From Escherichia phage Pollock, in the sequence record NC_027381.1: 64,000 nt of DNA; one strand, 5' to 3'. Both the position numbers and the translations under genes were made by a program. Below, piece after piece: positions 1 through 64,000 of the stretch. The notes under the pieces were generated by a model that made no database searches, was not told where the DNA came from, and was given only the letters and a program-made list of their open reading frames with translations. The stretch's first letter is position 1. Each line of letters starts with the position of its first letter.

Positions 1-15
1 CTTATTAAAATATTT

Positions 16-222
16 ATGAAAGATGAATTAATCATCATTTTAAATGAAATATGGTCATTACCAGAATACCAAAATATACGTGGTCCTAAGGAAGAATTAT
101 GTAGAAGAATAACATGTACCGGAGTTCACTGTACAAATTGTCCTCTTGGTTATTTCTTAAAAGACGAAGATTACGTCTCTCAAATCCATAAAATATTGGA
201 AGTCATTAATCATGAAATATGA
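16..222 (+). CDS. small Cys-rich protein, member of a 4-copy paralogue family (probable Zn-ribbon)
   Basis: 68 aa; N-terminal MKDELIIILNEI motif shared with ORFs 1367 and 1558; 4 Cys (C-x4-C-x4-C-x2-C); 3' end overlaps start of next ORF by 11 nt. Confidence 0.4.
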   Translation: MKDELIIILNEIWSLPEYQNIRGPKEELCRRITCTGVHCTNCPLGYFLKDEDYVSQIHKILEVINHEI

Positions 223-1135
223 AACTCAACTCCTGATTGAATCTATGTTCAACCGTCATCAAGAACGTGAACTCATTAGAAATGAATTAAGAAGTTCACC
301 TGAAATTATGGAGTTAGTTAATGCTGCTGTTAGTAAAGCATTGGAATGGGTTAAAGGAGATTACTTTGAAAGTAAGAATAAACGTTTAGCTTTATTAGAT
401 ACCAATATTTTAGAAGATTTTTATATTGATGTTGCTGGTTCATTGGCTCAGTTTGGTAAAGCTAAGTATACCCAAGTAGTAGGTATGGTGTCTGGGATGA
501 TAACTACTATGTCTCAGAAAGAGGCTATACGTACTGCTGGCGAGTTAATTTCATTAGCAGCTATGGTAGACCTAGTTGATGTGATTCCTGCGTCTATGAG
601 CATTACAGGCTCTATGGAATTGGTTTCTCGTATTCAACTTGAACCAAAAACATTAGAACTGATTGACCAGTATCAGTATCTTCCTCCAATGATTGTTCCA
701 CCTGAACCAGTTAAATCAAATACTGGTAGTGGATACCTGTCTATTAAATGGGATTCGTTAATTCTTAAAAAGAATCATCATGAACATGATATCTGTTTAG
801 ATAATATCAATAGATTCAATTCTGTAGCATTTTGTCTGAATGAACGAGTTATCCGTAATATTCGAGATAATCGTAAACATCTGGATAGTGCTAAAGCAGA
901 TGAGACTGCTGATGAGTTTAAAGCACGAGTAGAGTCATTCCTAAAAATGGAAAAAGAATCTATGAAAGTATTTGCAATGCTCATCAATGAAGGAAATAGA
1001 TTTTATCTAACTCATAAATATGACAAACGAGGACGTACTTACTGTCAAGGTTACCATGTCTCCTACCAAGGTAATACGTATCGTAAAGCTATTCTTGAAT
1101 TAGCTGATAAAGAAATAGTACCTATTGAGGAATAA
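212..1135 (+). CDS. T7-like RNA polymerase, N-terminal-half subunit (N4 RNAPII small-subunit-like)
   Basis: C-terminal HKYDKRGRTYCQGYHVSYQGNTYRKAILELADKE resembles T7 RNAP DWRGRVYAVSMFNPQGNDMTKGLLTLAKGK (recalled from memory); same operon as the catalytic half. Confidence 0.75.
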   Translation: MKYETQLLIESMFNRHQERELIRNELRSSPEIMELVNAAVSKALEWVKGDYFESKNKRLALLDTNILEDFYIDVAGSLAQFGKAKYTQVVGMVSGMITTMSQKEAIRTAGELISLAAMVDLVDVIPASMSITGSMELVSRIQLEPKTLELIDQYQYLPPMIVPPEPVKSNTGSGYLSIKWDSLILKKNHHEHDICLDNINRFNSVAFCLNERVIRNIRDNRKHLDSAKADETADEFKARVESFLKMEKESMKVFAMLINEGNRFYLTHKYDKRGRTYCQGYHVSYQGNTYRKAILELADKEIVPIEE

Positions 1136-1137
1136 TT

Positions 1138-1374
1138 ATGGCTGAATTATCTAAACCAGAACAACTCATTAAGATTACGTTATTACTCCGTAATATTCCA
1201 AATGAGTTAGATACGCATTTTTGTAGTACTCATCCTGCATGTGAAAAATTATGTGGACCTAAACATGATAAAAGTAAATGTGCTTTATTTACATGCTCTG
1301 AAGAAGAGATTAAGAAAACTATCTTTGGATTAGATGCAGCAGGGAGAATGTTAGGAATTATCCCTGATGAATAA
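1138..1374 (+). CDS. small Cys-rich protein (divergent member of paralogue family)
   Basis: 78 aa; 5 Cys incl. C-x5-C-x3-C; starts 3 nt after the RNAP small subunit stop; 3' end overlaps next ORF. Confidence 0.35.
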   Translation: MAELSKPEQLIKITLLLRNIPNELDTHFCSTHPACEKLCGPKHDKSKCALFTCSEEEIKKTIFGLDAAGRMLGIIPDE

Positions 1375-1561
1375 AGAATTAGTTTTAATCCTTAAAGAAA
1401 TAAAAAGAGTATCTGAAACTTCTAAACATGGATGTACTGGTAGTAAATTTAAAGAATTATTTCGTTGTTTAAATGTATCTTGTGGAGTATGTATATTAAA
1501 TAATATACAAAATCCAAAAAAGTATAATTATCAAATATTCTCTATTCCAATAAATCTATGA
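1367..1561 (+). CDS. small Cys-rich protein (paralogue family)
   Basis: 64 aa; MNKELVLILKEI N-terminus; Cys pattern ending C-x4-C-x2-C; overlapping start/stop with neighbours. Confidence 0.4.
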   Translation: MNKELVLILKEIKRVSETSKHGCTGSKFKELFRCLNVSCGVCILNNIQNPKKYNYQIFSIPINL

Positions 1562-1770
1562 ATAAACAATTTATTCTTATATTGGATTCAATTAGGGATT
1601 GGGCAAAATCAGAATTTTCTTGTAAGGGTGGACTGTTAACTATACGCGATACATATATAAATGAACATTTATGTGGGTATTTATGTACCTCATGCCCTAT
1701 TGTTCAAGTAAGAAGTAAACAACTTTATCCCGACCAAATCATTCAAACTTCCTCTCAACTAATTAAGTGA
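1558..1770 (+). CDS. small Cys-rich protein (paralogue family)
   Basis: 70 aa; MNKQFILILDSI N-terminus; Cys pattern ending C-x3-C-x2-C; stop overlaps start of RNAP large subunit. Confidence 0.4.
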   Translation: MNKQFILILDSIRDWAKSEFSCKGGLLTIRDTYINEHLCGYLCTSCPIVQVRSKQLYPDQIIQTSSQLIK

Positions 1771-3005
1771 GACTCAATATGCAACAGTTTACAGCTTTCC
1801 AATATATCAAATTAGATATTGCTAACTCTTTTGGTTTAGATAAAGAACTGTTTGATGACCGTATCAAATGGTTTGAAGAAAACAAAAATAATTTAGCTAA
1901 TTTGGTAAATGATGCAGATGAACCTGCTCAATTCTACGCAGGTATGTTGGCATACCAAGATGTACTGGAAGGTAAACCAATTGGTTATTTAGTAGGTATG
2001 GATGCTACTGCATCTGGATTGCAGTGTATGGCTGCATTAACTGGCTGTAAGACTACCGCTGAAACAGTAAATCTTATTGACCCTAATTGTCGTAAAGATG
2101 CTTATACCGATGGCTATAAAGTCATGGGAGAACTACTTAATGGCAAGATTGATAAGATTGACCGTAAGGATTTGAAGGGAGCTATTATGACTCACTTCTA
2201 TGGTTCTCAAGCAAATCCTAGAAGTGTATTTGGTGAAAATACTATAGAACTACAAAAGTTCTATGAAACTGTTCAAACCATTGCTCCCGGTGCAAATATG
2301 CTACGAGATGATTTAATCAATCTCTGGCAACCAAAAGCACTTCAACATTTATGGGAATTACCAGATGGCTTTACTGCTGTCGTTAAAGTAATGACCATGA
2401 AAGAAGAAAGCTTTGAAGTAAATGAATTAAATAGTTCCTTTACTCATCGTTATTGGGTTAATGAGGGTCAGGATTTTGGTTTATCACTTGCTGCTAATGT
2501 TGTTCACTCTGTAGATGGGATGGTAGTACGTGAGATGAATCGTCGTGCTAACTACGATGAAACCAAAATACAGCGTGTATATGAGCTTCTGACTGGTTCA
2601 AACAATACAGGTATTGTGGACTATACAGTAGATGATAAACAGCTTAAGAGAGCTATTGAGCTTGCTGAAAGACATCGTTTTGTTTCTACTGTGATGATTG
2701 AGTTCATTAACCATGAGAATGTACATATGATTCCTTTATGGATTAAGAACCAACTCATCGAAATTATTGAGAAGATGTTGGCTCATAAACCATATGCATT
2801 AATTGCAATTCATGATTGCTTTAAATGCCATCCTCTGTATATGAATAACGTGCGTCAGAACTACATTGATATCTTTGCTCAGATTGCAGATAGCACAATG
2901 CTTCAAGCAATTGCATCTCAAATCTCTGGTAAACGTATTCCAGTAACTAAACTGTCTAATGACCTTTCAACATACATTCGTAAATCCAACTACATGCTTA
3001 GTTAA
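1767..3005 (+). CDS. T7-like single-subunit RNA polymerase, catalytic C-terminal-half subunit (N4 RNAPII large-subunit-like)
   Basis: RIKWFEENKNNL (cf. T7 RIKFIEENHENI), GMDATASGLQ (motif A, cf. DGSCSGIQH), IMTHFYGSQ (motif B, cf. MTLAYGSK), IAIHDCF (motif C, cf. IHDSFGT); T7 sequences recalled from memory. Confidence 0.85.
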   Translation: MRLNMQQFTAFQYIKLDIANSFGLDKELFDDRIKWFEENKNNLANLVNDADEPAQFYAGMLAYQDVLEGKPIGYLVGMDATASGLQCMAALTGCKTTAETVNLIDPNCRKDAYTDGYKVMGELLNGKIDKIDRKDLKGAIMTHFYGSQANPRSVFGENTIELQKFYETVQTIAPGANMLRDDLINLWQPKALQHLWELPDGFTAVVKVMTMKEESFEVNELNSSFTHRYWVNEGQDFGLSLAANVVHSVDGMVVREMNRRANYDETKIQRVYELLTGSNNTGIVDYTVDDKQLKRAIELAERHRFVSTVMIEFINHENVHMIPLWIKNQLIEIIEKMLAHKPYALIAIHDCFKCHPLYMNNVRQNYIDIFAQIADSTMLQAIASQISGKRIPVTKLSNDLSTYIRKSNYMLS

Positions 3006-3014
3006 GGAACTTCT

Positions 3015-3395
3015 ATGTCCATTTTCACTAATGTAACTATTACCATTGACCCATTAGGTCATTACGTATCTATACCTCGTGACCGTATCCGTGATTCTTT
3101 AGGATACATTCCTCAAATTGTGGAACGTGGAGTACGTCAAGCCAAAGATGAAAAAGATGCTGGTTTCTGGATTTGGACAATTTATCAGTATGGTAATCCT
3201 CTAAATCCACCTGAAACCAAATTGAAATTTAAAGATGGTATTCTGACCTATCCAAAAGAAGAACCAAAATATCCAATAGCTGTTTATCACCTTAATAATG
3301 TTGCCGGATTAGATATCCGGTTTTGGCAATATGAACATGCTATGACTGTATATACAGTTAATGGTAAAGCAATTTTATTCGGGAGAATGGATTAA
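3015..3395 (+). CDS. hypothetical protein
   Basis: 126-aa ORF, co-directional and tightly packed. Confidence 0.4.
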   Translation: MSIFTNVTITIDPLGHYVSIPRDRIRDSLGYIPQIVERGVRQAKDEKDAGFWIWTIYQYGNPLNPPETKLKFKDGILTYPKEEPKYPIAVYHLNNVAGLDIRFWQYEHAMTVYTVNGKAILFGRMD

Positions 3396-3736
3396 TGATT
3401 AAAGTAGGTAATATGGTCAGAATGGTCTTTACTAAAGACCCAGAACAACATACATCCAATGTAATAATCAAAGGGTTATACATGGATAAAGCATGGGTAA
3501 TGTATGAACAGTCAGGTAAAGATGAAATTATTGATTTAGCTGACGTAAGCTTTGGCAACCCTATTCCAGAAGAACCTGCAAATCATTCTTTTGTAGCCAG
3601 AGACTATAGTGGTAATTGGCTATATTGGGACCATAAAAAAGGTTACTGGTATGAATGCAATGACCCAACACAACACGAAGAACAAGAAGTCTCTTTACCG
3701 ATTAATCAAAGCAAGCCAACTCAACCCATTTACTAA
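3395..3736 (+). CDS. hypothetical protein
   Basis: 113-aa ORF; start overlaps the upstream stop (ATGA-type). Confidence 0.4.
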   Translation: MIKVGNMVRMVFTKDPEQHTSNVIIKGLYMDKAWVMYEQSGKDEIIDLADVSFGNPIPEEPANHSFVARDYSGNWLYWDHKKGYWYECNDPTQHEEQEVSLPINQSKPTQPIY

Positions 3737-3893
3737 AATCTGGTTAAATGGGCGTCATTATGACGTCCATAATGTCTTTGATAAAGGGGAATATATTCAA
3801 GCTTACTTATGGACAGGCTGGGTATATTCCCCCTGCTTATTTAATAAAGAGGATTATATATGGCATTTAGTAAATTATGGAAAGCTATCCTAG
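3609..3893 (+). CDS. hypothetical protein (start uncertain; overlaps upstream ORF in another frame)
   Basis: 94-aa ORF overlapping 3395..3736 by 128 nt; no Met after the overlap. Confidence 0.25.
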   Translation: MVIGYIGTIKKVTGMNAMTQHNTKNKKSLYRLIKASQLNPFTKIWLNGRHYDVHNVFDKGEYIQAYLWTGWVYSPCLFNKEDYIWHLVNYGKLS

Positions 3894-4111
3894 TATTCAC
3901 TTTTTTGTTAATTGGTAGTGCTTATAGTAAGGAACACACATTAAATCCTATATCTGAAGAAATGGATGTTCAAAGAATCCATGATGATGAAGCAGGCGTT
4001 ACTTGCTGGATTTTATATGTTCCTAATACATCTAGATATCAAATGCCTGACCATTACAGTATGAGTTGTTTACCTAATACTGTAATCAAACCAGAAGCAA
4101 TTAAAAAATAA
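3860..4111 (+). CDS. hypothetical small protein with N-terminal signal-peptide-like segment
   Basis: 83 aa; hydrophobic N-terminus LVFTFLLIGSAYS; followed by a terminator. Confidence 0.35.
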   Translation: MAFSKLWKAILVFTFLLIGSAYSKEHTLNPISEEMDVQRIHDDEAGVTCWILYVPNTSRYQMPDHYSMSCLPNTVIKPEAIKK

Positions 4112-4137
4112 ATAATTAAAACTTATAACTTCATACT

Positions 4138-4168
4138 AAGCCTCCTTTTATGGAGGCTTTTAGTTTTA
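4138..4168 (+). terminator. rho-independent terminator
   Basis: aagcctcc-ttttat-ggaggctt hairpin followed by T-rich run. Confidence 0.55.
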
Positions 4169-4214
4169 TACAAATGCTTCTTATACAGGAGCATCTTTAT
4201 AAAACTATGTAGGA

Positions 4215-4670
4215 TTGGATATGAAAGTTAAACTGAAAGTACTTCCATTTAATAACACCAATATGAGCTTACCTAAACCAGCAACAGATGGTTCTGCTGG
4301 TATTGATTTACGAGCCAATACAGTTATGCCATTCGAACTTAAACCGGGAGAAACTACTCTGGTAAATACTGGTTTAGCTATCCATCTGGATGATGTTCAC
4401 TATGCAGGTATGATTTTACCTCGTTCTGGGTTAGGGCATAAACATGGTATTGTGCTTGGAAATCTTACAGGTCTCATTGATAGTGATTATCAAGGGGAAC
4501 TGATGGTAAGCCTCTGGAATCGCTCTACAAAGCCTTTTACTATTAATCCAGGTGACCGTATTGCTCAGTTAGTTATTGTGCCTGTAATGCAGCCTGAATT
4601 TGTTATAGTAGACTCTTTTGAAGCTACTGAAAGAGGCGAAGGTGGTTTCAACTCTACTGGAGTTAAGTGA
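4215..4670 (+). CDS. dut: dUTP diphosphatase (dUTPase)
   Basis: 151 aa; near-identical blocks to E. coli Dut as recalled: [59 protein letters not shown]. Confidence 0.92.
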
Positions 4671-4843
4671 TGACTGAACCAATGAGTAAGTTTGAGCTAG
4701 AAAGACATATCCATAATCTTAAGGAATATGATTCCAAGATTGCTGGTCATGAATCTGAAGTAGTTCGTCTACAAGAAGAACGTCGAGAGTACATTAATCG
4801 ACACAATCTTAACAAGATTGCAGAGAAGGTATTTCCTGCTTAA
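4670..4843 (+). CDS. hypothetical small protein (57 aa, coiled-coil-like)
   Basis: ATG overlaps dut stop (GTGATGA); not in ORF track because under 60 aa; translated by eye. Confidence 0.3.
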   Translation: MTEPMSKFELERHIHNLKEYDSKIAGHESEVVRLQEERREYINRHNLNKIAEKVFPA

Positions 4844-4865
4844 GCGCCTACGGCGCTCTCTTTGG
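4843..4865 (+). promoter_or_regulatory. recurrent motif: GC hairpin with 3-nt loop (aGCGCC-TAC-GGCGCt) followed by TCTCTTTGG
   Basis: one of four near-identical instances (4843, 5646, 13796, 59899); function unknown. Confidence 0.4.
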
Positions 4866-4869
4866 TTAT

Positions 4870-4898
4870 AGCTACCTTCGGGTAGCTTTTTATTTTTT
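4870..4898 (+). terminator. rho-independent terminator
   Basis: agctacc-ttcg-ggtagct hairpin followed by ttttatttttt. Confidence 0.6.
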
Positions 4899-4905
4899 GG
4901 GGAAA

Positions 4906-5217
4906 ATGATGGCTAAAGAACCAATCTCCAAACTATGTATTCCTATTGGAGATAAATATGAAATTACCTCTAATGGGTATTCATATGTATTAGTTGAGAA
5001 AAGAACTGTTCAATCAGGAGTTAAAGCTGGGACTACTGCTTCCAGTAATGTTGGTTATTTTCAGACTTTAGGTTCTCTTGCTAAACAGTTAATTAATAAA
5101 GAAGTATGTGAAACTAACATTACTTCTTTACAACAATTAAATGAGCGTATCGAAGAACTAGGTATTGGTATAGCTCAGTTACTTGAACAACTTGTTAAAC
5201 AAAATGAAGGTAAATGA
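4906..5217 (+). CDS. hypothetical protein
   Basis: ORF track gives 4897 (TTG); ATG at 4906/4909 after a GGGGA RBS is more likely. Confidence 0.4.
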   Translation: MMAKEPISKLCIPIGDKYEITSNGYSYVLVEKRTVQSGVKAGTTASSNVGYFQTLGSLAKQLINKEVCETNITSLQQLNERIEELGIGIAQLLEQLVKQNEGK

Positions 5218-5218
5218 A

Positions 5219-5641
5219 ATGGCACTAACCAATGAACAAAAGCAAGCACTTGAAATTGTAGCTGACTTGATTAAACAACAAGAGAATCCTCTAGTTGTTT
5301 CGGCTGGATTGGCTTTGCTGTTTAAATTGGAAATTTCCAATATGTCTCCTCGTGAAGTATTGGAACAGATTGGTAAAGAACTTAAAGCTGAACATGACCA
5401 TGATTCAGGATGTACTTGTCTTGAACGTCATCATTTCTTATTGAACGTTCTGAACAATCTGGAAAAACAGAAGTTCAATGATGAAGTTACTTATAAATTG
5501 TTGAGTACTGCTGAAGATGCTTGGGACACGTTTGAAGAACGTTATGAACGTATTCCTACTGTTACCTATACACCTTCGCAATTCACCATTCAAACTGGTG
5601 TACCGGGTATTTATTTTATTCACCCTGCTGTACAGAAGTAA
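5219..5641 (+). CDS. hypothetical protein
   Basis: ORF track start 5183 overlaps upstream gene; ATG at 5219 right after upstream stop with GAAGG RBS preferred. Confidence 0.4.
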   Translation: MALTNEQKQALEIVADLIKQQENPLVVSAGLALLFKLEISNMSPREVLEQIGKELKAEHDHDSGCTCLERHHFLLNVLNNLEKQKFNDEVTYKLLSTAEDAWDTFEERYERIPTVTYTPSQFTIQTGVPGIYFIHPAVQK

Positions 5642-5645
5642 TTCT

Positions 5646-5667
5646 CGCACTTCGTGCGTCTCTTAGG
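5646..5667 (+). promoter_or_regulatory. recurrent motif: hairpin CGCAC-TTC-GTGCG followed by TCTCTTAGG
   Basis: second instance of the hairpin + TCTCTT(T/A)GG motif; directly followed by a terminator hairpin. Confidence 0.4.
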
Positions 5668-5690
5668 AGTCATTTTGGCTCCTTTTTATT
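5664..5690 (+). terminator. rho-independent terminator
   Basis: aggagtc-atttt-ggctcct hairpin followed by ttttatt. Confidence 0.5.
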
Positions 5691-5713
5691 AACATCTGAA
5701 AGAGGAATTTATT

Positions 5714-6163
5714 ATGGGTTTATTTGGTTTTGGTAAGAAAAAAGTTAGTCAGAAAGTAGAACAAATGCGAGCTACCGCTGGAAAGATGGAAAATAAAGAT
5801 ATCGTTGAAGCAGGTATCGCTGTAATGGTTGGTGTAGCATTTGCAGATAAATCTTGCTCTGATGAAGAAATTGAAATTCTGGAAAATATCATTGAATCTG
5901 ATGACACCTTTGCAGAATGGCGTTCTGAAACTCAGGCAATGACTAATAAATGGATAAGCAAATTCCAGAAATTCCATCGTGGTGCAATGATGGATTTGGA
6001 AAAAGAATTTAACGACCTGAAAGGAGACCCTGCTGGTCAGAAACGTGCTTTGCTGTGTGGTATTGCCGTAGCAGAAGATGATGAAGGCATGGGTGCAGAA
6101 GAAAAAGCTTTTCTTGAAAAAGTTGCAGGTTGGGCAGGCATCCGTTTGGATACTTTACTGTAA
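5714..6163 (+). CDS. TerB-like protein (tellurite-resistance TerB domain family)
   Basis: 149 aa; two-part helical architecture with acidic blocks (SDEEIEILENII ... AEDDEGMGAEEKAFLEKVAGWAGI) recognised by eye as TerB-like; not database-verified. Confidence 0.45.
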   Translation: MGLFGFGKKKVSQKVEQMRATAGKMENKDIVEAGIAVMVGVAFADKSCSDEEIEILENIIESDDTFAEWRSETQAMTNKWISKFQKFHRGAMMDLEKEFNDLKGDPAGQKRALLCGIAVAEDDEGMGAEEKAFLEKVAGWAGIRLDTLL

Positions 6164-6317
6164 ATGGCACTGAAATTACGAGGAATAATAGTAGCCGTAT
6201 TATTGTTCCTTGTAGTTGCTATCGACTTCACTAGTAAGGTGATGTCGATACTAGCAGACGGTGTATTAGTTGCTGCTGTAATAGCAATAATGTGGCCTGT
6301 ATTTAAAAGGACTAACA

Positions 6318-6650
6318 ATGAGTAAACCAAAAATTGAAATTGAAAAGATTGATGCTTTACGTAATGCATTTAATGCAATGTACGTATCTCATCAAGAAAT
6401 ATCTGTAGGTGATATTGTTATTCTACACCCTTCAGTTCCGGGAATTTTTAAAGTTCCTACTGAAGAACGTCCGGGTATCGTTACTAAATTTCTACCAAAA
6501 CCAATGTATGCGTATGAAATGGCTGACGATACACGTCCAAGCCATCCTTCTTCAGCAATACAATATGATTGTGTAATCAATATCATTAATGACGATGGTG
6601 AAATTGTTCCATTCTTAATGGATTCTCGTCGCCTCCTTAAAGTTAATTAA
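6318..6650 (+). CDS. hypothetical protein
   Basis: 110-aa ORF followed by terminator. Confidence 0.4.
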   Translation: MSKPKIEIEKIDALRNAFNAMYVSHQEISVGDIVILHPSVPGIFKVPTEERPGIVTKFLPKPMYAYEMADDTRPSHPSSAIQYDCVINIINDDGEIVPFLMDSRRLLKVN

Positions 6651-6655
6651 TCTAT

Positions 6656-6690
6656 AAGCCTACTTAGTAGTAGGCTTTCATTTTTCATCT
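6656..6690 (+). terminator. rho-independent terminator
   Basis: aagcctac-ttagta-gtaggctt hairpin followed by tcatttttcat. Confidence 0.55.
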
Positions 6691-6704
6691 GTAAAGGTAA
6701 TCCT

Positions 6705-6788
6705 ATGCGTCCTACAGCTATTAAAAAAGCTATTGAAAGAGCTTTTGCAGCAGGACTTGTTCCTTTTATTAAAGGTAGTCCGGGTATT
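6705..6788 (+). CDS. MoxR-like AAA+ ATPase, exon 1 (ends inside Walker A: ...FIKGSPGI)
   Basis: ATG 6705; reading frame stops immediately after GSPGI (TGA at 6789); the GKS that completes the P-loop is at 7179. Confidence 0.55.
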
Positions 6789-7178
6789 TGATTTTACAAG
6801 ATACCCTAAGCAGTGATGCTTAGTAAAAAATCCCTTGAATTGCTGGAAACCCTTAAAGCTGAATTAACTACTGCGAGTTGAAAAACAAAGCCAATGTTTA
6901 AAAATAATTCAGATATGTAGGCAATCAGCAGCCAAGCTCCTAAGGTTTAGGATATTAAGCTATGGAGAAGGTTCAACGACTAGGCGTAAGCCGTACACTC
7001 AAGTGAGTGGAAGTGGGGGACTCTTTACAAACTTACCACCATGGAATACCTTTTGTATTTGCAAAGAAAGGTCTATGTCGTAAATGTAGTAAAGATGAAG
7101 ATATAGTCTCGTCTTATGTGAAAGCATAAGCTGTTTAATAAACAGAGGGTAGCTTAACGAACTACCCTGAAGATTACG
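6789..7178 (+). ncRNA. group I intron 1 (ORF-less), interrupting the AAA ATPase Walker A
   Basis: ~390 nt between exon end (last nt T) and exon 2 (preceded by G); contains AACGACTAGGCG...CTCAAGTGAGTGGAAG core-like element shared with intron 2; exact boundaries approximate. Confidence 0.5.
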
Positions 7179-7421
7179 GGTAAATCTGCAATTATTCGTC
7201 AAATTGCAAAAGAAGCTAAATTATTGGTTATTGACCTTCGTTTAGGTCAATGTGACCCAACTGATTTATTGGGATTTCCAAATATTGAGAATGGACGGTC
7301 TGTATATCATCCACCAAAAGATATTCCAATTATTGGGGATGAAATTCCTAAAGGATATAACGGTTGGCTGTTATTCCTTGATGAAATGAATACAGCACCT
7401 AAAGCTGTTCAGGCTGCTGCT
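7179..7421 (+). CDS. MoxR-like AAA+ ATPase, exon 2 (GKSAIIRQIAKEAKLLVIDLRLGQ ... Walker B LLFLDEMN)
   Basis: no start codon or RBS of its own; in-frame stop at 7155 upstream; ends with stop directly after AVQAAA. Confidence 0.55.
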
Positions 7422-8265
7422 TAAATTAATAGGCATTTATGGGGGAAACCTCATATCTAAAGCTACTTAAAACGGGGAACTCTTAGTAGTGTATATACAC
7501 TAAAGACAATCCGTTGCTAAATAGGAATTAAGATGCAAGAAGTTTGGAAAGCTATTCCCGGATATGAGAAAGAATATGAAATTTCTACTCATGGACGGAT
7601 TAAGAGTTTAGATAGAGTCGTTCCTTGTAAACATGGCACTCGCCTTGTTAAAGGAAAATTATTAAAAACCTATATTAATCGAAAAGGGTATTTAATTGTT
7701 ACTTTATCTAAAGAAAATAAACTGAAAACATATACCGTACATCAGTTAGTTGCTCTTACATTTATTCCAAATTTCATTAAAGGCACAGAAATTAATCATA
7801 AAGACGGTAATAAATCCAATCCAGTATTAGATAATTTAGAAATTAGCAACCCTAGCCATAACCAGTTACATGCTATAGCTACAGGTCTTAAAGCAAAGGT
7901 TGGTAAGAGTAAATACCACAATGTAACTTACATTAAAAACCCACGGGCTAAGAAAAAGTGGGCTGCAAGTATAAGTTATAATGGGGAAAAATCTTTTGGA
8001 TGGAAAACATTTATGACAGAAGAAGAAGCTGCAAGATATGTAGATAAACTTCTTGATGAAATAGGTGATACTTCCCGTTTAAGAAATTTCTAATTAATTC
8101 CTTAAATGCCCAACGACTAGTCGAAAGACGTAGGCTCAAGTGAGTCGAAAAAGTAGCTCCCCAAACAAGTAAAGTTGTGGGGATTGATATAGTCTGCTCT
8201 ATATAGAAATATATAGCTGGATTAATTATCCGGGTAATGATTAACGACCATTACTGAACATAAGG
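7422..8265 (+). mobile_element. group I intron 2 carrying an HNH homing endonuclease ORF (td-like)
   Basis: 7462-7530 CTTAAAACGGGGAACTCTTAGTAG...AGACAATCCGTTGCTAAATAGG closely matches the phage T4 td intron core as recalled; ORF begins right after this element; 3' part has CAACGACTAGTCG...CTCAAGTGAGTCG. Confidence 0.65.
7533..8093 (+). CDS. HNH homing endonuclease (intron-encoded)
   Basis: 186 aa; N-terminal WKAIPGYEKEYEISTHGRIKS, HNH core NHKDGNKSNPVLDNLEISNPSHNQLH, C-terminal AP2-like DNA-binding region. Confidence 0.8.
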   Translation: MQEVWKAIPGYEKEYEISTHGRIKSLDRVVPCKHGTRLVKGKLLKTYINRKGYLIVTLSKENKLKTYTVHQLVALTFIPNFIKGTEINHKDGNKSNPVLDNLEISNPSHNQLHAIATGLKAKVGKSKYHNVTYIKNPRAKKKWAASISYNGEKSFGWKTFMTEEEAARYVDKLLDEIGDTSRLRNF

Positions 8266-8955
8266 TATAAACTGTTGGACCGTATGGTAGGACAAACCAA
8301 ATTACATCCTAGTGTTTATATTGCTGCTGCTGGTAACAAAGATACAGATGGAGCAATTACTACTACTATGAGTAGTGCAACTCTATCTCGTATTGTTAGT
8401 ATGGAACTAGAAGTTAACTTTAATGATTGGGCTGTATGGGCATTAGCCAATAACATTGACCATCGCATCATGGGATATCTTCAGTTCAAACCAGAAGCAT
8501 TCCATAAATTTGACCCTAAAAATCTTAAAGAACCTTTTCCATGCCCACGTACATGGGAGTTCATTAACCGTGCTATTAATGGATTAGATGTATCTTTAAA
8601 TTCTGATTTGGGTTTATTGTCTGGAATTATTGGTAATGGCACTGCTCGTGAATTTATTGAGTATTGTGCTATCTATGGTGAGATTGCTTCCTTTGAAGAA
8701 ATTATGTCTAATCCAGAAAGCATTGTCATCAAAGACAGACCAGACATTAAGTATGCATATGCTGGTTTTGTAGCTTCTCGCATTACCCCTGAAAATGCAT
8801 CTCAATTAATGAAATTCATTAATCGACTGCCCGTTGAATTTCAGATTGTAACTTTGAGTAATGCTTTTAAAGCTAAACCTCTCATTTCTCAAGTTCCAGA
8901 AATAATGGAATGGATTACTCGTTATGCCAACGAGTCAGGTGAAGGGATGCTCTAA
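8266..8955 (+). CDS. MoxR-like AAA+ ATPase, exon 3 (C-terminal part)
   Basis: AVQAAA | (YKL)LDRMVGQTKLHPSVYIAAAGN continues the AAA fold after Walker B; ORF track start 8275 is a TTG; 5' boundary approximate. Confidence 0.5.
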   Translation, partial: YKLLDRMVGQTKLHPSVYIAAAGNKDTDGAITTTMSSATLSRIVSMELEVNFNDWAVWALANNIDHRIMGYLQFKPEAFHKFDPKNLKEPFPCPRTWEFINRAINGLDVSLNSDLGLLSGIIGNGTAREFIEYCAIYGEIASFEEIMSNPESIVIKDRPDIKYAYAGFVASRITPENASQLMKFINRLPVEFQIVTLSNAFKAKPLISQVPEIMEWITRYANESGEGML

Positions 8956-10069
8956 TAAGGAGTTTCCTATGGATAAGAATAAAGCACTGGATTTAGCCAA
9001 AGTAGATTTATTTGCCCGTAAACAAAATACTTTTATTTGTTCCATCTTTTGCTCACTTCAGCTTAAGTGGGACGATACCATCCCTACAGCTTGTACTGAT
9101 GGTTTGAGTATCTTGATAAATCCAGATTATTTTATGGATTTACCACGTCCAATGCGAGTGACACTTCTTGCTCATGAGACGTGGCATGTTGCTTTAAAAC
9201 ATGTCTTAAGGGTTACGGGAAGAAATCCAAAATTATGGAATTATGCTTGTGATTATTACATCAATAATATGCTTGATGATGCTAAGTATGTTATTGGTAC
9301 TGGTTGGCTATTAGACCATCAGTATGATGGCATGAGTGCTCCAGAAATCTATAACAAGCTACAAAAATCCAGTAAAAACCTGCCTCAAAATTTATTAGGT
9401 ATGGATATTAAACCCTGTCCTTCTTCATCAGAAGAAGCTATTGAATCACAAATTGATTCTATGCTTATTCGTGGCTCTATTGCTGCAAAGCAAGGAGGAC
9501 AAGCTGGAAGTATCCCCGGAGATATCCAAGCATATATTGATGAGCTTCTGAATCCTAAATTACCTTGGAACGATATTCTCAGAAATTTTATTAATGAGAT
9601 GACTCGTAATGACTACACTTGGGCTAAACCTAATAAACGGTATTTGCCTGATATTTATTTACCTTCTCTAAATTCTGAAGGTCTAGAACATATCATTTTT
9701 TATACTGATATTTCTGGTTCAGTATCTGATACACAATTTGGTGTGTATATCAGTGAAATTCATGCAATTAAAACAACATTGAATCCAAAACGAATTACAG
9801 TATGTACGTTCGATACAAAGATTCATGAAGTGTATGAATTAGAAGAAGGAGATGATATTAGTAAGTGTACGTTTACAGGTAGAGGAGGTACATCTCTTAC
9901 TTGTGTGTATGAACATGCTAAGAAAGAGAAACCAGAACTCATCGTAATATTTTCTGATTTGGATTGTGCTCCAATGAAGGAACAACCTACACCTAATGTC
10001 ATTTGGGTATGTTTGGACAATCCAACAAAAACAGTTGATTTTGGTCAACTGATTCATGTGAAAAGTTAA
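8924..10069 (+). CDS. HExxH metallopeptidase-like / von Willebrand factor A domain protein (MoxR partner)
   Basis: 381 aa; LLAHETWHVALKH (HExxH); MIDAS-like IIFYTDISGSVSD (DxSxS); overlaps ATPase 3' end. Confidence 0.6.
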   Translation: MPTSQVKGCSNKEFPMDKNKALDLAKVDLFARKQNTFICSIFCSLQLKWDDTIPTACTDGLSILINPDYFMDLPRPMRVTLLAHETWHVALKHVLRVTGRNPKLWNYACDYYINNMLDDAKYVIGTGWLLDHQYDGMSAPEIYNKLQKSSKNLPQNLLGMDIKPCPSSSEEAIESQIDSMLIRGSIAAKQGGQAGSIPGDIQAYIDELLNPKLPWNDILRNFINEMTRNDYTWAKPNKRYLPDIYLPSLNSEGLEHIIFYTDISGSVSDTQFGVYISEIHAIKTTLNPKRITVCTFDTKIHEVYELEEGDDISKCTFTGRGGTSLTCVYEHAKKEKPELIVIFSDLDCAPMKEQPTPNVIWVCLDNPTKTVDFGQLIHVKS

Positions 10070-10111
10070 TCTGCATGAGTAGGTAAATTTTAATTTACCT
10101 TTCAGATGTTT

Positions 10112-10142
10112 TTGCCCTCTTTGTGAGGGCATCTTTTTTTGG
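10112..10142 (+). terminator. rho-independent terminator
   Basis: gccctc-tttgt-gagggc hairpin followed by atcttttttt. Confidence 0.6.
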
Positions 10143-10151
10143 AGTTGTCTC

Positions 10152-10556
10152 ATGTTTAATATTCATAAAGCTGTACGTGATGCAGCTAATTCTATGTACC
10201 CAAAGAAAATTAAAATGGAAGTACCAAGTAATCTTCCTTTATCTAATAACCGTTGTCATTACAACGCTGTACAAGCAGTTAAAAATAATTTAGCTGCTGG
10301 AATATTAGAAGTAGTTATTATTTATAAAAATGACTGTACAGTTCATTATGTAAATGTATTACCTAATGGTACTTGTGTAGATTTCACATTAGGAGTCATG
10401 TGTATAAATGATGATTATCGTTTTATACGTCATGTTTCTCCTAATGAATATGACACCATTAATAAAACTTTAAAAAATGCTAAGGATAAGTTATATGCTT
10501 CAACCCCTTGGTACATACAGAAATTAATAAAACTTTCTGGTAAAGATTGGTGTTAA
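10152..10556 (+). CDS. hypothetical protein
   Basis: 134-aa ORF, Cys-containing. Confidence 0.35.
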   Translation: MFNIHKAVRDAANSMYPKKIKMEVPSNLPLSNNRCHYNAVQAVKNNLAAGILEVVIIYKNDCTVHYVNVLPNGTCVDFTLGVMCINDDYRFIRHVSPNEYDTINKTLKNAKDKLYASTPWYIQKLIKLSGKDWC

Positions 10557-11371
10557 TAATGAAAGAACAAGAACAACTTAGAAAAGATATTTCTCGTATC
10601 TTTTCAATCTTTAAAGCCAGTGAATGTAAATTACGTCCTCATTTCATTCTTACTGGAGAAAGTGGTACTGGAAAAACTTTCTTAATTAAGTCTTTAACTG
10701 AACAGCATAAAATGGATTATATTGAAATTAATGCTGCTCAGCTAACTAAAGAAGGTTTATCGGGAAATAGCTTAAGTAAGGCACTTGCTCCTTTACGCCA
10801 AGCTAATGGTAATCCTGTCATCTGTTTTGTAGATGAATTCGATAAATTATTTATCGCAGGGAATAACAATAGTGAATTAGCTCATGAATCTACCAATGGA
10901 GTTCAAAACGAATTCCTTAAGATTCTTGAATCTGAATGTACTTCTGTATTTGGTGATTATGGTAAATATGTAGATGTTCCTGTAAATAATGTTCTATTTG
11001 TATTTGCAGGAGCATTCAATGGTGAACCAAATATCACTTTAGATAAGCTACGTACTTTTGGTGTTAAAACTGAATTTTTAGGTCGTGTGGGTTTAGTTTA
11101 TAACACTGTCAAAATTAGCTTAGAAAGTCTTATTCAAGTCTTAAAAGATTCAGACACTCTCACTATGTATCTGGATTTATTTCCAGAAGTTAAACGAGAG
11201 AAAGCCATCAAAGATATCTCAGCATTTATCAAAGATAATTATGAGATGAATACTTTGGGTATTCGTATGGTTAATACGTTAATTACTCAATATTTCATTC
11301 AAGATGGAAAACTCACCCGAGATGAAGTTAAAACCAGTACTTTCCAAAATAAACTTAAATTTGGTGAGTAG
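10547..11371 (+). CDS. AAA+ ATPase (P-loop NTPase)
   Basis: 274 aa; Walker A ILTGESGTGKTFLIKSL; Walker B VICFVDEFDKLF. Confidence 0.5.
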   Translation: MVLIMKEQEQLRKDISRIFSIFKASECKLRPHFILTGESGTGKTFLIKSLTEQHKMDYIEINAAQLTKEGLSGNSLSKALAPLRQANGNPVICFVDEFDKLFIAGNNNSELAHESTNGVQNEFLKILESECTSVFGDYGKYVDVPVNNVLFVFAGAFNGEPNITLDKLRTFGVKTEFLGRVGLVYNTVKISLESLIQVLKDSDTLTMYLDLFPEVKREKAIKDISAFIKDNYEMNTLGIRMVNTLITQYFIQDGKLTRDEVKTSTFQNKLKFGE

Positions 11372-11508
11372 TACGTCTAAATCTCCTATTGCATGGGATA
11401 TCTTTCGTATCCCTTCAAAACATGTATGTCGAACCAAGAAACGCACTGTAGCCACTATTGCTCGTAATAAGGGTTATCGTGTGATTCCTGTGTTCGGAAG
11501 AAGTTAAA

Positions 11509-11523
11509 GCCCCTTCGGGGCTT
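11509..11523 (+). promoter_or_regulatory. GC hairpin with 3-nt loop (AGCCCC-TTC-GGGGCT)
   Basis: same hairpin architecture as the recurrent motif but without TCTCTTTGG; ~80 nt upstream of a highly codon-biased gene. Confidence 0.3.
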
Positions 11524-11601
11524 GCCTCGGAAAGAAAGAGGAATTAATCCTCTTCAAATTAAACTCTATTTTTAATCCCAATCTGAAAAGGTAAATGAAA
11601 A

Positions 11602-13044
11602 ATGGCTAAGACTCTTGAAAATGAAGAAAAGAAAGTTCACGTTGCTGACGTTGTTAAACACGGTGAGAAACTGATTCTCCCTGAAAACATGTCTATGTCT
11701 GATGCAATTGATTTGCTGAAGCGTCGTCAGAAGTACGAAGAAGAAGAAGTAATTGTTCGTCGTACTTATAACGTATTCCCATGGGATGGTGCTCATGCAC
11801 TGATGCTGGCTCTGACTGAACGTTATGGTTGGGCTGCTGCTGAAGCAACTCCGGGATTCTTTGGTTCTAACCCTCCGCAAATGCTGGATGTTCAGGTTGG
11901 TTATGGTCAAACCAAGAAAGTACCTTGGGGTCGTTTCTCTTTGCCTCAAGTAGATGGATTTGTTCAGTGCTCTGCACAGAAGAAAGATGGTCGTATTAGC
12001 TTTGAACTAGTTGGTAAAGTTCTGCGTAAAGACGAAAAGACCATCGAACTGCTATTTGATACTGTAGAAAAAACTCTGCGTACTAATTCCATTTATATGG
12101 GTCAGGCTATCAAAATTCGTTTCCGTGATAACGATGGTGAACTGTTGGAAATGCCTGAACCAGAATTTATGGATTTACGTGGTATCAGCCGTAATTCTCT
12201 GGTTTATTCTGATGATGTTCAAAATCTGATTGAAACTAATCTGTTTACTCCGATTGAGCGTGTAGCAGATTGCATCATCAATGAAATTCCAGTTAAACGT
12301 GGTGTACTGCTTGGTGGACCATATGGTACTGGTAAAACTATGGCTGCAACTGTTGCTGCTTCTCTGGCTACCAGCGTTGGTGTTACTTACGTATATGTAC
12401 CTCGTTGTGATGAACTGTCTGATGCAATTCAGTTTGCTAAGCAGTATAGCGATAAAGCGTGTGTAATCTTCTGCGAAGATATTGACCGTGCTGTATCTGG
12501 TGAACGTAGTGTTAAGATGGATGACATCCTGAATATTCTGGATGGTATTGATACTAAAACGTCTCGCATCATCACTGTTCTGACTACTAACCATCTGGAA
12601 AATATTAACCCAGCAATGCTGCGTCCGGGTCGTCTGGATGCAATCATTGATGTTACTCCGCCAGATGCTAAAGCAGTTGAAAAACTGGTACGTCTGTATG
12701 GTCGTGATACCATTGCTGCTGATGCAGACCTGACTCTGGTTGGTGAAGCTCTGGCAGGTACTATCCCTGCGGTAATTGCAGAAGTTGTTAAACGTGCTAA
12801 GTTGCACCAACTTCAGTATCAAGAGCCGGGTACTATGATTAAAGAAATCAGTGGTCAAGCTCTGCTGGATTCTGCTCTGACTATTCAAGCACAGCGTAAG
12901 CTGCTGGAAGAACAGTCTAAACCAAAAGTTAAAGAACCTACCTTTAACGAAACTATTGCTTCTGCCGTTGCTCCTGCAATTGAAGCTGCGGTAAGCAAAG
13001 TTACTAATCAGGTATCTGAACTGCACGAGCGCATCTGCGACTGA
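11602..13044 (+). CDS. classical AAA-family ATPase (FtsH/Cdc48-type AAA domain, no protease domain seen)
   Basis: 480 aa; Walker A LLGGPYGTGKTM; Walker B CVIFCEDIDR; ILDGIDTKTSRIITVLTTNHLENINPAMLRPGRLD; strongly CTG/CGT/GGT-biased codon usage unlike neighbours. Confidence 0.7.
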   Translation: MAKTLENEEKKVHVADVVKHGEKLILPENMSMSDAIDLLKRRQKYEEEEVIVRRTYNVFPWDGAHALMLALTERYGWAAAEATPGFFGSNPPQMLDVQVGYGQTKKVPWGRFSLPQVDGFVQCSAQKKDGRISFELVGKVLRKDEKTIELLFDTVEKTLRTNSIYMGQAIKIRFRDNDGELLEMPEPEFMDLRGISRNSLVYSDDVQNLIETNLFTPIERVADCIINEIPVKRGVLLGGPYGTGKTMAATVAASLATSVGVTYVYVPRCDELSDAIQFAKQYSDKACVIFCEDIDRAVSGERSVKMDDILNILDGIDTKTSRIITVLTTNHLENINPAMLRPGRLDAIIDVTPPDAKAVEKLVRLYGRDTIAADADLTLVGEALAGTIPAVIAEVVKRAKLHQLQYQEPGTMIKEISGQALLDSALTIQAQRKLLEEQSKPKVKEPTFNETIASAVAPAIEAAVSKVTNQVSELHERICD

Positions 13045-13070
13045 ATCATATTCGTTAAGTGATTCTCTAA

Positions 13071-13096
13071 TAGCCCTTCAATGAGGGGCTATTTTA
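13071..13096 (+). terminator. terminator-like hairpin
   Basis: tagccc-ttcaatgag-gggcta followed by ttttag. Confidence 0.4.
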
Positions 13097-13114
13097 GTTA
13101 TCACTGGAGGAATC

Positions 13115-13795
13115 ATGAAAAATCTTTATCAGAAGATTAATGGAAGCCAGTACAACCGAATCTTCGTTGTGGGAGATTTACATGGTTGTTTCGATGCTCT
13201 TCAAAAAGAAATGTGGGCTGTTCAATTTAATACTGAAACAGACCTTATTATATCTGTAGGTGATTTAATTGACCGTGGTACTCAAAACGTAGAGTGTTTA
13301 CGTCTATTAAAAGAACCTTGGTTTAAAGCTGTTTTAGGTAATCATGAAGTAATGGCATTGAATGCCTTATCTTCTGAACTTGACAGTGAAGAATCCAACT
13401 TAGCCTATTATAACTGGTTTAGTAATGGGGGTAGTTGGATTATGGATATTACGGAAGAACAGAAACCAGAAGTATTAGAGTTATTTGGTCTGGTAGCTGA
13501 ATTACCGGGAATCATCGAAATCTCTGTAGATGATAAAACTATTGTTGTTTGTCATGCAGACTACCCTTCAAATCAGTATGAATTCAATAAACCTATTGAT
13601 GAAAATACCCTTATTTGGGGAAGAGGACGTATTGTTCTAAACCAAAATAAAAAAGGTACTGTTATTGAAGGTGCTGATGAATTCTATTTTGGACATACCC
13701 CAGTTAAAGAACCTACTAAATTCTATAATCAAAACTATATTGATACAGGAGCAGTATTTCCTGTTGGTCAATTAAGTATGATTCAAATCAAATAA
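13115..13795 (+). CDS. Ser/Thr protein phosphatase (PPP / calcineurin-like metallophosphoesterase, lambda-PPase-like)
   Basis: 226 aa; GDLHGC (GDxHG), GDLIDRG (GDxxDRG), GNHE motifs in canonical order. Confidence 0.85.
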   Translation: MKNLYQKINGSQYNRIFVVGDLHGCFDALQKEMWAVQFNTETDLIISVGDLIDRGTQNVECLRLLKEPWFKAVLGNHEVMALNALSSELDSEESNLAYYNWFSNGGSWIMDITEEQKPEVLELFGLVAELPGIIEISVDDKTIVVCHADYPSNQYEFNKPIDENTLIWGRGRIVLNQNKKGTVIEGADEFYFGHTPVKEPTKFYNQNYIDTGAVFPVGQLSMIQIK

Positions 13796-13817
13796 CTGCC
13801 TACGGCAGTTTCTTTGG
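13796..13817 (+). promoter_or_regulatory. recurrent motif: hairpin CTGCC-TAC-GGCAG followed by TTTCTTTGG
   Basis: third instance; immediately after the phosphatase stop. Confidence 0.4.
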
Positions 13818-13837
13818 TTAATTTCACATCTGTATAG

Positions 13838-14152
13838 GTGCTCAATATGAATATTCAAAAATTTGGGGAGATTACATTTATTGGTAAATCTAATTTACCT
13901 GCAATGACTAACTTTGTTTTTGAAGTAGAAAACAAAGCAGAATCTGAAATGATTGAAAATCATCAAGTTAAAACATTGCTTATGTTAACTGCTGTACGAA
14001 ATCATTTCGATAGTGTAATCAGTATGGTTCAAAACAAGCTTGATAAAGCTTCTATAAGTGATTTTGAGGACTTTTCTGTACCAGTAGGTAAAAGTGATAA
14101 GTCTCCTAAAGAAATCGTATTAGAGAGCCTCTCACGAATTATGAATAAGTAG
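13838..14152 (+). CDS. hypothetical protein
   Basis: 104-aa ORF. Confidence 0.4.
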   Translation: MLNMNIQKFGEITFIGKSNLPAMTNFVFEVENKAESEMIENHQVKTLLMLTAVRNHFDSVISMVQNKLDKASISDFEDFSVPVGKSDKSPKEIVLESLSRIMNK

Positions 14153-14180
14153 TATTGAGCCTCTATAGTTAAGGGGGTTT

Positions 14181-14444
14181 ATGTCAGATTCTTCAAACAA
14201 TACATATCGTGGAAACATGATGTGTATTAAGTTTTCCTATGACTTTAAGATAATCCTCCCTATTGAAGATGGTAAAGCCTTACTAGAATTATTGAGTAAA
14301 GCTGAACTCTTCAAAGAAGAGTATCAAAAAGAACCTCATATTGAACCAATGGATAAAGACATTGATATTAGGTTCTTAGCAAGAACTACATATGAACGTC
14401 TTAAACTTAACTTTTTAAGGTCTGATAATAATGAGCCTGACTAG
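14181..14444 (+). CDS. hypothetical protein
   Basis: 87-aa ORF; 3' end overlaps helicase start. Confidence 0.4.
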   Translation: MSDSSNNTYRGNMMCIKFSYDFKIILPIEDGKALLELLSKAELFKEEYQKEPHIEPMDKDIDIRFLARTTYERLKLNFLRSDNNEPD

Positions 14445-15675
14445 TTGCCAAGAGCAAGCAGCTAAACAGTTCTTATCGTTTCTTTGTACTTCAGAGAAAC
14501 ATATGGTTATTTCAGGTCCTCCCGGAGTAGGCAAAACATTCATGCTTAATCACATGATTGAGATGTTGCCTAGTAGCAGGCGTATTACAACTATTATGGG
14601 AGCAGAACCTCTTCATAATATTGCTATAACAGCTACTACTAATAAAGCTGCTGAAGTACTTCAGGAAAGATTCCCTGATAGACAAGTAACAACAATTCAT
14701 TCAAAGCTAGGGCTTACAGTAAGAGATGATTACCGTACAGGTAAAACATTTACTGATAAGAGTAAAGGCTTTACACCTCTATCCGACACTCTCGTCTTAA
14801 TGGACGAATCTTCAATGGCGGATACTCAATTACTGAAATTGATTGATGAAGGTACTTCTAAAAACTGTAAGATAGTTTTTATTGGAGACCATTGTCAGTT
14901 AGCTCCAGTGTCAGAAACAATGAGTCCAGTCTTCAACTCGGGCTACATTACTTCATATCTAAATACCCAAATGCGTACTAGTAATAGTCCTGCATTAACT
15001 TTGCTGAATGAACAATTGCGTCAAACAGTAGAAACGGGTGTCTTCAGACCAATTACTCCTGTTCCCGGTACTATCGAATTCGTTGATGACGATACGATGA
15101 GACAATTGATGAATGCTAATTTCATCTCACAGGAAACTCCCGGTCACAAAATCCTTGCATACACAAACAATGGGGTTCAAGAATACAACACGTATATTCG
15201 AACCAAAAAGAATCTACCTCCGACATTAATAGTTGGTGATACTGTTGTATCAAACAATAGTATTGAGACTGCTGGTTCTCGAACAATTATTGAAAAAGCA
15301 TACAATGTATATCATGTATCTGAAATCCAATATGATGATGTAATTCCTTATTACTTAGTTGATATTGGAGTTGGTGGTTTAGTAAAACAACCAGTTAACT
15401 TTTCACAGCTACAAACTCATATCAGAGAAGAAGCCAGTGAAAAGAATTGGGTAGAGTATTTCCGTTTAAAGAATGAATTTGCTGACCTACGGTTTGCATA
15501 TGCATCAACGGTTCATAAATCTCAAGGTTCAACCTTTGATACTGTATATATAGATTTAACTGATTTATGTATCTGTAAAGACATGAATCAATTAGCCCGT
15601 ATGCTTTATGTAGCTGTAAGTCGTGCTACTACTCGTGTTGTGTTCTATGGTAATCCTCCTCATTTTATGAGGTGA
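14431..15675 (+). CDS. SF1 DNA helicase (Dda/RecD-like)
   Basis: 414 aa; Walker A ISGPPGVGKTF; Walker B LVLMDESSM; C-terminal YASTVHKSQGSTFDTVYID. Confidence 0.75.
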   Translation: MSLTSCQEQAAKQFLSFLCTSEKHMVISGPPGVGKTFMLNHMIEMLPSSRRITTIMGAEPLHNIAITATTNKAAEVLQERFPDRQVTTIHSKLGLTVRDDYRTGKTFTDKSKGFTPLSDTLVLMDESSMADTQLLKLIDEGTSKNCKIVFIGDHCQLAPVSETMSPVFNSGYITSYLNTQMRTSNSPALTLLNEQLRQTVETGVFRPITPVPGTIEFVDDDTMRQLMNANFISQETPGHKILAYTNNGVQEYNTYIRTKKNLPPTLIVGDTVVSNNSIETAGSRTIIEKAYNVYHVSEIQYDDVIPYYLVDIGVGGLVKQPVNFSQLQTHIREEASEKNWVEYFRLKNEFADLRFAYASTVHKSQGSTFDTVYIDLTDLCICKDMNQLARMLYVAVSRATTRVVFYGNPPHFMR

Positions 15676-16151
15676 TTATGTCTTCATATACAGAACCAAC
15701 AAAATTACAGAAAGAGATTCTTATAGATTGGTTATTAAACTCAATTACAGATAGTTTCTGTACTTTTGTTTATAACAGGGAAAAACAACTCTGTATTGAT
15801 AATGATGCTCCTAATGGATTTATGTTTAATAACATGGTCTTTAGGGAATCATCTAATATGGTTTTTTACTGTAAACCAGAATTAGTTGAAACAGCTAAAG
15901 AAGTGTGGAAACTCAAACAAAAAGTTAAAAGAGATTGGTTATATCTCGAAAACTATTTTAGAAAAGTTTTTGCACGAATAACTCACTACGGTCAGTTGTA
16001 TTGTTATGTTCCTTCATTCATGCATAAAAACTTAGATAAAGTATTCTCTACTACTGTTTTAGGGGAGAAGACTATTATCGAAGGATTAATGCCTGATGAA
16101 TCTATGCATAAGTTAATCTCTTTCTATGTAATGACACGATTGGTTATTTAA
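15672..16151 (+). CDS. hypothetical protein
   Basis: 159-aa ORF with overlapping start/stop. Confidence 0.4.
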   Translation: MIMSSYTEPTKLQKEILIDWLLNSITDSFCTFVYNREKQLCIDNDAPNGFMFNNMVFRESSNMVFYCKPELVETAKEVWKLKQKVKRDWLYLENYFRKVFARITHYGQLYCYVPSFMHKNLDKVFSTTVLGEKTIIEGLMPDESMHKLISFYVMTRLVI

Positions 16152-16396
16152 TGGATATCGCATTTGTAGTTTCCAAATTGATTGTTACAGAGTACACGTT
16201 GCTTAGACAATGGTGGCCTGAACAATTACGTCAATCCAGATATGTAGATAATGGAATGACTAGAACTTACTTCTTAGATACACATCCATCCCCTGAACTT
16301 CAAGAACTCATAGAAGAGTTACATAAGTTTGGGAGAGAGTATCGACTTATAGATTTAAGAGGAGTGGAAATAGATAATGCGTCATATAATCTTTGA
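16151..16396 (+). CDS. hypothetical protein
   Basis: 81-aa ORF. Confidence 0.35.
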   Translation: MDIAFVVSKLIVTEYTLLRQWWPEQLRQSRYVDNGMTRTYFLDTHPSPELQELIEELHKFGREYRLIDLRGVEIDNASYNL

Positions 16397-18323
16397 ACAA
16401 AATCAAAGATATCCAATCGCCATTCTTATTAAACCTCAACAACTAAAGAAGAAAGAGATATTAGAAGCTTATATCAATCCTACTGGAATCAAGCCAAATC
16501 AATTTATTGCATTTGACCTTGAGTACAATGGGAAAAAAGCTCCTGTATCTATGCAGAAAGACTATCTTAAAGTCTTACTACCAGAGCTTTGTAATTTAAG
16601 AACAGAATATATTCTGTGCTGTGATAGTGCATATTTCAAAACCTTAACCAAGCAATCTAAAGCAGAACCTCATTGTGGTTATGTATTGCCTTGTGTCATT
16701 CCTGGTTTTGAACATCTAAATATTATTTTCTGTCCTAATTATGCTCAGATTTTCTATGACCCTTCTGTACAGGATAAAGTTAATCTGGCTCTCAAAGTTC
16801 TAGTAGATAAGGTAAATGGTCAATACCAAGAGATTGGTAAGAACATTATCCATACTGCTTACTATCCTTCTACAGTTGAAGAAATTGAAGCTTGGCTTGA
16901 ATCTCTACATCAATATCCAATTCTAGCTTCAGATATAGAGGCATTTAGTCTTAAATTCTATAAAGCAGGTGTAGGTACTATTGGATTTGCATGGGACCAA
17001 CACAATGGAGGAGCATTCGCTGTTGATTATACGAATGAACCAGACAAGGCTGAAAGAATTAGGCAGGCTCTTAAGAAGTTTTTTGAAACTTATGAAGGCA
17101 AACTGATTTGGCATAACTCAAGTTATGACTTAACAGTGCTTATTTACCAGCTTTGGATGAATGGTTTAGTAGACCAAAAAGGATTGCTTAAGGGTTTGCA
17201 CATCATGTGTCGTAATTTTCACGATACTAAGATTGTGACATATCTGGCTACAAACTCTTGTGCAGGTAATGAGTTAGGGCTAAAAGCTCAAGCTCATGAA
17301 TTTGCAGGAAACTATGCACAAGAAGATATTGATGATATTACTAAAATCCCATTACCAGACCTTCTGGAGTACAACTTAATTGACTGTCTAAGTACTTGGT
17401 ATGTTGCAGACAAACATGCAGATACTATGGTATTGGATGAACAATGGGAAATTTATAATACTCTGATGTTACCTTCGCTGAAGAATATTATTCAGATGCA
17501 ATTAACTGGTATGCCTATTGATATGGCAGAGGTTAAGAAGGTTAAAGCAGAAATGATTAAAGAGCGAGATGGTTATCTTAGAGCCATCAAGTCATTTGCA
17601 GTAGTAGATTTGTTAGTTAACAACCTACGTAAACAACATGTTGCTACTAGAAATGCTACGCTCAAAACCAAGCAAATTACAATGTCTGATGAGGAGACAT
17701 TAGCAATAGAGTTTAATCCAAACTCTAACCCTCAAATGCAGGAACTTTTGTATGAAATTATGGGATTACCTGTAATTGATTTAACTGATTCTAAGCAGCC
17801 TGCTACTGGTGCAGATACTCTAGAAAAGTTAATTCATCATACAGATGATGATAGACAGAAAAAGATTCTTGAATGCCTTATTAAATATTCTAAGGTAGAA
17901 AAAATTCTTTCTGCATTTATACCTGCATTCGAAGAAGCACCTTTAGCTGAAGATGGTACTCATTATTTATTCGGAAGCTATAACTTAGGTGGTACTGTAT
18001 CTGGTCGTTTGAGTTCATCAAAACCAAACATGCAACAAATTCCTTCCTCTAAGAGTCCTTACGCCAAACCTATAAAACGATGTTTTAAAGCTGGTAAAGG
18101 TTGGCTTCTTATTGGATTAGATTTTGCATCTCTTGAAGACCGTATTTCTGCTCTAACAACCAAAGACCCTAATAAATTGAAAGTGTATATGGGGGTGAAT
18201 GTTTATACGGTTACTATAGAGGGGGTTGACCATCATATTCGAGATGACGATACAATCATTTATGATGGTAAAACTTACACTGGTGAAGAGTTCTATGATG
18301 CTTTTACCTGTGGCCTTCTATGA
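16377..18323 (+). CDS. family A DNA polymerase, N-terminal polypeptide (3'-5' exonuclease + pol motif A)
   Basis: 648 aa; exo motifs ASDIEAFSL, YNLIDC; SGRLSSSKPNMQQIP; motif A LDFASLEDRI; homology ends near KVYMG (~18194) then reads ~43 codons into the inserted HNH element. Confidence 0.8.
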   Translation: MRHIIFEQNQRYPIAILIKPQQLKKKEILEAYINPTGIKPNQFIAFDLEYNGKKAPVSMQKDYLKVLLPELCNLRTEYILCCDSAYFKTLTKQSKAEPHCGYVLPCVIPGFEHLNIIFCPNYAQIFYDPSVQDKVNLALKVLVDKVNGQYQEIGKNIIHTAYYPSTVEEIEAWLESLHQYPILASDIEAFSLKFYKAGVGTIGFAWDQHNGGAFAVDYTNEPDKAERIRQALKKFFETYEGKLIWHNSSYDLTVLIYQLWMNGLVDQKGLLKGLHIMCRNFHDTKIVTYLATNSCAGNELGLKAQAHEFAGNYAQEDIDDITKIPLPDLLEYNLIDCLSTWYVADKHADTMVLDEQWEIYNTLMLPSLKNIIQMQLTGMPIDMAEVKKVKAEMIKERDGYLRAIKSFAVVDLLVNNLRKQHVATRNATLKTKQITMSDEETLAIEFNPNSNPQMQELLYEIMGLPVIDLTDSKQPATGADTLEKLIHHTDDDRQKKILECLIKYSKVEKILSAFIPAFEEAPLAEDGTHYLFGSYNLGGTVSGRLSSSKPNMQQIPSSKSPYAKPIKRCFKAGKGWLLIGLDFASLEDRISALTTKDPNKLKVYMGVNVYTVTIEGVDHHIRDDDTIIYDGKTYTGEEFYDAFTCGLL

Positions 18324-18840
18324 ACAACGGTATAAGATTTTTGATGAAGGTTTCATCTTAAATCTTGCAAACAATCAACTCCTAAAACCAATTCTCAATT
18401 CTAATGGATACCTTAAAGTTGGATTAGCTAATGGTGATGGTACTCATCATCAAGAGCTACTTCATATTCTGGTAGCTAAACACTTCATTCTAAATCCTTA
18501 TGGCTACAAACAGGTAAACCATAAAGATGGTAATAAACTGCATTGCCATAAGGACAATCTGGAATTGTGTTCTGCTACTCAGAACGTCAAACATGCATTT
18601 AAAACAGGACTACGCCCCGGTTATATGTCTGCTGATGATAAAGAGAAATATCTCTTTGAGGTACTAGCAGGCAAGCAAGTTAAGGACATTGCTTTTGAAA
18701 TAGGCAGACGTCCTGAAACTCTGCACAAGATGCTTAGAATCACTGCTGACCGACTTGGTATCCGAAATGAATGGGACGATGTTATGAGGAGAAATAGAAA
18801 AGATGTTGCTTTACGACAGCTTGCCAAAATCAACTCATGA
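18226..18840 (+). CDS. HNH homing endonuclease inserted within the DNA polymerase gene
   Basis: 204 aa; HNH core VNHKDGNKLHCHKDNLELCSATQNVKH; different frame from both polymerase parts; true start may be an internal Met (~18295). Confidence 0.7.
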   Translation: MTIIFEMTIQSFMMVKLTLVKSSMMLLPVAFYEQRYKIFDEGFILNLANNQLLKPILNSNGYLKVGLANGDGTHHQELLHILVAKHFILNPYGYKQVNHKDGNKLHCHKDNLELCSATQNVKHAFKTGLRPGYMSADDKEKYLFEVLAGKQVKDIAFEIGRRPETLHKMLRITADRLGIRNEWDDVMRRNRKDVALRQLAKINS

Positions 18841-19663
18841 CTTCACTGGCAAGAAAATTGACAACGTAGTCAAGGCTGGTAATTCGTCAGGGTATGATGG
18901 TCATAGTTTGAGGGCATTTGCTTACTTTGGCGACCAGATGCCTGATATTGTAGATACTGTGGAAAGTATCAATAGTATTCAGGAATTATATAAGGACTTT
19001 AGACAAGACTCTAAAGCTCCTACTTTTGCATTAACTTATCAAGGTACTTATCACACATTAATGGCTAACTGTGGTTTCCCAGAGGATAAAGCCAAAATGG
19101 TTGAGAAGAGGTATCACGAACTCTACTTCGTATCTGACCAATGGGTAAACGCTAAATTAACTCAAGCCAGTAAAGATGGATATATCACTGCTGCATTTGG
19201 ATTAAGAATCCGTACTCCATTACTTAAAAATGTTGTCTGGGGAATTAAACAAACTCCTTATGAAGCTAAAGCTGAAGGCAGAACTGCTGGAAATGCTTTA
19301 GGTCAATCATGGTGTTTATTAAATAACAGGGCAGCAAATGAATTTATGGAACGAGTATGGAATTCTCCATACGCATATGTAATTAAACCATGTGCTCAAA
19401 TCCATGATGCTCAATATTATCTGGTTCCAGATAACATCGACATTGTTCATTGGGTTAATGAAAATTTAGTCGAATGTATTGAGTGGCAAAACCATCCTGA
19501 TATTTATCACGATAAAGTGAAATTAGGAGGGGAATTAAGCGTCTTTTATCCATCATGGGCTAATGATATTTCATTGAAAAATGGAGCCTCTAAAGAGGAA
19601 ATCTTAAGCACATGTGAAATTGGATTAGATAAGTATCTTTACCCGGAGAAATATAAAAAATGA
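18803..19663 (+). CDS. family A DNA polymerase, C-terminal polypeptide (motifs B and C)
   Basis: 286 aa; YDGHSLRAFAYFGD (cf. Pol I DIHRATAAEVFG), motif B-like RQDSKAPTFALTYQGTY, motif C QIHDAQYY; own ATG overlapping the HNH ORF 3' end. Confidence 0.8.
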   Translation: MLLYDSLPKSTHDFTGKKIDNVVKAGNSSGYDGHSLRAFAYFGDQMPDIVDTVESINSIQELYKDFRQDSKAPTFALTYQGTYHTLMANCGFPEDKAKMVEKRYHELYFVSDQWVNAKLTQASKDGYITAAFGLRIRTPLLKNVVWGIKQTPYEAKAEGRTAGNALGQSWCLLNNRAANEFMERVWNSPYAYVIKPCAQIHDAQYYLVPDNIDIVHWVNENLVECIEWQNHPDIYHDKVKLGGELSVFYPSWANDISLKNGASKEEILSTCEIGLDKYLYPEKYKK

Positions 19664-20037
19664 ATATCTTACAGTCACCTATTGATAATGCTCCTGCAAT
19701 TTTACAGGAAGCAAGTCGTTGTATTGCTGCCAGAGCACATGAACGAGATAAAGAATCTGAACGTTCAATGTCTCGTTGTGTAGCGGCTTTTAATGCCATG
19801 TATGATTTAAATTTAACAGAAGAACAAGGTTGGATGTTCATGGTTTTTTTGAAAGCTGCTAGAGCATCAGGAGGTGCATTTAAACTTGATGATTATGTTG
19901 ATGGTTCTGCTTACTTTGCATTAGCTGGTGAAGCTGCTATCCCACATCCTCAAATGAAATTATCTCTATCTACCTCAGAATTAGTTAAAAAACATATGGA
20001 ACATTTTGGTATTCCAGCAAGTAAGGAACAAATTTAA
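19660..20037 (+). CDS. hypothetical protein
   Basis: 125-aa ORF. Confidence 0.4.
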   Translation: MNILQSPIDNAPAILQEASRCIAARAHERDKESERSMSRCVAAFNAMYDLNLTEEQGWMFMVFLKAARASGGAFKLDDYVDGSAYFALAGEAAIPHPQMKLSLSTSELVKKHMEHFGIPASKEQI

Positions 20038-20669
20038 TGCAAGTTAAATTAATTACTGTAACTCCTGATGCAGAAAAAATCATTGGTTATATTGCTCGTG
20101 TATCCAATCCAGATAACCAAGATAATCCATCTGTAGCTGGTTTACTTCGTTACTGTATTAAACATGCTCATTGGAGTGTGTTTGAACAAGCAGACATGAC
20201 TCTTGAGATTGAAACTACTCGTGCTATTTCTGCACAAATTATTCGTCATCGTAGTTTTACTTTCCAAGAATTTAGTCAGCGATATGCAGAAGTTAAACAA
20301 ATTCCTGCTGTTTTTGATTTACGTTCTCAGGATGAAAAGAATCGTCAAAATTCTATCGACAATATTCCTGCCGATTTAAAAGCTGACCTTCAAACCAAGA
20401 TTCAAACTCACATTGTAGAAACTCAACGTTTGTATGAAGAGTTATTGGCTCAAGGTGTAGCTAAAGAATGTGCTCGTATGATTCTGCCAATGTGTACTCC
20501 AACTAAGATTTACATGAAAGGTAATATTCGTAGCTGGATTACATATATTCAATTACGTAGTGCAAATGGTACTCAGAAAGAACATATGGAAATTGCTTTA
20601 GCTGCTAAAGAAATTTTCAAAACACAATTCCCAATTATCTCTGAAGCCCTAGGATGGGATAAGGATTAA
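20037..20669 (+). CDS. thyX: flavin-dependent thymidylate synthase (ThyX)
   Basis: 210 aa; ThyX signature RHR-x7-S (IIRHRSFTFQEFSQRY). Confidence 0.8.
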   Translation: MQVKLITVTPDAEKIIGYIARVSNPDNQDNPSVAGLLRYCIKHAHWSVFEQADMTLEIETTRAISAQIIRHRSFTFQEFSQRYAEVKQIPAVFDLRSQDEKNRQNSIDNIPADLKADLQTKIQTHIVETQRLYEELLAQGVAKECARMILPMCTPTKIYMKGNIRSWITYIQLRSANGTQKEHMEIALAAKEIFKTQFPIISEALGWDKD

Positions 20670-20672
20670 TTT

Positions 20673-21305
20673 ATGTCTGTACGCTTAACTAATGCTGCTC
20701 GTGATGAAATTATAAAAGCTGCCCTAGATAAATCTGGTTTTCCTGAACGTCTCAAAGAAGCCCGAGATGAAGTAGAAAAAGTTAAAATGGAATGTCTGAT
20801 TGCATCTTTTGGTGGGTTAAAAGCATATCGTCGTATTTGCGATAAATTTAAAACTATTGAAGATAAAATTGATGCTCTCTCTAAAGAAGGAATCTTAGTT
20901 AAATCTTCTCGTGATTACAGTACTTGGAATGCAGATAAAATGAATTTGGGGGGTATGAATGTGTACTATCCAAATCATTCTGCATTAAGTGGTGAGTTTG
21001 AAGATTTGATGATAATCCATTTAAGTAATGGAGTAAAACCAACTTTACCTGCTGATAATTCTTTGGTTCAAAAATTTCTTGATGCAGAAGCAAAAGTAAA
21101 AGAACTGGATTCTAGTATTAAAACTATTAGAGAAAACGTAAGAGCAGTAGTTTATTCAGTAACTACTGTTAAACGTTTAATTGAAGTATGGCCTGAATCT
21201 GCGGAATTAATCCCAAAGGAAGTTGAAGTAGTCCGTGCAGGACTACCAGCAATTAATTTCGAAAGTCTTAATGCTGCTATCGGTATTCCCTCTAAAAAGG
21301 CTTAA
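20673..21305 (+). CDS. hypothetical protein
   Basis: 210-aa ORF. Confidence 0.4.
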   Translation: MSVRLTNAARDEIIKAALDKSGFPERLKEARDEVEKVKMECLIASFGGLKAYRRICDKFKTIEDKIDALSKEGILVKSSRDYSTWNADKMNLGGMNVYYPNHSALSGEFEDLMIIHLSNGVKPTLPADNSLVQKFLDAEAKVKELDSSIKTIRENVRAVVYSVTTVKRLIEVWPESAELIPKEVEVVRAGLPAINFESLNAAIGIPSKKA

Positions 21306-21307
21306 TC

Positions 21308-22294
21308 ATGAAGTTAACCAATAACACTAACATCGCATTGTCGATGGCAGTATGGTTAGCTCAAGATGATTATGACTATATTGAAAAACCTAACTACATC
21401 TCTGCTACCAGTCTATTAAAGAGTGTTCGACAGTTAGTTCTAATGAAACGTCTTACAAGCGTTTCTAACGCATCAACTGATGTAGCTGACCGAATCTCTA
21501 ATCGTATGGGTTCTGCCTTTCATGATGCGATTGAAAGAGCGTGGAAGGGTAATTATCAACAGTCTCTTAATGCTCTTGGTTATCCAAAAAGGGTTATTGA
21601 ATCAATTCGTATTAACCCAACTCCTGAAGAGTTAAATGAAGATGTAATTCCTATTTGGTTAGAACAGCGGGTTGAAAAGGAATTCAAAGGATGGATTATC
21701 GGAGGAAAGTTCGACATGGTTATGGAATATCGCTTAAGAGATGTTAAGTCTACTAGCGTATTCACATACATGAACAAATCCAATGATGAAAAATTCCGTA
21801 TACAAGGAAGTATTTATCGTTGGCTCAATCCAGAAAAAATCAAACATGATTACATGTACATAGATTATCTCTTTACTGATTGGTCAGCTAATCAAGCCAA
21901 AAGTAATAAGGATTACCCACAGCAGAAGATTTTAGAATACCCCTTACAGTTGAAATCAGTACATGAAACGGAGCAGTATATTGCCTCCAAACTTGCTGCT
22001 TTGGAGAAGTATAAAGACTCTCCTGAACCAGAGTTACCTGAATGTACAGAAGAAGAGTTATGGCGTGCTAAACCAGTTTATAAGTACTACAAAAATCCTA
22101 ATTCAACGGGACGTAGTACAAAGAACTTTGACAACCTGCACGATGCCAATTTGAGATTAGCTCAGGATGGTGGAGTAGGAATTGTTGTTACAGTTCCGGG
22201 TGAAGTTAAAGCTTGTAAACACTGTCCTGTCTATTCTCTTTGTACACAAAAAGATAGGTATCTGGCATCAGGAGAACTTGTCATTTCAGATTGA
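21308..22294 (+). CDS. PD-(D/E)XK-type nuclease with C-terminal Cys cluster (Cas4/RecB-like exonuclease)
   Basis: 328 aa; GKFDMVMEYRLRDVK (D...E...DxK-like); C-terminal four-Cys cluster PECTEEE ... CKHCPVYSLC. Confidence 0.45.
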   Translation: MKLTNNTNIALSMAVWLAQDDYDYIEKPNYISATSLLKSVRQLVLMKRLTSVSNASTDVADRISNRMGSAFHDAIERAWKGNYQQSLNALGYPKRVIESIRINPTPEELNEDVIPIWLEQRVEKEFKGWIIGGKFDMVMEYRLRDVKSTSVFTYMNKSNDEKFRIQGSIYRWLNPEKIKHDYMYIDYLFTDWSANQAKSNKDYPQQKILEYPLQLKSVHETEQYIASKLAALEKYKDSPEPELPECTEEELWRAKPVYKYYKNPNSTGRSTKNFDNLHDANLRLAQDGGVGIVVTVPGEVKACKHCPVYSLCTQKDRYLASGELVISD

Positions 22295-24465
22295 GGAATC
22301 CAATGTTTGACCTATCATCAGCCACATACCATCCAATCTCAGAAGAGATTGTAGATGTGCTATGTAAAAAAACCCTTAATAGTAATCGCTTGTTCTTTAG
22401 AGTTCAGGTTAGTTACTTTCTGGCTAAGATGGCATCCAGTATGCGTTGTACTCTGGATACATTAGACAGAGGAAAGATTCCTGTTAATGTTTATGCCCTT
22501 AACTTAGCTCCATCAGGTTCAGGTAAAGGGCATTCCACTAATATCATTGAAGGTCAGTTCCTGAATCAATTTAAGGGTACTTTCCTTCAGGATACATTTC
22601 CATATATAGCTAAACAGAATCTTATAGATGTAGCTGCTAAAAGAGCAGGTAAAAATGGTACAGACCCAGCAGATGAACTTGTTAAGGTAGAAAAGGAATT
22701 TGCTAGTACGGGTGCTTTAGCATTTTCGTTTGATAGTGGTACTGTTCCTGCCCTTAAACAATTACGTCATAAGTTACTTTTAGCAGGAATTGGTGCTGCA
22801 TCTTTTGAATGTGATGAGTTAGGTAAAAACTTAATTGCAAACATGGATTTGTTAACAGCTTTTTTAGAGTTGTATGACCAAGGACTTATCAAACAAAAGT
22901 TAACCAAAAATACAGCAGACTCTCAACGAATGGAGGAATTAGAGGGGAAAACCCCAACTAATATGCTTCTGTTTGGTACTCCAAATAGTTTGCTGAATGG
23001 TGGTAAAGAAGAAGATGAATTCTATGCATTGTTAATAGCAGGCTATGCAAGACGTTGTTTATTTGGATATTCTCGTAAAGAGGATTTTCAAAAAGACATG
23101 TCTCCTGAAGAAGTCTTCGATATGCTTACCGATTCTACGTCTAATGCTACTGTAGCTAGACTATCTCAGCATTTTGGTATGTTGGCTGATGTAGCCAAAT
23201 ATAACCAACATATAGCAGTTAACAGAGATGTAAGTATTAAACTTATTGCTTATAAACTTCACTGCGAACAAATAGCTGATAAGCTTCCTGACCATGAAGA
23301 AATTCGTAAAGCTGAATTACGACACCGTTATTTCAAAGCATTGAAGTTAGCAGGCGTATATGCATTTGTAGATGAAACTCCAGAAGTAACTGAAACTCAA
23401 TTACTATCTGCAATTAAATTAGTTGAAGAGTCTGGTGAAGCTTTTAATAAAATTCTCAGTCGTGAGAAGAATTATGTGAAGCTTGCTAATTATATTGCAG
23501 AAATAGGAAAAGAAGTTACTCATGTAGATTTGGTAGAAGACTTACCATTCTATAAAGGGAGTAATGCACAGAAGCAAGAGCTTATGAATTTGGCTATTGC
23601 TTATGGGTATAAGCATCACATTATTATTAAGAAAACATATATTGATGGTATTGAGTTCTTTAAAGGTGAAGCTCTTAAACCAACTGACCTCAATAAACTT
23701 ATTGTTTCTTATAGTAATCATATAGCCTATAACTATCTCTCAGAGACGATATCCTTTAGTAACCTAGAATCCTTATGCAAGATGGAAGACATGCATTGGA
23801 TTAATCATGCATTGGTTAAAGGTGCTAGTGGGGATGGTCACAGAGAAGGTGGAAATATCATTCCTGGTTTTAATGTTATCGTCATTGATGTTGATGGAGG
23901 AACATCTCTGGATGAAGTTAGAGTATTGATGAAAGACTATACGTATATCATCCATACTACTAAACGGCATCAAACAGAAGGATATGGCGATAGATTCAGA
24001 TTAATTATACCTATCAACTATCATCTAAAATTAGATGAGAATGAATTCAAAGAATTTATGTCAAATATCTTTGAATGGCTTCCATTTAAAGTAGATGAAC
24101 AGACTAGTCAACGTGCTCGTAAATGGGCAACACATCCGGGTATTTCATTTTCTAATGAAGGTGAAATCTTAGATGCTTTAGCTTTCATTCCAAAAACCAG
24201 TAAGAATGATGAGCTAAAGAAAACTATGGTTGATTTAGGTAATCTGGATAATCTTGAACGTTGGTTTGCTCAACGTATGGGCAACGGAAACCGAAACAAT
24301 CAACTGCTAAAATTTGCTATGATGCTTGCAGATACTGGTATGAATTATCAAGATATTCTGCATAAGGTAATTGATTTCAATTCTAAATTGAGTAATAGCC
24401 TTCCAGAGATTGAAATCCATAACACTATCATGCGTAGCGTCAGCAAAAAGTTATCAGAAAAATAA
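22291..24465 (+). CDS. large replication-associated protein (possible primase; function uncertain)
   Basis: 724 aa; P-loop-like APSGSGKGHS near N-terminus; acidic NVIVIDVDGG motif in C-terminal half; location between nuclease and ATPase/SSB-like genes. Confidence 0.35.
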   Translation: MRNPMFDLSSATYHPISEEIVDVLCKKTLNSNRLFFRVQVSYFLAKMASSMRCTLDTLDRGKIPVNVYALNLAPSGSGKGHSTNIIEGQFLNQFKGTFLQDTFPYIAKQNLIDVAAKRAGKNGTDPADELVKVEKEFASTGALAFSFDSGTVPALKQLRHKLLLAGIGAASFECDELGKNLIANMDLLTAFLELYDQGLIKQKLTKNTADSQRMEELEGKTPTNMLLFGTPNSLLNGGKEEDEFYALLIAGYARRCLFGYSRKEDFQKDMSPEEVFDMLTDSTSNATVARLSQHFGMLADVAKYNQHIAVNRDVSIKLIAYKLHCEQIADKLPDHEEIRKAELRHRYFKALKLAGVYAFVDETPEVTETQLLSAIKLVEESGEAFNKILSREKNYVKLANYIAEIGKEVTHVDLVEDLPFYKGSNAQKQELMNLAIAYGYKHHIIIKKTYIDGIEFFKGEALKPTDLNKLIVSYSNHIAYNYLSETISFSNLESLCKMEDMHWINHALVKGASGDGHREGGNIIPGFNVIVIDVDGGTSLDEVRVLMKDYTYIIHTTKRHQTEGYGDRFRLIIPINYHLKLDENEFKEFMSNIFEWLPFKVDEQTSQRARKWATHPGISFSNEGEILDALAFIPKTSKNDELKKTMVDLGNLDNLERWFAQRMGNGNRNNQLLKFAMMLADTGMNYQDILHKVIDFNSKLSNSLPEIEIHNTIMRSVSKKLSEK

Positions 24466-24490
24466 CCCCTTAATTGGGGTTTTCTTATTT
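24464..24490 (+). terminator. rho-independent terminator
   Basis: aacccc-ttaatt-ggggtt followed by ttcttattt. Confidence 0.5.
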
Positions 24491-24504
24491 AAGCAGGAGA
24501 TACA

Positions 24505-25233
24505 ATGTCAGAACCAATTAAAGATTTGGTATTGATTGCAGGTGCATCCTCTTCAGGTAAATCATCTTCATTGATGAATTTGCCAGACCATCCGGGAGTG
24601 ATGTATTTAAACTGTGAATCAGGTAAACGTCTGCCATTTCCAAACAAGTTTGATAAATATGTAATCACTGACCCACTTCAAGTATACGAAGCATTTGATG
24701 CTGCTGAACAGATGCCTCATATTCATACCATTGTTGTAGATTCACTTACATTCTTGATGGATATGTTTGAATCTCTTTATGTAGTTGGTTCTACCAATAC
24801 CATGAAGGGATGGGCAGATTATAACCAATATTTTAAAAACTTGATGCAGGATAAAGTAGCTAAGTCTACTAAACGTGTAATTTTCACTGCTCATACTCTA
24901 TCTCAATTAAATGAGAATGAGATGATTATTGAAACTAAAATTCCGATTAAAGGTGCTTTAAAGAACCAAGGAATTGAAGCGTATTTTACCTGCATTGTTT
25001 ATGCCAAGAAGATGCAGCTTAAGCATCTGAAACCATATGAAAATGACTTATTAGTCATTACTCCTGAAGAGGAAATTCTTGGCTATAAGCATGTATTTCA
25101 AACATGTATCACTAAAGATACTGTGCATGAACGTATTCGTTCTCCACGCTTTATGTGGAAGATGAATGAAAGTTTCATTGATAATGATGTAACTAAAGTA
25201 TTGGACCGTATTAAAGAATTCTACGAAGAGTAA
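24505..25233 (+). CDS. P-loop ATPase (RecA-like core; possible Sak4-type recombination ATPase)
   Basis: 242 aa; Walker A IAGASSSGKSS; Walker B-like IHTIVVDSLT. Confidence 0.4.
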   Translation: MSEPIKDLVLIAGASSSGKSSSLMNLPDHPGVMYLNCESGKRLPFPNKFDKYVITDPLQVYEAFDAAEQMPHIHTIVVDSLTFLMDMFESLYVVGSTNTMKGWADYNQYFKNLMQDKVAKSTKRVIFTAHTLSQLNENEMIIETKIPIKGALKNQGIEAYFTCIVYAKKMQLKHLKPYENDLLVITPEEEILGYKHVFQTCITKDTVHERIRSPRFMWKMNESFIDNDVTKVLDRIKEFYEE

Positions 25234-25242
25234 GGAATAAAT

Positions 25243-25983
25243 ATGTCTCTGTTAAAAAATCTGGAAACTAAAGCTGGTGTTGAAGGTGAAAAGGATACCC
25301 TAGGTGGAGGTGGTGTACTTGACTCTGGTCTGTATGACCTGATTGTAAAAGTAGCTTATATCTCTGCTTCTAGTGGTGGTGCTTTAGCTCTAAATACTAT
25401 CTTTGATTATGATGGTAAAGAAGTACGTCAGCAGTTCTGGATGACTTCTGGCAATGATAAAGGCAATAAGAACACCTATATCGGTAAAGATAATAAAGAA
25501 CATTATCTACCGGGTTTCTTAGCTGCTAATAGTTTGGCTCTTTTGACTGTTGGTAAAGAAATTAGCCAACTGGAATTGGAAGAGAAAACTATCAAGCTGT
25601 ATGACTATGAGGCTAAAGCTGAAGTACCTACTAAGGTACAGGTATTTGTTGAATTAACTGGTCAAAAAATTACTGCTGGTATTCAGAAACAGACCGTTGA
25701 TAAGAACATTGATTCTGGTCAGGTTGACGGTAATGGTAGAAAAATTTATGTAGCATCTGGTGAAACTCGTGATATTAACGAAGTAGTTAAATTCTTCCGT
25801 CACGATGATGGTTTGACTGTACCTGAAATTGAAGCTGGTAAAACTGAGGCTCAATTTAAAAATGATTGGGATGCTAAATTTACTGGTAAAACCATCAATA
25901 AAGCTAAAGGCTCTAAGGATGGTGTAACAGCAGGTGCTCCATCAGCAACAGCAAAACCAACTAAATCCCTATTTGCTAAATAA
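25243..25983 (+). CDS. abundant DNA-metabolism protein, candidate single-stranded DNA-binding protein
   Basis: 246 aa; highly biased codon usage; position just upstream of the late block; C-terminal tail KPTKSLFAK shared with ORF 26637..27068. Confidence 0.35.
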   Translation: MSLLKNLETKAGVEGEKDTLGGGGVLDSGLYDLIVKVAYISASSGGALALNTIFDYDGKEVRQQFWMTSGNDKGNKNTYIGKDNKEHYLPGFLAANSLALLTVGKEISQLELEEKTIKLYDYEAKAEVPTKVQVFVELTGQKITAGIQKQTVDKNIDSGQVDGNGRKIYVASGETRDINEVVKFFRHDDGLTVPEIEAGKTEAQFKNDWDAKFTGKTINKAKGSKDGVTAGAPSATAKPTKSLFAK

Positions 25984-25989
25984 AAAAGA

Positions 25990-26012
25990 AGCCCTCTACG
26001 GAGGGCTTTTTA
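25990..26012 (+). terminator. rho-independent terminator
   Basis: gccctc-tacg-gagggc followed by ttttt. Confidence 0.6.
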
Positions 26013-26024
26013 ATAGGTATTTTT

Positions 26025-26258
26025 ATGACAATCAAAGTAAGAATGTTCCAAAATGTCTCTGGTACAGCTTATCAGAAAGTGTCATATAAAATCATTCAAG
26101 GGATTATAGAAAATCCTAATGATAAAGAAATTGATGTTCTTCTTACTGGTTGGGAACATGCTAGTTCTAAATCAGTAATGAGAACTAAAATTTTACAACA
26201 ACTAGAGTGGTTTAAGTCTCAAGGGTACACTGTCATTTTTAATAATGAGAGACTTTAA
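26025..26258 (+). CDS. hypothetical protein
   Basis: 77-aa ORF. Confidence 0.35.
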   Translation: MTIKVRMFQNVSGTAYQKVSYKIIQGIIENPNDKEIDVLLTGWEHASSKSVMRTKILQQLEWFKSQGYTVIFNNERL

Positions 26259-26260
26259 TC

Positions 26261-26644
26261 ATGTATAAACTTATTGCCCCTCTTCGAGTACACAAATCTA
26301 AAAATAAGTTATTTAGTCTCAATTTGAATGCATACAGGAATGAGAATAGATTTGCTTTGGACAATGCCAAAGTTAATTTTAAAAAGGTTATGGAAGAACA
26401 AATTAGTGAGTTACCTGAGTTCACTAAAGTTCATATTACATATGTCTTTTATCCTGGAACCAAACATTTAAGTGATATTGGTAATGCGTGCTCGATAGTT
26501 GATAAGTTTTTTGCAGATGCTTTAGTTGAACTAGGGAAACTCCCAGATGACAATTATCTTTATATTCCTGAATTGGTTTTTCGGTTTGGGGCTGTAGACC
26601 AAAAAAATCCACGAGTAGAAATCTTTATTAAGGAAATTGAATAA
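26261..26644 (+). CDS. RusA-like Holliday junction resolvase (tentative)
   Basis: 127 aa; LSDIGNACSIVDKFFADALVELGKLPDDNYL resembles RusA D-x-D-N...D-A-L...DD pattern as recalled. Confidence 0.4.
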   Translation: MYKLIAPLRVHKSKNKLFSLNLNAYRNENRFALDNAKVNFKKVMEEQISELPEFTKVHITYVFYPGTKHLSDIGNACSIVDKFFADALVELGKLPDDNYLYIPELVFRFGAVDQKNPRVEIFIKEIE

Positions 26645-27068
26645 TATGCAAATTACTCTGAACCAAGATGAAATTCTTGAAGCTCTGAAGAACTATGCTT
26701 TCTCTGTTATCAACGTAGCTCCGGGTAATGATATTACTATCGACCTGAAAGCTGGTCGTGGTGAGAACGGATATTCTGCTACTTTAGAAATTACTCCTCA
26801 ACGTAAAGAAGTAAAAACTTCCAACGTACATACAGGTTCTACTGAAAATACTGTAGGACTTCGTACAGAAGTTGTAGAACGTACTGTTGAATCTGATAAA
26901 AGAGTTATGCATGAAGTAACTCCAGAACTTCCAGTAGAAGGAGTAGACATTATAGATACTGAAGCTAAAGACCCTGCTGCAGACATGACTGAAGAAGAAG
27001 TTGATGCAGAAGTAGATGCATTTATGGCTACCCAGAATCCAACTAAATCACTCTTCGCTCGTAATTAA
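26637..27068 (+). CDS. hypothetical acidic protein with C-terminal PTKSLFA tail
   Basis: 143 aa; biased codon usage; ends NPTKSLFARN, matching the C-terminus of ORF 25243..25983. Confidence 0.4.
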   Translation: MNNMQITLNQDEILEALKNYAFSVINVAPGNDITIDLKAGRGENGYSATLEITPQRKEVKTSNVHTGSTENTVGLRTEVVERTVESDKRVMHEVTPELPVEGVDIIDTEAKDPAADMTEEEVDAEVDAFMATQNPTKSLFARN

Positions 27069-27081
27069 TTAAGGAGCTAAA

Positions 27082-27231
27082 ATGAAAGCACTTAAAGCTG
27101 CTTTCATTACTGCTCTCATAGTAGGGGTCTTTTTTACATGGCCCCTAGTATTAACAGTAGCTGTGATAGCAGGATTATTTTGGTTTATCTATATGGCTCT
27201 GATTCAAACAGAAGAGGAAGAAGATAATTGA
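27082..27231 (+). CDS. small membrane protein (49 aa)
   Basis: AAGGAG RBS then ATG; single hydrophobic helix; acidic C-terminus EEEEDN; not in ORF track (<60 aa). Confidence 0.3.
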   Translation: MKALKAAFITALIVGVFFTWPLVLTVAVIAGLFWFIYMALIQTEEEEDN

Positions 27232-27458
27232 TTGTTTGGATTGTAATTGGATTAATTGTAGTCATTTGTCGTCTATCAATTTTTAGACAAAATGACCCAA
27301 AAGTAAAGAAAACTATGAGGAATGTTAAAATAGCCTTTGAAGATGAAAGACTTTATTGGGCTATCATTACTCCTTCTTTAATATTTTGGAGCATTATACT
27401 AGCTATATTTTGGCCTGTTGTAGTGTATACAAGATTTTTCTACAAACAGAAAAAATAA
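27228..27458 (+). CDS. small membrane protein
   Basis: 76 aa; two hydrophobic segments. Confidence 0.3.
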   Translation: MIVWIVIGLIVVICRLSIFRQNDPKVKKTMRNVKIAFEDERLYWAIITPSLIFWSIILAIFWPVVVYTRFFYKQKK

Positions 27459-27463
27459 ATAAT

Positions 27464-27483
27464 AAGCCTCTTCCATGAGGCTT
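27464..27483. terminator. bidirectional terminator between convergent plus and minus blocks
   Basis: aagcctc-ttccat-gaggctt hairpin with T-rich tracts on both strands; sits between + gene ending 27458 and - gene ending 27490. Confidence 0.6.
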
Positions 27484-27489
27484 TTTCTT

Positions 27490-30400
27490 TTAGTACAGAC
27501 TTACTAAAGGATGGATAGTAAATCCATTTAGTGCTGTACCCATTCCAACGTTATAACTTAAGCTACCTGTTGCTAAGTTTGCTTCCATGATATTAGGTAA
27601 TCCAGATTCAGCAGTATTACCAAACATAAGGAATAATGCTCTTAATGGGTTTTCCCTAATCGTTCTTAAGATAATTTTCTGAATACGAATCTTATAGTTT
27701 AAGAACCATGTTAAACCAATAGCATCCAAATAGAATCTGGTGCGACTAGGTAATATGTCATAGTTCACAAACTCATCCATTACTCTATTCAATGCACTAT
27801 CTTTATCCATTGGATTACGAGAACGAGTAGTTAAATGCTTATATAGAGAGTATTTAGCAACGAAGTCACCATACTGAATTGAACGATTCAATAAGAAGTA
27901 CACATTACTATCTCTAGATAAAGTGATTTCTTTAGCAACACGTTTAACACTATCTGGAATACCAGAAGTGTACTCATCCATTTTAGTAAGTAGTTTATCC
28001 TTCAAAGAGTAATCATCCTGCTGACCTAAATCTTCTGCGATAGTTGGTAACAAACCAGCTTTAATTAAATCAGCTACTGGGTTACGAGCTTGAGAATCTT
28101 TAAGTTCAGATATTTTTCTCTGATACTCTTCAGCCATTCTTGGATTATGGTTTACAGCCAGATAATGAGAATACTCGTTAATTAATTTCTCATTTCTTCT
28201 GTACTCCTCAGCAGCCAGTACAGCAGTAGACATATCTTTAGCCATAGTAATTGGGCTAATACCTACCGTAGCCAAATGTACCATGTTAGATAAGATATTC
28301 CCTGCGGATACAACTACTGAACGAACTACAATCCAGTCCTTCATTTCCTTCACAAATTCCATCAAACCACGTTCACCAAGTCTTAGATAGCGTGCAGCAT
28401 TCTTACCTAAGAATGTTTCTGCAATGTTTACAAATGCTTTCTGAAACTCTTTAGAGAAATTGGTTTGACCAGTCCATAGATTCAGTACAGAAGGTTCACG
28501 ATAACCAAATGCATTATTCAGTAAATCCTTACGTACTTTAATTTTCCCATTAGGCCAAATACGTTTGGCTGCTTCTTTCATCTCAATAGGCATCAGTTCA
28601 TAGATTTCTTTTAACTGATGGTCTGTAGAGTTTTCATCTATAGTGATGTATTGATATGCTTTTCCTTCTCTAGCATCCTTCTTATAGATTTCACCAAGTC
28701 TTTCTAAAAGCATCTCATTGTATTTGGCAGCCTGAATCTCTTCAGCAATACGACCTTCCCAAGCAGCTAATACTTTAGTGAAGTCATTATCTACATTTAA
28801 TTGAGCTTCTCTATTAGCTCTTGGCATTTGGTACGAGTATCCCATTATTGAACCAGCGCGGTTTAAAACAGGCTGCATCTGTCCATCATAGTTCTGAGGC
28901 ATTGGTTTAGAAGCATCAAATAAATCATTGATAGCAGCTTGTTTATTAGCTGATACCTTGTTCTTTTCTGATGTCTTCCATGCACCCGGGGTCATAGAAC
29001 CATTAACACTTCTGCCTGTAATTGGGTTTACTCCACCTACGGTGCTTTGCAGGGTACTCATTACACCAGCAATCCAACGAGGTTCACCACCATTGTTAGA
29101 ATGGTAGTAGTACATTGGAGTTTTATCTGTATCTGCTGGGTCACGTTTAACTTGAGCACCTCTGGTATAGCCTCTACGAGATAAGCTTGGTTCATCCTTA
29201 ATGGATGCAATAATTACTTTTTTGTTTGGGTCAGTGATAGTAGGAGTAAATCCTTTAACTGCTGCCAAAGAATAGTTATTACCAGATTTAGCTAACTCAG
29301 CGCCTTTAAGGCTTTCATAGTATTTGAGAGTAAAAGTCATACCATTATTATCTGGTTCACCTTTAGTCATCTCTCTACTGATTACATTACTTACTGTTTC
29401 TTTATCTGCTTGAGATAATTCAGTAAGAGCACTCAATGAAGCCAAGGTATCAATTAACTGAGTAGCTATTTCAACAGCATCATTTGATGGTCTTTCTCTA
29501 CCAGTACCAATCAAACGTGCAATAGCAGCAGCATTTGATAATTGGTATGCCAGTGGAGATACTCCATGCACCATCTGTTTAGCTAAACCATGAGCAGATT
29601 TAATATAGAATGCAGAGTTTTGAGCACCTGCTTTTTGTAACTGAGATTCTATTAAATCTATCTCTTTAGCTAACTCATTTGGATTAGTTAATAATTCATT
29701 TAAACGAACCAAGTCATACCCATTAGCAAACAGGTATGCCATATCTGTATTGGCAACTACTCTCTGAATAGCCTCTTTCTCATTTTGGTTTAAAGAAACA
29801 AACGTTTTTTCAATCATACCCGGAACCATCTCACGAATAATCTGACGTGCTCTATCAGCAGCCATATTTTTCTGAGTTAATAAGGTATGAATACTACTGT
29901 TGGTTTCATTAGAACCAATAAATTCATTAATGAGTTCAGCGATAGTACCTAGTTTTCCATCCTGATGAATGGTCATATAAATGTGAGTTATAGCCTCACG
30001 TACATCATGAGCATCTTGTTCATTAAATACTGCTGCTCCAACAGTAATACCAAATGCTACAGACTTAGGTACTTTCTTCTCTACTTTGCTTAACTGCTTA
30101 CGAATAGAGTTACCAAAAGCTCTCAACCTATCTTGAGTAGCTTCAGTGATTTCTTCTGTACCTCTACCAATTCTGGTAAAGAGATTATCTCTTGCCTGAC
30201 TATCTACATGACTAATGTTCTTAGCCAGTTTAGATAAACGAGAAGCAATATTTGTATCTCTTAAAGATTTAGTAGCTAAGCCAGATAACCAAGTAAGAAT
30301 CATATTAGTTAAATCACCAATACGTTCTCTAAGAGATGTAGCCTGATTCTGTCTGGTACGTTTAACACTAATTTGAGACAGCTTATTTCTTAATTGTTCA

Positions 30401-33400
30401 TTGGTTTCAGCCAATGCAATAAAGTTAGCAAGTCTGTTAGTACGACCAGTAGCATCAGTAGTAATAGCTGTATTGCCAAATACTGCATCATATCTTTGTT
30501 TAGCTAATGCCATTTCATTAGCAGAACGATTGTTAGGGTCAGTTAAGAAATCTTCTACTTTTAAGTTTTCTCTGGCTTGCGAGTACAAACTACGTGCAAC
30601 CAGAACACTTGGAGAAAAGTTCTCTAACCCATATTTCATAGATACTTGCAGCATCTTGAATACAAATGCTTCTTTCTCACTCATGTTAAAACCATGAGCA
30701 ATTAATGCATTTGGTGAGTCATCAATTTCTGGGTCAATGCTATCTACCAAAAGTTTATCTTGGTAATGCTCTAAACCAGATATTTGCTGACCAGTATTTT
30801 TAATTACTTTAATGATATTGGATTGTAAGTAATCCAGAGTATCTGTTAGATGATTTACATGTTCCTGAGATGCTTTACCTGCATCCAATTTATTAAATAA
30901 TGTTTCTGCATCTAATCTATTAATGTTGTTAGCATTTTGCTGAGCATAGCTTGTTGTATCTCTGGATTTAACAGGATTGGTAGCATCAGCCAAAGCAACG
31001 GTATGGCCTAACAAACGAGTCCAGTAAGAAGTAATGTCTGGATTAGAGCCAATAGCAAACAGACGTTTAATAGATTCAGCTAATTGCTTAAGTACCTTTG
31101 TTACAGTTCCTGTAATAGTTTTTTTAGTCATTGCATCAATCATCCTTGGGTTAACAAGACCCCATGCAATGAATTCAGCAGTAGCCTGAGCCATATCACC
31201 AGAAGCAATATGATTATTAATCAAGTCTACAACACTATCTGTTTCAGGATTCGTACTAGAATACTCATTAACAAATTTAGTCATGAGTGCTTCTATTGAA
31301 GCAATCTCTACTTTTTGAGCAGGAGTTAATGCTTCTGGATTACTGTAATAATTGTGAACAGCATTAGCAGTAGCAGCATGAATTAACTCATGCATTACAG
31401 TCTCAATAGACTGAGAACCAATATAGATATTCTGTCCCTGTGTAAGCCCTAAGAATGAGTTATTAAACTCAACCTTAGTATCAGGTGTCATTTCCTGTTG
31501 AACGGCTGAGAGAGCTTCTGGAGAGCCTACATACACATTAATATCTTCAGGAATAGAGTTAGCAATCTTATCTAATACGAAGCTAGTAATTCTATTTTGA
31601 CGAGAAGGTAAAGATTTAGCTGCTTCTTTAATAGCAGCAATCACATCACCTTTAGACAGTACTTTAATTCCATCATGTCCTGATACATTTCTTCCATTTT
31701 TAGCCAATGCTTCAATCATTTGACGAGTAGGAGGAATAGTTACTCTACCTTTAGGGAGAGATACTGATTCCATAGTAGGAAGTTCTGTATTAGCAATTAA
31801 CTGTTCTAAAGGAGTTCTGGTATCAATTGCTTCTTTATCAGTCTGCTTACCATTCTGAACATTGAATGGAATATTAGCCCCGGTCATTTGGTTAATAGAA
31901 GTAACTGCTTCTCCTCCTAATAAACCTTGTTTAATAGCAGTTTGAGTAGCAGCTTCTTTTTTAAGAAGTGTAGTAAATGCTTCTAACACTTCTGGGCTAG
32001 TAGGTGAATTGGTTTCATCTGCTCCAATCATTTCCATAATTCCACGGAAAGATTGTTCCAAACGTGTATCTGCATCTGGACCTAATTCTTCAGTTAGATT
32101 TACTCCTTCCATCGCTTGCTCAAAACGATTAGTAAAATCTTGAAGTAAATCAAATTCATTCCAACTTTGCAGAACACCTTGGTTAATAGCTTGAGAACCA
32201 GTATCTAAATGAGCTACAGCATTAATATAACCATCAAATACGTTAAGGGCATTGTTAGGGTTAATATCACGAGCAATAGCCTGCATAGCTGCTTCTACAG
32301 ATTGAACCAATAAAGGCATTACACGAGTACCTGGTTCAGTATAAGTAGGAGTATCTACACCAAAAGTAGCACGACGCATTTTACCATCCAGATTTCTACG
32401 TCCTCTGGATTCCATACGATAAATATCAAATGTGACTCTACCTTCTTCACTCAGAAGAATACCTTCATTTAATTTAGCTGCATCAGTATTACCAGCAGTA
32501 AACCAAGAGTTAAAGATAGGCATCTGAGTAATCAGTTCTCTCTTAATCTCGTTATATTGCTGCTGAGAAAGAGATTCATACTTAGATAATTTACCTGCTT
32601 CTCTAAGTTCTTTTTCTTTAGCTTCTACTACTTTATTCCAACGAGACATGAATACTTCATGCATTACAGCAGCAGCATAAACCATCATCTTGCCGCGATT
32701 GATTACAGTACCAAATTCATTAGCAATTGATTCATTTACTGCTGCACCAATACCAATTTTGATGTTTTGGGTAATTGCTTCAATCTGCTCGCTAGTAAAC
32801 TCAAATTTAGTTACATCTTTTCCTAAATTGATAGGAGCACCAATTTTTACCCAAGAACCATTACGAAATACTTGAGCAGTAGTTAATTCATTAGTTGTAT
32901 TGGTCAAATCATTAATATGAGCAATTGCAGCATCTCTATCTTCCTGATTAGTAGCTGAATCTACTGCTCTTAATGCTTCTGTGATTGCTTCGTAATAACC
33001 ATTAGCAATACCCATAGCAATCTTTCTATTGATTGCATTAGCACCACCAGAATAAACAGTAACTGTTACTGGATTTTTAAGTAATCCTCGACCTATTTGG
33101 ATTGGATGTTCTACATCCTCTCCTTCAACAATATTTACATCACCAATTAGTTTTGATGCAGCAAGAGTTACCCTTACCTGATTTTTCAAGCGTTCAATAT
33201 CTCTCATCTCTTTTTGTTGGAATTGTCGAGATTTATTTTTAAGGGCAGCTAACCTGTTAGGGATATTACTGTAAGCATCCATCATGTTGTTGATGTATTG
33301 CTGTGAGCCAGCAGCAGCAGTTTTATACAGGTCTAAGAATCCCGGTTCTTCAGCAGCATCATTGTATAGACGGTCTGATTGCCCATAGAACAAACCACCT

Positions 33401-36400
33401 TTCTCTAACTTATTCAGTAAATCTTGGTTCACGTCTTTTAAACCAAGCTGAACAATAGAGTTAAATGGTCCATTAGTTACACCATCAAGCTCCAGCATCA
33501 CATGAGTCTGGAATGAGGATTTACCTTGTTCTACTGCTAATTCATATTGAGCTTGTGCATATAAAGCATGGAGTGTTTTAGTTTTCTCCTTACCTGCTTT
33601 TACAGCTTCTAAAAGAACCTCTGCATCAGCATCACTAATTGAATCTTGGTTTTCAGCAGCTTTTAGAATATTGATAGCATCTCTAAATAAACCAGTACTG
33701 ATAGCTTTATTTAGCTTATCTCTGGCAGTCTCAGAAGAGAGTTTATCAACAGCAATATCCAATCCTTGAGCAATAGCATAATCAAGAAATGCACCATGTT
33801 GAGGATTGTTGAGTTCAATAGTAGAAGGTTCAACAGTAATTAATTCACGATGTAATTTAGCTGACTGAGGGTTTAAATCCCCTGAGTTAAGCATCATACG
33901 GAAGTTACTAATTACGTTATATGCAAAATAAATAGGTGTATTAGCCAGAGGTAATCCAGCTTCTGACATACGAGTTAAACCGTTAATCAGAGTATTAATA
34001 TCTCTTTCAATAGTACGGTTAGAACCTTGAATGGATTTCAGATGAGCACCATTAGCATTCTCTTCTGATTGAATGCCTAACATTCTACCAATCCATTCTG
34101 TACCTAATTTATCCAGCATAAGGTCATGAAGACCCATGTTGATATAATGAGGTTGTTTACTGGCTTTGTTACGTGCAGCAAGCATCTTTTCAGGAATATC
34201 CTGACCACCACCATTTTTAACTTTAGTGCTCTGACCTTTTGGTGGAGTACCAAAGTATGCTCCTGCTTTTTCTCTCTGAGGATTAGTTAATTGACCTAAG
34301 AGGTCATTGGAATCCTTCATTAAGTCTACTAAACGTTTAGCAGCTTCAGATTCTTCATTCATACGAATGAATATACGAGAGTTTTTAATGTTGGATTCAT
34401 TTACTTTAGTAGAACCAACAGCAGCTAATTCACTGTTTTTAACAACAGATTCTTGAACCAGATTAGCATTAATCATTACGTTCAATACTTCAGTTGCTAG
34501 TGCTTTAGATACAGCATCACGAACAGAGATAGGAGTATTAGGGTCAGCATTAATACCTAAGATTCCAAAAATCTCTCTGCTTAAATAATCAATAACATTT
34601 TGCCGGTCTGTACCTACATTACGTAATAAATCTGTTTGCTCTACAGTAGGTTTAGTTTTGTTATCTAAACCAAGAATATCCATTACTGTACGGTCATCAT
34701 TGAATGTAGTTTCAACTGCATTACGTACAAACCACTGCATCATACCAGCAGTCATTGCTTCAATTACTGGCTGAGGTAAGAAGTAAACATTTTCACCATT
34801 GATATTTCTTACTTCACTAAAATATTCGACAGGGTATGTTTCCCAGAAGATACGTTGACCTTCAGGAGTTAATTTACCCCAAGATTGAATTAACGATTGT
34901 TCAATAGCAGGGACTAAACCAGCAAATTGACGTAGTACTTTTACTTCTTTCTCTGTTACTTGTTCTGGTTTAATAAATCCTTTAAACAGATTTTGAATCT
35001 GAGTAATAGGATTAGAACCATTGGTAAAAATGTTATTAAGTCTTCCAGAGAAATTAGAAGTTCTCAGGAATGCAGAACGTTTACCTGTAGGTTTAAACCA
35101 TTTTTTAACTTGGTTAGTAGCCTGATAGTTCTTATCTGCTTCTGAAGTAGATTTAGCATCAGAACGTACAGTTTCTGATTGCAGACTACTCAGAATATCG
35201 AAATTAACACCTTTATCTAAACCAAGTTCTAATTGAGACTCATCCATTAAATCAGTCTCAACTTCAGTTGGTTTTTCCTGAATCTGAATTTCAGATTCAA
35301 CTACATCTGGTTTCTCAAATAGTTCTCCTTGAACTGGAGTACTAGTAGGAGCTTCTGTAACAGCTTCTGGCTGTGTTTCTACAGTCTCAGAAGGTGTTTG
35401 TACCTGTTCTTCAGAAACCTGTGCAGAAGCCTCTATAGGAGCTTCTGATTCTTGAGTTGAGACTAATTCCTCTGTAGCAACTGGAGCAGATTGTGCTGGC
35501 ACAGATACAGGTTTACCATCTACTAATTGACTAGTAATGGTATGTGCTTGACGAACAGCATTAGCATCATTACGAATTTCTTTGATTAATCCTTTAGAAC
35601 GTACCGGATGATACGTCATAGGATTTCCATCTAAAGATAAATATGGTTGTCCTGTAGTTGGATTAATTACTTCTACAGGTTGATTACCAGTAAAGTTTTG
35701 AGCAGCCTGTTCAAATGCATTAGCTTTAGTTTCCATGTGCTCTGCAAAACGGTTTAAATGGTCTAATAAACCTTGAGCACGAGCAGTATCCCCTAAAGAT
35801 AATGCACGGAAGATACCTTGCTGATACTGTTGAATACCAATAAATCCATCAGAACCTTTACGTACATCTTCTCCTACTTGGCTCATTGCTTTACCAGTAG
35901 CAGAGATAATTTTTAATTTATCTACATCCTGCTGGTTCAAACCAATGGTTTCTGCTGAATTAACTAAACGGTCAGCAACTTCTGGAGTAATAGAAGATGC
36001 ATCTAAATTCATTTGAGCCAGAACAGATTTAATGTTCTTTTGTACTTCAGGAGATTTATAAGTTTCTGGAGTAATTTCAGAAGGTAAAGACTCCATAATC
36101 TTATTCATTTCTTCTGGAGTCAGTCTGAAGCTTTCAGCAGTAGTTTTAACTGCTTGTACATCAGGATGGTTCAGCACAGCATTGATATTATCAATAGCTG
36201 TTTGATACTGAGCTTTCTCTTCTTCTGGTGCAACTTCCATCTGTGCTTGAATTTGAGGTAAAGCTTCCTCATAAGCAGAGATAACATTATTACCTACAAC
36301 AGCTAAATCTCTACGAGAAGCTTCATCCAAATTACGTTCTTTAATTGCACGGGAAATTCTCAAAATAGAATCTGGAGAACTAATTTCCTCTTCAGGAATA

Positions 36401-38103
36401 GCTTTAAATACTTCTTTAGCAGCAGGTTCAGTAACAGCATCAACAGCTTTAACTACAGTTGGTTCTGCTACTGCTTCAGCATCTGTTTGTTGTACTGTTT
36501 GTTTAACTGATTCATTAGCAGCAGATACAGTATTCCTAAAAGATTGTGCTCTGGATTCTGCTTTACGGGCTTCTCTTGCTTCAAATGCTTCACGACCTTG
36601 TTGAGCACCTTCTTGAATTGCTCTAGGTGTTTCACTGATAGCCGAGCCAAAAGCACCCATACCCGCACCAGCAATAGCAGACTCAACAGCGTTTGAACCA
36701 ATGTCTTCAGCAAGGGACTGAGATTCATCAGCAGAAGTCCGTATGCCGAGGTTAGAAGCAAATTGACCAGTAATCCCTTGGGAGGTTTCTTCAATAGTTT
36801 CTTTGAAAGCATTGTTAAGAACTCGTGAGGAAGCACTAAAGAATCCCGTACCTTCAAGTAAGGAAGGAGTGAATATACGAGATTCAAATGGAGCAGCAAC
36901 CTTACCAGTCAGAGCACCAAGAGTACCTGCTACCAAAGCAGTGACATTACCTGTTTGAGTACGTACTTGTCTTCTGGCTTGCTCTGGAGACATACCATCA
37001 GCAATTAAATCACGATACATAGGTGATTTTTCTGCTAATTGCTTATCAGTCATTCCATCAATCTGGTCTAATGTTTGTTGGGCATTAGAACCTGCTTCTT
37101 GGAAACCTACATAACCAACCAATGCTCTTTCAGCAGCATCCTGAAGACGTTTTCTACCATACTGAGTTGAAGCTAGCTTGGTAGCAAAATCTGCACCATA
37201 TTCTTCAGCTAATTGTTTAAATGCTCCACGAGAAGCAATCTTACCTACTAAACCACCAGTTAATATATCTGGAGCAGATTCAGCAATAAGTGTAGTTAAT
37301 GCTCCCGGAGCACCACCATATTGTTCAGCAGTATTAACAAACTGACGTAATTGTTCTTTAGCCCCTGCAACTAAAGGATTATCACCTTTAGCTATATCAG
37401 CAGCTTCACGAGCTTCAGCACCTTGTTTAAATCTCTCTTTTTCTGCTTCAATTACAGATTGTTCATATTGAACACGCGGAGAATATTGAGAACGTTGTTC
37501 TTCAACATACTGTTTTAATGGTACATCAATACCCACTTGTTCTAATAAAGTAGGTTGTCCTAATTGTTCTTCTTGACCAGTAACATTAGCAATTAAATCT
37601 TGAGTATTTTGTAATGCTAAGTTACCCAAACCAGTAACAAATCTAGCTGTATTACCTGCCCATATCTGTGCAGCATTACCTACATCAGATAATTCTATAG
37701 GAGCATTTTCAAATATATCTGTATTGGCTTGAGCAATATTTAAAGACAGTTTGTCTCTAGCTGCCTGAGGACCATATTTCTGCTGTAATGCAGATAAAGG
37801 CATATCTCTTAAATCAGCCAAATATTGCTCAGAAGGATTAGTTTGAGTAGCAGTAGTAGTAGTTCTTTGTCCAGATAGCATCTGATTCATCTGTTCTCTT
37901 GTATATTTAGGACCAGATTCTGCTAACTGGATTGCTTGCTGTGCTCTTTGATACTGTGGAGAACCTACAGCAAAGTCTATTTCTACCCCGGGTACTGGAG
38001 TACCTAACTCTAATTTCTTCTGTTGAGTAGCTATATTTAATTGTTGTGTTTTTTGTAAGGCAGCATTAGCTAATTCTTGCTGTTTCTCAAATCCGGTGGC
38101 CAT
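27490..38103 (-). CDS. giant virion-encapsidated RNA polymerase (N4 vRNAP-like)
   Basis: single uninterrupted 3,537-aa ORF; size and position at the head of the late structural block fit N4-type architecture; catalytic motifs not verified by eye. Confidence 0.8.
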   Translation of the reverse strand: MATGFEKQQELANAALQKTQQLNIATQQKKLELGTPVPGVEIDFAVGSPQYQRAQQAIQLAESGPKYTREQMNQMLSGQRTTTTATQTNPSEQYLADLRDMPLSALQQKYGPQAARDKLSLNIAQANTDIFENAPIELSDVGNAAQIWAGNTARFVTGLGNLALQNTQDLIANVTGQEEQLGQPTLLEQVGIDVPLKQYVEEQRSQYSPRVQYEQSVIEAEKERFKQGAEAREAADIAKGDNPLVAGAKEQLRQFVNTAEQYGGAPGALTTLIAESAPDILTGGLVGKIASRGAFKQLAEEYGADFATKLASTQYGRKRLQDAAERALVGYVGFQEAGSNAQQTLDQIDGMTDKQLAEKSPMYRDLIADGMSPEQARRQVRTQTGNVTALVAGTLGALTGKVAAPFESRIFTPSLLEGTGFFSASSRVLNNAFKETIEETSQGITGQFASNLGIRTSADESQSLAEDIGSNAVESAIAGAGMGAFGSAISETPRAIQEGAQQGREAFEAREARKAESRAQSFRNTVSAANESVKQTVQQTDAEAVAEPTVVKAVDAVTEPAAKEVFKAIPEEEISSPDSILRISRAIKERNLDEASRRDLAVVGNNVISAYEEALPQIQAQMEVAPEEEKAQYQTAIDNINAVLNHPDVQAVKTTAESFRLTPEEMNKIMESLPSEITPETYKSPEVQKNIKSVLAQMNLDASSITPEVADRLVNSAETIGLNQQDVDKLKIISATGKAMSQVGEDVRKGSDGFIGIQQYQQGIFRALSLGDTARAQGLLDHLNRFAEHMETKANAFEQAAQNFTGNQPVEVINPTTGQPYLSLDGNPMTYHPVRSKGLIKEIRNDANAVRQAHTITSQLVDGKPVSVPAQSAPVATEELVSTQESEAPIEASAQVSEEQVQTPSETVETQPEAVTEAPTSTPVQGELFEKPDVVESEIQIQEKPTEVETDLMDESQLELGLDKGVNFDILSSLQSETVRSDAKSTSEADKNYQATNQVKKWFKPTGKRSAFLRTSNFSGRLNNIFTNGSNPITQIQNLFKGFIKPEQVTEKEVKVLRQFAGLVPAIEQSLIQSWGKLTPEGQRIFWETYPVEYFSEVRNINGENVYFLPQPVIEAMTAGMMQWFVRNAVETTFNDDRTVMDILGLDNKTKPTVEQTDLLRNVGTDRQNVIDYLSREIFGILGINADPNTPISVRDAVSKALATEVLNVMINANLVQESVVKNSELAAVGSTKVNESNIKNSRIFIRMNEESEAAKRLVDLMKDSNDLLGQLTNPQREKAGAYFGTPPKGQSTKVKNGGGQDIPEKMLAARNKASKQPHYINMGLHDLMLDKLGTEWIGRMLGIQSEENANGAHLKSIQGSNRTIERDINTLINGLTRMSEAGLPLANTPIYFAYNVISNFRMMLNSGDLNPQSAKLHRELITVEPSTIELNNPQHGAFLDYAIAQGLDIAVDKLSSETARDKLNKAISTGLFRDAINILKAAENQDSISDADAEVLLEAVKAGKEKTKTLHALYAQAQYELAVEQGKSSFQTHVMLELDGVTNGPFNSIVQLGLKDVNQDLLNKLEKGGLFYGQSDRLYNDAAEEPGFLDLYKTAAAGSQQYINNMMDAYSNIPNRLAALKNKSRQFQQKEMRDIERLKNQVRVTLAASKLIGDVNIVEGEDVEHPIQIGRGLLKNPVTVTVYSGGANAINRKIAMGIANGYYEAITEALRAVDSATNQEDRDAAIAHINDLTNTTNELTTAQVFRNGSWVKIGAPINLGKDVTKFEFTSEQIEAITQNIKIGIGAAVNESIANEFGTVINRGKMMVYAAAVMHEVFMSRWNKVVEAKEKELREAGKLSKYESLSQQQYNEIKRELITQMPIFNSWFTAGNTDAAKLNEGILLSEEGRVTFDIYRMESRGRRNLDGKMRRATFGVDTPTYTEPGTRVMPLLVQSVEAAMQAIARDINPNNALNVFDGYINAVAHLDTGSQAINQGVLQSWNEFDLLQDFTNRFEQAMEGVNLTEELGPDADTRLEQSFRGIMEMIGADETNSPTSPEVLEAFTTLLKKEAATQTAIKQGLLGGEAVTSINQMTGANIPFNVQNGKQTDKEAIDTRTPLEQLIANTELPTMESVSLPKGRVTIPPTRQMIEALAKNGRNVSGHDGIKVLSKGDVIAAIKEAAKSLPSRQNRITSFVLDKIANSIPEDINVYVGSPEALSAVQQEMTPDTKVEFNNSFLGLTQGQNIYIGSQSIETVMHELIHAATANAVHNYYSNPEALTPAQKVEIASIEALMTKFVNEYSSTNPETDSVVDLINNHIASGDMAQATAEFIAWGLVNPRMIDAMTKKTITGTVTKVLKQLAESIKRLFAIGSNPDITSYWTRLLGHTVALADATNPVKSRDTTSYAQQNANNINRLDAETLFNKLDAGKASQEHVNHLTDTLDYLQSNIIKVIKNTGQQISGLEHYQDKLLVDSIDPEIDDSPNALIAHGFNMSEKEAFVFKMLQVSMKYGLENFSPSVLVARSLYSQARENLKVEDFLTDPNNRSANEMALAKQRYDAVFGNTAITTDATGRTNRLANFIALAETNEQLRNKLSQISVKRTRQNQATSLRERIGDLTNMILTWLSGLATKSLRDTNIASRLSKLAKNISHVDSQARDNLFTRIGRGTEEITEATQDRLRAFGNSIRKQLSKVEKKVPKSVAFGITVGAAVFNEQDAHDVREAITHIYMTIHQDGKLGTIAELINEFIGSNETNSSIHTLLTQKNMAADRARQIIREMVPGMIEKTFVSLNQNEKEAIQRVVANTDMAYLFANGYDLVRLNELLTNPNELAKEIDLIESQLQKAGAQNSAFYIKSAHGLAKQMVHGVSPLAYQLSNAAAIARLIGTGRERPSNDAVEIATQLIDTLASLSALTELSQADKETVSNVISREMTKGEPDNNGMTFTLKYYESLKGAELAKSGNNYSLAAVKGFTPTITDPNKKVIIASIKDEPSLSRRGYTRGAQVKRDPADTDKTPMYYYHSNNGGEPRWIAGVMSTLQSTVGGVNPITGRSVNGSMTPGAWKTSEKNKVSANKQAAINDLFDASKPMPQNYDGQMQPVLNRAGSIMGYSYQMPRANREAQLNVDNDFTKVLAAWEGRIAEEIQAAKYNEMLLERLGEIYKKDAREGKAYQYITIDENSTDHQLKEIYELMPIEMKEAAKRIWPNGKIKVRKDLLNNAFGYREPSVLNLWTGQTNFSKEFQKAFVNIAETFLGKNAARYLRLGERGLMEFVKEMKDWIVVRSVVVSAGNILSNMVHLATVGISPITMAKDMSTAVLAAEEYRRNEKLINEYSHYLAVNHNPRMAEEYQRKISELKDSQARNPVADLIKAGLLPTIAEDLGQQDDYSLKDKLLTKMDEYTSGIPDSVKRVAKEITLSRDSNVYFLLNRSIQYGDFVAKYSLYKHLTTRSRNPMDKDSALNRVMDEFVNYDILPSRTRFYLDAIGLTWFLNYKIRIQKIILRTIRENPLRALFLMFGNTAESGLPNIMEANLATGSLSYNVGMGTALNGFTIHPLVSLY

Positions 38104-38139
38104 TTGAAATCCTCTAAAGGAATGTAACTGGATAGGAGT

Positions 38140-38170
38140 GTACTAAAAGAAATCCCTCACTAGGAGGGAT
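38140..38170 (-). terminator. terminator-like hairpin (minus strand)
   Basis: atccctc-actag-gagggat with T-run on minus strand, between upstream structural gene and the giant ORF. Confidence 0.45.
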
Positions 38171-38177
38171 TTTGTCA

Positions 38178-39593
38178 TTATCTCGTAGATTTATTCACTT
38201 TTGGATTACCTAATGTATCCTCAAGGAACTTTCTTAACTGTTGTCGTTGTCCACTGTAATCAGGAACAACTGGTTGGAATGATTCCACAGGAGTACCAGA
38301 AATATTAGCTCTAGGTAGTTTTCTCTGAAACTCAATTAAAGGAGCATTTGCTTCTTTAAGAAGTGATTCTTGAGATTTATCTACCAGTCTTAATGCATCA
38401 GTTAAAGCTTGTTTAGCAGCAGCATTACTTGCTGTTTTCTTAGCTTGTTCTGCATTTCTTTCTACAGTACCAAATGAAATAGATACCCCATCTGTAAACC
38501 AATTAGGAGATAACGATTGTTCCATGATATACCCAACAGTGGCTGGCGTAGCATTGGGGTATTTTTTCTTAATACGAGTATATGCTTCTGTAGCTTCATC
38601 TGGGTCTGATAATCTAGACTGAAAGCTTTTGATAACATCATCTGCTTTAGTCTTCTTATCATCCTGTAGATTGAATACAGTAGGGTCAATACCAGAACTA
38701 AGAAATGCAGCATTAACTTCCTGTATTGCATCCTGCTTGTATTGGTCTGCTGCTTCTTTATTAAGAACACTTTGGTTCTGAATAATAGTTGCTTGTTCAG
38801 GAGTAGGAGCACCTAATGTACTAATGTTCTGGGATACAGCAGTAGCAACCTGATTACCAGTAACAGGGTTAACATTAAATTTCTTCTGCAATTCAGCAGC
38901 TTTAGCCCCAATAGGTTTATCTGGATTATCCAATACCCATTGGTTTAATTCCTGAGCATAATTTCTTAAACCAATACGTTCTTCAGCAGCAAGCTTTCTT
39001 TCTGCATTTGCAGATGCTCTGGTAGCACGAGATTCAGCTAGTTGTGCCTGTCTTAAACCAAGCTCTGCTAATTGCTGTCTACGATTAGTTAAATCACCAT
39101 ATAGTTGACGAGCATTAGCAAAATTAGCTTCATTTTGTCTAAGGAATGCTTCTGCCTGATTAGGATTACTAGCCAATAAAGAATAGAACTGGTTCTCATA
39201 TGGTTGAGATGCCTGTTCTTTCTGTAGATTCTCTAATTGAATCTGACCAGAAATATCTTGTCTTAACTGCCCCGGTCTTGTAGCTAAAATTTGGTTAATA
39301 GCTGATTGGTCTACAGCAGCACCAAATCTACTTCTTAAATTATCAGCAGCAAACTGTTGTCTGGCTGCTTCTAATGAAGCAGGGTCAGTAAAACCAAGTA
39401 ATTCATTTTGTAATGCAGCAGTGTTTTGAGTACGTGCAGTATTAAAATTGATATTACTTAGTTCTTGCTGTCGTTGGACAGGAGCCAATAAACCAGAAAG
39501 AGCATCTCTGATGCTTTGAGCACCTACTTGTTGGAGTCTTGCTATTCCTGTTAAATCAGGAGCATCAATATTTCTCCATGTTATCTGAGCCAT
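38178..39593 (-). CDS. virion structural protein (Q/A-rich, coiled-coil-like)
   Basis: 471 aa; low-complexity Q/A/N-rich sequence; late block. Confidence 0.4.
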   Translation of the reverse strand: MAQITWRNIDAPDLTGIARLQQVGAQSIRDALSGLLAPVQRQQELSNINFNTARTQNTAALQNELLGFTDPASLEAARQQFAADNLRSRFGAAVDQSAINQILATRPGQLRQDISGQIQLENLQKEQASQPYENQFYSLLASNPNQAEAFLRQNEANFANARQLYGDLTNRRQQLAELGLRQAQLAESRATRASANAERKLAAEERIGLRNYAQELNQWVLDNPDKPIGAKAAELQKKFNVNPVTGNQVATAVSQNISTLGAPTPEQATIIQNQSVLNKEAADQYKQDAIQEVNAAFLSSGIDPTVFNLQDDKKTKADDVIKSFQSRLSDPDEATEAYTRIKKKYPNATPATVGYIMEQSLSPNWFTDGVSISFGTVERNAEQAKKTASNAAAKQALTDALRLVDKSQESLLKEANAPLIEFQRKLPRANISGTPVESFQPVVPDYSGQRQQLRKFLEDTLGNPKVNKSTR

Positions 39594-39602
39594 GATTACT
39601 CC

Positions 39603-40067
39603 TTAGAGACGATTTTTATTTAAGTAGGCTTGAACGTCTTCTTCTTTACCAGCGTAATCAGAAGTACGTCCTCTGATTCTGTCTTCAAGGGCTGTGTTAT
39701 ATGCTTGTCTTTGGTTTGCTAGATTAGTGTTATATGCGTTTCTTTGGAAATTTAACTGGTCTTTAGCTAAACCAAGATTCTGCATACCTGACCATGCTTG
39801 GAATATAGAACCTAATCCTTGTAAGGTAGGGGAGATGATTCCTTGACTCTGAAATCCAGTTGACGGGTCAGTACCACCAAATAAAGTGCGTGCAGTATCC
39901 CCATTCAACCAATCAGAGAATGCAGAAAACATTCCTGAATTACCTAATGCAGAAGTATCTACAGTAGATAAAGGTGTGTTTAATATACTACTTTGTGTTG
40001 GATTATAGTTTTGGTAAACCAAAGGTAATTGCTGTTGGTTCATACCAAAGTTTAAATCAAAAGCCAT
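39603..40067 (-). CDS. virion-associated protein (hypothetical)
   Basis: 154-aa ORF in late block. Confidence 0.4.
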   Translation of the reverse strand: MAFDLNFGMNQQQLPLVYQNYNPTQSSILNTPLSTVDTSALGNSGMFSAFSDWLNGDTARTLFGGTDPSTGFQSQGIISPTLQGLGSIFQAWSGMQNLGLAKDQLNFQRNAYNTNLANQRQAYNTALEDRIRGRTSDYAGKEEDVQAYLNKNRL

Positions 40068-40069
40068 AG

Positions 40070-42445
40070 TTAACTCCTCATAGAATTTAAGTCAGTAGGT
40101 AATGTTAAAGCATAATCAACATAATTCTCTATACTTTCTAAGGTAACAACACCTGGATTTGTACTTAAAGTTCTAGTAAAGAATTCATCTGGCTGTTCAA
40201 ATAAATTAAAGAATGCAGAGTTAATTAATGCATCTATATCAATATTAGGATTTATAGTTCCTAAAGCATCCATAGCATCTTCAATCTCTTCCATCTGCTT
40301 CTTATAGTTTTCAGCATTCTTCTGCATCTCTTTAACGATATTTTGTAAATCTTGCTGTAGACGCATTTGAGCACCCTTAGCAACTGAAGGTACTAAATTC
40401 ATTACTTCAGTAGCATAAGGGAGTCCTTTGTTACCTGTAGTACCATACGATTGATATGCAGATACTGCTCCATAGGTAAGCATTGCAATAGTAGCAATGA
40501 ACATAATATTTGGACTAACAAACTTAGCTAAAATAGAAACACCAAAACTAATAGCTAAACCAATAGCTACTTGAGTAGTGATGTATACAGCTACAGCAGC
40601 AGCAACAGAAGTACCAGCAGCAGTAGCAGCACTTGCAGCAGCAGTAATACCAGCAGATAAAGTACCCAATGAATACACAGCAATTACTACAGCAATAGCT
40701 ATAGTAACTACTTTAAATATTCCAGATTGATACCACTTAGCTTTAGTAACTTGATATGAGTTAACTACAATATGTAAGCAGTCATATGTCATCTGAGTAC
40801 GATGAACAATTTGTTGTGCATCTACAATATTTGCACATAAGGGAATAAGAAATCCTTCATTATCTGGGTCAGATAAACTAGCTTCTCCAGTAATATTTAC
40901 TGAATGCCCTTTGTATATATAGTTGATATGTTCTAATCCACATATCTCTACTTCTTCATATTGAGTTTCAGATATCTGTTTTCTGAACAAGATAGTAGAA
41001 ACATCAGCAGTCATTTCTACTGATGCATTAAGTATGTTTACTACATTGATTGTAGCCTTATTACCTACGCTTCTAGTTACAGTACCAATACTGCCAATGC
41101 TTCCATTTTTTACAGTAAGGTCTGAATATTGATATGCAATGGTAATATCATAAGGGTCTTGTCTTAGGCTTAATCTGTTAACAGGAGGTTTGCTATCAGT
41201 GTTAGAAATAGTACCTTCTTCATTAACATTCTCTGTATACCATTTAATATAATTTTCTTTATCGTTAGGAGATACCTGAGCCAGATATTTAAAGAACTCA
41301 TGTAAGTAATCTATGGAAGATTCATACTTTGAATTTAAAGAAATACCCATTACAAAGAATGCATGGTCTATATCTTTAATATCTGGATTCTCATTTAAGG
41401 TATCCCCTAAATCTGTAAATCTGAGATTCAATTTATTAAGTAGAGTTTTACTGGTTTTGAATTGTTCTGCACTGACATTATTTGGGTCAGTTAAATCTGT
41501 ATTATTTACTCTTAAAGGTACAACAGGATAATAGGCAGAATCCCTAACTACATCAGTTAAGATTTTATCCAGTATAGGATAAGTTCCTGAACCAGCTTCA
41601 TAAATAAAATATTTTTTACGAGATAGAGTACTTACAACAACTGTAGTTGTAATAGTGGTTTCAGTCTTATCTTCATTAATAGTTGCCTGTACTGTAGTAA
41701 CAGTTGAAGTTATTAAACCAAAATTATTATTAATGGTTTCATCAGTAGTAGTACCTTCTTCATCTCCTTCTTCATATGCTCTGGTTTCTGTAGTTACTTC
41801 AGGAGTACCCGGAGTACGTACACGATAAATTACCTGATAGTATTCAGAACCATAGTTAATATCTGAGAAGGAAACTTGTTCTGTAAAATCAATTTCAGAA
41901 CCAGTACCCATTGTAATGGTGACTACACCATTATTATCAATAGACCAGTCAATGGTAGCTGTAGAAGCTACTCCTGCTGGTGGATTACCCATACCACCAT
42001 AGTCTGCATCCCAATCATATGTATTAGTCAGATACCGTTCTATCCAATAAGATAGGTCAGCTACGTTATAATCTGACATTACAATAGATACTTCTTTTCC
42101 TTCATTTAATGAAGAAAGTACAGTCATCAAATCATCGTAGTTAGGTACAACATAAAAAATAGAACCATCTGGTAATCCTAATGAATAATAATCTCTACCA
42201 TATCTATATGCTTGTCTAATCTGAGTACCCATACCATTCAAGTATGCTTGGTTTAAAGTACTTCCAATACCACTACCATTCATAACAGCAGTGGTAATAG
42301 TTTTCTGTAAAAAGTTTTCAGCATCATCTCCAGCTAAATTAACTGTAACTGAAGATACTGAAATAATTTTCTTTCTACTAAATAATCCCATATACATTAA
42401 AGGGGGCTTTCGCCCCCTCTCCTTAATATGTAACACTAACTCCAT
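40070..42445 (-). CDS. large virion protein with C-terminal hydrophobic segments
   Basis: 791 aa; long hydrophobic region near C-terminus; true start may be an internal Met (~42397/42391) because a hairpin overlaps the first 16 codons. Confidence 0.45.
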   Translation of the reverse strand: MELVLHIKERGRKPPLMYMGLFSRKKIISVSSVTVNLAGDDAENFLQKTITTAVMNGSGIGSTLNQAYLNGMGTQIRQAYRYGRDYYSLGLPDGSIFYVVPNYDDLMTVLSSLNEGKEVSIVMSDYNVADLSYWIERYLTNTYDWDADYGGMGNPPAGVASTATIDWSIDNNGVVTITMGTGSEIDFTEQVSFSDINYGSEYYQVIYRVRTPGTPEVTTETRAYEEGDEEGTTTDETINNNFGLITSTVTTVQATINEDKTETTITTTVVVSTLSRKKYFIYEAGSGTYPILDKILTDVVRDSAYYPVVPLRVNNTDLTDPNNVSAEQFKTSKTLLNKLNLRFTDLGDTLNENPDIKDIDHAFFVMGISLNSKYESSIDYLHEFFKYLAQVSPNDKENYIKWYTENVNEEGTISNTDSKPPVNRLSLRQDPYDITIAYQYSDLTVKNGSIGSIGTVTRSVGNKATINVVNILNASVEMTADVSTILFRKQISETQYEEVEICGLEHINYIYKGHSVNITGEASLSDPDNEGFLIPLCANIVDAQQIVHRTQMTYDCLHIVVNSYQVTKAKWYQSGIFKVVTIAIAVVIAVYSLGTLSAGITAAASAATAAGTSVAAAVAVYITTQVAIGLAISFGVSILAKFVSPNIMFIATIAMLTYGAVSAYQSYGTTGNKGLPYATEVMNLVPSVAKGAQMRLQQDLQNIVKEMQKNAENYKKQMEEIEDAMDALGTINPNIDIDALINSAFFNLFEQPDEFFTRTLSTNPGVVTLESIENYVDYALTLPTDLNSMRS
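42395..42419 (-). terminator. hairpin (possible weak terminator/attenuator, minus strand)
   Basis: gggggc-gaaa-gccccc on minus strand just after stop of ORF 42423..43067. Confidence 0.3.
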
Positions 42446-43067
42446 CCGCTACCTTTTTGGTAAATGCATCAACTGCACTTGTATCAAATCCTGTAGGTAG
42501 AGGAGTGCCATCATCAACCGTCTTACGAGTAATCCAAGTATCAGCAATTATCTTCAGAGCTTTCTGTTCAGCATCTCGTAAGAAACCTTCTTTCTGCTGT
42601 TTATATAAAGCTACCTGAGCACCAATAATTCCTGTTACTGAAGTACCATCAACTGTATCAGATATTTGAGCTATCTCAGTTTTAACCTTTTGAGCAATAA
42701 GGTCAGCATTAAGCTGTTGAAGTTCAATTTGTTTATCTAACAATTGAAGTTCTTTATCTGCTTTCTCAAGTTCTTTATCTGCTAATTCAATTTGTTTATT
42801 AGCCAGATTAATTTGAGATTCAACTAAAAGGTTATTGAGATAGGTCTTATCCTTTTCAATAAGAAAAGTGACAGCTTGAGCTAGTACTGCTGTTAACTGG
42901 CCTAAATATACTTCTGCATATTGAGTACCAGTAATTCTGTCTTTATCCCACTGGTTATCTAGATGAGCATTGGCTGCTGACATCAACTCATCAAAGATAC
43001 CAGAACCACCAACTACCTTAGTAGTTAGGTCTTCATTTGTAATTGGATTGATAACAACAGCCATCAT
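42423..43067 (-). CDS. coiled-coil protein (hypothetical)
   Basis: 214 aa; heptad-like LxxKxxE repeats. Confidence 0.4.
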   Translation of the reverse strand: MMAVVINPITNEDLTTKVVGGSGIFDELMSAANAHLDNQWDKDRITGTQYAEVYLGQLTAVLAQAVTFLIEKDKTYLNNLLVESQINLANKQIELADKELEKADKELQLLDKQIELQQLNADLIAQKVKTEIAQISDTVDGTSVTGIIGAQVALYKQQKEGFLRDAEQKALKIIADTWITRKTVDDGTPLPTGFDTSAVDAFTKKVADGVSVTY

Positions 43068-43074
43068 CTATTCC

Positions 43075-43626
43075 TTAGTCAATAGACTTAGCAGCAGCTT
43101 GTTTAGCTTTAAGGTCAGCAAGCTCTTGTGCAGTCAGTTGAGGGAGTACCTGAATGCTGTATGCATTGGCTTGGATGTTCTGTTGAGTATCACCTTTAGG
43201 ACCTTTAATGGTTTTAATAGATGAATACTTACGGTCTCTCAGGAATTTATAAATGATGTTTGGTACATGGTAACCATCTTCATAGAACTCTTCACGATAC
43301 GGTACAAAGACTTTAACGTTACCTACTACGTCATTACCTACAGTAATGATTTCACCATGATAATCAGCTTTAGATGGGTCCATACAGGTAAGACGAATAC
43401 GTACAAGCTTCATAGCTTCACTATAGGCTTCAGCACGTAATTGAGAAGCAGTTTTAGCTTTAGTAATAAACTCAGAATTATCAGCTTCTTCTGTTACATT
43501 GGCTTGACCTGACAATTTAGCTTGTACTTTTTCACGTAATTTATCTACACCAATATTTGGATGGTAAGAAATACCTAATTGGTCAGCACGTTGTTTCAGT
43601 AAATCAAGTTCATTTAATTCGGACAT
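43075..43626 (-). CDS. hypothetical virion protein
   Basis: 183-aa ORF. Confidence 0.4.
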   Translation of the reverse strand: MSELNELDLLKQRADQLGISYHPNIGVDKLREKVQAKLSGQANVTEEADNSEFITKAKTASQLRAEAYSEAMKLVRIRLTCMDPSKADYHGEIITVGNDVVGNVKVFVPYREEFYEDGYHVPNIIYKFLRDRKYSSIKTIKGPKGDTQQNIQANAYSIQVLPQLTAQELADLKAKQAAAKSID

Positions 43627-43698
43627 AAATATTTTCCTTTTAACTTTCTGGGTGGAACCAGTTTTATATGGTCTCGGTAAGTTTACCGTATTTTAAGG

Positions 43699-43725
43699 AT
43701 AAAAAAAGAGTGGGTTTCCCCACTC
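43699..43725 (-). terminator. strong rho-independent terminator after capsid gene (minus strand)
   Basis: gagtggg-gaaa-cccactc followed by 7 T on minus strand. Confidence 0.65.
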
Positions 43726-43742
43726 TCTTTGCACTTACTGCA

Positions 43743-44930
43743 TTACATCTGAGCTACAGTTTTGTACAAACCAATCCACTCAGGACGCAGAATCAGAGAA
43801 CCGTAGTACCACTTGATAGAAGTGAAACCTAATTCACCGAATGGGTCAGAGTAAGATGCAGTAGCTTCACCCGGTTTTTTAGTGTAGGTAACAAACTTAA
43901 CAGTCTTACCATCAGTCTGGAAGCCAATAGTAGTAAAGGAACCAGAACCAACACACAGCATTGGGAATACGTCATACTTATCATCAGTAGCGTAGTAACC
44001 CGGATTGATAGTTACAGAATCACCTGCACCTGCCCATTTCATCATCTTAGGTACAACGATGATACGGAAAGAAGCAATAGAACCAATCTCACCTTTTAAC
44101 AGATTACCTGCATCTGCATAATGCTGTACTGGAATGAATGCTGCATTACCAAATGGGTCTTGCATCTTACGTAACATCAGTTCCAGTTCAGAACCAATAT
44201 ACAGAGCACGAGCACCTGGGATAACACGAGTATCAGTCATTAGAGAACCTTTAATCATCTTCGTCTGAAGAGGACACAGGTTATCGTTTAAAGTGATACC
44301 TAACTTAACCAGACCATCATAGGTAACTACGTTAGGAGAATTACCTTCACCAGTCATTTCACTGTTTTCTGTAGCTGTACCCGGATAGCGGATAACACCA
44401 GCACCATTCAACAGGTCAATCTGTAACTGGTCTTCAGTGATTTCATTAGCACCTTTAACAGCTTCCTGAATCAAATGCATATCCAATTCTTCATCAGAAT
44501 CGAAATCCATTGATTCTTGGGTCCATTCATAGAAGAAACCAAATTTCTTAATAGTGCCTTCTAATTGAATACGTGTAAAACCAACACGGTTAACACGACC
44601 ACCATTCTCAGTCAGAGTTGGTAGTTTACCCGGAATAGTACCAATGTCTTTACTAGAGCCGTACAGGTTACCTTTATTATCAGAGGTAGTACCATCAGCA
44701 TTAATACCTTGGTCATTCATGTTACGGTCATCCAGTAACGGAACATAATGGTACATCTTAATTTTTTTACCCATATGCTTTGGCATAGCAGTGACATCAG
44801 CAAGCTGGCTGAAGTACATTTCTTTTGCTGCATCTACCAAAGCCTTCTTATAGTAATAATCCAGACGAATCTGAGGACCAATGGTAGAAGCCTTTGGACT
44901 GGAATCAGCTCCGGGGGTATTGTACTGCAT
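43743..44930 (-). CDS. major capsid protein (putative)
   Basis: 395 aa; strongly biased codon usage; follows scaffold-like gene and is followed by a strong terminator; no motif verification. Confidence 0.6.
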   Translation of the reverse strand: MQYNTPGADSSPKASTIGPQIRLDYYYKKALVDAAKEMYFSQLADVTAMPKHMGKKIKMYHYVPLLDDRNMNDQGINADGTTSDNKGNLYGSSKDIGTIPGKLPTLTENGGRVNRVGFTRIQLEGTIKKFGFFYEWTQESMDFDSDEELDMHLIQEAVKGANEITEDQLQIDLLNGAGVIRYPGTATENSEMTGEGNSPNVVTYDGLVKLGITLNDNLCPLQTKMIKGSLMTDTRVIPGARALYIGSELELMLRKMQDPFGNAAFIPVQHYADAGNLLKGEIGSIASFRIIVVPKMMKWAGAGDSVTINPGYYATDDKYDVFPMLCVGSGSFTTIGFQTDGKTVKFVTYTKKPGEATASYSDPFGELGFTSIKWYYGSLILRPEWIGLYKTVAQM

Positions 44931-44946
44931 AGATTATCATCCTATT

Positions 44947-46020
44947 TTAACGAAATTTTAATTTAAACGTTTTTTCAAACTCTTCATCATCCATAGCCAA
45001 AGGACTTACTTCTTGCTCTTTAGCTTTGTTTGAAGGTTTGGTTGGACTTGCAGCTTTACGCTTTGCAGCCCTCTCAGAGTCTTCTTGCGTTGGAATACGA
45101 GGTTTAACTTCTACAGGTTGTTTAGGAGTTGCTTTATTAAAGGCTCCTTTAGCTGCTAGTTCTTTACCTACATATTCATACGCTTGTAAATCTGAAAGAC
45201 CACTCAAATTACCCAATGCTCTTTGCTTCGTTATTTCCGTAGCGATTGTATCAAAGATTCCATTTGCTACATGCTCGTTAATAAGTGGAATAAGAGTTGG
45301 TTCATTTGCAAGTGCACGTTTACTATTATCATCCCATTCGTCAAGAATGACGGTCATTGTCCGATTGTATGTTGGAGTATGTTCAATACTATCCAACACC
45401 ATATCTAGATTAACCTGTGCATCTGGAACAGAATAATCTCTAGGTGTGTACTTTGGTTCTTCCTGAGTATTTACATCTAGTGGGTCAATCCCACTTTCAC
45501 GAATAAGTTTACTAATTGCTTCAGGATTCTTCTTATCTAAATCTATTAAATAAGAAAGTTTCTGTTCATCTAATAAACCATTATTTTCAAGCATCTTAAG
45601 AACTTTCAAAGATGGTTTCAAGGCTTCCATCTTCTTATTATAGTTTGCTCCTTTTTGCATGAGCTTAATAGCGTCATCAACATTATCAATTTGAATGTCT
45701 CGACCATTAGCTTTAAAAGGAGAAAACAGTTTCTTAAGCTGTTCCTCTGCATTAGTAATTTTTACTTCTTCAGTCTGATTTTCTTCAGACTCTTCAGTAG
45801 ATTCTGTTTCTTTATTTTCTTCTACTGATTCATCAGAAGTATTAATTTCTTCTTCAGAAGTATTTTCTTCAGTAGTTAATGCTTCTTCTTCAGTATCTTG
45901 TTCCTGAGTATTTTCCTGTTGCTCAAATGAAGATGCCGACTCGAAAGTCGGCATTGGAGCATTCAGGAAATCAGCATCAGACATACCAAGAATAGATTGT
46001 TCAACACTGTTTCCAGACAT
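44947..46020 (-). CDS. scaffolding-like protein (acidic, low complexity)
   Basis: 357 aa; Glu/Thr/Ser-rich N-terminal half; lies between portal and capsid genes. Confidence 0.4.
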   Translation of the reverse strand: MSGNSVEQSILGMSDADFLNAPMPTFESASSFEQQENTQEQDTEEEALTTEENTSEEEINTSDESVEENKETESTEESEENQTEEVKITNAEEQLKKLFSPFKANGRDIQIDNVDDAIKLMQKGANYNKKMEALKPSLKVLKMLENNGLLDEQKLSYLIDLDKKNPEAISKLIRESGIDPLDVNTQEEPKYTPRDYSVPDAQVNLDMVLDSIEHTPTYNRTMTVILDEWDDNSKRALANEPTLIPLINEHVANGIFDTIATEITKQRALGNLSGLSDLQAYEYVGKELAAKGAFNKATPKQPVEVKPRIPTQEDSERAAKRKAASPTKPSNKAKEQEVSPLAMDDEEFEKTFKLKFR

Positions 46021-46026
46021 AAGCTA

Positions 46027-46365
46027 TTACTCCTGTACTTCTTCTTCTAACAGTTCGACCTGAGTCTCTTCATCTGCTGGCAAGGAATTACGTGCCTGTT
46101 CAGCAAACATTTCAGTACGACCTAAGAAGTTACGGAAATATGCAATAGCTAACATCTGATTGCGAATTTCAGTCTGGGAAACTTCATCCTGCATATTTGG
46201 ATGAGCCAACAGAGATACAAGACGCTTAGGTTCATTCTCAAAGAACTCAGTATCAATTAGACGTTTCCAATCACGGTTCTTAGTGAGACGTGATACAGAA
46301 TCACCTAAAGCAATCATCTCTTTTTTTTGTTCGATAGTAATACGAATTTGTTCAATCTGACTCAT
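46027..46365 (-). CDS. hypothetical protein
   Basis: 112-aa ORF. Confidence 0.4.
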   Translation of the reverse strand: MSQIEQIRITIEQKKEMIALGDSVSRLTKNRDWKRLIDTEFFENEPKRLVSLLAHPNMQDEVSQTEIRNQMLAIAYFRNFLGRTEMFAEQARNSLPADEETQVELLEEEVQE

Positions 46366-46388
46366 ACGTGTGTCCTCATAATGAGATA

Positions 46389-48509
46389 TTAAATTTCACT
46401 TAATGGCTTACCAGATTTAAGAATGTAATCAACAATCTTAGTTTGAGTTTGACTTTCAGCTTGTGCAGAAATCTTCTCAACATCTCTGGCTTGTTTAACC
46501 CCAGACTCTTGTTCAATATAATCCAAGTTTTTAAGGTCTGTATCACTTTGAACATTTTGAGCTTGGGTAGCTTTATACCCTGCATTAGCTCTGTTTTCAA
46601 TTGCTTTAGATTGCTTCTCAGCGATTTCAGCTTCTAAAAGTGCAATTTCTAGTTCAGCTTTACGTTGTGCTAATGGGTCAGGTTGTGGCTGATAGGATTC
46701 AATTCTTTTAGCTAAGTCAGGCATATTTCTTAAACGAGCAATATCACTTAATACCATTTGAGTCATTTCAAAAGGCATACTATTACCCATTGTTTGTAGC
46801 ATAAATGCCAATTCTTGAGCTTTTTGGTTATCAGCTTCAGCAGTAGAGATACTTAGTTTAAGGTCAAAATCACCAGCTAATTCATCTCTTCGTACTCTAA
46901 CAAATTCATCATTAGTAATACGTACTACTTCTTCCTCAGATAAGAACTCAGCATTCATAGAAACAAACTTACGTCCAATTTCTATAATACCTTGAGCCAA
47001 TCTACGTAAAATTCCTAATTCACGTTTAGAAGCTGCATCTAATGCACCACGAATACCAGCAGCAACATCACCTAATGCTTGTGATGCAATACCTTGAGAG
47101 AAGGATTTAACACCTGTAAGAGATTCTGCTTCATTATTCTGATACTGAATCATTACAGCAGCAGATTGAGGAATCTCAGGGGCTGTATGCATGTAGATAC
47201 CTTGTCTTGGGTCTACGTTAGCATTGAACTCATAATCCTCACCCTTATCAAACTTACGTCTGTTGGTAATATCCAGCATGTCTTTACGAATACCAGTTTG
47301 ACCGTTAGCACTACGAGCCAAGATATCAATCATTGCTCTAGTAGTAGCTCCAATAATCTTCTGGTTATCTTCCAGTAATGCACCATCTGGTTCACCATAT
47401 ACAGAACGAGTAACAGGTAAATATGGAACCACAATAAATGGAATTTGTTTATCTGGATAAGGATTCTCTTCAAGACGAATCATAGTATTACCTACAAAAG
47501 TAGCTACTATAGGTACAGTCTTACCATTACCTGAAATATCCCACCAACCCCAATACTCATAAGCTACAAATTTCTTACGAGGTTCATCTTTAAAATTAAA
47601 ACCAGATGAATCTTCAGTTTCATGGTCAGGGGTATTTAAAGGGCTAGTTGAAGATACAGAAATCTTATCCAGATTCTTATATCTACCATCTTTCTCTAAA
47701 TCGGATTTAGAAGTTTCAAAACTATAGATAACAAACTGTGCCTGAGAAATATCACCATTACATGTTGGGTCAATTACTACGTTTTGAGGATTAACTACTT
47801 CAACAGTAGGATGGTTTTTAATAACTTTCTCATACTCAATTTCTTCAGTACCAGTTTGTACTGCTACATATGCACCATTGTTCTCATATGAGTAATCTAC
47901 TGAAGCAATAATATCATCAGGAAGATTATGATATTCATTTGGATTATTAACTTTAAGTTGTAGAGCTTCTTGAATAGCCTGTACTTGGTCTTCATTCTCA
48001 GCAGGATAATAAGCATATACAGGTACAGTTTCTTTAACTGTTTCTGTTTGACTTACCCAACCAACTCTAGCAATAACAGTCCCTTCATTAACAGCAGCAC
48101 GTACATACTCATCAATGAAACGAACCTTATTTATCTTTATATTGAATTGGTAATTAAGAACTAACTGGTTTTGAATAGCAGCATCTCTGTCTTCCCATGT
48201 AGCAGGAGAAACAGTAAATAATTCATCAGTACTTAAGAAGGGTTCTGTAAGAGCAGAGTATCTCCACTCAGCTTGCTTACGAATAAGCATAGGTTGAACA
48301 GAAGAACGTCCCGGACTTTTCTTTGGTTTGGCTGAACCTTCAATCTTTAGGTTATTAAGCCAAGTAGTGATTTGGGACATCTGAGCACTATGAGAGCTAT
48401 ATGCAGCATTATAGTCTGCCCTCAAATCTGAGACTGTAGGTTCATTTTTCCAGTCTGTTAGATTGCTGGTTTCTTCTGGGTTTACTATACGTAAATCGTC
48501 TTTAGACAT
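46389..48509 (-). CDS. portal protein (putative)
   Basis: 706 aa; first large gene of the morphogenesis block upstream of scaffold and capsid; assignment by size and order only. Confidence 0.55.
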   Translation of the reverse strand: MSKDDLRIVNPEETSNLTDWKNEPTVSDLRADYNAAYSSHSAQMSQITTWLNNLKIEGSAKPKKSPGRSSVQPMLIRKQAEWRYSALTEPFLSTDELFTVSPATWEDRDAAIQNQLVLNYQFNIKINKVRFIDEYVRAAVNEGTVIARVGWVSQTETVKETVPVYAYYPAENEDQVQAIQEALQLKVNNPNEYHNLPDDIIASVDYSYENNGAYVAVQTGTEEIEYEKVIKNHPTVEVVNPQNVVIDPTCNGDISQAQFVIYSFETSKSDLEKDGRYKNLDKISVSSTSPLNTPDHETEDSSGFNFKDEPRKKFVAYEYWGWWDISGNGKTVPIVATFVGNTMIRLEENPYPDKQIPFIVVPYLPVTRSVYGEPDGALLEDNQKIIGATTRAMIDILARSANGQTGIRKDMLDITNRRKFDKGEDYEFNANVDPRQGIYMHTAPEIPQSAAVMIQYQNNEAESLTGVKSFSQGIASQALGDVAAGIRGALDAASKRELGILRRLAQGIIEIGRKFVSMNAEFLSEEEVVRITNDEFVRVRRDELAGDFDLKLSISTAEADNQKAQELAFMLQTMGNSMPFEMTQMVLSDIARLRNMPDLAKRIESYQPQPDPLAQRKAELEIALLEAEIAEKQSKAIENRANAGYKATQAQNVQSDTDLKNLDYIEQESGVKQARDVEKISAQAESQTQTKIVDYILKSGKPLSEI

Positions 48510-48670
48510 TTCAAATATCCTTTAGTTACTTTGCAAGCAGTATATATGTTTATCCTCTTTCTAAACATACTTTGTCTTCTTGCGTAAGAATTATCTAATA
48601 TTTCTTTGGATTTCTATTGTATTCTTGACGAACTTCTAGAGAAGTATTTCTTATTTACTGGAGGATTCTT

Positions 48671-49045
48671 ATGCATGAACCAGTTTCTGGTACAGCTATT
48701 ACATCAGGACTATGGGCTACTACTCTACTATCCTATTGGGCTGGTATACCTTCTGGGGTAATCATTGGTTCTTTTGCAGGTGCAGTTGTCTATGTGTTAA
48801 CTAACTCTGATGTTCCTATCTTTAAGAGATTAACTTTTTTCTTAATTTCTTTTCTTGTAGGGATAATAGGAGCAGGATATACAGCTAAAGTTATTGAGGG
48901 ATTTACTCGTGTATGGACTCAATCAGATGTTCATGTAGACCACTCTATAGGGGCACTCATAGCAGCAGCACTAGCTATTAAAGTACTATTCAATTTAATA
49001 GCTAAAGCTAAGGTTCCCAATGTTTCAGCAGGGGGAAACCAGTAA
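48671..49045 (+). CDS. holin-like membrane protein
   Basis: 124 aa; multiple hydrophobic helices; first gene of lysis cassette. Confidence 0.45.
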   Translation: MHEPVSGTAITSGLWATTLLSYWAGIPSGVIIGSFAGAVVYVLTNSDVPIFKRLTFFLISFLVGIIGAGYTAKVIEGFTRVWTQSDVHVDHSIGALIAAALAIKVLFNLIAKAKVPNVSAGGNQ

Positions 49046-49335
49046 TGACAATCATAGAGTATTTTGCTTCTTTTTCTCCAATGGAGTTAGTCAATGCATT
49101 TGTCTGTATAAGCATTGCTCTAAGATTAATGGTATTTAGACAAGGAAATGCCAAACATAAACTAAGTTATTCAATTTTTGCTTATGTTCTTACAGTATCA
49201 TCTGTTGCAATTGCTATACGTATAATTATGAAGCACTATACAAATATTGACCCTTGGGAAGTATTTCTCAACTCGTCAATTTTAATTGGTGTATTTTGTG
49301 CTAAAGGTAATGTAGCAAAGTTACTAAGGGTATAA
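49045..49335 (+). CDS. small membrane protein (holin/antiholin-like)
   Basis: 96 aa; hydrophobic segments. Confidence 0.4.
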   Translation: MTIIEYFASFSPMELVNAFVCISIALRLMVFRQGNAKHKLSYSIFAYVLTVSSVAIAIRIIMKHYTNIDPWEVFLNSSILIGVFCAKGNVAKLLRV

Positions 49336-49337
49336 GT

Positions 49338-49838
49338 ATGTCTCGTGATATTTCAAATAATGGATTGAAATTTACTGCTGCTTGGGAACAGTTAAGAACC
49401 AAAGCATATAGAGCTACACAAAATGAGAAGTACCTAACGATAGGGTATGGTCACTACGGTCCTGATGTTAAACCGGGTGACACTATCACTGCTGATGGTG
49501 CTTTAAATTTACTGTACAAGGATATGGCTAAAGCTGTTCGTAAAGCATCAGAATTAGTTCATCCATCTTTTAATCAAGCTCAATTCGATGCCATTGTAGA
49601 CCTATGTTTTAACGTAGGTATTGGTGTTATCGAAAAAGATAATGTTCTTGGTGATTTCGATGATGCTGTTCGTTTAGGGGATATTCCCAAAGCCAGAGAA
49701 ATCATGGGGCAATTTATCTATCAAAATAAAAAACCATTATTAGGATTAAAAAGACGAGCAGTAGGACGTATTGCTCTGTTTGATGGTAAGTCTTGGTTAG
49801 AAGCAGAAGCTATCGGGAGAGGAGTTAAATCTCTATGA
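49338..49838 (+). CDS. endolysin, GH24 lysozyme family (P22 gp19-like)
   Basis: 166 aa; WEQLR...AY...LTIGYGH, TITA, NQAQFDAIVDLCFNVG, RRAVGRIALF match phage lysozyme blocks as recalled. Confidence 0.8.
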   Translation: MSRDISNNGLKFTAAWEQLRTKAYRATQNEKYLTIGYGHYGPDVKPGDTITADGALNLLYKDMAKAVRKASELVHPSFNQAQFDAIVDLCFNVGIGVIEKDNVLGDFDDAVRLGDIPKAREIMGQFIYQNKKPLLGLKRRAVGRIALFDGKSWLEAEAIGRGVKSL

Positions 49839-50383
49839 TAAATAAAACCAAGTTATTAATGCTTGGTTTGACTGCTATAGCTCTCACTTCGGTGGGAGCT
49901 TTTTTATCTTGGTATATAGCCAGTAATAAGTATGAATATGAAATAGCTATATTAAAGTCAGATTACAGTCTGAAATTAAAAGCTATATCAGATGAAGCAG
50001 CATTCAAACTAGGTAATGAAATAGTACGTAATAACCAACTACAACAAGAATTGAATGAATTAGATTCTAAATATTATAGAGATTTAGAGTATGAAAAAGA
50101 ACGTAATAAACAACTTAGCATTGATGTTAGTAATGGTACTCGTAGGGTGCAATTCGCAGAAACAAGTCTTGCAACCTGTAAGCAATCCAGAAATACAGGA
50201 ACAATCTCCCCCAGCATGGGTAATGGAACCACCATCGAACTCTCTCCAATTGCTGGACAAAACATTCTCAATATCCGAGAAGGAATTATTGCAGACCAAA
50301 TTAAATTGAGATATTTACAAGATTACATTCGTAAAGTAGAGGCATCCAGATATGGCAAAACTAACATCCAAACAAAGAAATAA
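49835..50383 (+). CDS. i-spanin (Rz-like)
   Basis: 182 aa; N-terminal TM helix then coiled coil; contains embedded +1-frame ORF. Confidence 0.55.
   Translation: MINKTKLLMLGLTAIALTSVGAFLSWYIASNKYEYEIAILKSDYSLKLKAISDEAAFKLGNEIVRNNQLQQELNELDSKYYRDLEYEKERNKQLSIDVSNGTRRVQFAETSLATCKQSRNTGTISPSMGNGTTIELSPIAGQNILNIREGIIADQIKLRYLQDYIRKVEASRYGKTNIQTKK
50091..50309 (+). CDS. o-spanin (Rz1-like lipoprotein), embedded in the i-spanin gene
   Basis: 72 aa; signal peptide with lipobox LVGC; Pro-rich mature part. Confidence 0.5.
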   Translation: MKKNVINNLALMLVMVLVGCNSQKQVLQPVSNPEIQEQSPPAWVMEPPSNSLQLLDKTFSISEKELLQTKLN

Positions 50384-50552
50384 ACTTCCTGATTCAGCTT
50401 TTGCTGGTCCAGATAGGAGTTATCCGGTACATGATAAAGCTCATGCAGCTAATGCTAAAGCTAGAGCAACACAGCAATATGAAGCAGGTAATCTCTCTAA
50501 GTCACAAAGAGATAAGATTCGAGCCAGAGCTAATAAAGTTTTATATGGTTAA
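50352..50552 (+). CDS. hypothetical small basic protein
   Basis: 66-aa ORF followed by terminator. Confidence 0.35.
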   Translation: MAKLTSKQRNKLPDSAFAGPDRSYPVHDKAHAANAKARATQQYEAGNLSKSQRDKIRARANKVLYG

Positions 50553-50556
50553 AATA

Positions 50557-50582
50557 AGCCCCCAAATAAGGGGGCTTTTTAT
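50557..50582. terminator. terminator between convergent lysis (+) and tail (-) genes
   Basis: agccccc-aaataa-gggggct hairpin followed by tttttatt. Confidence 0.6.
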
Positions 50583-50585
50583 TAC

Positions 50586-53441
50586 TTACTTATTCTCAAG
50601 TGCATCTATTCTACTAACCAATACATTAACAGTTTCTGCTAATGAATCAATTTGATTAATAGTAGCTCTCAGACACCACCAAAGAAGTTCTTCTTTTCTA
50701 AAGCGATATCGAGTACCTGCTTCTAATGCAGGACGTACTAGAACTTTTTGAGATTCTCTTACAAGTACTAAGGTTGTACCACTTAATAGCTCTCCTTCAT
50801 CAGAGTAGATAGCAGGTTGTACAGGTACTTCTTCATACTCTGCTGGAATCTCTTCATATTCTGCTTCAACAGCATCCCAAGAATCTAAACAGAAAGCACT
50901 GTATTTTCTCCAATCCAGTCCATGTTTAGTCATGATATCAATTGCTGCTTGCACAGTAGGACCAGAATGTAATCTGGCATCATCACCTTCTTCTTCAATT
51001 CGTTGTAACCATCTCCATACAGAAGGTAAACGAGCTATTTCTGCAAATGCAGCAATCTCTGATGAATTGATATCTCTTGGTTCATCTTTCAATGTTGCAT
51101 CAGATACAACAGTCGGTGAATTATTAAAGTAAGCATTACTGAATGCTTTACTAGAAGAACCAATATTATAGGTATTGTTAGTTGAAGGTAAGAAGTTACC
51201 TTTAATATCTGTATCCATCTGCATGAATGCAGTGCCGTTACTACGGGCTGCAATTACATAAGCGTCAGCAGAATCGTCATAAATACCCAGATTCCCGGAT
51301 GTTGATACCTGGAAAGCTCCCGCCTTCAGCGTGGTACTGATAGTCATGCGCTTCTGGGTTTTGTCATCCGATTTAATATTCACGCCCTGCAGGTATGCCA
51401 CATTCCAGCGATTTGGCGATGACCCCAGATTCATTGCCTTGTCCTGGTCGGGATGAAATGACGGCGAGACCGGACTCAATAATACAGACCAGGTCTCGCT
51501 GCCATCGGTACAATAAAGCCTTGTGCGCCCCGCCGACTGAGTATCGTTCATTGAGTAAAGGTTAATCCCGCCACCGCTCAACAAATTCACGTCAGCGCGT
51601 ATTTCCAGACAATCGTGCACGGCGTTCAGGCGGTGTTTCCACTGAACGAAGCGGCCTGTGTATTCTCCGGTTCGGAACGCATCCCCGAACAAACGAAAAA
51701 CAGCAGCAGAAGTGTCTGTATCCGGAGCCTCCTTTCTGACCTCAAATAACGGGCGATGCGAGCGCAGATTCTGCTCATAGGCTGCCACCTGGAAGTCTTC
51801 ATTGGGTGACAGGGCAATATTTACAGCATTGGGACATAGAAAAAGACTGGCATGACTATCAGGATAAGCTACACCAAAAATTGAATACCCAGTACCATCA
51901 TAAGGTTCTACAGAGACAATAGCTTTAGTACGCTTTGTTCTTGTACCACGAGTATAAGTCTTTGTTGAATCCCATTGACTTGCATTACTTGTTCCATAAG
52001 TAGTAGGTGTCCAATAAGTTGGGTTTACTGGAGAATACCCGGAAAAATTAGCTGTTCTTGCAGCAAAGTATTTTCCTTCAAATAAAACAACATCTGCTGT
52101 GGCATACCAAAAATCCATATCAAGCAGATATAGTTTACCTTTATATAAAGCTAATCCTTCTGGTTCTTGTAAACATGGATAACCTAATTCTGCATTACCA
52201 AGCATTTTCTCACGTCCATACTTAGCACGCACACCATCTACATTAAACCATCTAATAATCTCACCTGTGAATAAATTATAAATAACAATACGGTGGGTTA
52301 AGAAAACACCATTGTATCCATAATATACATATAGATATTGGTCATCACTTGCCATCCCTTGGAAAGATTGAGCCACCATAGGGATATTATTTATATGAAA
52401 TCTATATTTAAATGTTAAAGAAACACGGTCAAATACATAAATTATACGGTGGTCATCTCTGTTATACTGTACGTGAACAGGCTCACCTATAGTTTCAATA
52501 ACTAATGTTTTACCACTTTCAGATAATGCAAGTGTGATAATTTCATCGTTGTTATAGAAGTCTGATTTAAATACTTCTACTCTAGTAATATTTGATGTAG
52601 TAGTATCTCTTCCTTTCCAATTAATTATATTGATACCTTTACTGTCTTCAGTAGGTAAATACAAAATTACACCACCATTCTCATATATAGCCCCGATACT
52701 CTGATGACCTATATCTTCAAATACTGGAGAGAAAGAAATAACAGTAGGGTTTTCATTGTCCCCTTCTGGATTAAATGTTGTTTCAACAATTCTAACTCCA
52801 CCTGTTACTGGTTGATGGATAAACATACGTAAACCATCTGGAGTTTCACAAATACAGAATCCCTGACTTAAATTTTCTGCACCTTCAAAAATTCCTGAAT
52901 AATCAATATCATGTACAACTTTATGTTGTAGAGCTATATTATCAACAATAGGGTTATGTGTTGCTAAAGTTCCTACAGGAACCCATGCACCAACATGAAT
53001 ACCTCCACTTTTTTCTGGAGTAGAATCTGGTTCAACTACTTTAGGTAGTTCTCCATCCCATCTATATAAACCAGAAATACTTGTAAGTACTTCATTCTTA
53101 GTAGTTATAGTAGTTCCTGTAGTAAATGAACCAGGTACAGTTATAAACTCTTCTCGTTGTGCCCCTAATTCACCTAAATCTACAGAACCTTGTGAATGTA
53201 CAAGTACAGCATCAGTACCAAGACTGATGGCAGTAGTACCAGAAGAAATGTCAGTAGGTAAGGAATAAGCTCTTTGTGTTGTCTTATCATAAATAACCTT
53301 ATAACCACCTAAATCTACTCCTTCTGAGAAGTAGACTACTTCACTCTGTTTAACACCAAACTTACGAGCAATAGCTTGTTTGTTGGTTAAGATTCCAGTT
53401 GAACCTCTACCACCTTGGCTGAACATTTCGTTCATATACAC
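50586..53441 (-). CDS. tail fibre protein with C-terminal intramolecular chaperone domain
   Basis: 951 aa; C-terminal SDATLKDE ... IAAFAEIARLPSVWRW ... coiled-coil end; contains GC-rich segment 51240-51860. Confidence 0.65.
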   Translation of the reverse strand: MYMNEMFSQGGRGSTGILTNKQAIARKFGVKQSEVVYFSEGVDLGGYKVIYDKTTQRAYSLPTDISSGTTAISLGTDAVLVHSQGSVDLGELGAQREEFITVPGSFTTGTTITTKNEVLTSISGLYRWDGELPKVVEPDSTPEKSGGIHVGAWVPVGTLATHNPIVDNIALQHKVVHDIDYSGIFEGAENLSQGFCICETPDGLRMFIHQPVTGGVRIVETTFNPEGDNENPTVISFSPVFEDIGHQSIGAIYENGGVILYLPTEDSKGINIINWKGRDTTTSNITRVEVFKSDFYNNDEIITLALSESGKTLVIETIGEPVHVQYNRDDHRIIYVFDRVSLTFKYRFHINNIPMVAQSFQGMASDDQYLYVYYGYNGVFLTHRIVIYNLFTGEIIRWFNVDGVRAKYGREKMLGNAELGYPCLQEPEGLALYKGKLYLLDMDFWYATADVVLFEGKYFAARTANFSGYSPVNPTYWTPTTYGTSNASQWDSTKTYTRGTRTKRTKAIVSVEPYDGTGYSIFGVAYPDSHASLFLCPNAVNIALSPNEDFQVAAYEQNLRSHRPLFEVRKEAPDTDTSAAVFRLFGDAFRTGEYTGRFVQWKHRLNAVHDCLEIRADVNLLSGGGINLYSMNDTQSAGRTRLYCTDGSETWSVLLSPVSPSFHPDQDKAMNLGSSPNRWNVAYLQGVNIKSDDKTQKRMTISTTLKAGAFQVSTSGNLGIYDDSADAYVIAARSNGTAFMQMDTDIKGNFLPSTNNTYNIGSSSKAFSNAYFNNSPTVVSDATLKDEPRDINSSEIAAFAEIARLPSVWRWLQRIEEEGDDARLHSGPTVQAAIDIMTKHGLDWRKYSAFCLDSWDAVEAEYEEIPAEYEEVPVQPAIYSDEGELLSGTTLVLVRESQKVLVRPALEAGTRYRFRKEELLWWCLRATINQIDSLAETVNVLVSRIDALENK

Positions 53442-53451
53442 CTCTTTGTTT

Positions 53452-53481
53452 TTCTAAAAAAATCCCCTCCGAAGAGGGGAG
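53452..53481 (-). terminator. rho-independent terminator (minus strand)
   Basis: tcccctc-cgaa-gagggga hairpin followed by 7 T on minus strand. Confidence 0.6.
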
Positions 53482-53487
53482 TAAAGC

Positions 53488-56400
53488 TTAGTAAAATTTC
53501 TTTTCAGTAGAAGATTCTAAAACAGAAAGACGTTCTTCTATTCTTTCTAATCTTCTGCGTAGATAAGCAGCCTCAAGCCATAAGCATTGGTCTGCACGTA
53601 TTCCCCAACGATTACCAGCCTCTCTTACGAGAACTTTTTCACCAGTATCATATTCTTCCTCTACTTCTGTTTCCACACCATCAATAATGGTAGATACTTT
53701 TCTAGTTGCTAATACTGGCTCATAAGAGTCTTCCCATTCGTCATAACAAAGAAGACCAAATTTAGTTCCATCTAAACCATGAGCAAGGAAAGCATCTCTT
53801 ACCTGTTGAGCTATTACACCAAAATGCCAACGAGCATCATCATTTTTAAGTTTGATAGCAGAGAGCCAACGGAAAGCTATGATTCTTACATCTTCCCAAG
53901 CATCCAGAATTGCATCTCCATCATATTCTGAAGACAGAGATGAGCTAAGTTCACTGGTAGTTACTGGCTCTGTTTTCTCTCTTTCATCAGATGTATTTAT
54001 TGTTCCAGATACAGCATAAACCTGAGTAGGTCTATTATCTGCAACACCAAGACTATAGGAGTTATCCAGATAAGGATGCCAATGACCATTTGGACTTACT
54101 TTCCATCTCCATGTGTCATTACTTCCCAAATGTAAATCAGCTCCATTTGCAGCCATTAAAGCTACATTGGAAGTGCTCATGTACATCTGGAAATAACCAA
54201 CGCCTTTTCTCTGCCATTCATAAAGCAAGCCTGTTTCCTGTTCGTTGTTGAACTTTAATGCTTTTATAGGTGAATTTTCTCCCCATGTTGTATCACCCGA
54301 ATAAATTACATGAGGAACCACCTCAGGATTATCAGAGATACATATTTCTTTAGATGGTAGAGATAGCGTTCTTTTATCTCCTGCACCAAGCGCATAAATC
54401 AGAATGGTGCGTCTGGTTGCCCCCATAACATCAGAATGCTCAGATACTATTGTTACCGATGGATATAGAACACCATCGTAATCAACAAAATGCATTCCTT
54501 CTGATTCACGGAATGTAGGAGTAGAACCAATGATTCTAGGTAAATCAGTATCACCTAAATCAGAGATAGCTTTCCGTACATCATTACCTAACAAGTCACA
54601 ACTGGATAAGTACTGGGTTTGTCCAAATGTAATATTCCCGCAATACATATACAGATGCGAGCCATCAGAACAAAATCCACTAAGTGATGTGGTTTCATCA
54701 CCACCGACTTGTGAAAGTTGAAGAGTAAACTCATGAGTACACATAGATGAATAATCACCTTGTGTATCAAAAATATCTGTAGAGAAAATGCGGAATGTTT
54801 GATTGTTGTAGTCAGCATTATCAGTAAATCTAACAATCAACCATTTACCATCAAGAGAAATAGTAGGTGTAGTTGAGCTACCTGCTGTACGAGTTTCTTC
54901 TACAACTCTAAACAATTCAGGCGCATCAATTTCACCGTCTGTGTTACTTCTCCAAGAAAATCTAACAATCCCGTGAGAACCGCCTACAGAAAAATCAAAA
55001 TCAGTATGGGTAGTAGAACCTGCTGGTGTATCTGGTGCTGTAGTCCATAACTTAATTGCATTATTTAAATTCTGTACTGCTATACCCTGATGACCCAATC
55101 TGTCTTCAGGTAACATAAAGTCAGTAGAACTATTAATAATTCTTGAGTCAGCAGAATACTTATTCCAGATAGAAACAGTAGTGGCATTACCATCTATTTC
55201 TGTATTGTGGTTAGAGTAATAAGCCCTATCTACAGGGTCATATGTGAATGTCTGTAGTGTTCTTATTTGTCCACGACCCTGAGCAATAGGAATGAATCTT
55301 ACTGCTGAATTAGATTCTCGACCTATAGTATAAACATCCCATGCTGGCTTCTTATTAGTAAGAAGCTCCCCATTCATAGGAATGGATTTTCCGTTTATAA
55401 GCCAAGTACCATTAATATAGATATTTTTAAAGAAGGTTTTAGTAGTGGCATATACTTTGCCATCCATATCTATAACCTTGGATGTAACATCTGATTCTAG
55501 TTGCTCAAATGCACTAGTATCATCAGTAACACCATTACCTACTATTCCCCATGCACGAGGGTCATACTCATCTTTCCAACGAGCTATCTGTAAATCAGGA
55601 TATAAAGTAGCACCATCAGGATTACTAATTTTATCCTGAAGGTCTAAACCAGTAATTACTTCATCTAAGATAACTACTACGTTACCGGGAGTATAAGTAA
55701 GTTTTCCATCTGCTACTGTAGAGATATAAACATTTCTTAAAGCAGTAGGTAACCTATAGATTTTCTGTTCATCTACAGAATAGATAATAGTTTTATTATC
55801 TAATGCCTGACTGGTATTAGTACTTAAAATTACTTCTGAATTTTTTACATTAGTGGCTCTTGCTACCTCTTGAATAGTACGGTCAGCAATCTCAATAACT
55901 TCTTGCTCACCTCCAATCTGAATAATCAAACGGTCATTAGCAACCAATGGTTCAGTAAGAGTAATGGTTTGAGCATTAGCATCTACAAAGTAGGATTGAG
56001 TTTGTAATCCCTTATAGAATCTCAAACCATTCTTAAATACCGCAGGAATATCCTGAAAGGTATATGGAATATTGATAGTAGTTTCACCACCAACAGCAGC
56101 ACCTTCATTGTATAACCAGTTAAAAATAGTCCAGTTATCAATATTTGGATTATCAGGTACAGCAGGAGTACCACTAAGAAGTAAAACTACTTCATCTCCT
56201 TCCTCTAAAGCTTGAGATAATGTAACCAAGTTATTGGAAATAGAGAATTGAAATCCATAACCAACAGATTGCATGTAGCCATTAACAATAATAAATGGAA
56301 CACTTACAGTTCCATTGGGTACTGTAATAGTAGTTTCTCCACCTAAAGCAAAGCCACTCTTATAAACATAAGGAATGTAGGAACCACCACCATTTCCACC

Positions 56401-56754
56401 AGACGAGGATGTACCTACAACAATCCAACTACCTGTAGCTCCAGATTCATTAGGAATGATTCCAGAAGTATCGTTTTCTACATACAAATAATCTGTATAG
56501 ATTATGTAACTAGAATCAAAAGTATTATAGATACGTGCATACTTGACAGATACAGGAAGTGCTTTTAATTCATCTTCTGAAGTAACACAAATAAGTACTC
56601 CATACTTATTTAGAAATTCATAGATAAAGTGAATTTCTCCTAAGCTATCATATACAGCTTTAACTACGTCATATGCTGTACCAATAAACTTTTCTACTAA
56701 TGGAGCATTGTTACCACAACAAGTATTAGTAGTTCTGATTGACATTATACCCAT
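53488..56754 (-). CDS. large tail / receptor-binding protein with C-terminal intramolecular chaperone domain
   Basis: 1088 aa; C-terminal SDEREK (S-D-x-R-x-K-like) ... ILDAWEDVRIIAFRW ... LERIEERLSVLE. Confidence 0.6.
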   Translation of the reverse strand: MGIMSIRTTNTCCGNNAPLVEKFIGTAYDVVKAVYDSLGEIHFIYEFLNKYGVLICVTSEDELKALPVSVKYARIYNTFDSSYIIYTDYLYVENDTSGIIPNESGATGSWIVVGTSSSGGNGGGSYIPYVYKSGFALGGETTITVPNGTVSVPFIIVNGYMQSVGYGFQFSISNNLVTLSQALEEGDEVVLLLSGTPAVPDNPNIDNWTIFNWLYNEGAAVGGETTINIPYTFQDIPAVFKNGLRFYKGLQTQSYFVDANAQTITLTEPLVANDRLIIQIGGEQEVIEIADRTIQEVARATNVKNSEVILSTNTSQALDNKTIIYSVDEQKIYRLPTALRNVYISTVADGKLTYTPGNVVVILDEVITGLDLQDKISNPDGATLYPDLQIARWKDEYDPRAWGIVGNGVTDDTSAFEQLESDVTSKVIDMDGKVYATTKTFFKNIYINGTWLINGKSIPMNGELLTNKKPAWDVYTIGRESNSAVRFIPIAQGRGQIRTLQTFTYDPVDRAYYSNHNTEIDGNATTVSIWNKYSADSRIINSSTDFMLPEDRLGHQGIAVQNLNNAIKLWTTAPDTPAGSTTHTDFDFSVGGSHGIVRFSWRSNTDGEIDAPELFRVVEETRTAGSSTTPTISLDGKWLIVRFTDNADYNNQTFRIFSTDIFDTQGDYSSMCTHEFTLQLSQVGGDETTSLSGFCSDGSHLYMYCGNITFGQTQYLSSCDLLGNDVRKAISDLGDTDLPRIIGSTPTFRESEGMHFVDYDGVLYPSVTIVSEHSDVMGATRRTILIYALGAGDKRTLSLPSKEICISDNPEVVPHVIYSGDTTWGENSPIKALKFNNEQETGLLYEWQRKGVGYFQMYMSTSNVALMAANGADLHLGSNDTWRWKVSPNGHWHPYLDNSYSLGVADNRPTQVYAVSGTINTSDEREKTEPVTTSELSSSLSSEYDGDAILDAWEDVRIIAFRWLSAIKLKNDDARWHFGVIAQQVRDAFLAHGLDGTKFGLLCYDEWEDSYEPVLATRKVSTIIDGVETEVEEEYDTGEKVLVREAGNRWGIRADQCLWLEAAYLRRRLERIEERLSVLESSTEKKFY

Positions 56755-57449
56755 CCTCTCATTTCAGGCTTCATATTAGATTGACCAATGTAAGCATTGT
56801 TCAAATCCAAATCCTCTATTCTCTTACACTCTGCTTCATATCTTTGAGACCATTCAACACCTTTAGCAGCAGTCTCTTGATTTGGTGAGTTAGAGTACAG
56901 TTGAGATGCAATGTAATAAGTAAGAGCTTTTTCATGACTAGCAGGAATACGAATATCAGTATTTAAATCTGTAGTATCCAAAGGAATCTTTGGATGATTG
57001 GCTCTATACGTAACAAACAATGCATTAGTTTCGATAGGAGATACTATCTGAATACAATCAAATGATGGAGTCATGATTGAACCACATTGAGGTTCATCAT
57101 TTAAATAGAGGCAACAACCTACTTCACTAAAAACACTCTCTACTCTAATTACATCCTCAGAGAATCTGTCAAAAGGAGTATCTTTAATGTATTTATATGG
57201 TTCAGTAGATTCAGTATTCATTTCAGCATACTGAACTCTTAGATAGTATTTACTAATGTGTTCATACTGCTGAATGATTACTTCCTTTTCTAGTAAAGGA
57301 AATCTTGTATGTAATGCAGTTAAGCCTGCATTAAGTTGAGCAATAATTTTAGGATAATCTTGTTCACGAATACCCTCTCCATTATTACCTACCCTAATCA
57401 GGCTTAACTCACCTACAGACAGCATCTGGAATAGTTCAGATAATTTCAT
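56745..57449 (-). CDS. hypothetical virion/tail-associated protein
   Basis: 234-aa ORF overlapping the tail gene start. Confidence 0.4.
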   Translation of the reverse strand: MKLSELFQMLSVGELSLIRVGNNGEGIREQDYPKIIAQLNAGLTALHTRFPLLEKEVIIQQYEHISKYYLRVQYAEMNTESTEPYKYIKDTPFDRFSEDVIRVESVFSEVGCCLYLNDEPQCGSIMTPSFDCIQIVSPIETNALFVTYRANHPKIPLDTTDLNTDIRIPASHEKALTYYIASQLYSNSPNQETAAKGVEWSQRYEAECKRIEDLDLNNAYIGQSNMKPEMRGWV

Positions 57450-57492
57450 AATGTAGTCCCATAAATTAATGTCGCTACATTATATGCTTAAC

Positions 57493-59115
57493 CTAAACCA
57501 GATAACTATCAATTCCATTGGTTTGATGAGGTGTAGACATATCCCATATACTATCTTCTTGTACGGCTCCTGAGATGCCCTGAGATGGTTTCCACACCTT
57601 CAAACAAGACAACATACTGATGGTATCAATGAAGTCATCATGCTTACTTTTAAAGCCTTCTACAGTAGCCATACGAAGTTCATCCATAGCTTCAAGCATG
57701 ATTTTTTCTTCCTTCATTTCTTCAGGGAAGTAAAACTTACCTGTTTTAAACCAAGGAAGTACTGTATTGAATCTCACCATCTTATTGGTATTAGGTCTAA
57801 TACCCGGTCTATTGTTATTGCCTTCAGAAGCAAAGTTAAACCAGATATTACGTCTCATCATCTCATCCTGAAGTAGAGGGATGAATCCACCTTGTTGACC
57901 TGTAACTTCAATACCTACAGATTGAGGTTGGTATTCAACTACCAATCTAAATAAATCATCGAAGTTTTTATCCATAAGCTGACGTCTACAGATACCATCA
58001 ACCCAGAACCAGTCACCATTACTATTGATAGCCCATACAGATATTACAGAGAAGTCTGCTGATTGCTTATCAGAGGTAGCAAAGTCAGTAGTGATATAAA
58101 AATTAAAATGCCCTCTATTCAGTAGTAGAGATTTACGTTTATACCACTGAATATCTGACTCAAGAATTAGTCGTTCTTCATCAGAAGTAATACGTAACAT
58201 CAATTCTTGGTTAAATGCAGCTACCTGTCCTGTAGATACAGCAAGGTCATACTGACCTTTAACAAAGTCATAAGAGAATCTGTCTTCCCATGCTCCTACA
58301 AATTCTTCTCTCGTACATGGGAATTTCTCACATATTGGGAATACGTTGACGTACCAACCCCCAGACTCAACAGCTTCATAAAGAATATCGTTCTTGTTAA
58401 AGGGTGTGCCACTGAAAACAATTTTTCTACGAGTAGGGTCAAGAGCATAGTCTACTCCTTTATACACAGTATCTTTAATTGCCTGCATTGTGCTCTTAGA
58501 TTTAGCATCATCATCACTAACCAAATCATCAAGCACAGCTAAAACAGGACGTTTACCAAAGATTTTAGTACCACGTAAACCAGTTTTAGCACCAAACATA
58601 CGAACACCTAACTTATGTCCATCAGCATTAGTAAATTCTAAGTAGGCATCAGTGAATTTAGCTTCAGGAATGTACTTCTGAAGAAATTCAGAGTTGTTAT
58701 AGCGATATTCGATGTTTTTTCTTAATGATTTAACCCCGTTTTCCATAGAATCCGAGATATAAATCATACCCTCGATTTCACCAAATCCATCAATTTCACC
58801 ATAAAGTGCTATGTATAAAACTAGATACTCACCAAATAGAGTAGTTTTAGCCATACCACGAGAACATAGATTAGCTAATCGAGTACGTTTACCTGCTAAT
58901 TCATCTAACATCTTAAGATGAACTACAGGAGTTAGATTTGACTCTCCTGCTTCACCATTAACTAACTTAATAAAGTTAACGTAATTAAGTGCGAATACAG
59001 AAGGAACATAATTTCCAGAGTTCAAGGAAGCATAATCGACAGAATTAAGCCATTCCTCTACTGTCTTTTTAACCATTGGGTCTTCTTTAATCGACACGTT
59101 CTGATTCCCCATCAA
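57493..59115 (-). CDS. terminase large subunit
   Basis: 540 aa; Walker B-like VLAVLDD; C-terminal nuclease-like FYITTDFATSDKQSADFSVISVWA. Confidence 0.7.
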   Translation of the reverse strand: MMGNQNVSIKEDPMVKKTVEEWLNSVDYASLNSGNYVPSVFALNYVNFIKLVNGEAGESNLTPVVHLKMLDELAGKRTRLANLCSRGMAKTTLFGEYLVLYIALYGEIDGFGEIEGMIYISDSMENGVKSLRKNIEYRYNNSEFLQKYIPEAKFTDAYLEFTNADGHKLGVRMFGAKTGLRGTKIFGKRPVLAVLDDLVSDDDAKSKSTMQAIKDTVYKGVDYALDPTRRKIVFSGTPFNKNDILYEAVESGGWYVNVFPICEKFPCTREEFVGAWEDRFSYDFVKGQYDLAVSTGQVAAFNQELMLRITSDEERLILESDIQWYKRKSLLLNRGHFNFYITTDFATSDKQSADFSVISVWAINSNGDWFWVDGICRRQLMDKNFDDLFRLVVEYQPQSVGIEVTGQQGGFIPLLQDEMMRRNIWFNFASEGNNNRPGIRPNTNKMVRFNTVLPWFKTGKFYFPEEMKEEKIMLEAMDELRMATVEGFKSKHDDFIDTISMLSCLKVWKPSQGISGAVQEDSIWDMSTPHQTNGIDSYLV

Positions 59116-59788
59116 TTATTAGTTTAGTATGAGCAACTTCTTTAGCGGAATACAAACCACCTTCAATGAGTTGTTGCTGCTTCGCAGCTAATCTTGAAGT
59201 TATTTCTCTTAATTCATTAATAACTCCACCTTCCTGAATACCAACATTGAGTTCAATCTTACTGGCTTCAGGACGTTTAAGATGATTAAGCAATGAGTTG
59301 GCTGCATCACATCTAACTTTTTCACTTTTAGCTGTCAACATTAAATCAGCTTGTACATTAATAGCTTTCTGGAATATGTCAGCATTAAGTACATGAGTTG
59401 GAACCAAAGTTTGCTCATAAATTAAATTAACTAATTTATTTTTATTATATGCAGATACATAACAATGAATGTCCTTAGTAGGAGTATTGTTATTTAAGAA
59501 GTTCTGATATCTATCAGGGAATGTTTTTATGTAAGCTTCAAAGTTAGTGTGTCCCATCAGTTTAAAACTTACGTACTTAACAGCAGAGATATAGTCTTCA
59601 ATCTTAAACCTACCTTCTTTCATGACATGGGTATAAGACATTAAGTTATCTCTAAGTACTTCACCCATATTAGGGTCAGACAGAATCTTATTGATTTTAT
59701 CCATCAATTCTTGATTGATGTTGCCTTTATGATTAGTAGGCATTACAGCTTTAAATTGTTCTACGGTTAATTGAGTAGACATGAGCAC
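59087..59788 (-). CDS. hypothetical protein (possible terminase small subunit by position)
   Basis: 233-aa ORF immediately upstream of terminase large subunit on minus strand. Confidence 0.35.
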   Translation of the reverse strand: MLMSTQLTVEQFKAVMPTNHKGNINQELMDKINKILSDPNMGEVLRDNLMSYTHVMKEGRFKIEDYISAVKYVSFKLMGHTNFEAYIKTFPDRYQNFLNNNTPTKDIHCYVSAYNKNKLVNLIYEQTLVPTHVLNADIFQKAINVQADLMLTAKSEKVRCDAANSLLNHLKRPEASKIELNVGIQEGGVINELREITSRLAAKQQQLIEGGLYSAKEVAHTKLIIDGESERVD

Positions 59789-59898
59789 TCCAATAGCATC
59801 TATAGTTAGTCTATAGGTACTATATAGTACTTTTTAATAAAAATAGAAGATACTTAAGAAAGGAAGCTATAGAAGTGTTACTGATACATCTTTTGTTT

Positions 59899-59922
59899 AA
59901 GCACCTTCGGTGCTTTTCTTGG
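59899..59922 (+). promoter_or_regulatory. recurrent motif: hairpin AAGCACC-TTC-GGTGCTT followed by TTCTTGG
   Basis: fourth instance; in divergent region at the start of the plus-strand block. Confidence 0.4.
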
Positions 59923-60086
59923 AAAAATATAAAGGTGAAAACCAGAGGATAAGAGCTTTCTTATCCAGAGGTTGGCAAAAGAGTCATATCAGTCATAATG
60001 TATTCCTTGAGTGAGATACGAACAGAATGTTCGTTTCAGCAGTTTGATTGAATTCTCACTTGTTATCACTCTTTTAAGGAAATGTT

Positions 60087-60239
60087 ATGGATAGGCGCTA
60101 CTGTTCGTCTTGCGGTACATTGCAATATAAGTGCCCTGAATGTGGTGAATGGTTTACTAAAAAGAGAAGTGACCAAGTTTTATGTAGGCCGAGTTGTAGA
60201 CAAAGAAAGTCTAGAAGAAAGAAAAAAGAGCAAGAATAA
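60087..60239 (+). CDS. small zinc-ribbon protein (50 aa)
   Basis: AAGGA RBS 6 nt upstream; CSSC...CPEC...CRPSC Cys pairs; basic C-terminus; followed by terminator; not in ORF track (<60 aa). Confidence 0.35.
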   Translation: MDRRYCSSCGTLQYKCPECGEWFTKKRSDQVLCRPSCRQRKSRRKKKEQE

Positions 60240-60247
60240 TGAAAAAT

Positions 60248-60272
60248 AAGCCTCTATTTGAGGCTTTTTATT
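60248..60272 (+). terminator. rho-independent terminator
   Basis: aagcctc-tattt-gaggctt followed by tttatt. Confidence 0.55.
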
Positions 60273-60307
60273 GAATTAAACATTTAATCTAATGTATAAA
60301 GCATTCA

Positions 60308-60384
60308 CGGAATGTAGCACAGCCGGGTAGTGCATCTGCTTTGGGAGCAGAGGGTCATAGGTTCAAATCCTATCATTCCGACCA
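60308..60384 (+). tRNA. tRNA-Pro (anticodon UGG)
   Basis: hand-folded cloverleaf: acceptor CGGAATG/CATTCCG, anticodon loop TTTGGGA, T-loop TTCAAAT, encoded CCA. Confidence 0.75.
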
Positions 60385-60389
60385 AATTA

Positions 60390-60467
60390 TTCCCGTTTAG
60401 CTTAATTGGTTAAAGCACCCGACTCATAATCGGATGATTACAGGTTCGAATCCTGTCACGGGAACCA
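60390..60467 (+). tRNA. tRNA-Met or Ile2 (anticodon CAU)
   Basis: hand-folded: anticodon loop CTCATAA, T-arm ACAGG-TTCGAAT-CCTGT, encoded CCA; exact 5' end ambiguous by 1 nt. Confidence 0.65.
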
Positions 60468-60471
60468 AAAT

Positions 60472-60547
60472 GCATCCTTAGCTCAATGGATAGAGCAGTA
60501 GCCTTCTAAGCTATTGGTTACAGGTTCGAATCCTGTAGGATGCACCA
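60472..60547 (+). tRNA. tRNA-Arg (anticodon UCU)
   Basis: hand-folded: acceptor GCATCCT/AGGATGC, anticodon loop CTTCTAA, T-loop TTCGAAT, encoded CCA. Confidence 0.75.
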
Positions 60548-60552
60548 TATTA

Positions 60553-60637
60553 GGGAGTATGGTGAAATTGGTAAACACAAGGGATTTAAAATCCCTCGCT
60601 TAATTGCTTACGAGTTCGAGTCTCGTTACTCCCACCA
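60553..60637 (+). tRNA. tRNA-Leu (anticodon UAA)
   Basis: hand-folded: acceptor GGGAGTA/TACTCCC, anticodon loop TTTAAAA, long variable arm, T-loop TTCGAGT, encoded CCA. Confidence 0.75.
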
Positions 60638-61491
60638 AATTAGTGCTCTGGTATATTATGTTTAACTCTTAGGTTATGCACAGTATTACAACAGATTGGG
60701 TCATCTGAAATCAGAGCACTAATCCTATATGAACCAGGTATGAACAACTTACTTAGTATTAACAATTCCGCATAGGGGTATGTTTGGGTTGTTGGTGGTA
60801 AGTAGCTGGTTAGAATCCAGCATGGTTCATTAATTAATTGCCATTCTCTTATGGCGATTGGGATAGCACGCTGGCTCTGCTTAAACCAGCATACAACAGG
60901 TAAGAGCACTGAATGTTGACTGGCTTAGCATACCAAATCCAACATTGTTGCCGCAGTGCTCTTACCGTTGTAGCGACCCTGCAACACCGAAGACCGAAGC
61001 TTTTCCTTCCCTGCTTTTTGGGAATAGCACTTCAAACAGGTATATCCTGTATATGTATCAAAGGCGTAAAAACTGGAGATACCAGAGTACTAGAACTCTG
61101 TTACCAAACTCAGGGAGTGATTGGCCTAACCAATCCAACATCCTATCAATGAGTGTACTGAGATAACGTGCGGAGGTTTACACTGTAGCCGGTGTAAATA
61201 GAGAAGACGGCAAGATAGCTACTTGTTCTTAGTGCACTCTTTGATAGTTTTCGTGAGCGACTTTGCGGACTTTTTAGAAACTGACCTCAAAGATAAATGC
61301 AAACGATGATGTTGTTCTGATGGCGGCGTAATAGCCTATAAATCAGCAAGGTCTTCCGATTCCTTGTAAACAAATTCGGCGCACTGGCCCGGTGTGATTA
61401 ATAATGGGCAACTACATCCCTCTAAGGGTATTTAATTAAGTATTCTTAAAGGGATGGGTACTCTCTATCTCCGTAAACATGTCAACTCTTT
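60638..61491 (+). other. ~0.85 kb apparently non-coding, structure-rich region (candidate structured RNA or cis-acting DNA element)
   Basis: no convincing ORF; multiple long inverted repeats (13-bp perfect GGTAAGAGCACTG/CAGTGCTCTTACC at 60899-60965); visibly more GC-rich than flanks; bounded by tRNA-Leu and a strong terminator. Confidence 0.3.
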
Positions 61492-61520
61492 GCCTCTATT
61501 AATTAGAGGCTTTTTTTTTT
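61492..61520 (+). terminator. strong rho-independent terminator
   Basis: gcctcta-ttaat-tagaggc hairpin followed by T10. Confidence 0.7.
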
Positions 61521-61534
61521 ATCCCAATTACTGC

Positions 61535-61588
61535 CTTACGCTTACGCGCTTCCATCGCTCACTACGTTCGCTTGGAGCGCCCGCTTCA
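61535..61588 (+). promoter_or_regulatory. GC-rich CGCTT-repeat cluster upstream of early gene (candidate promoter/operator)
   Basis: CGCTT occurs four times in ~55 nt (cttacgcttacgcgcttcc...cgttcgcttggagcgcccgcttcagg) in an otherwise AT-rich genome. Confidence 0.25.
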
Positions 61589-61612
61589 GGCATTATTGTA
61601 GGAGATTTTATA

Positions 61613-62641
61613 ATGGCTTCCCCTTGCGAAATGCTAGGTTATGAAGAAGGAATGAGATTTGTTGTAGTTAGTCCTAATGAGGAGTTCTCAGTAGGAGATA
61701 CTATATGGCTACATCATGATGATAAATCTCATTGTCCTCTCTTCCGAGATACTGAAGAAGATAATGAAGATGCTAATACCGATTACTGTTATTTAAATAA
61801 TGTAGCTCCTTATTCAGAATCTCATACTCTTGCTTATAACCGTGGATTCAGAAAAGGTGATATTTTATTAGTTACCGAAGATGATGAAGATGAAGATGCA
61901 TTAGCAGGAGATATTGTTACCTTCATCCATGATGATGGTGATACTTGTCCTAAATTTAAAGTACATAGAACTGGTACTGAAGAATATCTCTATCTAGGCT
62001 GTATTGATAGTCTGAAACCAAAAGTTGGCCGTAAAGTTCGTATCATTTATAACTGTACTGCAGGTCATCCATCTGGTTCAGAAGGCATCATCGAAAAAAT
62101 AGATGCAGATGGTGATTTAATGATAAATGTTGATGGTACGTGTTGCTTTCATCATCCATATTCTTGTGTTGTATTTGGTTATTCAGAAGATGAATTATCA
62201 GACAATACAAAATCTGAACCAAAAACAGAATGGACTACTAAACCAGCTTCTGAATGGAAAAAAGGTGATAAAGGAATTGTTCGAGGACAACAGAAATCTG
62301 ACCAACACAATTTCAATATTGGTGCAGAAGTAACCTTTATATCTCATGCTTGGGAAAACAGAGGTCGCTTTGAATCCCCCTCATTCCATCGTTCTCAGAC
62401 AGTTGAATATGATTTGATTGAACCAATTGAATCAAATAAACCATCTGAAACCAAACCAACAGTAGTAGCTGTTGATGAACTTACGGATGTCTCTGGTAAG
62501 TACAAATACTTTATTGATGGTGATTCTATTGAAGTAACTTTAGTTGGTTACTTTGAAGGGGAACCTATCTGTGCATATAAAGACAGATGGGGAGATACTC
62601 AAGTATTCGTTGCTAAGCCTTCTCTACTAGTAAAAGAATAA
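61613..62641 (+). CDS. hypothetical acidic protein (early)
   Basis: ORF track start 61454 rejected because the terminator lies inside the extension; ATG 61613 preceded by GGAG RBS; DEDEDA-type acidic stretches. Confidence 0.45.
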   Translation: MASPCEMLGYEEGMRFVVVSPNEEFSVGDTIWLHHDDKSHCPLFRDTEEDNEDANTDYCYLNNVAPYSESHTLAYNRGFRKGDILLVTEDDEDEDALAGDIVTFIHDDGDTCPKFKVHRTGTEEYLYLGCIDSLKPKVGRKVRIIYNCTAGHPSGSEGIIEKIDADGDLMINVDGTCCFHHPYSCVVFGYSEDELSDNTKSEPKTEWTTKPASEWKKGDKGIVRGQQKSDQHNFNIGAEVTFISHAWENRGRFESPSFHRSQTVEYDLIEPIESNKPSETKPTVVAVDELTDVSGKYKYFIDGDSIEVTLVGYFEGEPICAYKDRWGDTQVFVAKPSLLVKE

Positions 62642-62645
62642 ACCA

Positions 62646-62888
62646 ATGGTACAAGACCAATTAGCTTTATCCTTAGAAGAACGTAAGCTTTGGAGAAGGG
62701 CAGCTACTAGATGGTCTGATTTACTCTTATCCGGTGATTTATCTAATTCAGAGATGGATTGGGTATTAGCCAGAAAAGAATATTGTCTAAGACAAGCAAA
62801 GAGAACAGTACCTTATTCTGATTCTAGTAGTTTACAAGGTAATGTTAATGCATCTCTATATACTTACTTAGGTTCTTTAAGTAAATAG
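62646..62888 (+). CDS. hypothetical protein
   Basis: 80-aa ORF followed by terminator-like hairpin ggggtac-atcta-gtacccc. Confidence 0.35.
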   Translation: MVQDQLALSLEERKLWRRAATRWSDLLLSGDLSNSEMDWVLARKEYCLRQAKRTVPYSDSSSLQGNVNASLYTYLGSLSK

Positions 62889-62996
62889 TAATAAGGGGTA
62901 CATCTAGTACCCCATTTCATAAATTACTATTAAACCAATAGTAAATACCTCTATTAACCACCATCTCATATCCCAATCTCCATTAGGAATAAACCA

Positions 62997-63287
62997 ATGA
63001 ATTTAGATTTATACATACTGATATTAACCAGTATTGGATTTATCTTTGGTTGGATTGTAGGAAGATTTAACTATAAAAAGAAATTACTTAAATGTATTGA
63101 AGGAATAGAATTTAAAGGTACTTCTAATAATGAATATTTTACTGCTAGTATGTATAAGGGAATTGATGCTCTAAAGATATACTTGAAAAGTATTATACTA
63201 GATAACAAAGTAGGTAAATCTTATCTATTAGAATTACATTCTAACAAAGATTTATTATCTAAATCCTCTAAAAAGAATAATAAATAA
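62997..63287 (+). CDS. hypothetical small membrane protein
   Basis: 96 aa; N-terminal hydrophobic helix; very AT-rich. Confidence 0.3.
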   Translation: MNLDLYILILTSIGFIFGWIVGRFNYKKKLLKCIEGIEFKGTSNNEYFTASMYKGIDALKIYLKSIILDNKVGKSYLLELHSNKDLLSKSSKKNNK

Positions 63288-63422
63288 TAAAGTATTACTG
63301 TCAATATGTAATTTAATACAGTATGTATATTTATCTATTATTTTTAAGAGGGTTTAGATTTTTACTATAATTTTGTCTCATGTTAGTAATAATGCACACA
63401 ATCATTCTGTAAGCAAAGTACT

Positions 63423-63433
63423 CCCCCCCCCCC
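63423..63433. repeat. homopolymeric C11 tract
   Basis: 11 consecutive C in an AT-rich intergenic region upstream of ORF 63509. Confidence 0.9.
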
Positions 63434-63508
63434 ATACTTCACACATTGATGAGTCTTCGACTCTAGTGGAGCAATGGTGCTCTACTTAATCATGATTAGG
63501 AGTATGTT

Positions 63509-63844
63509 ATGAAACCTGTTAACTCTATCGGTATCTTTGGTGCTGTATCTTCCTCTACTGTATCTGCATTGAATGCAATTGAACGTGGTGCAGTAGCTGT
63601 AGCTAATACTGCTAACATGGCAGTAGCTCTTACTGAATGGGGTAATGAGGAGATTGAGAACCTTCGTCATCATCGTGCTATGAAGCGTGAAGTAGAAGGT
63701 GAAATCTTCCGAACCAAGTATGTAATGGAAGCAGCTAAAGAAGTAGCTGAAGTACATGCAGAAGCCAATAAAGCTATGGAGAGTGCATCTCCCGAAGTTA
63801 AAGCAGTATTTGATGCATTAGTAGCTAAGCATCTCAACAAGTAA
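63509..63844 (+). CDS. hypothetical protein (Ala-rich, helical)
   Basis: 111-aa ORF; biased codon usage; followed by hairpin aagcctactc-ttcg-gagtaggttt. Confidence 0.4.
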   Translation: MKPVNSIGIFGAVSSSTVSALNAIERGAVAVANTANMAVALTEWGNEEIENLRHHRAMKREVEGEIFRTKYVMEAAKEVAEVHAEANKAMESASPEVKAVFDALVAKHLNK

Positions 63845-63850
63845 TTACTA

Positions 63851-63873
63851 AGCCTACTCTTCGGAGTAGGTTT
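63851..63873 (+). terminator. terminator-like hairpin
   Basis: cctactc-ttcg-gagtagg followed by tttaaaaatt. Confidence 0.4.
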
Positions 63874-64000
63874 AAAAATTCTAATTCACACATTACACAT
63901 CAGATAGATAGTATGTACATAAACACATGTGTATCCATACATATCGCTATAACGCTCTAGGAAGCTCTACAATGAGATTAAGGGTAGAGGTAATAGGGTA

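Follow-up and report, generated by a model that had tools for sequence, protein, structure and literature searches.

We found that a run of eleven cytosines close to the right end of the 64,000-nt window (the whole stretch of DNA that was analysed) belongs to the terminal repeat of an N4-like phage and is locked in position to the physical left terminus of the genome, not to the early promoter that follows it. The tract is very probably a functional cis element linked to that terminus. The role that we favour, and to which we give about an even chance, is that of a cis-acting left-end signal from which terminase would cut at a measured distance of about three helical turns upstream.

The C11 tract lies inside a 610-bp terminal repeat

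The tract is located on the plus strand at 63423-63433, between ...aaagtact and atacttcacaca (atacttcaca...), and is separated by 76 nt from the ATG of the ORF at 63509-63844, in agreement with the initial annotation, which had placed eleven Cs about 75 nt upstream of this ORF. It is the sole C or G homopolymer of at least 7 nt in the window, where the longest G run is 6 nt and the G+C content is 36%; at 18% C, about 3.5e-4 runs of at least 11 nt would be expected by chance in 64 kb. Only two mechanical ORFs of 34 and 38 aa overlap the tract, and no credible ORF contains it. Neither a scan for Rfam families and riboswitches at 63288-63508, carried out at the gathering threshold and at E<=1, nor a search for other G or C runs of at least 4 nt near the tract returned anything. 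G-quadruplexes and i-motifs were sought as four G or C runs on one strand, and only the single run was found.

Using megablast, the region was matched to N4-like podophages (Schitoviridae, Humphriesvirinae) near Ithacavirus and Pylasvirus with 80-90% identity. A protein-guided scan of viral contigs recovered IMGVR_UViG_2706796286_000001 (68,365 bp), in which the first ORF is matched at 100% at both ends, and a DNA scan of viral contigs gave no genomes beyond those of the protein-based scan. The window corresponds to nt 4366-68365 of this contig, i.e. to its last 64 kb, and contig nt 1-610 are identical to window positions 63391-64000. The genome therefore has a 610-bp terminal repeat (DTR), of which the window carries the right-hand copy. 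Within this repeat the C11 tract begins after the first 32 nt, counted from the physical left end, its poly(dC) is on the strand that has its 5′ end at the left terminus, and an identical C11 is present in the left copy on the source contig (Table 1).

The boundaries of the repeat can be compared with those of two relatives. The terminus of Klebsiella phage Pylas (ACTTCACACA), obtained with PhageTerm, and the start of the DTR of Salmonella phage As2 (TACTGCACACA) align with the left boundary to within 1 nt. The repeat predicted for Pylas by PhageTerm extends over nt 1-769 and ends 2 nt earlier within the same GGTAATAGGGTA motif, and the 616-bp perfect repeat of As2 starts 1 nt earlier and ends with ...catagggta. 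In this phage, Pylas and As2, the right boundary (contig nt 599-610 in this phage) is thus found in a conserved GGTAATAGGGTA / CATAGGGTA context. The boundary shifts by 0-2 nt within the conserved motif, and this hints at an additional, distinct cis signal for the cut at the right end. We discarded the starts of the FSL SP-058, UTK0001 and UTK0002 records as physical ends: these records have their first base on the tract, and since the end of the SP-058 record repeats the tract plus 20 nt, they are circular assemblies opened there.

Two further observations concern the ends of these genomes. For N4, the literature reports a unique left end and a heterogeneous right end. In IME11, the end homologous to this ‘unique’ left end exhibits three adjacent read-start positions (240, 180 and 102 reads; PMC3896407, Table 3), and it is the other repeat boundary that is sharp, the opposite of what is classically described for N4. 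In this phage, a conserved block at 63340-63375, TTTTT(G/A)A(A/G)GGGTT(T)AGA...TATAAT, lies 20-50 nt beyond the left edge of the DTR. It can be read as a sigma-70-like promoter (TTAAGA-16-TATAAT) aimed into the repeat and is kept in SP-058, As2 and Pylas; this block could be a promoter or part of a junction-processing signal.

Table 1. Features around the terminal repeat (window coordinates) and C-runs at left ends of Schitoviridae and Autographiviridae (nt of the respective genome)
Feature	Position	Strand	Basis or comment
Right-hand DTR copy, 610 bp	63391..64000	+	Identity to contig nt 1-610 (left copy, outside the window)
DTR left boundary, left terminus sequence AATGCACACA	63391..63400	+	Contig start; aligned Pylas and As2 termini
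Conserved terminal CACACA motif	63395-63400	+	Alignment with relatives
A/T-rich variable spacer, 22 nt (19-22 in relatives)	63401..63422	+	Alignment
C11 tract	63423..63433	+	DTR nt 33-43
Conserved post-tract motif ATACTTCACACA	63434..63445	+	AT(A/T)AC(T/A)TCACACA in relatives
Hairpin GAGTC-TTC-GACTC, predicted vRNAP early promoter P1	63451..63463	+	DTR nt 61-73
Predicted early transcription start region GGAGCAAT, predicted +1 at 63468	63468..63475	+	Four bases past the hairpin
First early ORF, 111 aa	63509..63844	+	DTR nt 119-454; phrog_5020 (E 9e-33, unknown function)
Hairpin CCTACTC-TTCG-GAGTAGG then TTTAAAAA, T-run	63853..63870	+	Conserved in UTK0002, SP-058, Pylas and As2
DTR right boundary, conserved motif GGTAATAGGGTA	63989..64000	+	Contig and DTR end with ...gggta
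C9, N4 (EF056009)	nt 32-40		Biochemistry (as cited in later papers)
C7, IME11	nt 33-39		Read-start pile-up
C7, G7C	nt 32-38		Record start; ‘contains terminal repeat’ annotated
C7, phiAxp-3	nt 34-40		Run-off Sanger sequencing
C7, RG-2014	nt 33-39		Run-off Sanger sequencing
C7, LIT1	nt 30-36		Run-off Sanger sequencing
C7, LUZ7	nt 29-35		Run-off Sanger sequencing
C9, S6	nt 30-38		Record start; no repeat annotated
C6, CB1	nt 31-36		Record start; DTR annotated
C11, Pylas	nt 31-41		PhageTerm
C10, As2	nt 32-41		Record start; 616-bp DTR by sequence identity
C11, this phage	nt 33-43		Contig start; 610-bp DTR by sequence identity
C5, T7	nt 26-30		Followed by ATA-GGGGG
CCCCCATAGGGGG, KP34	nt 26-38		Identical to T7 despite unrelated flanks
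C8, T3	nt 26-33		Followed by ATAG
C4, SP6	nt 29-32		Followed by ATAG
C5, phiKMV	nt 26-30		Followed by GTAG

Organization of the left end between the terminus and the first gene

The spacer that separates the terminal motif from the tract differs in sequence among sub-lineages while its length is kept. On its other side, 17 nt separate the tract from the P1 hairpin in this phage. This hairpin has a 5-bp stem and a 3-nt loop, folds in both strands and reads GAGTC-GAA-GACTC on the template strand, with the same C-GAA-G core as the P1 promoter of N4 (GCGAAGC). The promoters of the N4 virion RNA polymerase (vRNAP) consist of a hairpin with a stem of 5-7 bp and a 3-nt loop centred at −11, in which the template loop G(−10)-purine(−11)-A(−12), with a sheared G(−10):A(−12), is closed by C(−9):G(−13), and transcription starts eight nt past −8 (PMC4496689). 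The stem and loop at 63451-63463 are of this N4 type. At position −8, where N4 has a template G contacted by R904 (PMC4496689), the template base here is T, not G, and the cognate polymerase may differ from that of N4. By analogy with the spacing rule of N4 P2 (PMC4496689), +1 would be at 63468, 11 nt after the loop centre.

Perfect hairpins of the C-TTC-G type with a 5-bp stem were counted on the rebuilt contig: 12 are present on the plus strand and none on the minus strand, and shuffled sequences average 0.5. Five of the hairpins (contig nt 61, 682, 1501, 1553 and 3828), all on the plus strand and within the leftmost 3.9 kb, are followed by four bases of any kind and then by the start consensus GGRRYAAT, which is common to the five; their stems differ from one another yet stay complementary. 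As judged from the sequence, this is the N4 pattern, with early promoters confined to the left end. Other C-T(T/C)C-G hairpins are found at contig nt 2315, 5547, 10011, 15874, 63541 and 64266 (in window coordinates, 1182, 5646, 11509, 59176 and 59901), all on the plus strand and without GGRRYAAT. Since T-rich sequence comes after several of them, these further hairpins may serve as terminators or stabilise RNA, reusing the stable GAA/TTC mini-hairpin for that purpose.

A ribosome-binding site is present between GGAGCAAT and the 111-aa ORF, which is the positional counterpart of N4 gp1 and the first CDS as annotated in relatives. Homology of this ORF to N4 gp1 was not detectable by sequence (BLASTP E 0.18, not significant). 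The hairpin that follows it at 63853-63870 is a probable early terminator on account of its sequence, and a simple terminator scan made no call at this position.

A C-run at a constant distance from Schitoviridae left ends

In 12 of 12 Schitoviridae, representing seven subfamilies or genera, a run of 6 to 11 Cs starts at nt 29-34 (mean 31.7, sd 1.4), the left ends being mapped by biochemistry, read starts, run-off Sanger sequencing or PhageTerm in seven cases and taken from record or contig starts in five. The sample as a whole comprised 15 Schitoviridae and 5 Autographiviridae and is a selective set, not an exhaustive survey. The orientation is invariant, C being on the top strand (5′ end = left terminus) in all 12, and the terminus-proximal edge of the run is the best-conserved coordinate, with a standard deviation of 1.4 versus 2.3 for the distal edge. 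With the local composition taken into account, a run of this kind would arise by chance within a span of 9 nt with a probability of 4e-3 to 4e-7 per genome, and the joint chance is about 1e-26 when one genome per subfamily is considered.

The 29-33 nt from the terminus to the tract are unalignable between subfamilies. The distance from the tract to the P1 hairpin is about 24 nt in this lineage, ~50-56 nt in phiAxp-3, N4 and G7C, and ~100 nt in LIT1. Because the promoter distance and the intervening sequence vary while the terminus offset is constant, the tract is tied to the end and not to the promoter. The initial annotation had listed a genome-end-related feature among its possibilities, and this proposal is supported by the position of the tract, which starts 32 nt from the left edge of the DTR and is kept there family-wide. 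The rule also held in Vibrio phage VCO139, the record of which does not start at the end: the sole C run of at least 7 nt in its right 2.5 kb (67034-67040) has a C7GGTACCTC flank identical to that of LIT1 and stands at the start of the ~1974-bp region for which double coverage was reported by Fouts et al. We encountered three exceptions, namely Presley, in which the run is interrupted and shifted (CCCTCCCCC at nt 41-49), JWAlpha, the record of which starts ~27 nt further in, and DSS3phi2, in which no C-run was found near the first gene.

This phage thus exhibits the left-end arrangement of the Schitoviridae, i.e. a DTR of several hundred bp with an oriented C-run, a hairpin promoter and an early gene inside the end. 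In N4 and other Schitoviridae, the same oriented C-run is likewise in the DTR, 29-34 nt in, and upstream of the hairpin promoter and early gene. The tract is nevertheless longer here than in N4-like phages outside the Humphriesvirinae (C11 versus C6-C9), it is followed by ATAC and not by the GGT or TGT of other Schitoviridae, and P1 is far closer to it (24 nt versus about 56 nt in N4). The CTACCCCACCTT sequence of N4, G7C, LIT1 and phiAxp-3 is absent from this phage, which has ACTTCACACA in its place. A second conserved left-end motif, CTACC(C)CACCTT, closely precedes the first promoter hairpin of N4, G7C, IME11, LIT1, phiAxp-3 and RG-2014 and is absent from the lineage of the window (cf. N4 nt 60-80). 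Most lineages also have recurring short repeats of the ACAC type close to their ends.

Similar runs at Autographiviridae left ends

At the left ends of T7, T3, SP6, phiKMV and KP34 (five phages from four subfamilies, T7 and T3 both being Studiervirinae), a run of 4 to 8 Cs starts at nt 26-29 on the same strand and is followed by (A/G)TAG. Autographiviridae are also podophages with short DTRs, their left end enters first, and their C-run is near the end on the same strand. The C-run followed by ATA in this phage resembles the Cn-ATAG of T3, T7 and KP34, and the likeness includes the flanks: T3 has AAAGTA-C8-ATAG, Pylas AAAGTA-C11-ATAC and the window AAAGTACT-C11-ATAC, so that the AAAGTA(CT)-Cn-ATA context here is like that of T3 and T7. 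On the other hand, Autographiviridae belong to a different family, their runs are shorter (4-8), the offset is 26-29 versus 29-34, a G-run often comes after and generates a palindrome, and the combination of nt 26-29 with (A/G)TAG contrasts with the start at nt 33 and ATAC seen here. In phiEco32 and T5, two unrelated DTR phages used as controls, there is no C run of at least 4 nt starting at nt 26-34. Since the Autographiviridae cases are individually weak (P of 1e-2 to 6e-2, except T3), the extension beyond Schitoviridae is only a lead.

Length variation of the tract

Comparison with related genomes, as the initial annotation had advised, revealed C8-C11 at the homologous site in every relative recovered, in 454, Illumina, Sanger and metagenome assemblies. 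Because of this recurrence across platforms, the tract is real and not a miscall, although its exact length may be off by ±1; the initial suspicion of an assembly artefact can be dismissed, the tract being conserved in independent assemblies and on different platforms. In GenBank, IMG/VR and metagenomes, a length of 8 was seen once at the homologous site, 9 about eight times, 10 about four times and 11 about six times, and identical flanks carry 8, 9, 10 or 11 Cs in different genomes. The expectation that the tract would be slippage-prone was borne out by this range between near-identical flanks: it is slippage-prone, or error-prone. At the same time its length is bounded, never falling below 8 in this lineage or below 6 in the family (6-11).

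These properties bear on whether the tract has any function at all. Homopolymers are error-prone and three GenBank relatives are opened exactly at the tract, as would be compatible with a neutral run expanded by slippage or with an error of sequencing or assembly. We find such an explanation hardly credible for a run that was seen in more than 20 independent assemblies, on four platforms and in both DTR copies, that respects a minimum length throughout the lineage and that keeps the same offset where the flanks have diverged beyond alignment.

Phase-variable homopolymers are known from bacterial contingency loci and from the poly-G tracts of Campylobacter phages. These are likewise long G or C runs with lengths that are polymorphic among relatives. 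Unlike contingency loci, the tract lies neither in a reading frame nor in a core promoter, varies in length only within bounds and is locked to a genome end, not to a gene. The initial annotation had envisaged a phase-variable promoter spacer, and a related possibility is a phase-variable or upstream element belonging to the first early promoter, in which slippage of the tract would tune the expression of ORF 63509. The variation in length between identical flanks and the position of the tract 17 nt upstream of the P1 hairpin speak for such an element. However, a scan of 62900-64000 revealed no sigma-70-like promoter spanning the tract (total hits were not above shuffles), and the tract occupies −45 to −35 when counted from the start predicted for P1, whereas N4 vRNAP recognises −17 to +1 only (PMC4496689). 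The tract is also in no credible ORF, and its distance to the promoter ranges from about 24 to 100 nt across lineages with a constant distance to the terminus, which does not fit a promoter spacer. We therefore abandoned the spacer proposal and regard a phase-variable element of any such kind as highly improbable.

A candidate signal for the left-end cut

Our preferred reading is that the poly(dC).poly(dG) block, which starts about three helical turns (32 bp) inside the terminus, would act as the fixed reference of end formation. The packaging machinery (terminase, possibly with the portal) would recognise the oriented C-run in duplex concatemer DNA, and a cut at a measured distance upstream of it would generate the left end, which would be the last to be packaged and the first to be ejected. 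Terminase itself would then be the reader of the signal, cutting by measured distance. Only a minimum run and the terminus-proximal edge would matter, and length drift by slippage would therefore be tolerated. In tailed phages, the last DNA in is the first out. The left end of N4 is injected first (PMC4496689), from which we infer that it is the last packaged and is made by a final, precise cut.

The mode of action that we propose resembles that of pac1 of herpesviruses, a cleavage and packaging motif that acts in cis for cutting by terminase. In duck plague virus (DPV), 32 bp separate this poly(C)-containing motif from the S terminus, and the cut is made at a distance (PMC10763189). In both cases a poly(C) cis element is found ~32 bp from a terminus, here with 32 nt preceding the tract, and the terminases are of a homologous class. 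Since pac1 consists of an A/T core between two C-runs, whereas in this phage the C-run stands alone, no other being found within 100 nt, the tract would work like pac1 and is not a member of that class of elements; moreover, the two are very distant, realm-level relatives.

Two sets of observations count against the cutting-signal model, namely the exceptions Presley and DSS3phi2 and the difference in offset between families (26-29 versus 29-34). Terminase binding in T7 and T3 (pacB) reportedly maps elsewhere in the concatemer junction, which also counts against it. Other phages have short cis elements that act from a distance of a few helical turns to position or license cleavage by terminase, such as cosQ and cosB of lambda and the pac sites of P22 and SPP1. 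They have no sequence resemblance to the tract, and they serve cohesive or headful ends, not short DTRs.

Locking of the tract to the end equally fits a role in ejection or in end replication. For the former, the strongest competing reading, the tract would serve as a handle on the leading end, held by an ejected virion protein (the N- or C-terminal domain of vRNAP, or a gp51/gp52-like protein) or by the portal or tail channel. The left end enters first, and early transcription requires gyrase although the DNA is linear, which is accounted for only by the statement that the genome must be ‘topologically constrained’ (PMC4496689). The vRNAP stays membrane-anchored and has a large C-terminal domain without known function, ‘possibly binding DNA’ (PMC12633501). 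Further points in favour of a handle are that the tract is just upstream of P1 and keeps a fixed place at the leading end in two families whose DNA is internalised with transcription, left end first. We nonetheless think that holding of the tract in this manner is unlikely, for the structures of DEV and N4 describe no DNA-end contact and a packaging signal more directly explains the nucleotide-level link to the cut position. The accompanying proposal, that anchoring of the first DNA would allow supercoiling of the leftmost ~500 bp by gyrase and thereby extrusion of the hairpin promoters, appears to us just as doubtful, as T7-like phages keep the C-run without having hairpin promoters or needing supercoiling.

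For the latter, i.e. end replication or concatemer formation, the G-run on the 3′-ending strand would be a GC clamp or a fold-back site that stabilises the terminal repeats once annealed or primes repair synthesis at the end. A fold-back is feasible only in N4 and S6, in which the bottom-strand 3′-terminal CCCC can pair with the G-run (S6 z = −2.4). In contrast, the termini of this phage and LIT1 have no complementary run, and folding does not exceed that of shuffles (z = −0.6, 0.0 and −1.0); for this phage, DNA folding of the region on both strands was no better than shuffles. A clamp would need neither a homopolymer nor a fixed strand, yet the orientation of the run is invariant, and we consider this role improbable.

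The cutting-signal reading also has a broader form, in which the C-run would be an ancient ‘ruler’ shared by short-DTR podophages and read by a homologous terminase or portal for a final cut about three turns away. We put this forward as a tentative possibility, one with perhaps a quarter of the weight of a certainty.

Other features of the window

A group I intron (Rfam RF00028, 101 bits) is present on the plus strand at 6778-7130 and is followed by an ORF of 186 aa (7533-8093) with an HNH-type homing-endonuclease signature (...EINHKDGNKSNPVLDNLE...). The intron and the HNH ORF are located between ORFs 6318-6650 and 8275-8955, and the second of these ORFs has the appearance of the C-terminal portion of a gene that has been split. 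A cluster of four tRNA genes (Pro-TGG, Met-CAT, Arg-TCT and Leu-TAA), spaced 4-6 nt apart, is found on the plus strand at 60308-60637, towards the right genome end. The ~800 nt after this cluster (60640-61450) have a raised G+C content (~0.40) and no convincing ORF, and only weak tRNA- or tmRNA-like Rfam signals (E about 0.08) were detected, at 61278-61380; the region could contain non-coding RNA, either degenerate and tRNA-like or of another kind. A T10 at 61511-61520, in the 5′ extension of ORF 61454-62641, ranks second in length among the homopolymers of the window. Because the PHROG match to the protein of this ORF begins at residue 54, the T10 is probably intergenic, ~95 nt upstream of the real start.

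Significance of the end-locked C-run

We found no description of an end-locked C-run in N4-like phages in the searchable literature, leaving aside the classical papers on the end structures of N4, T7 and T3 (e.g. Ohmori 1988), and an earlier remark on individual phages is possible. The C-run is unmentioned in the papers on IME11, LIT1/LUZ7, VchO139, phiAxp-3, RG-2014, Schitoviridae taxonomy, DEV and N4 vRNAP. The searchable literature likewise describes no cis-acting packaging or cleavage signal for N4-like phages, for which our analysis nominates the C-run as a specific and easily mutable candidate.

Determination of the constant offset provides a simple rule for N4-like phages: a lone C-run upstream of the first hairpin promoter places the left terminus 31 ± 2 nt upstream. 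The rule locates the ends and the start of the DTR in Schitoviridae genomes and metagenomic contigs that were deposited as arbitrarily opened circles, and the location of the ends matters for annotation, for the rebooting of synthetic genomes and for the characterisation of therapeutic phages. The tract also bears on the puzzle of how the first ~500 bp of the linear N4 genome become supercoiled. Together, the left ends of T7-like phages and the parallel with herpesvirus pac1 suggest a general measured-distance logic for terminase cuts. If the ‘ruler’ reading is true, a sequence rule would predict physical ends across two large phage families, and these phages would share the logic of herpesvirus pac1, possibly as a relic of a common Duplodnaviria packaging signal.
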